The position numbers and the translations under genes were made by a program. From assembly GCF_963921235.1 (NCBI RefSeq), contig NC_086097.1, positions 69,194,001 through 69,258,000 on the forward strand: DNA of 64,000 bases. Direction: 5' to 3'. Shown piece by piece: positions 1 to 64,000 of this stretch. How positions within the stretch are numbered: position 1 is the first letter of the stretch; the number at the start of each line of letters is the position of its first letter. Source of the stretch: Mobula hypostoma (taxonomy: Eukaryota). The notes under the pieces were generated by a model. It was not told the DNA's origin, did not search any database, and saw nothing but the letters and a program-made list of their open reading frames with translations.

Positions 1-1857
1 GGTATCGTATTTTTAAGTAACAGACATACCACTTCAGACAAAAATAAAAAGGATGTTTCCATTGTTTGAGTTGACAATTAACATTGTTGTCCACAATCCA
101 GGAACTGGTATTACTTAAACATTGCAAGGAGTTGAAATAAAGACCTGGTTGCCAATGTTAGAAAACAATTAAGGAAAATGGATCACAAACTCTTAAGATT
201 TGCTTCTCAAATGATTTATTTACTATAATACATTGCAGATGATGTCAAAATCTTAAGAGTTTTCAAACCAGTTCCACTGAGCAAATAACAACACAGAGCA
301 ATTGAGTTATTTTCATAGTTAACTAGCACCCAACCCTACACAAAACAAACACTAGCAGCAGAATGTGTACCAACTGATTAATAATTTTCTGAAAGGAAAT
401 TATCTGCAATGTTTGACAGTTAATGAACTGAAGTAGAATTGATGCTCTTCAAACAGTCAGCTTCCCCACGTTCACATCATTCAGCTCACCAATTTATTTT
501 ACAGTAAGATTTTATGAAAACTTACAACACAATGAAATAAACAAAACATTTTCTAAAAGCAGAATCATTTTACATCAAATAGGTACCGATTCAAAAGAAA
601 ATGGTGCTTTTAAAATAAGATATTGCTCCACATATGTAGTTTGCACAAAAAGAACTAAAACAAATCTAATTAAGTTTTAGTAGAAGGTACCACAAGTAGT
701 AATATGAATACAAGTTTGACAAAATTATAAAACTGTTGTGTGTAATTGGCAATACCGAAAATATTTATTGCTATGTTAGCAATATTTGACAGGTTACTTG
801 CTAGGGTCACATTAAAATGAGTTAACAGAAAAAGTCATACTTAAAGCTATTTAATACACCATCTTTATTGCAAACACAACATGTGAAAGCTGTATAATTG
901 AAAATTATGGAAAGATTTACAATCTCTTATGAAAAATGACTTTTATGTACACCAGATATTCTTCCGCTCCATCCCAAAGAGGAAATGTATTTCTAAAAAT
1001 GTGTAGGATAAGGTACAAGACCAACCAGGAATTAAACACATGCATTACTTTCCAACAATTAAGGATACTATAAAACGTTTACATTTTATCCTTTAAATGA
1101 AACAAATGTAATAAGACATAAGATAAAACTGCAGTAATTTTACGCTCAGTTTCTGTTTTCTCCTGAACTGATCTTTGTGCTGTTGGTCATTAAAATAAGT
1201 GGATTCTTCCCATAACAAAGAACTACCACAGCTCTATTACCAGTAAACATAAGGTGCAGTAGACATTATGTCTTTTACACAGCACCTGGCAATTTTTCTT
1301 AAAACTACATTTTCAGAAGCAGTGCAAATGTTGGGAGGCTGCTATAATGACAGTATTTCCATCTACCCACCCACACAAATTTGTCAAGGACACAAACACA
1401 ATGACTTTCAAAACAGCACAAATAAAAAGTCAAATCCAGTCAAACAGATGAGTTTTTTTTTTAACATTGTTGGCTGAGAAATATATTTGACTTCATTTTA
1501 TACAATTTAGTGTATACATAAACTCTTATTCACAACTGTCAAAAAGTTTGTGAAGGAAACAACCACTACAGAATCCACATAAATTCTCAAGATTGCTTTT
1601 CTTTCATGCAGCAAGTGGAATGTATTTATTGCAGCCAGTTTGTTTTGTCGACAGTAATTTTAGAAATCCCATTAATATGCACACTTAAATTTGTTTCCTT
1701 TGGAAAGTGAGGAATGCTGGACTGATCTTAAAGCAACGCTGCTATTATAGCTTGCAAATGCATAACCTTTTGAGGTTTTCCACATGTTTGAAACTGGACT
1801 TAAAATACCCAGTTTGGTAACAATGTCTTATAGTAATAACGTCAGTTCCTATTTTGC
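1..1857 (-). other. ARHGAP5: ARHGAP5 3' UTR (3' end not determined; may run past the window edge)
   Basis: Follows the stop codon. AT-rich with no recognisable transposon fragments. Several minus-strand AATAAA (e.g. near 215, 495, 764, 865, 1625). Confidence 0.65.
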
Positions 1858-2170
1858 TCATATAACATTAAGTTGATCTGTTTGCATCTCCGATGGGAAC
1901 GACTGAGATGTTGGCTGTGGTGGTGGTGGCAACGATGGCAGTGGTAACAACGGTTCTACCAACTGACCTGTACAAGGTGCCCCAGGAGGGTTGAATGTCT
2001 CTACAATATCCCCATTGTAAAAGAGGAACTGGCATTGTTGAATAAATGTCTCAATTGCAGATTGATTGACTGCAGCATTGGTAAGAGCATCTGGTCTCAA
2101 GAACGTAGGCCAAAAACAAATGGCTAGATTATCTGCCACCATCCGATTTGTTTTGCTCTGTTGACTAACT
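1858..2170 (-). CDS. ARHGAP5: ARHGAP5 last coding exon: end of RhoGAP domain and proline-rich tail, TGA stop
   Basis: Acceptor tgttgcag|A. Encodes VSQQSKTNRMVADNLAICFWPTFLRPD...ETFIQQCQFLFYNGDIVE...QTDQLNVI*. Joined CDS length 4488 is divisible by 3. Confidence 0.95.
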
Positions 2171-2789
2171 CTGCAACACAACAAATGCACAAGAACAAGT
2201 CAGATTAGTTTTCAGATTAAATAGATAACTAATACTTCAACCTGAGTTCTTCCAGCAGATTGTTTGTTCTCTAGATTCCAATATCTGCAGTCTCGTGTCT
2301 CGACAATAAACTTAGGTTTCCAACAGTATTCATATTTACCATTGTAATGGTTTTAAACATTCAACATTAGTAAGCAATTTTCTAAGCATTGTGCCTAATT
2401 TCAATTAACCTTGGTATTTTAGAAAGGATCCAGAAAATTTCATATTAAAGGCATTTTTTTAAAACTCAACTGTATAACTAAATCCAGTAATTGTACAGGC
2501 CAACAGAAACATAAATACTATTCTGTAACACTTGTTTAAGTCCTTTTATGCAGATCAGAGCTAGTAATTATAGAAGCTATAGCAGGGATATTATTCAAAA
2601 ATATTGGATGTGGAAAATACAACAAAATTTTGAAAACACTAAGGTGAACAGGTACATATTTAGCACCCATGTTGCCAAATGAAACATGGAACAACAGAAG
2701 CTTGTCCAGATAGATCCACTTACAATGTAAAGTATATGTAACTATTGAAGTAGCTCCAGCATGTGGTGTCCCATTACCACTAGTATCCA

Positions 2790-3115
2790 TAAGACATAGA
2801 AGTAGAATTAGGCCATTCAGCCTATCAAGTCTGTTCCACCAATCCATAATGGCTGATTTAATATCCCTCTCAACCCTTTTCTCCTGCCCTCTCCTAGTAA
2901 CCCTCGATACCCCTACTGATCAAGAACTTTCAATCAATGCTTTAAATATGCCCAATGACTTGGCTTCCACGCCTTTTGTAGCAATGACTTCCACAGATTC
3001 ACCATCTTCTGGCTAAAGAAGTCCCTCTGTTCTAAAGGAGTATCCTCTATTCTGAGACTGTGCCCTCTGATCCTAGACTCACCCAATACAGGAAACATCC
3101 TCTCTATCATGCTGG
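2790..3115 (-). mobile_element. CR1-type LINE 3' fragment
   Basis: Remnant peptide RMFPVLGESRIRGHSLRI...FFSQKMVNLWKSL (CR1 ORF2 C-terminus) followed by a 3' UTR hairpin. Confidence 0.8.
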
Positions 3116-4402
3116 ACTTGCAGTGGAAATTCAGTTCATGAGCATTCCCACTGCACTTATGGTGAAGCCAGTTTGAAGGCGTTCTGGACAAAAGCAAGTA
3201 GGATAACGTTTGTATCCAGCCTTCATTTCTTACTTGGAGCTGTAAGGTATCATTGGAACCCTCAAATCTGCTGTTCTATACCATTATTATCTAAAGCCAA
3301 TTTTTCCAGAAAGCTGAATTTAACGTCATAATCAAGCCAAGTGCGTACACATTGTACCTGCCTTTTACTGCGTTTTTAACATTGCTCTGGATTCTTTTGG
3401 GTTTTGATACCACACTACTTGGATCTATCTGAGCAACAAAATTATTCAAAACCTTTTCATTTTCAGTACCAGAACAAATCTGTTTCCATCACTTCGTTGT
3501 TAAAAAATTAATTCATTTTCTAAAGCTACAACCTACTTGTTTAGAGCAGTCATCTCTGCATTTTGTAATTATCCAAGTCTTCAGTTAAAACTGCATGTAA
3601 CATTGGTTCATTGAAGATTAAGTATAAGATTCTTGTGCAGATTTTCTCTTTGGTGGGAATTAAAACCACAAAAAAAGGTACTAATGGCAATTCGTTAAAT
3701 ACTTGACAGATTGGGGATAATACATTTTCTAAGGATGGAATGAAGCATAGAATGAATCATGCCTTATTAAGTTTAAGAAATACCCTCCTTTTGAAGTTTC
3801 CATCCATTTAGTATTAGGAGCCAAAACAATTACTGCATTTTGGATTTGGGGGAAAAATGGTCAAGAAGTCTTGTGCATGTTTTACAGCACTGAATCATCT
3901 GCACAACAAATGATTCAGTCAAGGGTGAAAGAAATGTGATTCAACAATAAATACCTGCTATTTCAGGTATTAGGCCCTACTCACATCCTGGTTCACAGCC
4001 TAAGAACTATTAGACAGACACACATTTCCCTAATTCATAAATAAAACCAGATTTTCCAACTGTGAAAGTATAATGTCAGCATGCCAAATAAGTGAATTAG
4101 GCCATTAGCTGTAACTCACTGTCCCCCGTTGGCACCCAAGGTTAAAGCGTAGTTCCCCTTGCAATGGAATAATAGCATATTTCAAAATCCTGCTTGGATA
4201 CAAATTATTAGGGTCAATTCCTCTTTAAAATTTATGCAAGATGATATAACTAACCTGTTGCCAGACACTCAATGCAATGAGATGAGTTAGGTTTTTCTGG
4301 TTCATGTTCATACAAATGCTTATATCAATATTTGTTATTTACAAAAAAAATCCATTAATTGCATTTTAAATATTTGCAGATATCCACAAGTTCAAACTAA
4401 GG

Positions 4403-4472
4403 TATGCAATGCCTAATTAGTGGGTATTATAAATATGCAACGCCTAATTAGTGGGTATTATAAATATGCAAC
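4403..4472. repeat. 31-bp tandem duplication (about 2.3 copies)
   Basis: tatgcaaYgcctaattagtgggtattataaa twice, then tatgcaac. Confidence 0.9.
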
Positions 4473-5574
4473 AACTACAATACAGATTGCTGGACAAAGG
4501 GTGGAACCGAAACTTGATCAATCCTTTCCCATCTTCCATGTTGCCTCTTTACACCAAGGCAATGTGTCTCAAGAGAGTTCCAGGTCTTGCATGCAACTGA
4601 AAATTCTTTACTGTTGCTACAGCAACTCAATGCTACTTGGTAATTCATAATGAAGAATGGATATTCCAGATGTTTTATAGACCGTGCATGTGTATACATA
4701 AGCAAAAGATAGATGCCAATTAATTTTGGCTGCACAGACCATTCACTTTTACCCCAGCAGCAAAAGGGTCATTTACCACCAAGTTTTAGTGTTACTTACT
4801 TAGAAAATATTGTTGTTGTGAGAATATGGACTTTAAGTAAGAACTTAAACAACAATGGGATATGCATAAGTACTTTACATAGTGGGGAAAGCATACAGTT
4901 CTTTATCAGTTATTTGATGATGTCGGTGGGGTCAGAGAAATGCAGTCAACAAGTTCTAATTACAATACAATTAGAAAACCATTATATTTTCCAACTGGTG
5001 GTTTCTTATTACTGAGTAACATGGCTGAGCAATGGAGTGGGAGGATCTCAGCAGGTCCTAGCAAGCAACATCTATGGAGGGAAATTAACAGTCAACATTT
5101 TGGACCTAGATCCTTCATCTGGATTGGAAAGGAAGGGAACAGATGCCAGGAAAAAAAAGGGTGAAAGAGTAGTTCCCCCTAATCTGCATTAGGTTTCAAC
5201 AATGTAGAGGAGGGTGAACCAGATGCAATGACTTGCATGCACTGCCTCACCTGGAAAAACTGTATTGGGCCTTGAATGTGGTGAGGGGGAGGTGTAGAGG
5301 CAGGTGCATCACAGTGGCAGGCACAAGTGCCAGGACAGAGATCGGTAGGGAGGGACTAAGAACACCACTTTGGAGTAAAGTGCCTGAGAATGTTTGGACT
5401 ATGCATTCTCCACTACATACCGGAAAAACAATACCTCTAAATATTTCCTTCCAACTTCCTAATTCAGACACATAAGTCAACTAATCATCAGAAAAACAAA
5501 AACATGTCAAGAACGGAGTTGGGTTCAAAAGATTCATCCAGAACACTGTGGAACTGTATCCTTGTTATATTATT

Positions 5575-6782
5575 GAGTTTAGAAGAACGGTGGGGGGGCA
5601 GGGGGATAGAGATCTTACTGAAACCTATCGAATATTGAAAGGCCGAGATAGTGGACATTGAGAGGATATTTCCAATAGTGGGGTGGGGGGATGTCTCGGA
5701 GCAGAGGGCACAGCCTCAGAATATAAAACATACATGTAGAATAGAAATGAGGAGGAATTTTCTTTGGCCAGAGAGTGATGAATCTGTGGAATTCTTTGCC
5801 ACGAATGTGGAGGTCAAGTCATCGGGTATATTCAAAGTGGAGGTTGAAAGGTTCTTGAGTAGTAAGAGTGTCAAAGTTACAGGGATAAGGAAAGACAATG
5901 GGGTTGAGAAGGAAAATAAAGCAGCCATGATGGAATGGTGGAGAAAACTCAATGGGCCGAATGGCATGTCAGCTACATTTTATGGTCTTATTAAGATGAA
6001 TAATAAAGGTTTTCCAATCAAATTGTTGACAAGCAATTAGAGCAAAATAATTACTCCATTCACCATTATGCAAATTGAGAGTCAACACTCAAAAAGAAAT
6101 TTTGCTGCATCTTTGTGAATATTTCCTATGGTGATCGTGTGGATGGTCAGAAGCTTTTTCCCAGGGCTGAAATAGTTGCCACAAGAGGGCACAGATTTAA
6201 GGTGCTTGGGAGTAGGTACAGAGGAGATGTCGGGGTAAGTTTTTTCACGCAGAGTGGTGAGTGTGTGGAATGGACTGCCGGCAACGGTGGTGGAGGCGGA
6301 TACGATAGGGTCTTTTAAGAGACTTTTGGATAGGTACATGGAGCTTAGAAAAATAGAGGGCTATGGGTAGCCCGAGTAATTTCTAAAGTAGGAACATGTT
6401 CGGCACAACTTCGTGGGCTGAAGGGCCTGTATTTGTGCTGTAGGTTTTCTATGTTTCTATATTTCAATGAGAGTGTCTAAGACCAGAGAACATAGACTTA
6501 AAATAGAAGGGCATCATTTTAGAATGGAGATAAGAAATTTTTTGAGCCAGAGTAGTGAATCTGTGGAATTCATTGCCATAGGCAGCTTTGGAGGCCAAGT
6601 CTTTATGTATATTTACGGCAGAGGCTGCTAGATTCTTGATTGGTCAGGACATGAAAGGGTACGAGGGGAGAGAATGCAGGAGTTCGAGGCTGAGGGGAAA
6701 AATGGATCAGCCACAATGAAATGGTGGAACAGACTCAATGGGCCAAATGGCCTAACTGTGCTCCCATATCTTTTGGTCTTAT
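5575..6782 (+). mobile_element. Cluster of three CR1 LINE 3'-end fragments (~5575-5990, ~6120-6460, ~6465-6782)
   Basis: Repeated motifs such as DRVDGQKLFPRAEIVATRGHRFKV, ...RVVNLWNSL-like segments and GGGCCGAAGGGCCT-type 3' UTRs. Confidence 0.8.
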
Positions 6783-6937
6783 ACAGTTGCAATTCTTATC
6801 ATGCTCCCACGATAAGGACATATTTTACTTCTCTAACAGAGTCAAGTTAAATCCTTATAAGTGTTGCATGTTGATTCTGACATCTACACTACAAAACTAA
6901 CTTCAATGATTACTATTCAAGTAGACTTTTAACCTAC

Positions 6938-7043
6938 CTGTTGAGATGGGCAATGATATACTTGAAAACCCCATAATTTACTGCAGGAAATTTTTTCAAT
7001 AATTCCTTAAAACCATTCAGTTTTTCTGACAAATCAACCAGTC
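6938..7043 (-). CDS. ARHGAP5: ARHGAP5 exon 6 (106 nt), RhoGAP domain
   Basis: Acceptor ttttaatcttgcag|GA, donor AACAG|gtaggt. Encodes (R)[34 protein letters not shown](R); phase 1 to 2. Confidence 0.95.
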
Positions 7044-7587
7044 CTGCAAGATTAAAAAAAAAAAATCTTTTTACACCTTCACCATTTACTAACTTCTTCA
7101 GCAAATATAATAAATATCCAATCAGTCAATTCTAATATAAAATTTTATTGGTGCTTTCAATTTTTGGGCAAAGAGTAGATAAGCAATCAACTATACAACT
7201 CTTGCCTAGCAACATTTTTATTCCATCAATATATTCCTCATGCATCAAGACAATTTATATGCAGAGTCTCAATAAGAGAAAAAAAATTCTAGGAGTAATA
7301 AATCTGGGGACAGACATATGCGTCATGTCAATTTCTACCCAATCCTGCACCTTGTGAGGTGCATTCTAACCTTCTTTCCTGCCTAAAGGTGATAATGCTG
7401 GAACTGGAATCAAGCAATTTACATGCCAGAAAAGATGCCCTGTACGCAGAGGATGACTTGCCAAGGCAAAGGAAAACCCTTGCTACTTATATACAATGAC
7501 TAAAATGTGAAACTTTCAGTGAACAACAGTTGAATTTTTCAGTCAACTTCATTTGCTTAAAAGAATAAAAACTATTATTTTACTTAC

Positions 7588-7719
7588 TGGCTGCTTCCAA
7601 CAGCTCTGAATGCAAATTATAAGGAATTAGTGGTTCAGGCAAATCAGAAAAGAAAGCTTTAAGGGCTCCTGCCACAGCATTAACAGTCACATCCATTGCT
7701 ACAAGGTCAATATTGTGAT
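7588..7719 (-). CDS. ARHGAP5: ARHGAP5 exon 5 (132 nt), RhoGAP domain
   Basis: Acceptor ccatttag|AT, donor GCCA|gtaagt. Encodes (D)[43 protein letters not shown]; phase 1 to 1. Confidence 0.96.
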
Positions 7720-8559
7720 CTAAATGGCAGAGAAAACAAGGGGGAAAAAGTGGCTCATGTTATTACACAATGCTATTATATATGGCATTAGTACTGACAA
7801 TTTCACATTAAAGTGCAACTTGTACATCATCAAGATATTTACTTTAACTTTAAAATAAAGATATAATAAAGTTCTTCAGTGAATTAGTATTAAGGTAAAA
7901 GTAAATTCTCATTTTCTGAGCATCTGATTTAAGACATAAGCAACATCATCTGTAAGCAATTGAAGTGAAATATGCAAAAAAGCAATCCTCACTGATGGAG
8001 ATCAGCAAAGCAAATAACAATGCTACAAGAATCAAAATCAATATAGGTTTTCAAAAGTCTTATGTCAGTTCCTCAAATAAATGATCTAAACTGAGATTAA
8101 AATAATGGATTTAATAGGAACCACGGTACCAAAGATGGTATAATTTTGCGGATTAATTGAAAAATGTAGTAAATGGAAAACCCAAGGTTATAATTTCAGC
8201 ATAACCCCATTTAAACACTTGAAATATTACACTATCCTCAAGCTATGCTCATTTAAAATCAGTTACCATGTCAAGTGAGAGAAAATAAAATTAAAATTTT
8301 ATCACCAAGCAACAATGCAACCCCAAAGTGGATAGCAACCCCATAAACACAAAACCACTGAGCTAATTTCTTTGGATTTTGACGGTACAAATTTATGTAA
8401 TAATTAGGAGAGATTTGTTTCCCAGGGAAAATACACAGAGAAATAAAGTTTTGTGTTTGATAACAGAATAATGGGTAGGGATTGATACAAGGGATATAAT
8501 CCGAAATGAACTTGACTATTGTTTCAGATGTACAGAATTTGTTTATTTTTATTTAGAGA

Positions 8560-8832
8560 TACATTGTGGAACAGGCACTTCTGGCCCAATGTGCCACACT
8601 ACCCAACACCCCACCTATTTAACATGAGTCTAATCACAGGAAAATTTATAATGACCAATTAACCTACTAACAGGTACCTCTTGGGCTGTGGGAGGAAAGC
8701 AGAGTACCCAGAGGAAACCCATGCACTCACAGGAAGGATGCACAAAATTCCTAATGAGGACACCAGAACTGAACTCAAACTCCGACGCACGACCTGTAAT
8801 AGCGTTGCACTAACCGCTATGTTACCATGGTG
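8560..8832 (-). mobile_element. V-domain SINE (HE1-like)
   Basis: Reverse complement contains the V-SINE core CCTTCCTGTGAGTGCATGGGTTTCCTCTGGGTACTCTGCTTTCCTCCCACA. Confidence 0.75.
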
Positions 8833-9404
8833 CGTGTTGTGGTATTCAAGTACATAATTACAATCTTGCTGGAATGAAATTGTACTGATGTTTACAGGCA
8901 TGACAAAATTGTGTGCATTTGTGCACATTTTATGCAAATCACAATAGTGATATAACTGATTTCCTGTGACTAAATTTGTCTTCACTGTTCAGTAAGTAAA
9001 TCTACCCACTTAACTTTGATTTAATTAAAATTGTGGCAATTTCTATAAATAATGAACCAACTGCCGGATTAACACCTAATTTTTTGTCACGTGGTCTATA
9101 GAATTATCAACTATTTATGCATATTGTTTCTGAAATAATTCTATAGTTGAATTTAAGATATTAAAAAGTTTAGTTATAATTTGATAATTCACACATGCAA
9201 AATATTTTCATAAGATTTTTAAAAAATAATTTTTGAAATGTTTCAAAAAAGATACATTATATTCCTAATTATGTAAAATTCAACCCAACAACCATGAAAA
9301 TGGTTAGAAAGATGATGCAATCAGCATAAATTAAGCATAATCTGTTTAAACACTAGCACGTAAAATAGTACAGCACAGAAAGATGCCCTTCAAAACACAA
9401 TGTT

Positions 9405-10148
9405 GTTCAAAGTACATTTACTGGTAATGTATACTATATACAACATTGAGATTTGTCTTCTTACTGGCAGCCACAAAACAAAGAAACACAATAGAAGCCA
9501 TTAAAAAACACCAGATAACAAAGACTGTCAAACAACTAATGTGCAAAAAAGAACAAATCATGCACACAATAAAAAAGTAAACAAGTAAGACGCAGACCAT
9601 GAACCAGAGTTCCCGAATTAGTTCATCATTGCAGCAGGTCTGGGAGCGATGGCTGCAGACCACAGCTATAGTCAATAAAGCGCTGATGTGAGTGAGCAGA
9701 TCGAGGAGCTTGAAGGCTACAGGCCACAGCTGCAGAGTCAGTACAGCACTCAGAAGTAAACCTCACAGAGTGAGCTGAACAATGGTATGTCCTTCACCAT
9801 CGGCCTTAACCTTTTTAATCTGGCTCGGTACTTAAACTGGCCAAACATCAGCTCATTTTTTGCTCTCACACCTGGGATCCGCTGCTTCGATCTAACTCGA
9901 AATTCGCTCCAACAACGGCCACCACAGCCGTACCTGCATCATCAAAAGTCCAATTCGCTGAATCCTTCAGGATACCGCAAAAATGCCAAGTCATACAGAT
10001 GGCTGAAAAGCACAACTTCCAAAGGAAAATTACAGGCTGCAGATTGCATTGATTATTGTTCAGAAAAAGTGTAATTAACAGAATAGTTAGTAGTTTTGTT
10101 TGCTGCCTGCAAACGTCACCATGTTGCGCCAGCACCATTTTTAAGCCA
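9405..10148 (-). mobile_element. Non-coding retroelement, copy 1 of an unnamed family
   Basis: Shares its 5' start (AAAATGGTGCTG), an internal ATGTTTGG..TTTAAG motif and a ~130-nt 3' tail with 36170-37025 and 37680-38545. Confidence 0.6.
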
Positions 10149-10169
10149 AATTAATTTAATTAGTGATGA

Positions 10170-11110
10170 AATGCTCAACTGAACTAATCCCTTTTGCCTA
10201 TACAATGTCCATATCCTTCCATTCATTCACATTTCAAGACCCTCATCTTCACCTCTGTCATATTTTGCTCCACCACCACCCCAGGCAGCACATTGCAGGC
10301 ACCCACCACTGTGTTTTAAAACTTTCCCCTTCACCTTAAATGCATGCCCTACAGTATTAGCATCTTTTTCCCTCAGTGTTGAAATACCTGAAGTGTCCAC
10401 TCTATGTCTCTCAAAATCTTATAAACCTCTTTCAGATCTCCCCTCAGTCTCCACTTCTCCAGAAAAAAAACACAAGTTTACCCAACCTCTTCTTGTCCTC
10501 TCATCCACGTAGCATCCTGATAAACCTCTTCGGCACCTTCTCCAAAGGCATTCGCACATCATTCTGATAATGGAGCAACAGAACTAAAAAGATGCTGCCT
10601 AACTAGAATTTCATAAAGACTTAACATGTCTTCCTGATTCCTAAATTTCAATTCGTTAACTAATAAAGGCAGGCATGCTGTATGCCTCCCTTTACCACCC
10701 TATCAACCGGTGTAGCCATTTTCAGGGAGCTATGATGTTGGACTCCAAAACCCTCTGCAGTTCAATACTGTTAAGGGTCTTGTTCAAGCCACTATGTTTG
10801 ATCTTCCAAAGTGCAACATCTCACATTTTGCCAGGTTAAAATGCATCTGCAATTTCTGCCCCCTAGAGCCTGCAGCATCCTCGAGCAGCTTTCTATGTTA
10901 TCTCTACACCATCAACCTTTGCATCACTGTAAAAATACTAGCCCACCCACCTACATTTTTATCCAGGTTATTTTTCTGTCATATCAACAGCAAAGAAGTC
11001 AGTACGGATCCCTGAGGAACACCACGTGTCAAAGACCTCCAGGCTACCTCAGTCCCACTGACCATTACACTCTGTCTTCTCTGGGTAAGCCAATTATGAA
11101 TCCAATTCTG
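10170..11110 (-). mobile_element. Decayed CR1 LINE (RT to 3' end)
   Basis: Antisense CR1 RT-region motifs (ccaaagtgcaacatctcacattt, gatccctgaggaacaccac). Confidence 0.7.
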
Positions 11111-11679
11111 TTCCAATGTGTTTTATTCTTCTGTTTACTGAATGCTTGTAGAAAAAAAATAATAAATGGGAGTTACAAAAGTGGCTCATTATGGATTAGA
11201 GGATGCAGTGGAGAACGAGTTGAATTGCCACTTGTCAAAATTTCCAATTTCAACTATACAATAGAATGACAACCAGAATTATCCCTGCCATCGGAATGGG
11301 AAACAAAAAAATTGAAATGTCATTCTTACCAATTTAATCTTGGGATTCTAACAACAGATTTGCAGTTATAATCAACTTGACACTTGACATTCCATCTTTT
11401 TCATATGATGGTCTGTTTGAAATTTTCATCTTTGAACACTTATTATTAAACCCTTGTTTACAACAATGGGATGAAAACTCATTTTGCATGTAGGTTTCAT
11501 AAAAAGTGATGGGTGGCCAACAATTAATTGATAATTGGTTTATTGTCACATGCTCTGATATAGCAGAAAAAACTTTGCCTTACATGTCATACGTACAGAT
11601 AATTTCAAAACCCAAGCACATTAAAGAAATACAAGGGAAAAGGGGTAACAGGACACTAAATACTGGGTGTCTCAGTAGC

Positions 11680-11870
11680 ATAGCATTTAGCATAATACTA
11701 CTGCAACGCCTCAATTCTGCCATTGTCAATAAGGCGTTTGGACACAACTGCGTGAGTTTCAGTTTCCTCCCACATTCCAGAAAAGTATGGGTTAGGTTAA
11801 TTGGTCACATGGGTATATTTGGACGGCACAGGCTCATCATCCAGAAGGGCCCGTTAGCAAGATGTAGCTC
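11680..11870 (+). mobile_element. Degenerate V-SINE
   Basis: gtttcctcccacattccagaaaagtatgggttaggttaattggtcac core. Confidence 0.55.
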
Positions 11871-12509
11871 ATAAATAGTGTTACAGTTAGAGAAAGCACA
11901 GTGCAGGTGAACAATAAGGCTCAAAGGTCAAGTCAAGGTAAATCATAAGGTCAAAAGTTCATCAATATCATACAAGTGGTCCATTCAATAGTCTTACCAC
12001 GAAATTAGGGCTGTTCATGGCCATGACACAGATTTTGTGTTTTTCTCTCACATGCTGACAAACTGGGATATTTATTTAAAAAAAAAACAAGATTGTCCAT
12101 CTGATATAGGTCCCACTTTAATTTTGTAACTTGCAAAAGCAGGGAAATGCAGTATGATACATTTACATGTCAAAATACCAAGTTGCACAAACTTTTGTTC
12201 TTCTAACTTTGTACATAGTACGCTTATCAAAAGTTCCTTCACATTAGATACATTGCAAAGATCTTCAGACCATTTTTTTAGGCCAGGCAAGAACTGGGTC
12301 CAGAGTGAATTTAGAGTAACTGCTTCCCAAAGGCCAAGTTCTCAACAATCCTAAAGCTTTGCTGCTGCGACCACTTTGTAAAGTATGGTGAGCCACAAAT
12401 GGTGATTAAGACCACCTTGATTCATTCTGAGAATGTGTACTGTCATAAAGCTTTTCATTGTTTCTAAATCTAATGATTAGTTATAACTCCTACTCCTCCA
12501 TCTAAATAC

Positions 12510-13515
12510 ACCACTGTGCAACTGGATGTTGGACTTCTGAACCAACAGACCTCAGATAATCAGGATGTACAATCACTCCTCCCCCTCCCAATCTTCCTCA
12601 ACATAGGTGCCCCCTCCCCCCAGTGCTGTGTGCTGAACCCACTATCACATTATCAAGCTTGCCGATGACACGGCACAGCAGTGATGAGGTTCATCAAACA
12701 ACGATGAGACTGCCTACAGAGAGGAGGTGGAAGAGCTAAAGGACTGGTGCCAGGTAAATAACCTCTTCCTCAATGTCAACAAGACAAAGGAGATGGTTAT
12801 CGACTTCAGAAGAACTTGAACTACTCACATTCTCTTACATTAGCAGCAGTGAGTAATTTCAAACTCCTGGGAGGGAGGGCACATCTCGTGGTCTCAGAAA
12901 ACATTCTGCACAGTCAGGAAAGCTCATTAGCGCCTCTACTTTCTGAGGAGGTTCAAGAGAGCTGAATTATGCACATCTATATTCATACCACTCTACAAAT
13001 GCACAGTAGAGAGCATCCTAACATGTTGCATCACTGCATGGTATGAAAATTGCAGGGGACAGAAGACTCTACAATGGGTAGTCAAAACTGCCCAATGCAT
13101 CACTGGCATCGGCCTACCCACCATCAAGGACACATACACAGAAAGGTGCCAGAAAAGGGCCAGCAACATCCTTAATGATCCCACCCATCCTACTCATGGG
13201 CTGCCTGCCCCACTCCCATCAAGAAGGAGGCTACATAACATCTTCACCAGGACCTCTAAACTCAAAAACAGTTATTTTCCTCAAGTAGGAAGGCTGATCA
13301 ACACCATCAATCAACTTGCCCCTCCAAACCCTCCACCACCACTACTATATCATTTCCTGTCAATTTAGACACTTAAGTGTCTAGCATCACTTCATGGACA
13401 TACAATTAATGTACACAAGCTTTCATACTTATTATGCTTCTTGTGTTATTTTTATTATTGTGTTCTTTATCTTATTGCATTACTTTTTGTGTTGCATCAA
13501 ATCCGGAGTAACGAA
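12510..13515 (+). mobile_element. Rex1/Babar-type LINE 3' portion, decayed
   Basis: WMLDF.TNRPQ, KLADDT, LNVNKTKEMVIDFRR, QRLYFLRR-like and VESILTCCITAWY remnants. Confidence 0.8.
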
Positions 13516-14244
13516 TACTGAGCAACAACTGAAAACTATTAAAATAAACACTGGAGTCATCAGCTAAGAAGATGCATGCATAGTTGATTGGCACTCAGAC
13601 CCACATTCAATCCAGTGCCCAGGGACAGAGGGGAAGGTTGGTTGCGAAATATCTACCTCCAGCACTTTCCTTAATCCTGCAAAAGTTAAGAATATACTTC
13701 ATGTGCACATTATAGTTAACTGGCGGTGTCGAGTCATCTGCAAGCAGTGTACAAGCAAGAAGAATACATTTCTTAAGACTTAATAACCAACAGAAAGTAG
13801 TATTATCAATATGAATATGATTAATCAGCATGATTATAGCTGATCTAATCTTAGCCTCAATTCAACTTTCCTGCCTGTCCCCAATCCCCCTCAATTTTAA
13901 AAGCCCTAAGCCCCAAATGCAACCTCTTCTCTACAGCTGTTCCGGTAGGTAATTTCAAAGATAGCCAATCTTCAGATGAAATTCCTCCTCACCCAGTATT
14001 AAATGTGAAATCCTTAATCTGCACCCCTTAGTTGTAGCATGGGTTCTTCCTAAAAGGCAAATATCCACTCAGCATCTACTTAGTAAGCCTCCTTGCGATT
14101 TATTGTTTCAACAGTATCACATATTATTCTTCTAAACTATAATGAATATCATCTCCAAGTGTTCAACCTTTCCTCATGAGCTATCCCCTTCATCCAAACA
14201 ATACTTCCCTGAACAACCTCTAATGCAAGTCATGGTGTCATGCA

Positions 14245-14580
14245 GCCTAACGTACATTCCAACCAAGGTGCATATCTGAGCTCGGACAATTTGCCTCATT
14301 TGGCCCATATCTCCCTAAACCCTTCCTATCCATAAACCTGTTCAAATGCCTTTTAAACATTATAATTACATTCACCTCTACAACTTTACCTGGTAGCTTA
14401 ATCCATGTACCAATTACAGCGTCTGGAAAATGTTGCCTTCTCAGACCCCTTTCAAATTTTGTCTTGTCAACCTTAAATTTTTGTCTTTTTAACTCCACTA
14501 TGCTGGGAGAAAACACTGTGACCATCCACTTTATCTGAGTCCCTCGTGATCCAAACATCTATAATGTCAATCCTAGCTTA
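14245..14580 (-). mobile_element. CR1 LINE 3' fragment
   Basis: Remnant ...WIKLPGKVVE...FKRHLNRFMDRKGLGRYGPN. Confidence 0.65.
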
Positions 14581-16595
14581 ATCACATCCTTCCTTATTGG
14601 TTGCATCACCAACTTACAGTATCTCCTTGTATCACCACATGCAGATAACTATCTGTGGATACCTGCTGAAAGAATTCGACCAAAATTGTATGTTGCCCTC
14701 CAAATGTGATCTCATTCTACACTTGTTTGTCCATTTTCCTACCCTGCAGCTGTTCCATTTTACTCATTGGCCAGATTACCTCGTTTAAAGCTTATTCTCA
14801 TGGTTACCCTGGTTTTATGCTAGAGGCAGTCCTACTCCCACACCCTTCCTACAGCTTAAACTTCTTTTGCCTCCTTCCTAGTTCTGATGAAGGATCTTCA
14901 ACTTGAAATGTTAGCTCGTTTCTCTTTCCACAGAAGCTGCCTGACTTTGTTTTTAATTTAGATTTCCAACATTTGCAGCATTTTTGATTTTCACGTGATA
15001 CCATTTTGGCTTGCTTAAGGTATTTCACAATTTCAAGGTAATATTGCGGAAATAACTGCAGTAATATCATTAAAGCAGGCTTAAGTAGGGATTCTAGTGG
15101 TGCCAGACTGCCAGATTTTCCAGACCATCAATGTTATTCCTATTAATATCCCAAGATAGTTTTAGTTCATTTTTAAAAAAAAATGTAACATGGCAGTATA
15201 ATAAATTTTCCAATGAACGTGTTAAGTTTAAGGGGGAGCATGGGAACCAGGGCCCTCCTGGAGTTTAAAGGGAACTCAATGATCAGCACCTGCTGAGCCA
15301 TAGCCAAACCACTGTGATTTTCAAACCACCAGATAATGTACTTCCTTAAAATTCCACCTTTTTTCCTTCCAAACAATTCTCCCCTTTGACTGTTCAAACC
15401 TGGTTTATTTTTAAAATGTAAATTAGTTGTAATATTTTGCAATAGTTAACATATTAGGACATTTGTTTGCTTCAGTTAGCACTGCAATCATTTTACCTTT
15501 TCTTAAGTGAAACACATAAATTTTATTACAAAACTTGGAACTCAGGGTTCTGTCTCTATGTCTAATCACTTTAGTTACAGGTAAATGAGACATTTTAAAC
15601 TGATTTGCATCACATCCCACAAATAAAGATATTATCATTGCCAGCATTGAACCAGCAATAAGAGCTCACAAGTGAACTTCATCTTCTCGTAGTTTACCTC
15701 TAAAACCATCCTTTATGCTTCAGGCTGGAAGGAATTGCTAGCAAACTATTTGATTATGCAGACCAACATTCACTTTCCAGTTAAAAAAGAACTGTAAAAA
15801 TCATTACATTTTCCTCTGTCACTCAAGTTCAACAGTGCTAGATTCAATTATGCATTTGTTAGTCCACGTTTGTTACTTATCCTTACCAGAGCTCTGATTG
15901 ATTTTTTTTCTGTTTAAAAATGAAACTAACATTAAATGTTAATTAAGACATTTTTGTTTGTTATAGTTTAAAAGCGTTATACTCCGATATAACAATTTAC
16001 TCAATTAAAAAGTCTCAGGATTGAAAATGCTTTCAAGCAAGTTTAACTTAAATCTAGATGGGTCAATTGCATCAGTGTACTTGTTAATTAAAAGAAAATC
16101 ATAAAATGAGAAATATTTCATGCAGGTAGGTAAATCTATGGTGCTTAGCTTCAACTGGCTTTCTATTATTTGAGAGATATTTATCTAGTTTAGGTATAAC
16201 TAGCATGTCTCTCGGCAACGAAAACAAACTGTTGGAGGAATTCAGTGGGTCAGATAAAGGTAGTCTACATTTTGGGTCGAGACCACGCGCAAGTGTGTAG
16301 GTAAATCTTTCCTACCAAAGACACGGAATGAGTCTTCACGTACCAGATTTGTCAAACAACAAACATGTTTGCATGAAACACTCCTCAATAATTTTCAACA
16401 TATCATCTCCCTTCACTTTAGTAGTTCTCTAGATATGACCATGCCATTAGACTGTAAATGTTAAGTACCTAATGGATATTGTTTTTAAACTGGAAATGTT
16501 CAATAACACAGAATTATATATTGACATTCTGTGCAAGTAAAGCAGAAACAGAAATAGTCAAAAGTGAAACCCAAAAAGGATTGAAACACAGGAAT

Positions 16596-16843
16596 AATCC
16601 AAATACAAGAAATTCTGCAGATGCTGGGAATCCAAAGTAACACACACACAAAAGACAGGCCAGGCAGCATCTGCAGAAAAGAGTAAACAGTTAACATTTT
16701 GGGCCGAGACCCTTCATCAGGACTCCAGGCAGTTCCGTACCGGTGACACTAACATCTCCAACACTGGTTCCACAATCCCGCGTGGTCAGAACCCCAATTC
16801 CATCACCGTCAGTGCTGGTTCCAACTACCCTGGAATCTTGTGC
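16596..16843 (-). mobile_element. Penelope-like 3' tail with decayed hammerhead motif plus ~120 bp of unrelated sequence
   Basis: Reverse complement GTCCTGATGAAGGGTCTCGGCCCAAAATGTTAAC...CCCAGCATCTGCAG. Flanked by a cacaggaat direct repeat (16587-16595, 16844-16852). Confidence 0.65.
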
Positions 16844-17200
16844 CACAGGAATCCAACACAGTAGCTTTCCTGTGTCGTTACCAGCTGATTGTCAAATTCT
16901 TTACTTCAGACTTCTCAATATTAAAAAAGCTTAATGATAAATATTTCTTATAAAGCATAACAGCTGAGGTTGAAGAGATTACATTTTTGACTCAACATTA
17001 AAGTCACAATTAAATAAAACAAATAAATTGTATTTAAAATGAATTACCTGGCTTTCCCCTTGGACATCTGGCTGCAGGTGTATCAAAAATCTACACATTT
17101 ATAACACTGAAAGACACTAACACGTTGGCTTTTAAACCTCGTATGGAGTTAATAAGAAAACAGCCATTAATGTAATTTATAAAATGCTGCTATATGGTAC

Positions 17201-17278
17201 CTTGATCAAACTGCCTTTGAATATTATCTTGATCAGTCCTGTTTCCACTGACACGATACAGTCCTTCAGTGTTCAAAC
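17201..17278 (-). CDS. ARHGAP5: ARHGAP5 exon 4 (78 nt), contains the catalytic arginine finger (GLYRVSG)
   Basis: Acceptor cccaccttag|GT, donor CAAG|gtacca. Encodes (G)LNTEGLYRVSGNRTDQDNIQRQFDQ(D); phase 1 to 1. Confidence 0.96.
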
Positions 17279-19244
17279 CTAAGGTGGGAATAAAATTTTT
17301 CAAGAAATCATTTAGCATTAAATAAATAAAAGATTTTTTTTAATTTTTGCTATCAAATGGTATTACAAAGAAAATAATTTTGAATCATGGGACGGAAGCT
17401 ACCAAATGTAAATAAGGTGAAAGGAATTTTAAAAATATAATAGCATCTAGTAATGACATTCCAACGGATGGGAGATTTTAATCCTACAGTCCTAAAGAAA
17501 AAGGAGAGCTCAATGCAGGTGTCCCAATTAACATACAACGTTTCTTGATTCAGGAACAGTTTTGCAGATTAAAAAGAATTGAACATCTTTCTGCAGTTTA
17601 AGGGAGAGTGAAACTCAAAATATTACAGCCAAACTACTGAATTGTTTGGAAACAAGTAGCAGGAAACACTGCAGAGATAAAGGGTTAATAAGGACCCTTT
17701 ATGATTAATAAATATCCATGTTTATTAGTGAACCAAAAATGTGATATTGTAAGTCATGTACTTGGAAGCAGTAAATTATTGAGTTAACAAATGAATTAAT
17801 AAGCAAGATATTTCAATGGAGAAAAATGCAAAATCACCCACTTCGTTGTTTCTAAATTATGAAAACATAACTGGAGGCCAAAGAGACCACAGAAAACATA
17901 CATATCTTTATAATGTCATTTGGCATTCATAACAAAAAATCATGGAAAGTCAATGTAGCTTTTCTACTAATCAAACAGTATAGTTTTCACGTTATAACCA
18001 CACTAAGCCCTGGTTAGACTACGTAAGGCGAACCATGGGGTTCTTAACACAACGCTTCCAAAGGATGTATTGCCCTTGAACAGAAAGCAGCACAGATTTG
18101 TATGGAATAACACATAGGCTGAAATGACTGCATTACACGACTACACAAAGTGAAGATGAGATACTCAGAAAATTATGTTAAATTTACAAGGTAAAAAGGG
18201 GGAATTAAAAGAACAGTGGAAAGAAAAAGTGAGTGCAACAGAAGGACCGATGCACGCACATAGCTTTGAAATTGCATCTGATCTTTTATAAGTTATTATA
18301 AAAAATCAGATGCAATATAAGTTCACGTTTGTAAGTTTACATGTTTGAGATAGGTAGTTTCTGCACACTTCAGTCATTAATCCTAAATACAAAGTTAACA
18401 GAACTCAAGGATTACATGGTATAAACAATAGCCCAATATTAAGCTACAGATCAGCGATGATTAGTGGAACACGCTTCAAAGCCTGTTCCTAATAAAACAC
18501 TATGTTCACTACTCAAATCTGCATTATGTTTGCTCATGAGAAATTGTGGAAGAGTTAAGGTATCGCAGTCTTCTAAAGTCAAGTTGCATAATATATAAAC
18601 TCGAAGATTCACAATTCCTTTCTTCAGTGCATCTGTCCTTGTATCATGCTTTCCTCCTTTAGTTCTTTCTTTGATCAATCTTTTGGTCACTTACCCTGCT
18701 TTAACAACCTTAATGCAGAACCAAATCGCTCAAAGTCAAAATTATTTGTAGATATCACACTGGAGAGGTGAATCAAACACATTAGAATATAATCTAACCT
18801 ATGAGATGATAATATAAAAACTTATACACTAAACATTTATATGGTACATGGAGATATAAGCAAGATAATAAGAAAAGCAGAACATTATCCACAAAATCAA
18901 AGGCATCCAGAAATATAGGTGATTAAGTAGTATTCACTAGTCAGTAAAGCAAGGACTGGGCTTTTATCCCTTTGGGGCATAGGATTCAAAGATTGTAATG
19001 TTAACTGATTGACCCGCAGGAGTACTTACTAAAGATGGTTCTGGTCTCCACTCTGGAAAAAGGTCAGGGAAACAAAAAGTACACTGAAGTACCAGGAATA
19101 TTTGGGGAAAAAAATAACTACAAGATACCACAATTGAGAAAGTGCAGCTATCAGGTGAAAATGAGTAAATTATGGCTTCATTCTTTAGAATGAAGGAAGA
19201 CTTGGAGGCAATCTGAATTAGATATTTAAAATGATGAATGGGTT

Positions 19245-20781
19245 TTCCCAGCTATGCCTGCCTTTTTGTTGGCTACGTGGAACAGTCTACACGTTCCAAG
19301 CTTATACCGGTATCACTCCCCAATTTTTCCCAGGCTACATCGACGACAGCAATGGTGCAGATTCCAGCACTCATGCTGAGCTTGTCGGCTTCACCAACTT
19401 TGCCTCCAGCTTCCACCCTGCCTCAAATTTACCTGGTCCATTTCTGACATCTTCCTCCCCTTTCTCGATTTCTCTGTCTCTATCTCCGGAGATAGTTTAT
19501 CTACTGGTATCTTTTAGAAACCCACTGACTCTCACAGCTACCTGAACTATACCCCTTCCCACCCTGTCACTTGTAAAAAAAAAATGCCATCCCTTTCTCT
19601 CAATTCCTCCATCTCTGCCGCATAGGCTCTCAGGATGAGGCTTTCATTCCGGAACTAATGAGATGTGATCCTTCTTCAAAGAATGGGGCTTTCCTTCCTT
19701 CACCATCAAAGCTGCCCTCACCCGCATCTCTTCCATTTCGCACATCTGCCCTCACCCCATCCACCCACCACCCCACCAGGGATAGGGTTCCTCCTGCCCT
19801 CACATACTATCCCACTAGCCTCCACGTCCAGCACAGAATTCTCCATAACTTTTGACAACTCCAGTGGGATCCCACCACCAAGCACATCTTTCCTTCCTCC
19901 ACCCCCACCCCCACTTTCTGCCTCCCTTGCCCATTCATCCCTCCCCACTCTCTTTTCTGGTACTTATCCTCACAAGCGAAACGAGTGCCACACCTGCCCC
20001 TACACCTTCTCCCTCACTACCACTGAGGGCTCTGAACAATCCTTCCAGGTGAGGAAATACTTCACCTGTGAGTATATTGGGGTCATCTGATATATCCAGT
20101 GCTCGCGGTGTGGCCTCCTGAATATTGGTAAGACCCAATGTAGACCGGGACACTGCCAAGCACCTACACTCTATCCACCAGAAAAAGTGGGATCTCCCAG
20201 TGGCAGCTCATTTCAGTTCAAATTCCCACTCCAATATGCCAATCCATGAGCTCCTCTACTGCCAGGATGAAGCCACACTTAGGTTGGAGGAGCAACACAT
20301 TATATTCTGTCTAGGCAGCCTCCAACCTGATGGCATGAACATCGGTTTTTCAAACTTCTGGTAATTGCCGCCCCCTCCCAACTCTCCTTCACAATTCCCC
20401 ATTCCCCTCTCTCACCTCATATCCTTACCTGCCCATCACCTCCCTCTGGTGCTCCTCTCTCTTCCCTTTCTTCCATGGCCTTTTGCTTTCTCCTATCAGA
20501 TTCCCCCTTCTCCAGTCCTTTATCTCTCTCACCAATCAACTTTCCAGCTCTTTACTTCACCCCTCCCCATGTTCCCCGTCACCAGCTACCTTGTATTTCT
20601 TCCTTGCCTCCCTCCAATTTCTTACTCTGACCTCATCCTTTTTTCCCCAGTCCTGATGAAGGGTCTCGGCCCGAAACATGGACTGTTTACTCTTTTCCAC
20701 AGATGCTGTCTGGCCTGCTGAGTTCATTCAGCTTTTTCTGTGTGCTGCTTTGATTTCCATCTGCAGATTTTCTCTTGTTCG
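19245..20781 (+). mobile_element. Penelope-like element (RT + GIY-YIG remnant, 5'-truncated) inserted into an older CR1 fragment
   Basis: GYIDD and KPTDSHSYLNY-like RT remnants; GIY-YIG-like FTCEYIGVI...RCGLLNIGKT; pyrimidine-rich UTR with hammerhead motif. 10-bp TSD tgaatgggtt at 19235-19244 and 20782-20791. Confidence 0.85.
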
Positions 20782-22261
20782 TGAATGGGTTAAACATGAT
20801 TGAGATGGAGAAAGTCCTTGCATAAGTATTCAAAACCCATCTACCTTAACCACAATTCCCCATGTCAAGTCCAGCAGCAGCATCTTTTCTTGAAGACTGG
20901 TGCAAAACGTTATTATCTCTGCTCTGCCTTATCTACATGAGTAAATTTCCTGATCAGAACTATTTTTCCTTTTGCCTGCAGTATAATTTTTGATTTCATA
21001 CATCTACTGCCAAGTCTTTTCTCATATTCACTCCAACTGCCTTTTTCTTCAATTCCTCTGAATTTTCTGTAATTGACTGAGTTCTCATTTTTGTTAACAA
21101 CTAGGCATTTCTCCTATGCTTTGTTTTCAGCTACATTTTACTTTCAATATTTGTTCATTCAGTTTCCATAGCTACTTTAACCATCGCAGTATTACGAAGG
21201 TTATTTCATAAGTGCTCGTTATTTATGTGGTTATGTCTTGAAAATAGTAAAAATATCCCAAGGCACAGCAATAAGAGTAAAGTGAGCAATGCATGCAAAG
21301 GAAACAAAAGGGGCATGTCACAGAGTTGAAGAAAATGGGAACAATATGGCATTTGAGCTGCACCCAGTTACACAGCTACACAATCATGATAGCAGACAGA
21401 ATAGAGCAGTCGGTTAAGAATGCATCCTTAAGGTGCACCTGTGTTGATTGTCAGCAGTAAGATATGTTATTACCAATCCGCGCTGACTGTTTTCCTGATA
21501 AGGAAGTCAACTATCAATGATGCTTGCATTGAATAGGATTCCTTTTGCCATATAACTTTTGGCAGTGTCATACTACAGGTAATAACAAGATAATTCAATA
21601 AATCTTAAATAACTTAAAGTATTTACCAACTTGGACAAATTGTATCCTTCAATGCATCCAATGATTGTGTGGTAGAAACTCCATTCCAAAACAGAAGAAT
21701 TTTACACAATGGCCATATTGTTCTTGTGTTACAGACATTATCAATTTTTTTCAAACAATGAATAGAGGTAATCAAATGAAACCAGTTAATTTTAAACAGC
21801 AACCACTCAATAAACTCACTCCTTTTCATGCAATGAGTATATCTGCAAGTTCTTACGAGTCTTTCCACATCAAAGCCAATTAATATAGAAACCAACAACC
21901 ACACAATTACGATAGCTGCAGATGTAATTTAGTTTTTAAAAAATCTGATCAATAAAATTAGGTGAGGCAACATAAAATACCTGATAGAATCCTAAAGGTG
22001 AAGGAACAGGGATAACTATGCATGAATATGGATAAACTTTCAAGGCAGCAGGATGATTTGAGAAAACTGCTTGAATAAAAAAAAACACTGAATCCTTGGT
22101 TCTAAAATGAGGAACAGAATACAAAAAGTTATGAAAAACCTTTTACATAACCCAGATTAAACTTCATCATTTCTTCTCAAATTTCTTCAACATTTGAGAA
22201 AAATGTTCAAAATCCCAAATAATATTTTGAAAGAATAAATAAAGGAAAACTATTTTCAGTG

Positions 22262-22865
22262 GTGTACTTCCTCAGGAGGCAAAAGAAATTTGGCATGTCC
22301 CTGTTGACTCTTACTAATTTTATCAATGCACAATAGAAAGCACTCTATCTGGATGCATGGTAGCTTGGCATGGCAACTGCTTTAGAGGCGACAAGAAGAA
22401 ACTGTAGAGTAGTGGGAGAGTAGCAGATATAGGTCAACACATCACTGAAATCAGCCTCCCCTCTATACTTCTCGCTGCCTCAGTAAAGCGCAGCCAGCCA
22501 GCCAGCATAATCAAAGATCCCACCAACCTCAAACAAATTTCTCCTTTCTCTCATTGGGCAGAAGATACAAAAGCCTAAAAGCACATATCATCAGGCTCAA
22601 GGAGGGCTTCTATCCTACTGTTATCCAATTCCTGAGCTGACCTCTTATATGATAAAATGGACTCTTGACCTTACAATCTACCTCATATATGATCTTGCAC
22701 TTTATTGTTTACCTGCACCACATGTTGAGGCTTTTACACATTATTCTGCATTGTTATTGTTTAGCTTATTCTACCTCAATGTACTGTGTAAGAACTTCAT
22801 CTATATGAACAATATACAAGGCAAGCTTTTCACTTTATCTTGGAACATATGACAATATAAAACAA
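22262..22865 (+). mobile_element. Rex1/Babar LINE 3' fragment
   Basis: YFLRR...NFYQCTIESTLSGC...WHGNC remnants plus 3' tail. Confidence 0.7.
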
Positions 22866-23398
22866 TACCAACTTCCTTCCACAAGTTGATAAAATTACTG
22901 AGTGACATAAGGAAAGGGATCCTAACAGTGAGTTTATTTTAGGATTTGGAATAGACTGCCTGAAAAACCAGTGTAAACAAGTGCAATGGTATTGCTGAAA
23001 AGGAAAATTATTAACCCAAGGAATAAAGCTTATCCCTATGGTTTTGGGTAAAGGGCAGATAATTGGGTGAAATTGGACAGCTCAAACTAAGAACTGGCAC
23101 AGGCTTGAAGGAATATTAAATTCAAGTACTTATTTATTCAATTTATTTAACGTTCAGCAGTCAACTTAAATTTATTGGTGAAGAAGCCTTGTTAACCTGG
23201 TGGCATCTGGCTTAAACTTCATAGGATGCATACAAAAAGTACAGAAATGGTAAAATATTTGTTAAAACTTTCTCATTTTAATGATCGGACTTTTCAAATT
23301 ACTTGTCTAAAAGTGCAGCGTGATCTTGAGTTCACAGCAGAAGGAAGTACAAATACAATTGAAAATAAAGCTATAAAAGGGTTTTCCTCTTCTTTTCT

Positions 23399-23555
23399 AT
23401 TTGTACTCTTTCATTATTTCCTGCAGGTGATCTGATTAGCCGCTGAATGGCTGTTTAGGACTGATCAAGATAATATTCAAAGGCAGTTTGATCAAGGTAT
23501 CAAACAACAGCTATTCAGCTTTGTCACCTGCAGAAAATAATGAAAGAGTACAAAT
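23399..23555. repeat. Inverted repeat enclosing an inverted 43-nt copy of ARHGAP5 exon 4 and its donor
   Basis: Outer arms 23399-23430 / 23524-23555 (31/32). Inner arms 23442-23455 / 23506-23519 (13/14). 23457-23499 is the exact reverse complement of 17198-17240. Confidence 0.93.
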
Positions 23556-24084
23556 GCAAAGGAAAAGCTTCTAATCCATTTCCACACGGCTCTGGCATGT
23601 GTCAGAAGTCTATTATCAATTCTGTTACCGGTCTAAACAACAAATCAGTTGTTTAATATGTAACTGAAGTTCAAATATTATTCTCCATTTTTCTAAAGTT
23701 TAAAATAAAAATGCTATCTATAATATAAAATGCTGGATCCAGTCAAATAAATACTCTGTTCTTTCAATAGGAAAATCAAGGGACTGTGATAATCCTGACA
23801 CCCATATAAAAATATTCAAGAGACTGGCTACAGCTAAAGGTTTTACTTGGTTTTGAATCAGAATCATGGGATCATCCATATAAATTCGAGACTGCATATG
23901 ATCCAACTGTGCAGGTGTTTATTACTTAGAATATTTAATTTGTTTTTTTTAAAATGTTTCGCACATGCTGTCATAAAATATTGGCTCTGTAGGCAATAAC
24001 CAATCATTCTTGTTCCTGTCAGTCCCCATTCTAATCACATCTGGAACACCACTGCTGATATTGAACTGTCCCATAGAAAATAGT

Positions 24085-25655
24085 AAATTGATTTATTGTC
24101 ACATATACCAAGGTAGAGTAAAAAATATTAACATAGTACAAGGTAAAGCAATAGCAAAATGCAGAATATAGTGTTGCAGAGAACGTGCAGTATAGGTAGG
24201 CAATAAGGTACAAGAGTCACAATGAGGTAGATTGTGAGGTCAAGAGTCCATCTTTTTGTTAGGGAAACTACCAAAAATCTTACAACAGCAGAATGGAATT
24301 AGTATATAACCACATGAAACAAGATACAGTGAAAAGCTTGCCTTGCATACTGCTCATACAGATGTGCTGAGCTGTGTCCCTTGTGGTCATAGGCAGAGCA
24401 GCTGCCATGCCAAGCTATGATGCATCTTGGAAGGATGTCATCTATGGTGCATTGATAAAAATTGTAATGGGTCAATGGAAAAATGTCAAATTCCTTTAGA
24501 CTCCCAAGAAGTTGAGGCACTGTTGATATTTCATGTTCGTGACATCAACGTGGTTGGAACAGGACTGGCTATTGTTAATGTTCACTTCTTAGGAACTTGA
24601 ACCCTCCCATTCTCAGCACTGTTGATGAAGAGGAGTGTATGTGCACAACTCCCTTTGCTAAAATCAATGACCAGCTCTTTTGTTTTGCTGACGTTGAGGG
24701 AAAGACTGTTATCAAGACACCAAACTACTAAGCCCTCTTTATCCTTCCTGTACTCTGACTCATCATTTCAGAAATACCCCAATATGGCAGTGTCATCTGT
24801 AAAGTTGTAGATGGAGTTAAGAGCACAATCTGCTTACAGAGCCATGAGTGTAAAGTGAGCAAAGGGCTGAGAATGCAGATTTGTGGAGCACCAGTGTTGA
24901 GAATAATCATGGTAGAGACTTTGCTACCTATACCTCTTAATGATTTCAGCATTGGTCAGAAAGTCATGCATCCAGCTGCAGGAGATGTTGACTCTTAAGT
25001 CTGGGAGTTTGGTGGCAAGTTTGCTTGAAATTATAGTATTGAAGGTGGAAATATAGGCTAATGTGGGCGTCTTTATTGGGTACAAAAAATATTCCAGAGA
25101 TGAAAGTAGGGCCAGGGAGATGGTGTCCACCGTAGACATATTTCAACAGAAAGTGAATTGTAGTGGGTCAAGGCTACCTGAAGGCTAAAATTAATGTGTG
25201 CCATGACTTGTCTTGCAAAGCATTTTATAATGGCGGGTGCCAGGGCCATTGAGAAAAACAAGGTAATCCTTGAGATTGCAAACACAAGGAAATCTGCAGA
25301 TGCTGGAAATACAAGCAACACACACAAAATGCTGGTAGAACGCAGCAGGCCAGGCAGGATGTATTGGAAGAGGTACAGTCGACGTTTCAGGCCAAGACCC
25401 AAGTCCTGACGAAGTCTCTGACCCAAGTCTCTTCCAATAGATGCTGCCTGGCCCGCTGCTTTCCACCAGCATTGTGTGTGTAATCCTTGAGATGATAGAC
25501 GTCTTCTTAAAGCAGGTGGGAACATCAGAGATTAAAAGTGACTGCAGGGAGAGGTTAAAAGTGACTGCAAAACCCTCCACCAGTTGATCTGCATGAGACA
25601 CAAGGACACCTTGAGCCTGGTGGTTCATGTATTTCAGGCTTCTGTACCTTCTGGC
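24085..25655 (-). mobile_element. Rex1/Babar LINE, decayed, with a nested Penelope-like insertion
   Basis: VPTCFKKTSII, IKCFARQVMAHI, FNTIISSKL, LNTGAPQICILSPLL, NFYQCTIDDIL remnants. Confidence 0.8.
25277..25479. mobile_element. Short palindromic Penelope-like insertion (two inverted tails joined at the hammerhead region)
   Basis: 14-bp TSD gtaatccttgagat at 25263-25276 and 25480-25493. Arms are reverse complements of each other. Confidence 0.8.
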
Positions 25656-26001
25656 CAATGGGAGGGGATGGGGGGGAAGAGAGGGTGGGGAAGGAGGGGT
25701 GGAGGGGAGAGGGAAGCAAATGTCCAGGACAGGAGTCTCTAGTTAAACTGCTTGCTTTACTAGGGCAGCCAGATGTAGGCAGAATTCATGGAGGTGAGGC
25801 TGGTTTCTGTGAAGTGCTGAGCTGTGCCCACAACTCTCTGCAGTTTCTTGCAGTTAAGGGCAGAACAGTTACCATACCAAGCCAGAACAAAGAAAATGTG
25901 GATTTCAGGTAGCAAACAGCCAAGCAAATCAGTATTGCATTCCAGCAGTTGAGGAGTTGGCCTATAGTTTCTCTCAAAGTTCACATTATCAAAAATAACT
26001 A

Positions 26002-26814
26002 CAGTGGATTCCAGTTAATGGAGACACATTTAGGCCCAACTAAACTGCCACCCCAATTAGCAGAAATTTCATGAAAATAATTAAGGTATAAAAAAGACAA
26101 ACTACCATTTAACTGAGTAACAAGTTGTATATTTAAATTAAATACAGAACAAATTAGAACACTACCAATACCACTACAGTACTATAAAACTGTGTATTAG
26201 TTCTTAATAGTTATTGGCAGAGAATTCATCCAGGGTATACTTCCAAGTTATTTTGATTGACTGTAAATGAACAAAATCAGCGCAGACAACTAGTGCAGAT
26301 AATGGACTGCCTTCATACAATACCTTCGACAATTGCAACTTCTGAATTTTCATTATATTGTAACATCCAAGATGAATGTCGATATCTTCACTTTCTTTGT
26401 AGTACCCAACTTGAAGTAGTGAAATGGTTTCATTTTCACTCCTGGCTGTTTCCGGCATTTTCAAGCCTGAATGCTTGAAACAGCAGTGAGCAAAACAACT
26501 CTGAATTGTCTTATTGCATATTTCTTCCCAACTATCAGACAAAATTCAAACCTTTTTGAACACAAACACACACAACTGATGCTACTTAAAATCTGTTCAC
26601 TCTAAGTAAGGTGGTGTGTCTGCACACATATGTGCATGCAGCTAACACTAGTTAGAAACTGTTCAGCAACAGTCTCCTGTCCCAGTTAAGCAGCAGTGTC
26701 CCAAATTAACTAATGGAATCCCAGCTATTTTCTCAATTAGTTTTTGTTCTTTAAGAGTTATCCCAAATAAGCAGCTGCCCAATTAACTGATGGTCAACTA
26801 ACTGGAATCCACTG
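26002..26814 (-). mobile_element. Internally deleted Tigger/pogo-like DNA transposon
   Basis: TIR cagtggattccagtta / taactggaatccactg with TA on both sides. Remnant DSWEEICNKTIQSCFAHCCF resembles the end of a pogo DDE domain. Confidence 0.8.
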
Positions 26815-28259
26815 TACTTAGCTTAAAAATCTGAACACTGACTACTTCTGTGAAGTTGTACTCCAGTTATAGATTGGCAAAAAAATACAGCTGACACAAG
26901 GGTAATAATGTCCTCTGTAAAATTCCTAACAGAGACCTTGAGATACTTCTGGCTGTGCAAGATTATGAACCCTACTATTACTCTTGTTCTTGTTTGAGGG
27001 ACTTAGCAAGAGGTGGAAAACCACAAATCTGAGATCAAATTTGTTCCTTCCCGTTCATGAAGAGGATTATGAAAAGAATTAACTATTTTTGATCAATTGC
27101 CAACACTGTACTTGTGTGAATGTGCCACTGCTATATTAGAAACAAAGCAGGCCAATTGTGGAAAGTCAATTCCATGTAACAAAAGCTACATTCTGTTTCA
27201 TCATTTAAATATTGGTCAAGCCATCAAAAATATCTCATCTGCTCGATTTCCATATATTGTCTTGGACTTGAGAATTGAAGGTCTTACTTAAACAAGATGG
27301 TATAATATCACACTCCCTCACTGCTGCATATGAGGAAATATCTGGATGTTTTGCTGATTCCTCTGAAGTGAGACATGAATCCACAATCTTTAGACTCAGA
27401 TATTTAAAACTGTCACTACACCAGAAAAGAACAGGGAACATTTGAATCAGTAATCTCTGCACAAAACAAACAAAAAAAACCTCTAGATACCAACAGAAAT
27501 CTGAGAAGTAAACCATGCATTACTACCACTTTCTTTTCTCCTTCAGCCATCTTAGTACTCAGGCTTGTACAGTCCTTTATTTTTTTGGTTATAATTTTAC
27601 TTCAGTTATACTGAAGTAATATAGTGGACTGAAGTGAGAACGTGGGGTCAGAGGTAGAAACAAGCTATAAATGATTGTCCATTTGGAGCCATTAATTTGT
27701 AAGTTTGAAGCTTCTAAAGCTCCAGAAACAATGTCCTAAAGCAATCATTTCTATAAGTAAAGCTATGGATTGCATTAAATAGTCAATCTACTTTTATTAG
27801 GTAGATATTAACACTTGGTTCTTTTGCAAAACCTTGATCAGACCTCAAATATAACACTACACATAGATCCACTCACCACATATTTTGGATAATAATGAGG
27901 ATTTACGAAAGACACAAAGCAAAACCAATGTATTCTCATTTTAATTCATGCTAATACAGATTCAAACCTAGGATTACTTACTTCTGTGAAACTTTGATTC
28001 GCATTTGATCTAATCAAGTCTTATGATTATACAGTGTTGCAAAATACAGAAGATAAAGTCCAAAATTTTAAGTTTTACAAAATAAATTCCAGATTTTAAA
28101 AATAAGTAGAATAGATTTTTCTATCAGACTACTAGCTTCAAGTTGACACTGATTCACAATTTCTTCAACAGAGCTAGACCTGGTGCTAGTGATAATTTGA
28201 TGAGAAAAGAAAGAACAGAGAAAAAATTCCAGTGCTGGAATAAGCTGCGGGGATAGCTG

Positions 28260-31200
28260 CCAATAATGGTGCTAGCTTTAAATTCTTAGATAGTGTTTCA
28301 AATTTTCTAGTCAGGGATTCCAGTCATCCAAAGCTCCGTGAACAGAGCACCACTGAACTCAGACAAAATTACATTTAATCTGCCAGCAGCAGAGTTAACA
28401 GTGGTACTCAACTGAATAGCGATTCTATGGACACCAGACCCAGCAACTCGACTTGGCCTGAGCAGCTCAGCCCAGAAAGAGGCAGATGCAGATGGTGTGA
28501 GAGGAAGTAGAAAGAGAGCAAGAAATGGTGTGCTAGCAAGGCTGAGAGCTAATCTGAACCAGGCTGGCTGTACCATCACTCTTCCTGGCCAACAACAGTT
28601 GCCTTAGCGAGAGTAAGAATGAACACACAGAAAGATGAGAAACTGCTGCATTCTGTTTTTCATTGAAATGTGGTTAAACAACAACTCGTCATTTCAACTC
28701 GATGGGATGACTCCATTCCACACAGATAGGAACACCTCATCAAGGACATCCAAAAGATGTGGAATCTGTCTATACATTAACAAAGGTTGGTGCACAAACT
28801 TATCTGCAGTTAGGAGTCACTGTTCTGGGGAAATTGAGCATCATACAATTAAATGTCAGCCATATTACCTGCTCAGAGAGTTTACTATAGTGTTAATCAC
28901 CACGGTCTACGTCCCCCAAGCGAGAAAACCAAGGATGCACTGGGAGAACTTTATAGTATGATCAGCTCTCTACAAAAGAGGCCACCACAAACGGATTAGA
29001 CACAGACTTCAAAGAACACGCCTCATGTGTCATCAGCTACATCAGTAAGTGTGTAGATGACATTGCTACTTTAAGAAAGGTCATCTCACAGCCCAAGCTG
29101 AAGTCCTGGCTAAACGCAGAGGTGCGCTCCCCATGGAAAGCCTGATACAGTGACTTCAAGTCCAGTGACAGAACAGCCAGGAGAAACCTCATCTTGGGCA
29201 TCAAGAGAGTAAAGGCAGACTATGCAACAAAAACTCAGGGGCCACTGATGAAGATCCCCAGCCTATGTGGCTGGGTATTAAGGGGATTACTGACTACACA
29301 AGGAAAAACGGTGTTGACTGTACCAGTGACGCTTCCCTCCTTGATGCTCTTATGCATGCTATGAGACACACAACACAACACTGGCTACAAAAGCTAACCC
29401 CTCCCAGGTGAGCAGCCACTATCCATAACAGCAACAGATGTAAGGAGGACTGCAGAGAGAAAACCCCTGAAAGACAGCTGGGCCAGACAAACATTCCAGG
29501 CCAAGTACTCAGGGAGTGTGCACAGCAGTTGACTGATATCTTCAATCCTCCATTTATCTAGGATGCTATCTCCACACATTCAAATCAGGCACCATCTTCT
29601 CTGTACCAAAGAACTCTACAGCTACAGAACTAAATGACACCTACCCACTGCTACTGACACCAATCATCATGAAGTGCTTTGAACAGTTGATAATGGTACA
29701 TATCAAAAATTCCATTCCTGCCACATTGAACTCTCACTAATAAGCTTACTGACAGAACTACATGACAGATGTCATAGCATCTGTCATGTACCTTTCCCTG
29801 ACACACCTAGAAAATAAGGACATGTCAGAATGTTATTTCTGGATTTCAGTTCAGCATTCAATCTAAATACACCATTATGCAACTGGGTGTTGGACTTCCT
29901 AACCAACAGACCTCAGACGGTCAGGATGCACAACCACTCCTCCCTCCCCATCACCCTCAACACGGGTATCCCCCAGGTCTGTGTGCTGAGCCTATTCCTG
30001 CACACACTGCTCACACATGACTGCATGGCCAAACACCCAAGTAATCCCATTGTCAAGTTCACCAATGATACAACAGCAGTGGGGCTCATTACAAACAAAT
30101 GATGGGATGGCCTACAGGGAGGAGATGGACGAGCACGAGGCCTGGTGCCAGACAAATAACCCCTTCCTCAAATGTCAACAAGACAAAGGATATTGAAAAA
30201 TTCACACCACTCACACTCCCCTTTACATCAGCAGCACAGCAGTGGAAGCTGCAAGCAATTTCAAACTCCTATGAGTGGACATCACACATAACCTCTCATG
30301 GTCCCAGAACACAGCAAAAAAACTCACCAGTGTCTCTACTTTGAGGAGGTTGAAGAGAGACAGAGTTTGCACATCCATGCTCACATCATTTTACAGTTGC
30401 GCAGTACAGACAATCCTAAAATACTGCATCACTGCTTGGTACAGGGAGGTTATACAACAGGTAGTCAAAACTGCCCCATGCATCACTGGCATCAGCCTAT
30501 TCGCCAGAGAGACATATATACAGAAAGATGGTGGAAAAGGGCCAGCAACATCATGAAGCACTCCACACACCTTACTCATGGACTGTTAGTCTCACTCCCA
30601 TCAAGGAGAAAGCTAAAGACCATCCATGCCAGGACTACCAGACAGAAAAAGTTACTTTCCCCAAGTAGTAAAGCTGATCAACACCTCCACCACAACTGTC
30701 ATCTCCCATCAGAAACTTTATGTACAGCTTAGCATTTCATGGACATACTGTGGTGTTAGAAAGTTGGTGAATCATGTAGTATTTTCTCTATTTCTGCATT
30801 AATATGACCTAAAATGTGATCAGATCTTCACTCAAGTCCTAAAACTAGATAAAGAGAACCCAATTAAAGAAATAACAAAAAACATTATACTCGTTCATCC
30901 ATTTATTTATTTATTGAGAAAAATGATGCAATATTACAAGTATGTGTTGGAAAAAGGATGTGAATCTTTGCTTTCAGTAACTGGTGTAACCCCCTTATAC
31001 AACAGCAACTTCAACCAAACATTTCCGGTAACTGTTGCTCAGTCCTGCACACCGGCTTGGAGGAATTTTAGGCCATTCATCTTCACAAAACTGCTTCAAC
31101 TCTGGGATATTGGTGGGCTTCCTTGCATGAACTGCTTGCTTTGGATTCTTCCACAACATTTCTATAGGATTAAGGTCAGCTCTTTGACTCAGCCATTGCA

Positions 31201-32470
31201 AAACACAAATTTTCTTCTTTTTAAACCATTCTGTTGTTGATTTACTCATCTTTCGGATCATTATCTGGTTACATTATCCAGCTTCTATTAAGCTTCAAGT
31301 GATGGTCCACTATCCTGACATTCTCCTGTAAAAAGTCTTGATACAATTTTTGATTTCATTTTTCCCTCAACAAGCAACCCCAAACTATGATGCTTCTTCC
31401 ACCATGCTTCACAGTTGGGATGAAGTTTTGGTGTAGGTATGCAGTGCCCTTTTTCCTCCAAACATAGCAATGTGCATTTCTGTCAAAAAGTTCAGCTGTT
31501 GTCTCACCTGTCCACAGAACACTGTCCCAGAAGTATTGTAGAACATCCAGGTGGTCTTTTGCAAACTTGAGCTATGCAGCAATGTTTTTTTTTGGAGAGC
31601 AGTGATTTCCTCCGTGGTGGCCTTCCATGGACACCATTCTTGTTCAGCGTTTTTCTTATAGTGGACACGTGAACAGAGTCTTCAGCGAGTTCTACAGATT
31701 TCTGCAGGTCTTTTGCTGTTACCCTTGGGTTCTTTTTCACCTCCTTTGGCATTGCACGTTGTGCTCAGTGTGATTTTTGCAGGATGCCCACTCCTGGGGA
31801 AGAGTACTGAGTTTCCTCCATTTGTAGTTTATCTCACTGTGGACTGATGAGCACTCAGGTCTTTAGAAATGCTTTTGCAGCCTTTTCCAGCTTCATGCAC
31901 CTTTACAATTCTTCTTCCAAGGTCCTCTGAAGGTTGTTTTGATCGAGGCATGGTGTACATAAACAGATCTTTCTTGAGAAGAGCAGGTTTTGTCAATAAT
32001 CTAACTATGTGTGTCTTTTATAGGGCAGGACACCTCTACAACCCACACTTCCAATCCTATCTCATTGATTGGAGCACCTGACTCTAAATAGCTTCTGTAG
32101 AAGGCATTACCCAGAGGTTCACATACGTTTTCCAATACATATAATATTAGATTATTTTTCTCAATAAATAAAGTATAATTTTTTGTGTTATTTATTTAAT
32201 TGGGTTCTCTATCTAGTTTTAGAACTTATGTGAAGATTTGATCAAATTTTAGGTCATATTTATGCAGAAATAGAGAAAATTCTACAGGGCTTACAAACTT
32301 CCTAGCACCACTGTACAATCAATGTATATAAGCTTTCTGATGTACTTATATTTATTGTTTTTGTTATTGTGTTTGTTATCTTATTGTGTTGTGCTGCATC
32401 GGATCCAGAGTAACAATTTCATTCTCCTTACACTTGTATACAGGAAATTACATTAAACAATCTTGAACCT
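28260..32470 (+). mobile_element. Rex1/Babar LINE (endonuclease + RT, decayed with deletions), 3' UTR interrupted by a Tc1 element
   Basis: [77 protein letters not shown]. The tail resumes at 32314. The 5' boundary is approximate. Confidence 0.8.
30748..32313 (-). mobile_element. Tc1/mariner DNA transposon, full-length but inactive, long (~200 bp) TIRs
   Basis: TA...ctgtggtgttagaaagt / actt(c)ctagcaccactg...TA. Transposase fragments KEVKKNPRVTAKDLQKS...VHVSTIRKTLNKNGVHGR and LQWLSQRADLNPIEMLW, frameshifted. Confidence 0.93.
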
Positions 32471-32658
32471 TCAATGTGATAGTCCAGTTTTGATCACCTC
32501 AGGCTTCACTTAAATTGGCTTGGGTTGTTAAATGGGATTTTCATATTTCCCTGGATTTCATTCATTTGTGTGTGTGCATGCATCTACATACGTAGGAATT
32601 TCAGTATGCGAAGTTGAATGTGCGAGGAGGTGTTCTGATATTGTTAACCTGTTCCTAT

Positions 32659-32940
32659 GATCCACTGCAAAATAAAAAGCATAAAAAAAGATTTATTTTA
32701 ATGCCAATATTTGGCATGTCAAATTAAAACTGCAACCAATTGCACTTCTTTGAGGCTTCCAAGATTTCATGACTGAAGGGCTTTACAGTTTAATAGATTT
32801 AATTTTGTTGCAAAATTAAACTATAAAACCCTTCAGTCATGAAATCTTGTGAACCTCAACAAAAGAAATACAATTGGATGCAGTTTTAATTTTGCATGCC
32901 AAATATGGGCATTAAAATAAACTTGTATTTAGCAGTGGAT
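32659..32940. repeat. ~280-bp imperfect palindrome (foldback / MITE-like)
   Basis: tttattttaatgccaatatttggcatg...aagatttcatgactgaaggg is mirrored by cccttcagtcatgaaatctt...catgccaaatatgggcattaaaataaa. Outer ends atccactgc / gcagtggat. Confidence 0.85.
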
Positions 32941-33494
32941 GATATCAACAGTCAACTGAGATAACGGAATACTGCCAATAACAGTAAGTGGATATACTGA
33001 TAATATAAATAAGCAACATGTTACAAATTCAGGCATTAAACTCAAATGATAAGGGGAAGGTAAATAAGAACCAATGAACCGCTTTAAATTTTAAACTTGT
33101 TTTAAAACACCCAGTAACATCAATATTTTCCCCCACTCAGCTTTCTTCAACGGACAGGCTGTTTAATCCAGAGCCCTCAGAGAAAAACTGAATCATAGAC
33201 TACTCTTGGCCAGAAAAAAAAATTGCAATAATCCAGCACCCTCTGGACTTGATGGTGTTGGCAGATAATCTAACCTATTAGATTATATTCCTATTATAAA
33301 ACACTTAACTCACTGCCAGCAATCCAATTAGATTTAAATGAAGCACAGGGAAAAGGGCCCTGCTAAATTTAAAAAAGTGTAGAAATATTACCCAATGAGC
33401 CAAATGCCAAACCATGCCTTATAAACAATTGGATAGTAGGTTGTTAATGTTTTACTGTTTTCAGTAATTGCTGCACATACTCTATAAATCTGTA

Positions 33495-34245
33495 GATTCA
33501 AGATTGTTTACAGGAAAAAGAGAACAATTAATTATTACTTCAGATCCGATGCAGCACAAAAAAAATTACAATAAGATAAAGAACACAATAATAAAAAAAA
33601 CCACAATAAATATAAATACATAAGGTAGCTTATATACATTGATTGATTGATTGCATGCCCCTTAAGTGAGGCTAGGCACATTAGCTTAAATACATAAAGT
33701 GACTGACTGGAAATAATAACATTGGTGGTGCTGGGGTGTGTGGAAGAGTAGTGAGTGAGTGGAGGTATTGTTCAGTCTTACTGCTCAGGGAAAATAACTG
33801 TTTTTGAGTTTGATGCACCTGGAGAATGGAAGTTACCTAGCCTCCTCCCTGATGGGAGTGGGACAAACAGTCCAGTAGCAGCATGGATGGGATCCTTCAT
33901 GATGTTACTAGCCCTTTTCTGGCACCATTCTGTTTGTCAGAATCAGAATCCGGATTATAATCACTGGCATATGTCATGAAATTTGTTAACTTAGCAGCAG
34001 CAGCTCAATGCAATACATAATATACAAGAAAAAATAATGACGAATAAATAAGTAAATCAATTACAGAATACATATACAGATGACAAGATTGGCTGGTGCT
34101 GGTGATGTGGTGTGCAGTTTTGACTGCCCATTGTAGAACCTTCCTGCCTGCAGTTTCCATACCATGCAGTGATGCAACATGTTAGCATCTTCTGCACTGC
34201 ACATTTGTAGATGATGTGAGTGTAGATGTGCATAGTGCAGCTCTT
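33495..34245 (-). mobile_element. Rex1/Babar LINE 3' end
   Basis: YKCAVQKMLTCCITAWYGNC remnant; the tail matches those at 13400-13510 and 32320-32470. Confidence 0.75.
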
Positions 34246-36169
34246 TTCAGAAAGCAGAGGCATTGAAAATGAGACTTTTACTAAGGTGGTCACACTCAGA
34301 GTGCAAGCTTCAGTCAGTAAATGGGTGACCACCAAAAAGGGACGAAACAGACATTTCCCTTAGCAACAGAGCCAGTGAAAACAGGCAGGAACAATACAAT
34401 AGATACGATGGGACACAACTTGAAAACTGTGTATTTTAAAATTAGAAGTATTAAGCATAAAGGTGATGAACTTAAGAGCATGAATCAGTTCATGCTGTGA
34501 CCACCACAAAGACTTGGTTCAGAGCGGGTATGAATGGGTGCTTAATATCTCAGGTTTTGATGTATTAGAAAAGATAAGTGAGCGAGGTAGTCTACTAATC
34601 AGGGATAACAAAGCTGCACTCAGAGGGGACATAATGGAGGGCTTGTCCACTGAGTCTATAATGCTAGGATGGATGCAATCATTCTGATGGGATTGTACTG
34701 CAAACTCCCAAATGGCACCAGGACATTAAAGTACAGATATGCACGCAAATTAAGGAAAGGTGTGAAAACAACACTGTTGTTCTCATGGGGGGCTTCAACT
34801 TCCTTAATATAAACTGGGACCTTCTTACTGCAAGTGGTTTAGATGGGGCAGAATTTGTTGGGTGCATCCAGAGGGTTTCTTAAGTCGATATGGAAGTAGC
34901 TCAACAAGAGGAGGGGCTATACTGGACATGGTATTGTGTAATGAGCCTCGCCAGGTGACCGACATTTCAGTCAGGGAGCAGTTACGGTACAGTGACAACT
35001 CCTTAAATTTTAAGGTAGCTATAGATAAGTATACTGTAAATATGGACCTTATGGGAGAGTATTAAACTGGAGCAGGGCAAATTACAAGAGCATTTGGCAA
35101 AAATTAGGAGAGTTAATTGGAAACATTGGTTTTTGGGCAAGTCCACATCTGACATGTGAAGGGTGTTTAAAGACCAACTGCACAGAGTGCAGGATAAGAA
35201 TGTTCCAGTCAGATGGAAGGACAAGGATGGCAAGGTAAGAAAACCTTTGATGTCAAAGGAGATGATGAATTCAGTCAAGAAGAAAATGTATGTAAAGCTT
35301 AGAATGTACGTAGAGACAAACAGAGCCCTTGAGGATTATAAAGTAGCCAGAAAAGAGAATTAGGAAAGCCAGAAGTGGCTATGAAAAGTCTTCAGCAAGT
35401 AGAATTAAAGAGAATTCAAAAGGTACTCTAAACATACATTTTGAACAAGATAAGTAGGGAAAGGGTAAGATCACTCAAGGATAAAGGGGGGAAACATTTG
35501 CTTGGATATTGAGAATGTGGGGAGGTCCTTAATGAATACTTTACATCAGTATTTACCAAAAAGAAGGATGTGCAGGATAGGGAAATCAGCACTGAGCATA
35601 TCGATATGCTAGGGCATTGAGGTAAAAGATGAGGTAGTGGTGCATTTCTTAAAGAGCACCAAGGTGGTTAAGTTCCCACAGCCTGATAGAATATGCCCCA
35701 GGTCATTGAGAGAAGCAAGAAATGAGGTCACTGGGGCCTTAACCAATTTTTTTGTGTCGTCTCTAACCACAGGCAAGGCCCCAGAGGACTGACGAATAGC
35801 AATTATTCAGCAAGGGAAAAAGAATAATCCTAAAAACTAAAGACTGGTGAGTCTCATGTCAGTCGTGAAGTTACTGGGGAGAATTCTTAGATATAAGATT
35901 CATGAGCATTTGGAAAACCATTGCCCAATAGAGAGCCAGCATGGCTTTGTGAAGGCCAAGTCGTACTTTACTAATTTGATAGATTTTTAACAAGGTGACG
36001 AGGGTAATTGATGAAAGTAGGCCTATGGATGTTGTCTAGATGGATTTTAGTAAGACACTATACACGGTCCCTTATGGGAAGCTCATCCAGAAGATTAAGA
36101 TGCAAGGGATCCATGTTGAACTGGCCATCTGGATTCAGAACTAGCTTACCCCATAGAAGACAGAGGATA

Positions 36170-37025
36170 GTGTTCAAAGATCAAAGTACATCTATTATCA
36201 AAATATGTATACATTATACATCCTTCAGATTTCTCTCCTTGCAGTCAGCCACAAAAACGCAAAAGAACCCATTAAAAAAAAGACCAGCAAACATCCAATG
36301 CACAGAGAAAGAAAAAAAATCATGCACACAATAAAAACAAGCAACAGCATTCGGAACAAAAGGTGAGACCATAGATACGAAGCCCAAAAAAAGCAGCTGG
36401 AGCAGGCCCACAGCTTCAGCTTATCACACAGCAGAGCAAAACATCACATAGCTCACAGAGATGAAGTCCAGAGCAGCTGGAGCAGGCCCACAGCCTCAAC
36501 CTCAGAGCAGCGAAGAGTGGAGCAAACGTTGGGAAGCATCAAGCAGAACCGCCTCCGGTCCTGACACCCTGCCTTTTCAATCCGTTCAGCCCAGTGTTTA
36601 ATTTGTCCAGCATTGGGTCATTCCTTACACGAGGACCCGGGCGCTGTTGCAACGATACACAGTGGCCTGAGCCCTGCCGGCACATTCCAGACCGTACCCA
36701 ACCTTTCCAAAATGGCCTGGTGCATAGAAAGATCAGACCTTGCTCTCAGCTCAGGTGGATGGTTTCCAAGACTCCTCCACTCCACACGCTCTGTCTCAAA
36801 CATGCCCTGACCTTGCTCCAACTTTGTATTGCACCCGCACGTCTTGACCCTCTAGTCAGCCTTGCCTTTGCTCACCTTTTCATTGTTTGGGGTGATTGTT
36901 TACCATAAATACCATTTTTTTTACAGAAAAAATATTATTTTAATAAAGTATTTAGTTGTATTTCTTGCTTTGGGAACCACCAGTAAGTTGCCACTCATCT
37001 TCAGCAGCGCCATCTTAAACCAAAA
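36170..37025 (-). mobile_element. Non-coding retroelement, copy 2 (nested in CR1)
   Basis: Minus strand starts TTTAAGATGGCGCTG and has a 3' tail like 9405-9600. Interrupts CR1 between RRQRIV and the following RT sequence. Confidence 0.65.
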
Positions 37026-37679
37026 TGGTTGGAGGGACTTAATGTAGCTGGATGTCTGCTCTGCAGGGATCAGTTCTGGGACCTCTGCTATTTGTGATGT
37101 ATACAAATGACCTGGATAAAAATGTAGATGGATGGGTTAGTAAATTTGCAGATGATATGAAGATTGATGTTGTGGAAAATACAGAAGACTAGTGAAGAAT
37201 AGAAAGGAATATAGATCAGTTGCAGAAATGGGTGGAAAAATGGTGGATGAAGTTTAACCTGGCCAAATGCGAAATGTTGCTTCTTGGAAGGTCAAATGCA
37301 AACAGATCCTTAACAGTGCTGAAGAGCAGAGGGACCTTGGCGTCCAAGTTTATAGGTCCCTGATAGTAGTTACACAGGTTGATAGGGTGGTTAAGAAGGC
37401 ATATAGCATGCTTGCCTTTATTAATCGAGGAACTGAGTTCAAACATCAGGAAGTTATGTTGCAGCTGTGTAAAACTTTAGTTAGGTTGCACCTGGAGTAC
37501 TGCACACAGTTCTGATTGTGCTATAAAAGGAAGGATGTTGAGGCTTTGGAGAGGGCACAGAAGAGGATGTTGCCTGGATTAGAGGGCACATGCTATGAGA
37601 GGTTGGACAAATTTTGGTTGTTTTCTCAAAAGTGGTGGAGACTGAAAGGAGACCTAATAGAGGTTTATGAAAAAAAAGG

Positions 37680-38545
37680 GTTCTGGTTAGATGGTGCTGG
37701 TGAATCTCAGCAACTTCTGGCTGGTGGCCAATGAAACAAAGAAAAAAAACTAAATACTTTGTTAATCACTCTTTTTCACGTAAACGATCATCGCAAATAA
37801 TAGCTTTCAACTTCCCTTTGTACTTGGGAGGCAATTCGATGTCGCAGAACCAGGGTGAGGTGAGGCAGCAGCCCATCAACAAGAGCAAGGAAGACTGAGG
37901 TTCAATCAATTTAACTGCAGGGCCAAACTGGAAAGGTCAGGTACAGGCCGAATTGAAGCAGTGGGGTCCAGGCCCCAAAGGGTACCAAAGTGACAGAACC
38001 TGATGTTTGGACAATTTAAGTGCCTGGCTAAATGGGAAAGGTCAGGTATGGGCCAAACGAGGTGGCAGAGTCCAGGCACAAGAGGGTATTGAAGTGACAG
38101 AACCCAATGTTTGGACAACGATTTAAGCACCGGGCCAAACTGGAAAGGTCAGGTGCAGGTCAAATCGAAGCAGTGGGGTCCAGGCCCCAGATGGTATTCA
38201 AGCGATTAAACCCAATGTTTGGACGATGATTTTAAGCGCCAAACCAGGTTGAAAAGGTCCAGGCGTCAGGGCTGTTTGGCTCTGCACTGAACTAAGTTCA
38301 GTTCAGAATGCTATTTGCTTACGTTTATTATTTGCATGGCTTGTTTTGTTTCCTCTCTGCACACCGGCTGTTTGACAGTCTGTTTTTTTTTAAAAGAGCT
38401 CTTTTAGATTTCTTTATTTTGTGGCTGCCTGTTAGACGATGAATCTCCAGGTTGTATAATGTCAGAATCAGAACCAGGTGACGTGAAATTTGTTGGTATA
38501 TAGATACATTGATCATAAATGCACTTATAATTTTAGTTCGAAGTT
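37680..38545 (+). mobile_element. Non-coding retroelement, copy 3 (nested in CR1), with internal ~106-bp tandem repeat x3
   Basis: Starts TTAGATGGTGCTG. Units begin at ~37920, ~38026 and ~38132 (gggccaaactggaaaggtcagg...). 3' tail tttgtggctgcctg...gttgtata. Confidence 0.65.
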
Positions 38546-39004
38546 CAGAGAGGCCTAGACAGAGTAGACAAACAATATATTTTCCCAAAGGTATAAATGC
38601 CTAATACCAGAAGGCATGCATTTAAGGTGAGAGGGGAAAATTTAAAAGGAGGGGCACATCATTTTTTTTTTTAAAACACAGAGCGTGATGGGTGCCTGGA
38701 ATGCTCTACCTGAGGTGGTGGTAGAGGAAAGGACATTAAAGACTTTTAAGAAATGTTTAGATGGGCACATGAATACAAGGAAAATGGAAGAATACGGACA
38801 TTGTGTGTGCGGAAGAGATCAATTTAATTGGTTCAGCAAAGCACTGGGGACCAGAAGGCCTATTCCTGTGCTGTACTGCTCTATGTTTTATGGTAAGCTT
38901 TCCTGCTTTTAGCATGAAATTATATATAACAAAGTTAAAATATCCCAAATAAATTGAAAGGAAATAAGCCCACTTTGAAAAACTTCAAACTTTATCAACA
39001 CTCA

Positions 39005-41190
39005 AGATGACCAGGACATCAGGTAGAGGAGGTGGACTATGCTTTACCATTAGCTCATCTGTCTCAACCCTACCGACCCAACCTGGAACATCGAGTGATC
39101 AAGTGTAATCCATTTTATCTGCCAAGTGTGTTTCCACTGTCATCCTAGTAGTGGTGTATGTTGCACCTCTGGCCAATATCAGGCAGGAACTGGAGGAGCT
39201 GAGCATTGTGATCAGCACTCACGAACCAGCACACCCTTATGCCTTCCCTACCATTGTGGGAGATTTCAAACAGGTTCTAAACTACCACCAACATATTACC
39301 TGTGGAACTAGAAGAGCCAACACACTTGACCGCTGTTATACCACCATCAGGAACACTTACCGTGCCAGTCCAATCATTTGACTGTATTTCTATTCTTGGC
39401 ATGAAGGCAGAGACTAAAGACTGCAGCACCAGTGGAGAGGATCAAGAAGGTATTGTCAAAGGAAGTGGAGGAGCACTTACACTGGATTTCAATTCAGGGA
39501 TTCATCTTCGAATCTGAATAAGTATGTCACAGTTGTCACTGACTTTATCAAAACCTGTGTGTGAGAATATGGAGAATATACTGGACATATGCAAACCAAA
39601 AGCCTTGGGTGGGTGAATCAGGAGACTCACAGTCTGCTGAGGATGAGGTCTGTGGCATTCAAGACCGATGATCCAGAACTATACAAGTCCAGTTACAACA
39701 AAGGAATGCTTTTTTAGAATGAAAAACAATTTCTATTAAAGTTGGAGATGGAATTGGGCAGACACCAACTCTGACATGGTTTGCAGGCCATTACTTCCTG
39801 CAAGGCAAAAACTCACATCATGAATGTCTGTAATGCTTCACTCCCAGATGAGCTCAACATCCTTTCTGTGCGCTTTAAAAGGGAGAATAAAACTACACCT
39901 GTGCAAATCTTTGCAGCATCTGGTGACCCTGTGATCAGAACATCTATCAAGAGAGTGAACCCTCGCAAGGCTCCAGGCCTTTGGGAGTACCTGGCAGAAT
40001 ACTGAAAACCAACCAACCCGTGACATTGCTCAAGAACATCTTCAATCTCTCATTACTGCAGTCGGAGTTTCCCACCTGCTACAAAAGGGTGACAATCATA
40101 CCAATGCCCAAAAGCAGGGTGAGCTGCTCTCACATCTACTAGGATGATGTGTTTTGACAGATTGGTCAAGGCCAGAATCAACTCCTGGCTAAGCAGGGAC
40201 GTGGTCTCACTGCAATTTGCCTACAGCAGCAATAGCTTTACAGTGCATGCAATCTCACTGGCTCTCCACTCAGCCTTGCGATCACCTGGACAACAGTAAT
40301 ACCTACGTCAGGCTGCTGTTTATAGATTACAGCTCAACGTTCCGACCAACAAGATCCAAAACCTAGACCTCTGTACCTTCCTCTGCAAATAGATCGTTGA
40401 CTTGCTCATTGGGAGACCACAGTCAGTACAGATCAGAAATAACATCACCTCACTGAGAATCAACAGTGGTGTACCTCAAGGATGCATGTTAGCTCATTCC
40501 TACACTCTCTCACAACCATGACTGTGTAGTTAGGCACAGCTCAAACACCACCTATAAATTTGCAGATAACACAACTATTGTTTGCACAATTTCAGGTGGT
40601 GACAGAGAGGTGTACAGGAGTGAGACAGTGAGTGAGTGGTTGAGTGGTGTCACAACAACAACCTTGCACTCAATGTCAGTAAGACCAAGGAATCGAATAC
40701 ACACCAGTCCTCACCGATGGATCAGCAGTGGAAAAGGTGAGCAGTTTCAAGTAGCTGTGTGTCAACATCTCTGAAGATCTGTTCTGGCCCAGCATATTAC
40801 TGCAATTACATAGATATGACAGCAGCTGTATTTCATTAGGAGTTTGAGATGACTTAAATGTCACCGAACACTCACAAACCTCTACAGATCTACCATGGAG
40901 AGCATCCTAAATGATTGGATCATTGTCTGCCACTGCACAGGATCTGAAAAAGCTGCAGGAAGTTGTAAACTCAGCCTGCACTACCATGGGCATTTCACTC
41001 CCCTGCATCAAGGACACGTTCAAAAGATGTTGTCTCAAAAAGATAGCACCCATCATTAAGGATTCCCCTCATCACCCAGGACATTCCTCTTATCATTGCT
41101 ACCATCAAGGTCGTGGTACAGAAGTCCTAAGATACACACAACGTTCAGGAATAGCTTCTTCCCTTCCATCAGATTTCTGAATTGACAATG
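39005..41190 (+). mobile_element. Rex1/Babar LINE, decayed
   Basis: VVYVAP, IVGDFKQ, TCGTRRANTLDRCYT, ASLPDELN, RVNPRKAPG, LLFIDYSSTF, GVPQGC, KFADNT remnants. Confidence 0.82.
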
Positions 41191-42269
41191 AACTCATGTA
41201 TACTTCCTCACTCTTCTTTTTACTCTCTTTTTGCACTTACTTTTTTTTAATCTTTCTTTTTTTACAGGTACCCGTTACAATTTTCTCCACTCACATTGAG
41301 AGTCTGAGTTGAAGTTAACAATCATCTAAAATTATTTTTTAAGAATGTATTTACAATGACAGCAAAAACATAAAGCAAATACCTCATGAACTTTCAGGGT
41401 TCATTTTGGAGTTCCGAATACTACTGAGCTATTAAAAAGGAAAAGTGAAATTGGAGATAAATTATTTGGAATTTCAGTACATTGCAATAATCAAGTTTAC
41501 CTCAATCTGTCCTTGTCTTGTCACTTACACTAAACGGAGACTATTCTTGTTTGTAGTTAAAAATTGAGTAAAAAATCAAAATTATGCTTCAAAGCATTTT
41601 ACAGTAACTCTCCAAGAGCAAGCAACAAAGACCATTGTGAACTCAAAAAGGCAAATTCATGTCAGCTGATCACAACAAAGCCTAGAACATTGCATTTCTG
41701 TCTGAAAATAGTATAGCCATGATATCTGATAGCATAGTGATTGAACACCTTACTTCTCTCCAAAAGCATGATATACCTTTGAAATCTGGAAATGATGCAT
41801 GATTCATGTTTGAAGTTTCTGTTCAGAAAGTTTGGAATTTACACCATACTGAATGGTGAAAAGGAGACAGAGAAAATAATTGAGACAATAATCTACACCT
41901 CTAGCAGCTGACACAGTATGGAAATGGAAGGTAAACAGGATGATTCATGCTCTGACATTGTCATGGATGGTCAACAGAAAGAAAGGTGTGTGTACAGGAG
42001 CAAAAATTATGTTCACTACCATCCATGTGTATGAATGGAGCAATGCTGGATCACAATGCAGTATAATTAAAAAGTGGAAATACTCAAGGATAGAACTAGA
42101 ATGATGCTATTAACATACCTGTGGAAAATTACAAGAAAGGAATGGCCAAAGACAGGTATTTGATGGGCTACAGTGGATGTGACATGGAGTAAGAAGAGTA
42201 TTCACTGCTGGAAATACTCTGGTTAAAATTAAGATGGACAAAAGTGAAACCATTTGGAGCTGTTTCAGG

Positions 42270-42570
42270 GGCGCCAAGGCAGTGCAGCAGGTAGCACAAT
42301 GCTATTACAGCTCAGACTGTTCTAGAATTTGGAGTGCAATTCCAGTGCCACTCTGTAAGGAATGGATGTATGTCCTCCCCATTGGATGCATGGGTTTTCC
42401 CCAGGGCTCTGGTTTTCTCACACAGTCTAAAGACATACTGGGTAGGTTAAATGGTCATTGTAAATTGTCCCATGATTAGTTTAGGGTTATCAAGTTTGTC
42501 TGGGGTTGTTGGGGCGGATGGCTCAAAGGACTGTAAGGGTCTGCTCCACACTATCACTAAATAAATTAAA
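42270..42570 (+). mobile_element. V-domain SINE
   Basis: gtatgtcctccccattggatgcatgggttttccccagggctctggttttctcacacagtctaaagac core. Confidence 0.7.
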
Positions 42571-42915
42571 TAAGAACAGATCAGTGTTTGACCTTGCCAT
42601 TTAATTTTAGTTGAGGGGATTTTTTTCTGTGCAGTACCAGTTTCAAAATTTCCAAAGAAGCTGCCCAAAAGAAATGCCACCAGCCCCACACTTGGGTTCA
42701 GTGTGCAGATACTTAAGGTGATTTTTCAGGCCCAGGTGTTCTCCTATTACCATATCTGGGACCTCAATTCTGCAACTACCACAGATGACATGTTTTTCTT
42801 TGAACTTCTTGTGTCTCTAATAGAATTCCGTTTACACGTGGAATCAAATAACAGAGAAAATTTGGGTACAATGTTTGGTTAAGGGGGCCAAATGGAAGGC
42901 TTGGTTTGAAGAGCA

Positions 42916-43427
42916 ACTCTGCTTCCCACTCCCATTCAAATATGTCCATACATGGCCTCCTCTACTGCCATGATGAGGCTAAACTCAGGTTGGAGAAGCA
43001 ACACCTCATATACCATCTAGGTAGTCTCCAGCCCCTTGCTATGAACACAGAATTCTCCAACTTCCGGTAATTCCCTTCCCTTCCCTTCCTCTATCCCTAT
43101 GTCACTCTGCCCCCTCCCCCAGCTGCCTACCACCTCCCTCTTGGTTCCGCCTCCTTCCACTACCCATTGTGTTTTCCCCTATTCTTCTTTCACCTTTCCT
43201 GCCTATCACCTCCCTGCCTCCCTTCCCGCACCCCTTTATCTTTCCCCTTACTGGTTTTTCACCTGGAACCTACCAGCCTTCTCCTTCCCACCCTCCCCCC
43301 ACCTTCTTCGTAGGGCCTCTTCCCCTTCCTTCTTCAGTCCTGATGAAGGGTTCCGGCCCGAAACGTCGACCGATCTTTTCCACGGATGCTGCCCAACTTG
43401 CTGAGTTCCTCCAGCGTGTTGTGAGTG
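42916..43427 (+). mobile_element. Penelope-like 3' end with intact hammerhead core
   Basis: KLRLEKQHLIYHLGSLQP remnant plus pyrimidine-rich UTR. TSD ttgaagagca at 42906-42915 and 43428-43437. Confidence 0.82.
43335..43372 (+). ncRNA. Minimal type I hammerhead ribozyme motif (Penelope-associated)
   Basis: CAGUC-CUGAUGA-A-GGG(UUCCGG)CCC-GAAAC-GUC-GACCG: conserved core boxes, stem I GUC/GAC, stem II, palindromic ACGU stem III and a GUC cleavage triplet. Activity not shown. Confidence 0.7.
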
Positions 43428-43499
43428 TTGAAGAGCATAGGGACATGGAGAGAAACAAATAAAACACAGCTAAACAGTAGAAAGCCCTAAAAGCTGTAT

Positions 43500-43793
43500 A
43501 TACAAAATACTCTGCAGATGCTGGGATCAAAGCAACACTCACAACATGCCGGAGGAACTCAGCAGGTCGGACAGCATCGGTGGAAACGATCAGTCAACGT
43601 TTCCGACCGGAACCCTTCGTCAGGACTGAAGAGGGAAGGGGCAGAGGCCATATAAAGGTGGTGGGGGGAGGGTGGGAAGGAGAAGGCTGGTAGGTTCCAG
43701 GTGAAAAAACCAGTAAGGGGAAAGATAAAGGGGTGGGGAAGGGGAAGCAGGGAGGTGATAGGCAGGAAAGGTGAAGAAGGTGTTCTGAGTGTT
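43500..43793 (-). mobile_element. Penelope-like 3' end, inverted relative to its neighbour
   Basis: Near reverse complement of 43185-43430. TSD cctaaaagYtgtat at 43486-43499 and 43794-43807. Confidence 0.8.
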
Positions 43794-44624
43794 CCTAAAA
43801 GTTGTATGCTTGCAACAAACAGATCTAAACAAGTTCTTAAAGCACACAAGTTTGAACAGGCCAAAAAAAAAACAAAAATCATAAGGGCAAAAACATACTT
43901 GTTGTAACCGGTGGTTTTAATTGATAATAAAAACAGTATCGGGTTCACAAAAAGCAAATGCCACACATTTAAATTCCTATGAACATATTACTTTTCCATC
44001 TTGGTATAGAAGATGGCCAATACACAGTATTTCTTCCAAAAATATTAGCTCTGGAATGGCATCTTGTAAACTAACTGTGGTTCACAGTAAAGCCCTACTG
44101 ACATTAGATAGGGGTCCGGCCATCTATTTTTCCTGATGCCATTCCACTGGGTATTAAAATTCACTGATATGTGTGCATTTTAATTTAGTTGGAAACATTC
44201 ACACTGAAAGGATGTGGGTTCAACCCAAATGTTAATGGCTCGACAAATAAAAGCTACTGCATTAAGCTTTCAGCTATCTTATATTGAACCATGTTGTCCA
44301 AAATGATAGAAAGACAACCTCCAAAGCACAATTGTAACAGTAGAGAATCTTGGCCAACAATTAACATAGTACTTGGACACATAGATGAATTATTTTTAAA
44401 GTTGCTAATTCAATTCTTATGCCTGTCAATGTCTCAAATGCAACTCAATACTTTTGAACTGTAGCCACTGTAATGTAGAAAACCCAGCTGACAAACAGCA
44501 ACAGATAATGCCTTAATAAACTGCTTCAATAATATTACCTGAAGAATCAGTATTGGGCAGGATAATCAACATTACTCTGCTACTCTTCCTTAGTGTTAAC
44601 GTGCTGAGATCTTTTCAGACACCT

Positions 44625-45880
44625 TAAAGAGTTATACAGACCAATACAGCAAGAATGCTGGCCCTTCAGCCCAATTAGTTTATGCTGACCACATCCACCC
44701 AGCTGATCCCTCTTCCCCCCCCCACCCCGCCCCACCATTCTGCTCATAATCCTGCGACCCAACCCTCCACGTACCAATCCAAACATTTATTTATTGATAC
44801 TCGTGTCCCTGGCTTATCCACTTCCTCATTCCACATACTCACCACCTACTTTTGATTGTTACTCCTCACCCTAATGCCCACTAGTTCTGAACTCCCCTAC
44901 CCTGTGGAAAAGACTGTTACCATCCACCTTAACTATGTACCTCATAATTTTAAACACTTTTTTTTAAAAAAGGTCACCCCTCATTGTCCTATCAAATGAA
45001 TAAAGACCTATCCTGACCAACCTCCCCCTATAACTGACAACATCCTTTCTGCACTTAACCTGATTTAACCATGTCTTTTCTATAAGAGGGTGAGCAAATC
45101 TGTAGACAGTACTCCAAGTACAGCCTCAATACCAACTTATACAACTACAACTTAATGTCCCAACTCCTATACTTAATGCCCTGACTGACAAAAGCCAGCC
45201 TGCTATTCCTTTTTCACCACCCTGTCTGCCCGTGACACTGTTTTTAACACATTGCTCTTGCATTCATTCCTAGGTTCCTCTGTTTTACATGCTCTAGTGC
45301 TCTACCATTCATTGTATAACTCGTACTCTACTGTGACTTTCCAAAAAGGTTCACCTCACGCATATCTGAATTGAATCCCATTAGCCACTTGTCAGCCAGG
45401 TTCCCTAACTGATCAAGCTTACACTACAATAACGTGTTTCACTATCAACACCACCTGCTAATTTCACATCATCTGCAAACTTGCTAATCAAGCTTTGTGC
45501 ATTCACATCCAAATCATTTAAATAAATAATGACTAACAAGAGTCCCAAGCCCAACCCATGTGGCACACATTCATTCCACGAAACAACTTTTCAACCATCA
45601 CACTCAGCTTCCTACTACTGAGGCAATTTTGAATCTCCTAACTAGTTCCTCCTTCCAGACCCATCTGCCATGCAGGACCTTGTTAAAGGCCTCACTAATA
45701 CCCAAATAGACAACATCTACTACCATACCCTCATCTACCCTTGTGCTCACCTCTTCAAAAATCTTTAAAACTCATCACACAGTAATTCCCATGAACAAAA
45801 CTACATTGACTCCTAAACTTACTCTATCTAAATGCTGGTAGATTGTGTCCCTCAGAATTCCCTGCAGTATCTTCCCCATC
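44625..45880 (-). mobile_element. Decayed CR1 LINE (RT to 3' UTR)
   Basis: Antisense motifs catcatctgcaaactt (KFADD), tactccaagt (HLEY) and ggcccttcagccca tail. Confidence 0.75.
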
Positions 45881-48604
45881 TTAAAAGTGGCAAAAAAAAA
45901 GGTTTTTCTCTAATGTTTTATGCTACTGCAGGTGACAAATCAGACAAATTGTACTTTGAGGGGTAACTATGGAAATACTCTCTTCATCATCTCGCCTTGT
46001 GAACCCTTTTCTCACTATACACTTCAAGAGAACAAAGTGGAAAAGCAACATCACAAACTTGCATTTTAGCTGCTGGGCTTCAAGTACAAATAGCTTCATT
46101 TTTTTTGCATATCATGTGACCATCCTTTTAACCTTTAATCCTATCAGGAAATCCTTCAGAGAATAAAATTTAATTTTAACTGTTGCAGTTCAAAATGAAA
46201 ACAGAAAAGGATGCTAAAGGATTTGAGAAATGAGAATTGTTTGGAATCTCATTTTAGTTACATGGCGAAAACTCAGTTCTGAAGATAAAAATGTCCCATT
46301 GAAGAAAGGTTGACCAATTCTCATGGCCAGCTGTTTTATTTTAAACTTTAGCCATATACATGTAACACATCAAATAAAACACAGTAAATTGCAATATGTT
46401 TCAAATCATCGACAACTAGGTTTCTTAAAAAATGTTAATAACAATTCCCAGAAAGAACAAATATTATTGATTTTGTCCTTTCGTGCCAGTTTCCATATCC
46501 TTTGAATCACTTACTTTCAATGGCTACTCCCCTATTCTTAGACAGTGGCCACTGGTTCAGCCATAAGAAACACCATGTCTACATCTACCCTATCACATTC
46601 ACAATGAGTTTGCATATTTCAATAAGATTACTAAAATGTGAAAAATAGGAGATAATTTGTCCCCTCAAACGTTTGCCATTTAACAAAATCATGGCTGATC
46701 TACCTCAATACCATTTTACTACTCTATTCCAACATTATTGATTTTTAAATATCTATAAATATACAGATAACCATTTTGGATGCAATCAATGACGGAGCCT
46801 CCACAGCACTTACGGCCGTACCGTTCAAAAGATGCAATACACTAAAGTAATTATACCTCATGACAATATTGAATGGGTCATGATATATTTTAAGAATGTC
46901 ACTCCAAATTCTCTTCTTCCCATAGTTATTCTGTGAGCCCTCCAAGTATTAACATATCTGAATGAGATTGCTCTAAGGAATAGAGGCACACCTACTTACT
47001 CTCTCCTCATACAGTAGATCCACCAATCCAGGAACCAACCTGTACTTGCTCCAACAGCAAGTATAACCTTCTCAAAGCAAGACTGCACTCCAGGTGTGGG
47101 TGGTCTCATGAGGGTCCCATGAAAATGCAGGGACACTTCTCTACACCTGTACTGTTAAAAGCCATTGTAACTTTTACCTTCCCTATTACTCACAGCACTG
47201 ACATGCTAGCTTCCAATGACCCATTGAACAAGAATACCAATGGAGCCCATTTGACAGCCAATATTTCCCAATTTCTTTAGTTAAAAAAAACTAGTTTGTT
47301 TTCTCTATCAAAATGGATAACCTTAAGTTACATATCTGCAATTCCCACTCATCTATTTTGTGAGGTACATCCTCAATCTCCAACAGACTATTGAAACAGA
47401 ATTTCTGCTTCATAAATTCATCCCAAATTTGCTCATTTTCTTGCTATCTCAACTGTCTATAGACTCCAGTATTTTCCCAGCTGCCAATGCCAGATCAATA
47501 AATTGGTTTACTGTTTTCTCTCACTTTTAAAATAGAGTGGTTTTTTATGAGATTAATCCCTTTAAACTGTTGAAGCTTATTGCAGCTTATTTCATTTTGT
47601 AATTTAAGTAATCCAGGCATTTTGTATGTGCCGTATCCAAAAAAATTGCACCAGTTCTCACAGTACAGCCTCATTTCAAGATATTATGTTAAGCTGTAAT
47701 CTGCCACATTCTTCAATGACAAACTCTTCCTATTAATGCAGACAAATAATAGAAAATAGGCAAGCCATTAGTAACACAAACATGACTTTTAGTGTTGTTT
47801 TAGTCTGTTTGTGTTACCCATGGAGGCAAACCCCTCCATCACCCTGGGCAGGGTGAACCAGGTACAAATACCAGTTGAAAAGCTTCTTAAACCAGATGTC
47901 ATTTGTCATCATGCAAGAAAGTTGCTATGGAAACAAAATATAATGGCTATGACCAATTATAGAAAAAGTTAAATTGATTATTCTAAGAGAGCCTAGAATT
48001 TTGAATATTACAGGAGATAACAAGAATATCTTAAAATATACGAAGAACATATTAAAACATCTCTAATTGTCTCAAAGGAGGAATTAGAAAGGAGTCAGTA
48101 ACAATCCTTTCAGCAAGGGGATGAGACAGAAGCAAGCTTAACTACAAGTAATATTATGCAGGTGAAAATAAGTAAAGCATTATTCTTAGAGTAAATCTTG
48201 TTCCCTATATGGTCATCACTCTAAAAGAAAGTGCCAGCTTTAAATTCTAGACTGACAGATGTATGCACATCTGTCCAGGAATAAAGCAGAATTTTGCTGG
48301 GATTTTGGCAACATCAAACTTGGCACAGGATGGAGACCTCATTCATTGCTATGCAAATTCTAAGCTTTTGAGATAGGCAAGAAAGAAAACAACAATATCA
48401 CCTTTTGAGGAATAATTATGCACTTTTTCCAATCTTTTAAAATGCAGATTCACCATACCTTAATCTGATCATTAGTGCTATGGTATTCTTTCAATTTCAG
48501 AAGGGAAACCACTTCATTCAAAAATGTTCTCTTTACAAAGCTATGGTATCACCAGTAACATTTCATACAATCCTTCTGCATAGGGTAATGTGTAACTTAC
48601 AGCT

Positions 48605-49305
48605 TACATTAGGGAAAACAGCAGTGGAGCAAGTTTGCAGCTTTAAATTTCTGGGCATTAACATACCAAATGACCTGCCTTGGGTCCAGCACATAGATGC
48701 AATCATAAGTGCAAGCATCTTTACTTTCTCAAGAGGTTAAGGTGGTTCAGTTTGTCATTAAGCTCTCCAACATTAACTTCTTCAGTTTAAAGTATCCTGA
48801 CAGGTTACATTAGGATCTGGTATAACAATTCAAATACATAGGAATTTAAGAAGCTGTAGAGTGTAGTGGACACTGCCCAATATATCAGTGGCATTCCCTC
48901 CCCACATTAGCAATATCTACAGGAGGTGGTGCCTCAAGAAGGAAACATCAAAGATCCCCAACACCTGGGCCATTTTATTTTATTCAGCTACCACTGGGGA
49001 GGAGGTACAGAAGCTTGAAGTCCCACAGCACTGAGCTCAAAAACAGTTACTTCCCTGCAATCACTTTCTTCAATCAACTGGCAAAACCAGGATCATTACA
49101 ATTTAGCAACACTATGACCACTTTGCATGAAAATAGACTTTCAAATCTGTTTTCTAGTAAAAATTGTGTATAATTGATGATTAATGTATGTTTTCTTATG
49201 ACTGCTGCTTAAATACTACATGCCTCAAATGTTGCCTCAAGTAAGTTTTTCATAACACCTGTGCCTATAGATACCTGTGCATATAACCATAAACTTGACT
49301 TTAAT
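48605..49305 (+). mobile_element. Rex1/Babar LINE 3' fragment
   Basis: AVEQVCSFKFLGINI...W..HID remnant plus tail. Confidence 0.7.
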
Positions 49306-50207
49306 AAACTTAGAGGAAAGAATCCCAATGAGTTGATGGGCCTGCATTATATACAATTTACATAAACACTCCACAAGGCATCTGCAGCTGTCCTCATGAA
49401 CCTGCCTATAAGAGTTTTGCTCTCAGATGGGGTGACAGTTCCAGGTTATTCTAGTATGATTTGTACTTTAATAAATACTGCTAATTGTTACACTACATCA
49501 AATTTTCTGAAAAATGGCTACATCTGTTGAATCAAGTCTTTTCAACCTGTGGTACTACATACAAACTAACATTTCGCCTGGGTCTTTTCAAAAACTTCAT
49601 ATAGTTATTATGTTGATTTTCTATCACATGCATTCATATTGCAGAACATTGCACAAATCCTTTAAGGATTAAATAAATGCAATATTCAAAAAGGAATAAA
49701 GCCTTTATATTTTTCATTAAAAAAATTAACCTATCCAGACATAACTCTTGTTTATAATTAGCTGATAAATTATTGCTTTCCAAATTTGGTGTCATGACAG
49801 CAAACAAATTCACAATGAACTTCACTTTGAAAGCCTCAGCAGATTGTTTCTTGCCAGATTTCTGCAACATTCTCATTTGGGCCAAACTTCCATCCAGAAA
49901 TAGAAACAAATAAAACTTGCCCCCCCCCCCCACCACCCCATGAAGTAATCTACTTTGCCACACAAGTTAATATCTCAAGGTTTAAATTTTGAGTTTACCT
50001 AAACAAATGCCTGAAATTAATGCAATGGCTGAACTCTTTAGCAGAAGTTTTGCATTCGAGGCATATATATGGGGCTTTGAAAAGATATTTAATCAAGCTG
50101 TATATAATAAACTGCACAGCAGAGTTAAAGCCAATGCATTTAGTAGTACAGTTAGCCAAGTTGCAAGCCAAGAGCCATCTTGAATGGTTACTTTTCAGAC
50201 TATATTA

Positions 50208-50515
50208 CCGGGCGGCACAGTAGCTTCACAGTGGGCACAACGCTTTACAGTGCAAGCGACCTCACCACTGTCCGTAACTAGTCCGTACATTGTCCCTGTG
50301 ACTGTGTAGGTTTCCTATGGATGTTCTGGTTTCCTCCCACATTCTAAAGACATACAAGTTAGGGTTAGTAAGACGTGGGAATGCTATGTTTGTGCTAGGA
50401 ACAGGGTGACATCTGCGGGCTGCCCACGGCACATCCTACAACTGTGCTGGTTGTTGACGGAATCAACACATTTCATTATGTTTCGATGTATACAGTATGT
50501 GACAAATACAGCTAA
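50208..50515 (+). mobile_element. V-domain SINE
   Basis: gggcggcacagtagc 5' end; tccctgtgactgtgtaggtttcctatggatgttctggtttcctcccacattctaaagac core. Confidence 0.72.
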
Positions 50516-51211
50516 ATCTGTATTTTTTTTTGTATAAGTATACATTGGAAAGTTACCACAATGAAAGCAAATTCACAGAGCACCATGTAGAGAGTCTAAA
50601 GACTTATTGTCCTTCAGAAGCTCTTCAAAGAATGTTAAGTGCTGTATATTGCGATGGCATTGGCATGCATGAGAAAAACTGATTTCACAAGTTGTTAGGT
50701 CAGTAACCAGAGGACACAAATTTAAGGTAATTGGAACAAGAGACAAGAGAAATAATATTTTGTCTTTTGAAGAAATCAATGGTTATATGGATTTGCTGCC
50801 CTGCAGATACAATAGTAATTGGATTTCTTCGATTTGTAAAGCTATTCAGCAATTTCTTCTATTTATGGAAAGGAATGTGTTCCTCGAAAACATTTTCTAA
50901 GTTTCATAACTTGAAAAGGCTGGATAAAATGCAGTGTATTCCCAAATTCTGAGAGTACCATGTTATTTGGTACAGCAAAAAAACTTTAAAAATTAAAGAT
51001 ACATACCATAGTCAATAACCATGCAGGAAAATAATAAATTGAGTGTTCATAAAGTGAGAAATTACTGAATTGAAAATATAATTAGACAATTCTTCAGAAA
51101 TCCAGCATAGATTCAACTGACATATTACATTCCACTGCCATTTAGATTCTCGAATTCTACAAGCTTCTCAATGCATTTAGCTCTCAGCTCCAGTATAATG
51201 TGCATGCCTAC

Positions 51212-51347
51212 CTGTAGATTCAATGTACTCCACACATCGTTCAATAAAAGCTGGTATAGGATTATCAGCAGTAACCACATCTTCAAGAGGAACCCCAAAG
51301 TAATTACTCTCCCAATTTCTTCTTGCAGGTAGTCCAGGTTTCGGCCC
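51212..51347 (-). CDS. ARHGAP5: ARHGAP5 exon 3 (136 nt), start of RhoGAP domain
   Basis: Acceptor ttttcaaag|GGG, donor ACAG|gtaggc. Encodes [45 protein letters not shown](G); phase 0 to 1. Confidence 0.92.
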
Positions 51348-51587
51348 CTTTGAAAAGTAATTCAATTAGGTTTTATGGTGCTTATCAGCACAAGACATTT
51401 AAGTAAAGTAGATTTTCACAAGTTTCTTCGCATTTTAGTGTGGCACTTGAAAGCTATTGGTACTTCTTCAGTTTTAAAAAAAGGGAATTTTCCACAAATT
51501 TATTGCACTTTTCATGAAAGCAAATTTGAAAAAGATACTGACATATCAGTCAGATCTGGATGACATCAGGCATTTTTCACAATTTTA

Positions 51588-53190
51588 CACTACCTTGAAA
51601 ATGTATACAGCCCCCACAACTATTCTCACATTTTCCTGTCTCACTTTCTAAATTTAAAATACAATGAAGTAGAATTTTTGAGCTAATCTACAAAACACTG
51701 TGCATCATGTCAAATCAAAAGAAAAAATCCCAAACCTGTCAACAAAATACCAAAAATTAAAACCCAAAATTGTGAAGCTGAAAAAAAGTATCTATTCCCC
51801 TTTGTAACTACTATGCTAACTTTCTTCAGGTACAATAAATTACTCACCAACTCACCTAATTTGTTGATGTGGGAAAACTGGGGGATCACCTGTTTTCAAT
51901 GATTTCATAGCACTGCCCCCATACAAGGTCCAACGGTATGGTAGATTTTCAACACACCAAACCAAAATGAAGACAAAAGAGCATTCAAGACAAGTCAGGG
52001 AAATGATAATAGAGAAACACATATCTGGGGAAGGGTACAAGATCATCTCAAAGGCACTGAACATACCTCAGAGCTCGTCGTGAAAATGTGGAAAAAATAT
52101 TCGACCACAGCCGCACTGCCTAGGGTTAGGCTGCCCCATTAAACTTTGTCACTATAGACAAATGGCACTTATGAAAGAGGCTACTGTGACACCAAAGTGA
52201 GCTGCAGATGTCAGTGGCTGCAACTGGAGATGAAGTTCATGGCTCCACAATCTCTAAGGCCTTGCACAAAAGGGATATTTATAGAGAGTGGCAAGGAAAA
52301 TGCCCTGGCTTTTAAAAAGGATATTCTTGCCCATAAAGACTTTGCAAAGTGTCACTTAGGAGATGCTGTAAAGATGTGGAAGAAGGTCTTCTGGTCGGAT
52401 GAAACTAAAGTGGAACTTTTTGGCCTTAACATTAAGCAGTACACGTGGTGTAAATCTAATGCTGTGCATCAGCCAGGTAACACCATTCCTGCTGTAAAGT
52501 ATGATGGAGATAGTATCAGGTTTTGGGGATGCTTTTCAGCAGCAGGGACAGCAAATCTGTTCAGGATTGATGGAAAGATGAATGCTGCTAAAGACAGATA
52601 GATCCTGGTTTAAAAACCTATTAGCCTCTGACAGTAAGCTCAAACTGGAGAGGAGATGCATCTTTCAGCAAGACAACGAACCAAAGCACACTGCCAGAGC
52701 AACCATGGAGTGGCTTCAAATGAAGAAAACTGTTATGACCTTGAGCGGCCCAGTTGGAGTCCTAACCTTAACCCAACTGAACATCTCCAGCACAACCTCA
52801 AGATTGCTGTCTACCACCACTCCCCAACTAACCTGGCACAGCTTGAGCAATTTTGCAAGGAGCAATGGACAAATCTTGCTCCATCACATTTTGCAAAGCT
52901 AATAGAGACTTAACCAAAAAGACTACTTGGCTGTAATATCTACAAGAGGTGGCTCAACTAAGTACTGAGTAAAGGGGGGGGTGAATACTTTTGACCTGCT
53001 GACATTTCAGACTTTGATTTTTAATTTTTTATGCTTTACTATTTTCCCTGTGTTTTTGGGTGCCACTGTGGAAAAAAAGCAGCATGTGATACACAAATAA
53101 AAATTCTCATTTAAATTATCAAAATCTCTGACTGCAATATTCATTTGTGTGAACAAAGGGTTAGGGGCTGAATACTTTTACAAGGCACTG
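51588..53190 (+). mobile_element. Tc1/mariner DNA transposon, full-length, inactive
   Basis: TA-flanked long TIRs (right end aatacttttacaaggcactg). Transposase from 51967: [70 protein letters not shown]; broken by frameshifts. Confidence 0.93.
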
Positions 53191-53421
53191 TAGATAATTT
53201 AGATTTTAAGACTTGTATACTAACCAAGAATTTGCCAGATAAAGAAAATACTTAATTCAAAACAATAAAATACAAAGAAATTACCAATTTGTGCAATATA
53301 ATCAAGATGATGTTGGTACAAAATAACATTGGCTACATTGTTATGCTCATGCAGAAACGGCAGGGCTGAAAGAACAAGATTCACTTAAAAATTCACAGGT
53401 CTACTGATAAATCAATCCTTA

Positions 53422-53995
53422 AGGCCAATTTATTCTTCTGCGTCGAATCTACACCGTAGCCTGACGTGTATCTCCCCAAAAATGTGACTACGTTTCATGG
53501 CGACACAGACCGCAACAACTGTGATTGGTCTGCTTGGTAGCATCGCACTTCCTCCTACGTATTTCCCGTTGTTTCTTCTCATCAAATCATCAAATCTACC
53601 TGCCAACATCCGAAAACATCAAAAATACATTTCCTCGTCCATGTCTCTCAGTGGCCGGACAAGCTCAGAAAATTCACCCTCCTTCTGCTTCACTCCGTTC
53701 AATGGTCATACACACCATCTCCTCCGACATCTCCCTTTTCTGCGTTGCAGTAATTTCAATAAAAGTAACTCTTGTTCAACAATTATTAGTTCCAACTCCG
53801 ACATTATGCACTCAGTTTCAGTCACCATTGTTTAAAGTACACAAAGAAACTCAACACAGTGGCATAGAAACCCCACCGCCAACTAGTTTTGGCGGTGAAT
53901 TGCAGAGCGACGCAGACACACCAACGCACAAGTATAAATGCTCACAACGGCGTAGGCCACTTGCGTAGAGCCTACACAGAAGTATAAATCAGCCT
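53422..53995. mobile_element. Non-autonomous TIR element, possibly PIF/Harbinger-like
   Basis: aggccaatttattcttctg / cagaagtataaatcagcct terminal inverted repeats (16/19) with CpG-rich subterminal cgtag/ctac motifs. TSD not clean. Confidence 0.55.
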
Positions 53996-54211
53996 ACAGT
54001 ACAACATTGACAAAGCTCTAGATCTATTTTGCAATTAATTTCTAACTTTCAATTAAGATTGCTCTTTCTTCAGTAAAAACAAATTTAGTGTGTGCAACAG
54101 TGATCATGATGTTAGAAACATTTGGAAGAAACATTGGTTGACCCAAATAATTTTAGCCCACAATTTAAAACAATTCTGTATGAAAAATAAAAAATACAAT
54201 TCAAAACTTGC

Positions 54212-57200
54212 CTTTTTGTTTGGCTTTTGTGGCTTTGGTTTTGCTGGTTTCTTATCCCTCTTCCTCCTCGGATCATCAACTTCTGGATCAGATGCAATAG
54301 CAGGATTATCAATCCCTGCTTTCCCACAACTGTCTGGGGACAGTAAAGGATCTTCCTCACTCCCACGATGAGTTTTCCCCTTCTTTGGCTTGCGTGAAGA
54401 TGATGGCACAGTTTCATCATCACTACCATCAAAGCGTTCTCTCCTTCTATAGTATAATCTAGCCTTTCTAAATAGTGTCTTGGATTTGTATTTGTACTTT
54501 GAAGGCTTCCGTATTATGGGTTGCTTTGCAGATCGATCAAGCAAGCCATTTTCTTCTTCTCCTAGGGAATTATTTCCTCCAATTAATGTTGGCTTTCTTA
54601 TAATCTTAGAAGTTTTTGAATCTTGGGGAACAGAATATATTTCATCATCCATTTTCGGTTTTAGCAGAGAATCTCTTGGGACTGAGTAATTGTCAGTTGG
54701 ATCTAGGTCATCTGGATGGCCAAAAGGTGCTCGATTGTTTCTCTTTGGGTTTTTACCTATTACCTGTTCAATGGTTTTCACAAGATTTGGATCAAGTTTT
54801 CTCACGTCGTGCCTCAAAATAGAAGGTTTGGGTTTAATGGGTGGAGGCACTTTATGATTCTCATGATTAATAATTGGACTACTGTGAACTGGATATTCAG
54901 TCCCTTCAAAATCTGATCGATGTTTAGAACGATCATTGGATGAGGGAAGCAACTGCACCTCATCTCCAATAGGGCTGTATGGTGGAGGTGCTTCATTGTC
55001 ATCTTCTGAGTCAGGATAATAATTGTAAGCTGGAGAGTTTGCCCGAGGAGACAAGGAGGCATCATCATTTGCATTAGTGGATTCTCTGGTGTCATACATA
55101 AACGAATTTTCAATACTATTTTTCTTCTCTAGAACTTCACTGAAGAATGGTGTGAAAACTTCTGTCTGTCTATGATACTGTGACAAAGTATATATAGCAG
55201 TAAATTTTGCAGATATTTCTGTTGCTATATGTTCACCCTCAGTCATCAACTCTTTAATTGCTTCATTTTCAAAAAAGTCAGCTTGACTGTCAGTAACAGC
55301 CACCAACTGAACAGGAATGATATCTTGCACTTCTGCCAAAAAGGCACGGAGCATTGCCATGGAAGCTTTTCGTTTTGCTGAATAAACCAGGATATACCCA
55401 TGGACTAACTCATCCTTTCTTACACAAATAGATGAGTGGTATGAAAGTATTGTAATCTGGATTCGTTTGCGCTTTTCACCAATAATCTTCTCAAGTAGGA
55501 GAGAATTACTATGACCAGGCTGAGCAGCACTGCAAAACTGAGATTCCAGGAAAGGTGAAAGAATTATGTCAACATTAAATGGATCTCCACACATGGCACA
55601 CATTACAATTCTCAAGTCAGCTTCTGTCATATCTTTAATACTGGGCAAAGGACTAACAACATTTAAATTGTTTTTCAATGCTTCCAAGAGACCTCTAAGA
55701 GCTTGTTTTATTTGGAATTCATGAAATTTGCGAGTATAGGTTCCAGAGGGCACATCAACAAAAGGACATTGCAACTTATTGGCAAGTTGCTGTCCCTGAA
55801 GTCTTAAAATTGGCAAGTTCTTGCTACCAATGTCTCTCTGGTTTGCTAATATAACTGTAAATGAAAGATTAGCTGTAAACTTGCCTTTCCTGTTTGGGGT
55901 AGCTTCACTTCTTATCCGTTCTATGCAATCAGCCATACAACTAAGTGACTCTGTGGAGTTATAAACACAGAAATAGCCATGAGGTCGATGTGTTGTAAGC
56001 AGACCAGACAATACAAAAGTATTGAGATCCACTGGTTGAAGATCCAGTTCATATATCTTACCATCTAAAGTATACTCATCATCAGTACACTGAACTCGAA
56101 TTTCATTAGCTAGTTCCTGCGCAAGTCCATCTCTACCCAAGAGAACAAGAATAAGCTTATCAATATTGGCACTATCCTGATGCATGTTTGGCCGATTGTT
56201 ATCAAACTGTATAAGACTGGCGGAAAGTAATTGTTCCACCTTAATGTCCATGCAATTCTGACCACTGAGACAAGTTTCTTTAGTTGGGTGGTAGACAAAT
56301 CCTATGTGTTTTAACAGAAGAGATTCCCGATCCGGTGCAAGTTTTTGTAGTGCCCTGTATCTTGGCTCTTCACTTAGAACAGTGTTGATTTCATTCATTT
56401 TGGGTGTTGCATTAAGATCTAGATCATAAAAAAGTTCAGAATGTTCAAAAAGCATTTCCTGGAATTCCTCTTTTGCTTTTTCAACAATTTCTCGTTGATG
56501 TCTACTGTAAACCTCTCTACGATCAGCATCAGTTATAAACTTGCAAGCTTCATTGTCCATGACAAAACATGACACATCTTCCCAGGGCTTCCCAGGTGTT
56601 ATGAACTGTACCTTTTCAAGGTGTTTCTTGAACTTTTCTTTCATTTCAAGCCTTCGTCTCTCAGAAATCAAATGTTGCACGTGATTGTGGTAAACTTTTT
56701 CTCCTTCTGATGTACTGAGAAGGTCAAAGGGAAGTCTCTTATCATTAATATTATCAATGTGGTCAGTTTCATCCCAGGGTGTTTTTTCTAACACAACAAA
56801 CCAGAGGGGAAAGTCAGGTCTCTGTTCCAAAACATTTTGAGCCTCTGACCAGTTCAACTGTTCAATTTCCTCAAGCTCAGGAAGCAATATATTCAGGGCT
56901 TTTGGTAACAAAGCAATATATTCTTCCCGTCGTTTTCTAACGTGTTCCTGTTTGAGCTGTTCTATGTGCTTAGAAAATGTGTTTTTTGCCTTCTTTGTCC
57001 CTTCCAAAGTTACATACTCTTCATAATCAGGGTGATTTTTCAATTTATTACTTACAGTTTTCCACTCTGCATGATAATCTTTTACAGCCTGGACAATCAA
57101 CTTTTCAAATTTGTCCGTTGCTGAAGCAACAAGTTGTCTCTGTTGCTTATAAGCATCCAAATATGGAATAATCTTCGGCTTTGCCCTTGTTTTATCCAAC

Positions 57201-57934
57201 AATTGAATTAAAGTAGCAAAACACAAATCCACATTCACATGAAATCGTGCTGAAGTTTCTACAACAGGCATATTCTTTTTGTTAGTTGCAAAAGCCTGCA
57301 CTTCCCGCAGGTAGTGATCAACGCATTCATCACATTTTGTTGCTGCTATAACAATTGGTTTTTTTGTTTTAGTCAGCTGAGCAACAAGGTTATTTACAAA
57401 CTTCAGCTGATCATCAAATTTCCTATTGCACCCTTTGCTCACATCAATGCACAGGAGAAAACCATCGATGGTTAGCTTACCATCTGGCATCTGCTTCTGC
57501 TCAAAGTCTTGCTCCAAACCCAGTTGATCAGTGCAGATGTACATTAACTTTTCAGCTGACTGTAATTTTGATACAGCTGCTCGTTTTATATATAGTTGTA
57601 AGTTTGTGCTTCGATGAGGCAGAAAAGTTTGGTCATCAATAAACTCAGTTTGTTCAATGACTTGTACTTTATATTCAGTTCCTTCCTCACTTGTGTGGCT
57701 GACGTCACCCCAGAACAGAAAATGGTCATTGTTGACAACACGGCCTCCAAAATCAATCGTGCTGAGTACTGAGGTATGCTCTGGGTAATAATCATCCGCT
57801 TTTGGGTGCACATATCGATTGCATAAACAAGACTTTCCAACACCACTTGTACCTTTCTCTTTCTCTGTCCCTGATAATCCCACCACACTAATACTGTATG
57901 TTGGGGGACGCAGTTCTTTATTTTTTGCCATCAT
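54212..57934 (-). CDS. ARHGAP5: ARHGAP5 / p190-B RhoGAP, first coding exon (exon 2; 1241 codons): N-terminal GTPase-like domain, FF domains, pseudo-GTPase middle region
   Basis: 1276-aa ORF starting MMAKNKELRPPTYSISVVGLSGTEKEKG...GVGKSCLCNR, recognised as p190-B rather than p190-A. Similarity stops at KPNKK, where AAG|GCAAGT gives a phase-0 donor at 54212|54211. Confidence 0.97.
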
Positions 57935-58119
57935 TCTTTGCCAGTCATCCCTTTATATTTGAAGACAACATTGGAATGTGCTCCTTTATTCTGTAGTAAA
58001 CCCACATACAGTGGGTCACTGCTTCTCTTTGATGCAGTCCATAATGAGCTCCATTTTCATTGAAAATACATTTTTCTTCATAATCTTATTTTAGTCCATA
58101 GTTCCTCAACATTTAAGTT
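57935..58119 (-). other. ARHGAP5: 5' UTR portion of ARHGAP5 exon 2
   Basis: Acceptor gattttgtttgttttaaacag|AAC at 58120|58119, 185 nt upstream of the ATG. Confidence 0.7.
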
Positions 58120-59309
58120 CTGTTTAAAACAAACAAAATCAGTTAAAAGGTTCAAATATTTAGAAAAAAAACATGACAAATATCAACTTATAAACTGGTA
58201 ACTTCCATTCATTTCTATCACAGCACATGGAAGTGAAACTCAGGGAAAGTTTGCTGACCATCCTTAAACCTCACATTATCGAAATTATACAAATATAACA
58301 GAGTCAAAGTACAAAATGAATGACAGATTTGGAAGAACCCCTTGTAGAATCAAGCAGCGTAACGGCAGAACAGAAAAAATAGATTTATAATTAAGTACTC
58401 AAACAGCAATATACAGCAGATTGTTTTTTTATTCAGAGGCAAATAATTAGCAAAATGTTTTAATATTTAAAAATCTTGTAATGTTTATCTGAATACATCA
58501 GATTTTAAATGTTGACTTTTAAAAACAGTTTACTTTATAATGGCTACCTCATTGAAGACAGATTCTATATTTTCAGTGAAGCAGCTGTAAATTTCTTCTT
58601 TTAATTTTGCAAAATACTTCATTTTTTTAAAATCACCACTTAAATTCTACTTGAAATATTCAGATTCCAAATAAATAATAGGAAAAAAAGCGACAGTTAC
58701 GAAGCCTCAAATTATAAATTACACGCACAGCTGCGGCAATTTCACCGCAGCCAAAACATATAAATTGCCGATCCTCACTCAGTGCGCTATGGCAGGTTTA
58801 TAAAATCCCATCCCACTGTACATACATATTTTAAACCCAATATCATTCTACGGGACTGAAACTGGCAATGTGTGACTCAGCTAAACCAATAAAAGATGAC
58901 AATAAAATAGATACATTTATTAACTGTGACAATTTTTCATAGCTTCCTTTTCCCGTATACTTTTAAAACACGCAAAAAAGGCATACAAGTAAAGAACACT
59001 CAATGTCATCTTCTAAAGACACCTTCAATAGGCCCAATACCCTCCCCCACTACGAGCTAAAATCCGGAATGTCGATATTTTACACATGTATATACAAATA
59101 CTTATGTGAATCGAATAAACACTAATTCTAGTTCGGTTACATCATCACTTTGCCATTACATATTTTAGGGATTATTTAAAAACTGTTTCTATCGTATGCG
59201 CCTGGACAGGTCAAGGAAAGACTGTCTCTCATGACCAACCCTCCTCCCCAAAATGAAACATCGCCCCTCCACTAAAAAAAACCATAAGGAGAAATTTTAC
59301 AGCAAACAA

Positions 59310-60380
59310 TCGCAGCGCTCGAAGAGCGAGGCTTGATGCAGACGGGTTGCCTATTACTCAGCGTTAAATTCCCTCGCCGGCCGAGCTTCACCATTCCCTC
59401 CATTGTATCCGGATTTTCCCCTTACCCAACATGGTTGCTGCCAAGCTACTCTCGGCTTCCCTCCGCGGCCTGCCCCGGCCCGGCTTATTCCCCCGCCTCC
59501 TCGCACCGGGATTAACACAGCCTTTCGTTGTAGTTGTACCTGACGTGCTCGTCCGCCACCACTTCTACATTATTTTTTTCAACTCTCCTCCTCGGATGGA
59601 TCGTTTTTCTTAAAACGCATTTTTGATGGGTTTTTTTAATGTTAAAAAAAACCAAGCACCCGGCAGCTGTAAGACTCAGCTCGCGAAACAAGTTTTTATC
59701 TCGCCCACACCCCCTTCGCTTTTCGCTCTCCTTGGCCGAGCGGGCAAATCAAAGCGACGTGTGGACTGAAATGGCGGATACCGGCGCACAACTTTTCCAG
59801 CTATTTGGGCTCCTCGAGCAAACTCGTCTCGCCGCGTCTAACCCTCTGCCTCTTCCCCCGCCCTCCGGCAAACAACGACAGGACAGAACAGCAGCAGCAG
59901 CACCGCGGCGGAGGCGGAGGTGGCCACACTGACGGAGACGGCGTCGGCGTCCTTCCAGCGGCAACCTCGCTCCACGCACACGCGCGTCCACACGCACGCA
60001 CGGGACGGAACAGGACGGGCACGGCCGGTCGCAGAGACGTTACGGGGGTCGGAGGGGTGGGGAGGGGGCGACCGGGGGGAGCTCGACGCCTCCTCCTGCT
60101 CCCCCTCGGAGGGAGGCGGCTCAAGCAGTTGCGAGTGCGATCCCGGCGCCAGTGTTCTCGGGGGATTCCTGAGGCGCCTCGCATCCTTGGAAATGCCAGG
60201 AATGTCCACCCCCCCCTTGGAGGAGGAGCTCCCTGAGAACATGGGAAGGCAGGACACGGATGTGGACCCGCTCCCGCTTTCGCGCAGTACGCCGGAGAGA
60301 GCCCCTCGCTACGAAACGTTATGTTACCTTTAGCAGCTACAAATCCGCATGAACGTTAACGAATGGTCGTCGAGCTTCTC
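59310..60380. promoter_or_regulatory. CpG island; probable ARHGAP5 promoter and non-coding first exon(s)
   Basis: Abrupt rise in GC and CpG density against a CpG-depleted background, ~1.2 kb upstream of exon 2. Candidate minus-strand donors: TGG|GTAAGG (59426), CAG|GTACAA (59540), AAG|GTAACA (60328). Confidence 0.8.
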
Positions 60381-61818
60381 GTCCACCATGGATTTGCAGA
60401 AGGTCCTGATTTAATTTGGGAATATTGGTTTATAGTGCGGAAATTACAGTCATATTAAAGCCAAACGCTGTGGATGTTTGGTAGTGTACTTAGTCATTCT
60501 GTTAGCTAAATAGCCCCGTTGGTGGAAGTTTCGCGACTATGTAAAGTACTGAGAATGCTAGGAATATGACACAAAACGGAGTGTAGACAATAATTTGCAG
60601 GTAAAGTCGTTTCTGCTAAGAGTTAATCTTTCACCTTACACAATTTTTCGTTTTCGCTCTGAATATTGATTTTATTCAATAACACTACTGATTAGCGTTG
60701 AACTCTAAATCTCGTCCTTTTTCTTCCCTACAATGAATTCTAACAAAAGGATCATTTGTAAAAGTCTCTTTGAGGTTAAACAATTGAAAATACAAACTGT
60801 CCAAGTGAAATACAAGAAAAATGAAATCTGTTGACACATTTGTATAAAACGAAGGATTTTTTAAAACGTCAAAACAAATTGTGAATTTTCAAACAATTTT
60901 ATGAAAATTTAAGACTTCAACGATTCGTTCTTATGGCTTTAAATCTGAGTTTGTGGGTTGAAATCTCCAGAAACTTGAGTACTTGTGTAATCTAGAGTAA
61001 AAGGTGTTGCAGTTTAATCTGGTAGATAGTTGTAAAACATAGAATTCAGTGGAAGTATGTAATTTTAGGGTCTGTTCAGACTGCACTGTAAAATGAGAGG
61101 GTGGAGCAGATCTGATGGGAAATCTGAGCACTTTCAAAGACTGAGAAACTTCTCCATATCTCATAATTAATCCAAGAATATGGGGTGTTTAAAAAAAACT
61201 GAAGAAATAATCTTGAAATTTAGAGAATATGACCAAATGTGTACAACACCTTGGAACCTTGATCAAATCAAACATTGTGACATTTCTCTCTTTTTGAATT
61301 TACACTATGGATAAATTGCCAAATAGGACAAATTGCCAGAACCTTCACACCCACTGGACCGATAAAACAGTAATTCTGTCTTTTGTAATGCCTTTAGCAT
61401 TGCATCTAACAGAAGTTAAAAATAGAAAGGGTAAAATCCAACAGAAAGGAAGATATATGCAAAAAGATTAAAACAGTTTACCTGACCTGCTGAATGTTTA
61501 CAGCAATTTCTGATTTTATTCCTGATGTCCAACATTGCTGATACAATTTTGGGGCATGAAGACACACAGAAAGCCAGAATTATACCAGCAGATAGTTGGA
61601 AGCAGATTTTAATTTTACGTTTAGAGGAGCTTGGGAAAGGGATGGTAATATTTAAGCAGAAGGAAACGAATTATACATTTTCTCCAGATCCCCCAACATC
61701 TCCAATGGCTGTTCTGATTGCTGCCTGTGTCCTGCAACCTTTTCAGTTTTTGTTTATCTATAATCCATCTATCCCTACTTTAGAGGCTTTAAGACTTTGC
61801 CTCAGTAGACTCCATTCA

Positions 61819-63220
61819 GTCCAAGTATATAATTTTATAAGTGTATAATCTACTCAACAGGAAAGTGGCCAACAGATTTTGTGGTGTCAGAGTTTGTCAT
61901 GATCCCAAAGAAAAGTAAGAGCACGAAATGCTCAGACTTTGGAACTATAAGTCTTATAAGTCATGCTTCCAAGATCTTGTTATTAATACTTCTAAGCAGA
62001 ATAAAAAGGACAGTTCTTAATGAAATTAATGAGTGCCAGAGTGGATTTATACCGGGTAAGGGTACCCGTGAAGGGATTTTTAATTTACAAATGATTGTGG
62101 AACGAGGTCTAGAAAAAAAAGACATTTACATGTGCTTTCTGGATTACGAAAAAGCTTTTGACCAAGTCGATCATGAACAGCTGGTCAATTTCCTGAACTC
62201 ACTGGGGCTGGATGGGAAAGGTGTTTGACTGATTGCGAGTCTGTACTGGCATCAGAAGGCAGTAATAAGAACTAGTGGTGGGAATTCACCAGAAGTTGAG
62301 ATCCAAAAAGGGGTTCACCAGGGATGATTATCTCGCCTTTATTATTTAACATTTACTCAGAGGTAATCTTCAGGGTGTTGAACGATGAAGCTGGTGTCCA
62401 AATTGGTGGAGTGACGGTGAACAACGTGAGGTATGCAAATGATTCAGTGTTGTTAGCCGAGACTGAGGACGAGTTACTCAGAATAGTAGATAAGATAAAT
62501 GCTGAAGGTGAACGATTTGGTATGAAATTAAATACTGCAAAGACGAAGATGATGGTAGTATCACGAAGAAAGAAGTCCCCAAAATCAGTATCAAAATTAA
62601 CAGCGTAGGCATAGAGCAAGTCAAGAAGTTTGTGTACTTGGGACAGATGATCACAGAGGATGGGAAATGTGATATAGAAATTAGACGAAGAATTGAGATT
62701 GCAAGATCAACGTTCTGGAGCCTGAGTGACGTGCTGTGTGGCAAGAGGTTGGACTTTGGGCTGCGTTGTAGAATTTGGAAATGCTACATCTGGAGCAGTC
62801 TGTTGTATGGAGTCGAATCGTGGACCTTATGCAAGGAGACGCAACGACGACTGGAGGCATTTGAAATGTGGTGTTTAAGGAGAATGCAGAAAATTAGATG
62901 GGTGATGAAGGTCAGTAATATGGAAGTGTTGAAGAGAGCGAGGACAGAAAAGGAATTGCTGAAGAATGTGTAGAAAAGGAAGCTGGAATATGCTGGGCAC
63001 TTGTTAAGAGGTGGTGGACTGCAGAAGTTGTAATTGGAAGGGATGATAGAAGGAAAGAGGGAAAGAGGAAGGCAGCGAACCACTTGGTACGATAACGTGA
63101 GGCAATGGACTGGGTTGAGTTATGCTGAGGCCAGAAAAAGAGCACAAGATCAAAGAAGATGGAGGTGTATAGCTGCCAACCCCGGATTCGGGACGGCACC
63201 CACCGACTGACTGACTGACT
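61819..63220 (+). mobile_element. RTE-clade LINE, 5'-truncated, with (GACT)n tail
   Basis: IPKK...TISLISHASKILL...QSGF...FLDYEKAFDQVDH, RYANDSVLLAE, YLGQMITEDG, LLYGVESWTL...RLEAFEMWCLRRM. TSD gactccattca at 61808-61818 and 63221-63231. Confidence 0.9.
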
Positions 63221-63829
63221 GACTCCATTCATTAAAGAAGCATAGAAGTGCTGGTGGGACATTGGAGCTTGCAAGCACTGAGAGACAGAAAAGGGCACAC
63301 ATTCTGGATGCATTCAGGTTAATTTTCAGGTTCCCCTTTTACTCGGAGAAATTGAGATAAATGAGAACTGGAGTCCCTAATTTAAATCCGGAAGGAAAAG
63401 CTTTGGGTTGTGGAAATATGAGGAAAGATCAGAGTTACAGAAAGTGGAATTTGAGATTATTCAGGGGGAAAATATGATAACATCAATGCACCATAAGTGT
63501 ATTTCAGAGTGTGGGTTTTCAGAGAAGTAGATTCCCGAGTCATAGACTTAAGGAGGAGCGACAGGAAGTGAGTATCTATGTACAAATGAAGCCCCGCTGA
63601 TAAAAATATGACCTTCAATTCAACTATTTGTGCAATTTCCAAACATTGCGTTTTCAGGCTGACAGCCAGAATGATGGCTTGGAACCTCCTGCTTTTATAA
63701 GTACATTTTGTACTGACTCATTTGTTGACCTTAATGTCAGATAAAATTGGCAAATGCACTGTTAAAACTTTCTCCTAAGATTAACTTGCAATCTATAATA
63801 GATTTTTGTTAAAGATGATTCAAAACATA

Positions 63830-64000
63830 TACACAAGGAATTCTGCAGATGCTGGAAATTCAAGCAACACACATCAAAGTTGCTGGTGAACGCAGCAGAC
63901 CAGGCAGCATCTCTAGGAAGAGGTACAGTCGACGTTTTGGGCCAAGACCCTTCATCAGGACGAAGGGTCTCGGCCTGAAACGTCGACTGTACCTCTTCTT
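63830..64000. mobile_element. Inverted pair of Penelope-like tails, cut by the window end
   Basis: gaggtacagtcgacgttttgggccaagacccttc is mirrored by gaagggtctcggcctgaaacgtcgactgtacctc; same subfamily as 25277-25479. Confidence 0.78.

Follow-up and report, generated by a model that had tools for sequence, protein, structure and literature searches.

Template-switch mutations, as treated in the four-point model, write the reverse complement of a nearby segment in one event, and can in one step create a hairpin whose stem is perfect from the outset (PMC5453318, PMC8794818, PMC7954356). Such events mostly have a short range, reaching over tens to hundreds of bases. Breaks in yeast have likewise been found to acquire fold-back and distant templated insertions, some made of several pieces, together with short inverted duplications beside the break; those events are experimental and somatic (PMC11724301). 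At the RNA level, the conserved complementary regions known as PCCRs form pairs separated by kilobases of the same pre-mRNA, with one partner covering a splice site, and reportedly suppress exons or block splice sites in human genes (PMC8052449; cf. PMC2724269, PMC3783185). They are defined by conservation and are backed by compensatory changes and structure probing. Finally, an intronic complement of an exon near a splice site is found in the ADAR substrates at the GluA2 Q/R and R/G and the Gabra-3 I/M sites, which are defined by measured editing (PMC1920255, PMC3479170).

The element described here lies in intron 3 of the ARHGAP5 gene of Mobula hypostoma, in a window (the whole stretch of DNA that was analysed) of 64 kb. 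It consists of a 43-nt antisense copy of the end of exon 4, termed here the patch, in the loop of a palindrome. The arms of the palindrome resemble the product of a template switch, whereas the patch comes from 6.2 kb away: the copied piece is the end of an exon and its splice donor, and it occurs together with a local fold-back. In contrast to the insertions in yeast, the element is germline and fixed in ray species. It shares with the PCCRs the kilobase spacing within one pre-mRNA and the position of one partner over a splice site, but no covariation is seen across organisms A, B and C; the perfect pairing of exon and intron points to a young copy rather than to an evolved structure. Compared with the intronic ADAR complements its duplex is perfect, long and far upstream of the exon, and the element is common, as far as seen, only to close relatives (organisms A, B and C below). 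Among the literature matches listed there was no inverted exon copy of this kind.

The host gene and the antisense patch

The minus strand of the window encodes a p190 RhoGAP, with a 1282-codon open frame (57952-54104) that contains pG1/pG2, FF and Ras-like domains. The Pfam domains found were PF19518 (pG1/pG2, E 1.9e-279), PF16512, PF23083 and PF00620 (RhoGAP), the last of which was matched by the last exon and by exon 4, although the 25-aa fragment from exon 4 scored only 20.4 bits (E 5.2e-4), below the whole-protein cut-off of 24.5 bits. The best relatives, taken as cluster representatives, are named ARHGAP5 and match at 93%, against 51-52% for ARHGAP35, which argues that the host gene is an ortholog of ARHGAP5 rather than of ARHGAP35. 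The translation of exon 2 is identical to the ARHGAP5 isoform records X1 and X2 of Mobula hypostoma at 1228/1228 residues, and to that of M. birostris at 1226/1228. Exon boundaries were taken from a tblastn alignment of the Mobula hypostoma ARHGAP5 protein to the window, and are collected with the other features in Table 1.

Exon 4 encodes (G)LNTEGLYRVSGNRTDQDNIQRQFDQ, in which the arginine of GLYRVSG is, as established for RhoGAP domains, the catalytic arginine finger. The first-pass annotation of this DNA had held that the exon could be skipped without loss of the reading frame, joining 51212 to 7719, and its length, its phase and the ends of the neighbouring exons bear this out. The donor of exon 4 has no G at position +5 and looks weak when held against the splice consensus. 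The donor of exon 2 (54212, minus strand) reads AAG/GCAAGT at a boundary placed by tblastn only, which suggests that intron 2 is a GC-AG intron.

Table 1. Positions in the window of ARHGAP5 exons, of the element and its parts, and of neighbouring repeats
Feature	Position	Strand	Remarks
Exon 2	57934-54212	-	tblastn
Exon 3	ends 51212	-	tblastn
Exon 4	17201-17278	-	78 nt, phase 1-1, GLYRVSG, donor AAG/GTACCA
Exon 5	7719-7590	-	tblastn
Exon 6	7047-6937	-	tblastn
Last exon	near 2196-1861	-	tblastn
Source segment	17198-17240	-	last 40 nt of exon 4 (17201-17240) and donor GTA (17198-17200)
11-mer AATGGCTGTTT	17158-17168	-	intron 4, 29 nt downstream of source segment
11-mer AATGGCTGTTT, second site	23446-23456	+	adjoins start of patch
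Antisense patch	23457-23499	+	exon 4 positions -40 to -1 and intron +1 to +3; exact match
Left outer arm	23387-23430		core 23398-23430 near perfect; outer 11 nt weakly matched
Left inner arm	23442-23455		14 nt, 93%
Loop	23456-23505		50 nt: T, 43-mer, TCAAAC
Right inner arm	23506-23519		14 nt
Right outer arm	23524-23567		inverted-repeat search
20-nt direct repeat	23346-23365	+	17/20 with outer end of right arm, 23547-23566
SINE-like repeat copy	22416-22873		abundant; bounds unique 1.25-kb island holding the element
Same SINE-like family, copy or copies	24126-24600		opposite orientation to 22416-22873

A search of the window with up to three mismatches allowed showed that the patch is the reverse complement of the source segment at 43/43 positions, with no mismatch. 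The 43-mer has just these two sites in the 64-kb window, and two matches were obtained in none of 100 shuffles. On the plus strand it reads AGGACTG...CAAGGTA, and the identical letters are read on the minus strand from 17240 to 17198; since ARHGAP5 lies on the minus strand and the patch has the sense of exon 4 on the plus strand, the patch is antisense in the ARHGAP5 pre-mRNA. It lies 6217 nt upstream of its target and is transcribed first. The first-pass annotation had described a perfect antisense copy of the exon end and its GTA, situated in intron 3 some 6.2 kb before exon 4 and derived from something other than mRNA, and each of these statements was upheld. After CAAG the patch continues with the intron bases GTA and not with ATC, the start of exon 5, so that its source was DNA or unspliced RNA; an origin from spliced mRNA is thereby ruled out.

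Local alignment of the element with the exon 4 region showed that homology to the patch ends sharply, with only a weak 8/12 tail (+3 after a gap). Over the 12 nt upstream of the patch only 2/12 positions are identical to the flank of the source. Microhomology is absent from the left junction; the right junction has 8/12 similar bases (chance P ~0.004, a post hoc estimate). The exactness of the patch together with the abrupt end of homology identifies it as a short templated patch rather than a decayed segmental duplication. A decayed large inverted duplication and ongoing gene conversion were both rejected on the absence of flanking homology; a tract of 43 nt is, besides, too short for gene conversion. 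The 11-mer AATGGCTGTTT, shared by the start of the patch and intron 4, could represent another small templated fragment or microhomology used in the switch; its significance is a rough post hoc estimate.

Eight exact repeats of at least 24 nt occur in the 64-kb window, and the pair formed by the patch and exon 4 is the sole isolated one outside repeat elements; the others are an inverted pair of repeat elements at ~43.2-43.8 kb, other interspersed repeats and a 31-nt tandem duplication. The inverted pair (43189-43303 and 43660-43775, in intron 3) is large, with exact blocks of 49, 31 and 29 nt, and is probably made of two head-to-head copies of one repeat element. The tandem duplication, at 4411-4472, is perfect. 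On the plus strand at 23428-23496, an acceptor-like tract in the left arm (tttcctgcag/G) and the AAG/GTA donor of the patch outline a 69-nt exon-like unit.

The palindrome and its neighbourhood

The patch had been placed in the first-pass annotation within an inverted repeat of two tiers, and these were found again. The outer arms pair over 33 nt with two mismatches (23398-23430 with 23524-23556), or over 31 nt with one, and can be extended to 44 nt at 89% complementarity; the inner arms pair over 14 nt with one mismatch. The spacer between the tiers is asymmetric, 11 nt on one side and 4 nt on the other. When the left half was aligned with the reverse complement of the right half, the score was reached by none of 500 shuffles. 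The transcript-sense RNA of positions 23380-23575 is predicted to fold at -79.5 kcal/mol, while shuffles average -37.5 kcal/mol and none of 200 does as well (z -11.6), and the hairpin is retained in a fold of 1.2 kb, where its two halves share 50 pairs. Within the loop the patch forms a helix of its own of 7-10 bp, because the exon end holds two TGATCA motifs, and RNA folding leaves ~19 nt (23469-23487) unpaired. The 20-nt direct repeat to the left of the element also pairs weakly with 23390-23407, at a score reached by 2/500 shuffles; the fold-back may have been seeded here by an older quasi-palindrome. An RNA family search of the element gave no microRNA precursor or known RNA family above the gathering score; two matches to plant miRNA models stayed below it (39.1 bits against 140, and 31.8 against 80), and both identities were rejected.

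The element is no member of a repeat family. In 3.48 Gb of genome searched as 200 pieces, the 201-nt element matched only itself, its own reverse strand and exon 4, and the 31-nt core of the arms was found, at up to three mismatches, only as the two arms themselves (reversed control, 0). In a genome search with a query of 2.2 kb, in which 40 of 12920 first-look candidates were scored, the 1.25 kb around the element matched nothing else. This island is bracketed by the SINE-like copies of Table 1, which are ~460 nt long, ~76% alike and inverted with respect to each other, and which could also pair in the pre-mRNA.

Occurrence and drift in three organisms

Contigs from four sequencing runs, X1 (organism A), X5 (organism B), X9 (organism A, putative RNA) and X11 (organism C), were aligned to positions 7401-27400 at 85% likeness. 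The share of sampled words in the DNA runs was 0.84-0.89 for organism A, ~0.5 for B and 0.08-0.15 for organisms C to H. Over eight listed pieces per run, divergence amounted to 154/10503 (1.5%) between A and B and 333/7111 (4.7%) between A and C.

Run X1 covers the element with two contigs, 22733-23486 and 23470-24245, and the exon side with 17211-19274, the two at the element without a difference. All three end 30 letters into the 43-mer, the pattern that a graph of 31-mers gives for an exact repeat of 43 nt; Logan contigs presumably use k=31. Run X1 possibly comes from the sample behind the assembly, and is therefore not independent of it. The contigs of X11, 22837-23486 (22 letters differing, 32 in gaps) and 23470-24125 (21 and 13), break at the same points as those of X1, so that organism C has an exact 43-nt repeat with the same boundaries. 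The exon-side contig of X5, 17211-19274, is as in A, while its right-hand contig starts at 23461, from which it follows that in B the shared stretch ends at 23490 (34 exact nt) and that position 23491 differs. Its partner in the exon is the middle base of the Asp codon of QFDQ. As 28/30 elasmobranch records among the matches listed keep this peptide unaltered, the change in B most likely lies in the intron copy; it could be heterozygous.

The element is therefore older than the divergence of the three organisms. Two possibilities that the first-pass annotation had named as fatal to its reading, an artefact of assembly and confinement to one species or haplotype, both fall, because the element is present in the contigs of three organisms with matching junctions. 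All three of the organisms compared carry it and none of them provides an insertion-free outgroup; the ancestral sequence before the insertion, like the points of switching considered below, is therefore a reconstruction.

For 43 neutral sites the three-taxon tree predicts ~2.3 changes, against a single inferred one (P(<=1) = 0.32); with one mismatch in B, complementarity has not been kept beyond the neutral expectation. Under neutrality the probability that the patch stays unchanged along the whole path from A to C is ~0.13, so that 43/43 in both A and C counts mildly against neutrality, though not significantly. The arms have three mismatches in 47 pairs, corresponding to an age of ~3.2% per lineage if they were perfect at birth; with the A-C split at ~2.3% per lineage, the event is estimated to be just older. 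At that age the patch had a chance of 0.25 of still being perfect in A, since only the intron side of the patch-exon pair is free to change. The substitution counts fit a single event followed by drift, and are too few to tell against weak constraint. As its null explanation the first-pass annotation had offered a recent neutral scar of template switching or repair: the scar has become the preferred reading, while its recency has to be given up, because the element predates the split of A and C.

Isoforms, origin and possible activity

Among the matches listed are 30 elasmobranch ARHGAP5 records, three bearing the name Mobula. No record in this set is missing exon 4 by itself, and 28 of the 30 keep the finger motif; exons 4 and 5 are missing together from one partial record and from one with an alternative 3' end. 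Outside the elasmobranchs, records P0037 (Oncorhynchus tshawytscha) and P0042 (O. kisutch) lack exactly GLNTEGLYRVSGNKTDQDNIQKQFDQ, 26 residues, and read YIERT/DHSVDL across the join, at 1476 aa instead of 1502. The in-frame product without exon 4 that the first-pass annotation predicted is thus on public record in two salmonids, and a GAP-dead in-frame isoform becomes plausible in vertebrates; both records are automatic models from species not known to carry the element. The only alternative Mobula isoform among the matches listed, X2 of Mobula hypostoma (P0125, 1371 aa), skips exon 6 and not exon 4; P0125 joins exon 5 to the last exon (~2127-2174) in another frame, truncating the RhoGAP domain. 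In ARHGAP5 X1 of the electric ray Narcine bancroftii (P0123), 18 extra residues between the peptides of exons 3 and 4 indicate an alternative small exon inside intron 3. The putative RNA run X9 contains an unspliced contig of intron 3 and exon 4 (17251-17776) that stops 28 nt into the exon, an end that would fit a branch with the spliced exon 3-4 path. The rows listed for X9, which are dominated by repeat copies, include neither an A-to-G difference in 17201-17240 nor a junction of exons 3-5 or 4-5, and this weighs neither way. Nothing on exon 4 or on a GAP-dead isoform was found among the literature matches listed for ARHGAP5 exon skipping.

The element is probably a fixed scar, most likely neutral, left by a template switch or by fold-back repair before A and C separated. 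In an ancestor shared by three or more devil-ray lineages, DNA copying would have gone wrong once in a complex way, either by a switch of template where a fork had stalled or by fold-back synthesis while a break was being repaired. The growing strand, then in intron 3, would have left its template, copied 43 nt (the end of exon 4 and GTA) from the opposite strand 6.2 kb away, and then folded back to copy its own upstream 14 + 33 nt before rejoining; a single stroke would have set an inverted exon patch precisely into the loop of the hairpin so formed. Three mismatches would later have accumulated in the arms, and in the patch none in A and C and one in B. On its folding energies the element must form a very stable hairpin in the pre-mRNA and could pair with exon 4 and its donor, but any effect on splicing or editing is expected to be small. 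We infer this order of the switches, as well as the singleness and the neutrality of the event. As a fold-back or template switch predicts, the pieces are adjacent reverse-complement copies: the patch appears to copy the plus strand from 17240 down to 17198, and the right arms from 23455 down to ~23398. An exact reverse-complement copy from nearby, sharp ends and an adjacent local inverted duplication, the features by which template switches are recognised, are all present. The shared 11-mer and the 20-nt direct repeat fit a switch in several steps, whereas the missing microhomology at the left junction and the 11/4-nt spacer do not fit neatly, and the spacer would need an extra slip or a later indel.

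A history in two events, in which an older intronic palindrome broke at its centre and was mended with a 43-nt patch templated 6.2 kb away, is likewise neutral and differs from the preferred explanation only in history; it is unlikely. Hairpins and cruciforms break at the centre, and the patch sits exactly at the centre of symmetry. The three mismatches and the asymmetric spacer of the arms, against a patch with no mismatch, would suit a greater age of the arms, and breaks in yeast are known to receive insertions templated by distant loci (PMC11724301). The difference in mismatch load is, however, not significant, because both arms drift and only one side of the patch-exon pair does, and no species with the palindrome alone was seen among A, B and C. 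That the element might be a foldback or MITE-type transposon with a captured exon fragment, or else an artefact of assembly, has a probability that is practically nil. Inverted repeats of 33-44 nt at the termini would suit a transposon, but the arms are unique in the genome, so the element belongs to no transposon family, and no target-site duplication abuts the arms; the transposon was rejected on the occurrence of the arm repeat at this locus only, and the artefact on the identical junctions in contigs of three organisms.

Thermodynamically the element could act on the transcript in which it lies, both partners being within the minus-strand transcription unit of ARHGAP5. As an antisense modulator of splicing in cis, its loop would nucleate pairing over the terminal 40 nt of exon 4 and the 3 nt of intron 4 that follow. 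A weak donor would so be masked against U1 from -3 to +3, giving an in-frame skip of exon 4 and a p190-B that lacks the arginine finger. The complementarity is perfect over 43 nt in A and C, the duplex is predicted to be worth -73.4 kcal/mol against costs of opening of 7.6 (antisense in the hairpin) and 12.2 (exon end), and the ~19 free nt in the apical loop, the phase of exon 4, the weak-looking donor, the salmonid record of the exact skip product and the human precedents of PMC8052449 all speak for this reading. Against it, organism B has no perfect pairing, no excess conservation is seen, and an exon 4-only skip is absent from the 30 elasmobranch records among the matches listed; the salmonid skip, annotated without any known element, shows that the element is not needed for it. 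A loop closed by at least 46 bp should be unable to make four helical turns around a second strand while its stem stays shut, the distance of 6.2 kb and co-transcriptional splicing leave little time while the splicing of intron 3 competes, and a RhoGAP expressed so widely would probably do harm if it often lacked its catalytic arginine. A functional role in splicing is unlikely a priori, and on balance such a modulator is improbable.

Very improbable, likewise, is a duplex resembling an editing-complementary sequence, in which the 43 bp would recruit ADAR and lead to the editing of adenosines in the RTDQDNIQRQFDQ codons or in the donor, whether incidentally or as recoding that is put to use. 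Such a duplex, perfect within one pre-mRNA, is at hand; exonic editing sites are commonly defined by intronic complements (PMC1920255), distant intronic elements can induce editing (PMC3479170) and PCCRs are enriched in editing sites (PMC8052449). Perfect pairing over 43 bp should nevertheless give promiscuous editing, which is hard to square with a peptide that is invariant in 28/30 elasmobranch records among the matches listed. Selective ADAR sites, moreover, use imperfect and mostly nearby duplexes.

It would be a long shot that devil rays encode in their genome an antisense 'oligonucleotide', a 43-nt complement of the weak donor of the catalytic exon displayed on a hairpin, born of one template switch and kept for millions of years, which tunes the amount of an arginine-finger-less p190-B or directs the editing of exon 4. 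With the same 26-residue skip annotated in two salmonids, exon 4 would then be a latent regulatory cassette captured by the element. If the element is functional, DNA alone would reveal, as it rarely does, how a cis-antisense switch of splicing or editing arose and how it works, and the genus would offer natural variants, perfect in organisms A and C and with one mismatch in B. If, as preferred here, it is neutral, it would be a clean and datable natural case of a single error writing a perfect RNA hairpin together with a long exon-antisense patch. A vertebrate lineage would then tolerate a complement that matches a catalytic exon and its splice donor perfectly over 43 bp, and the locus would offer a calibration for the prediction of regulatory long-range RNA structures from complementarity alone.
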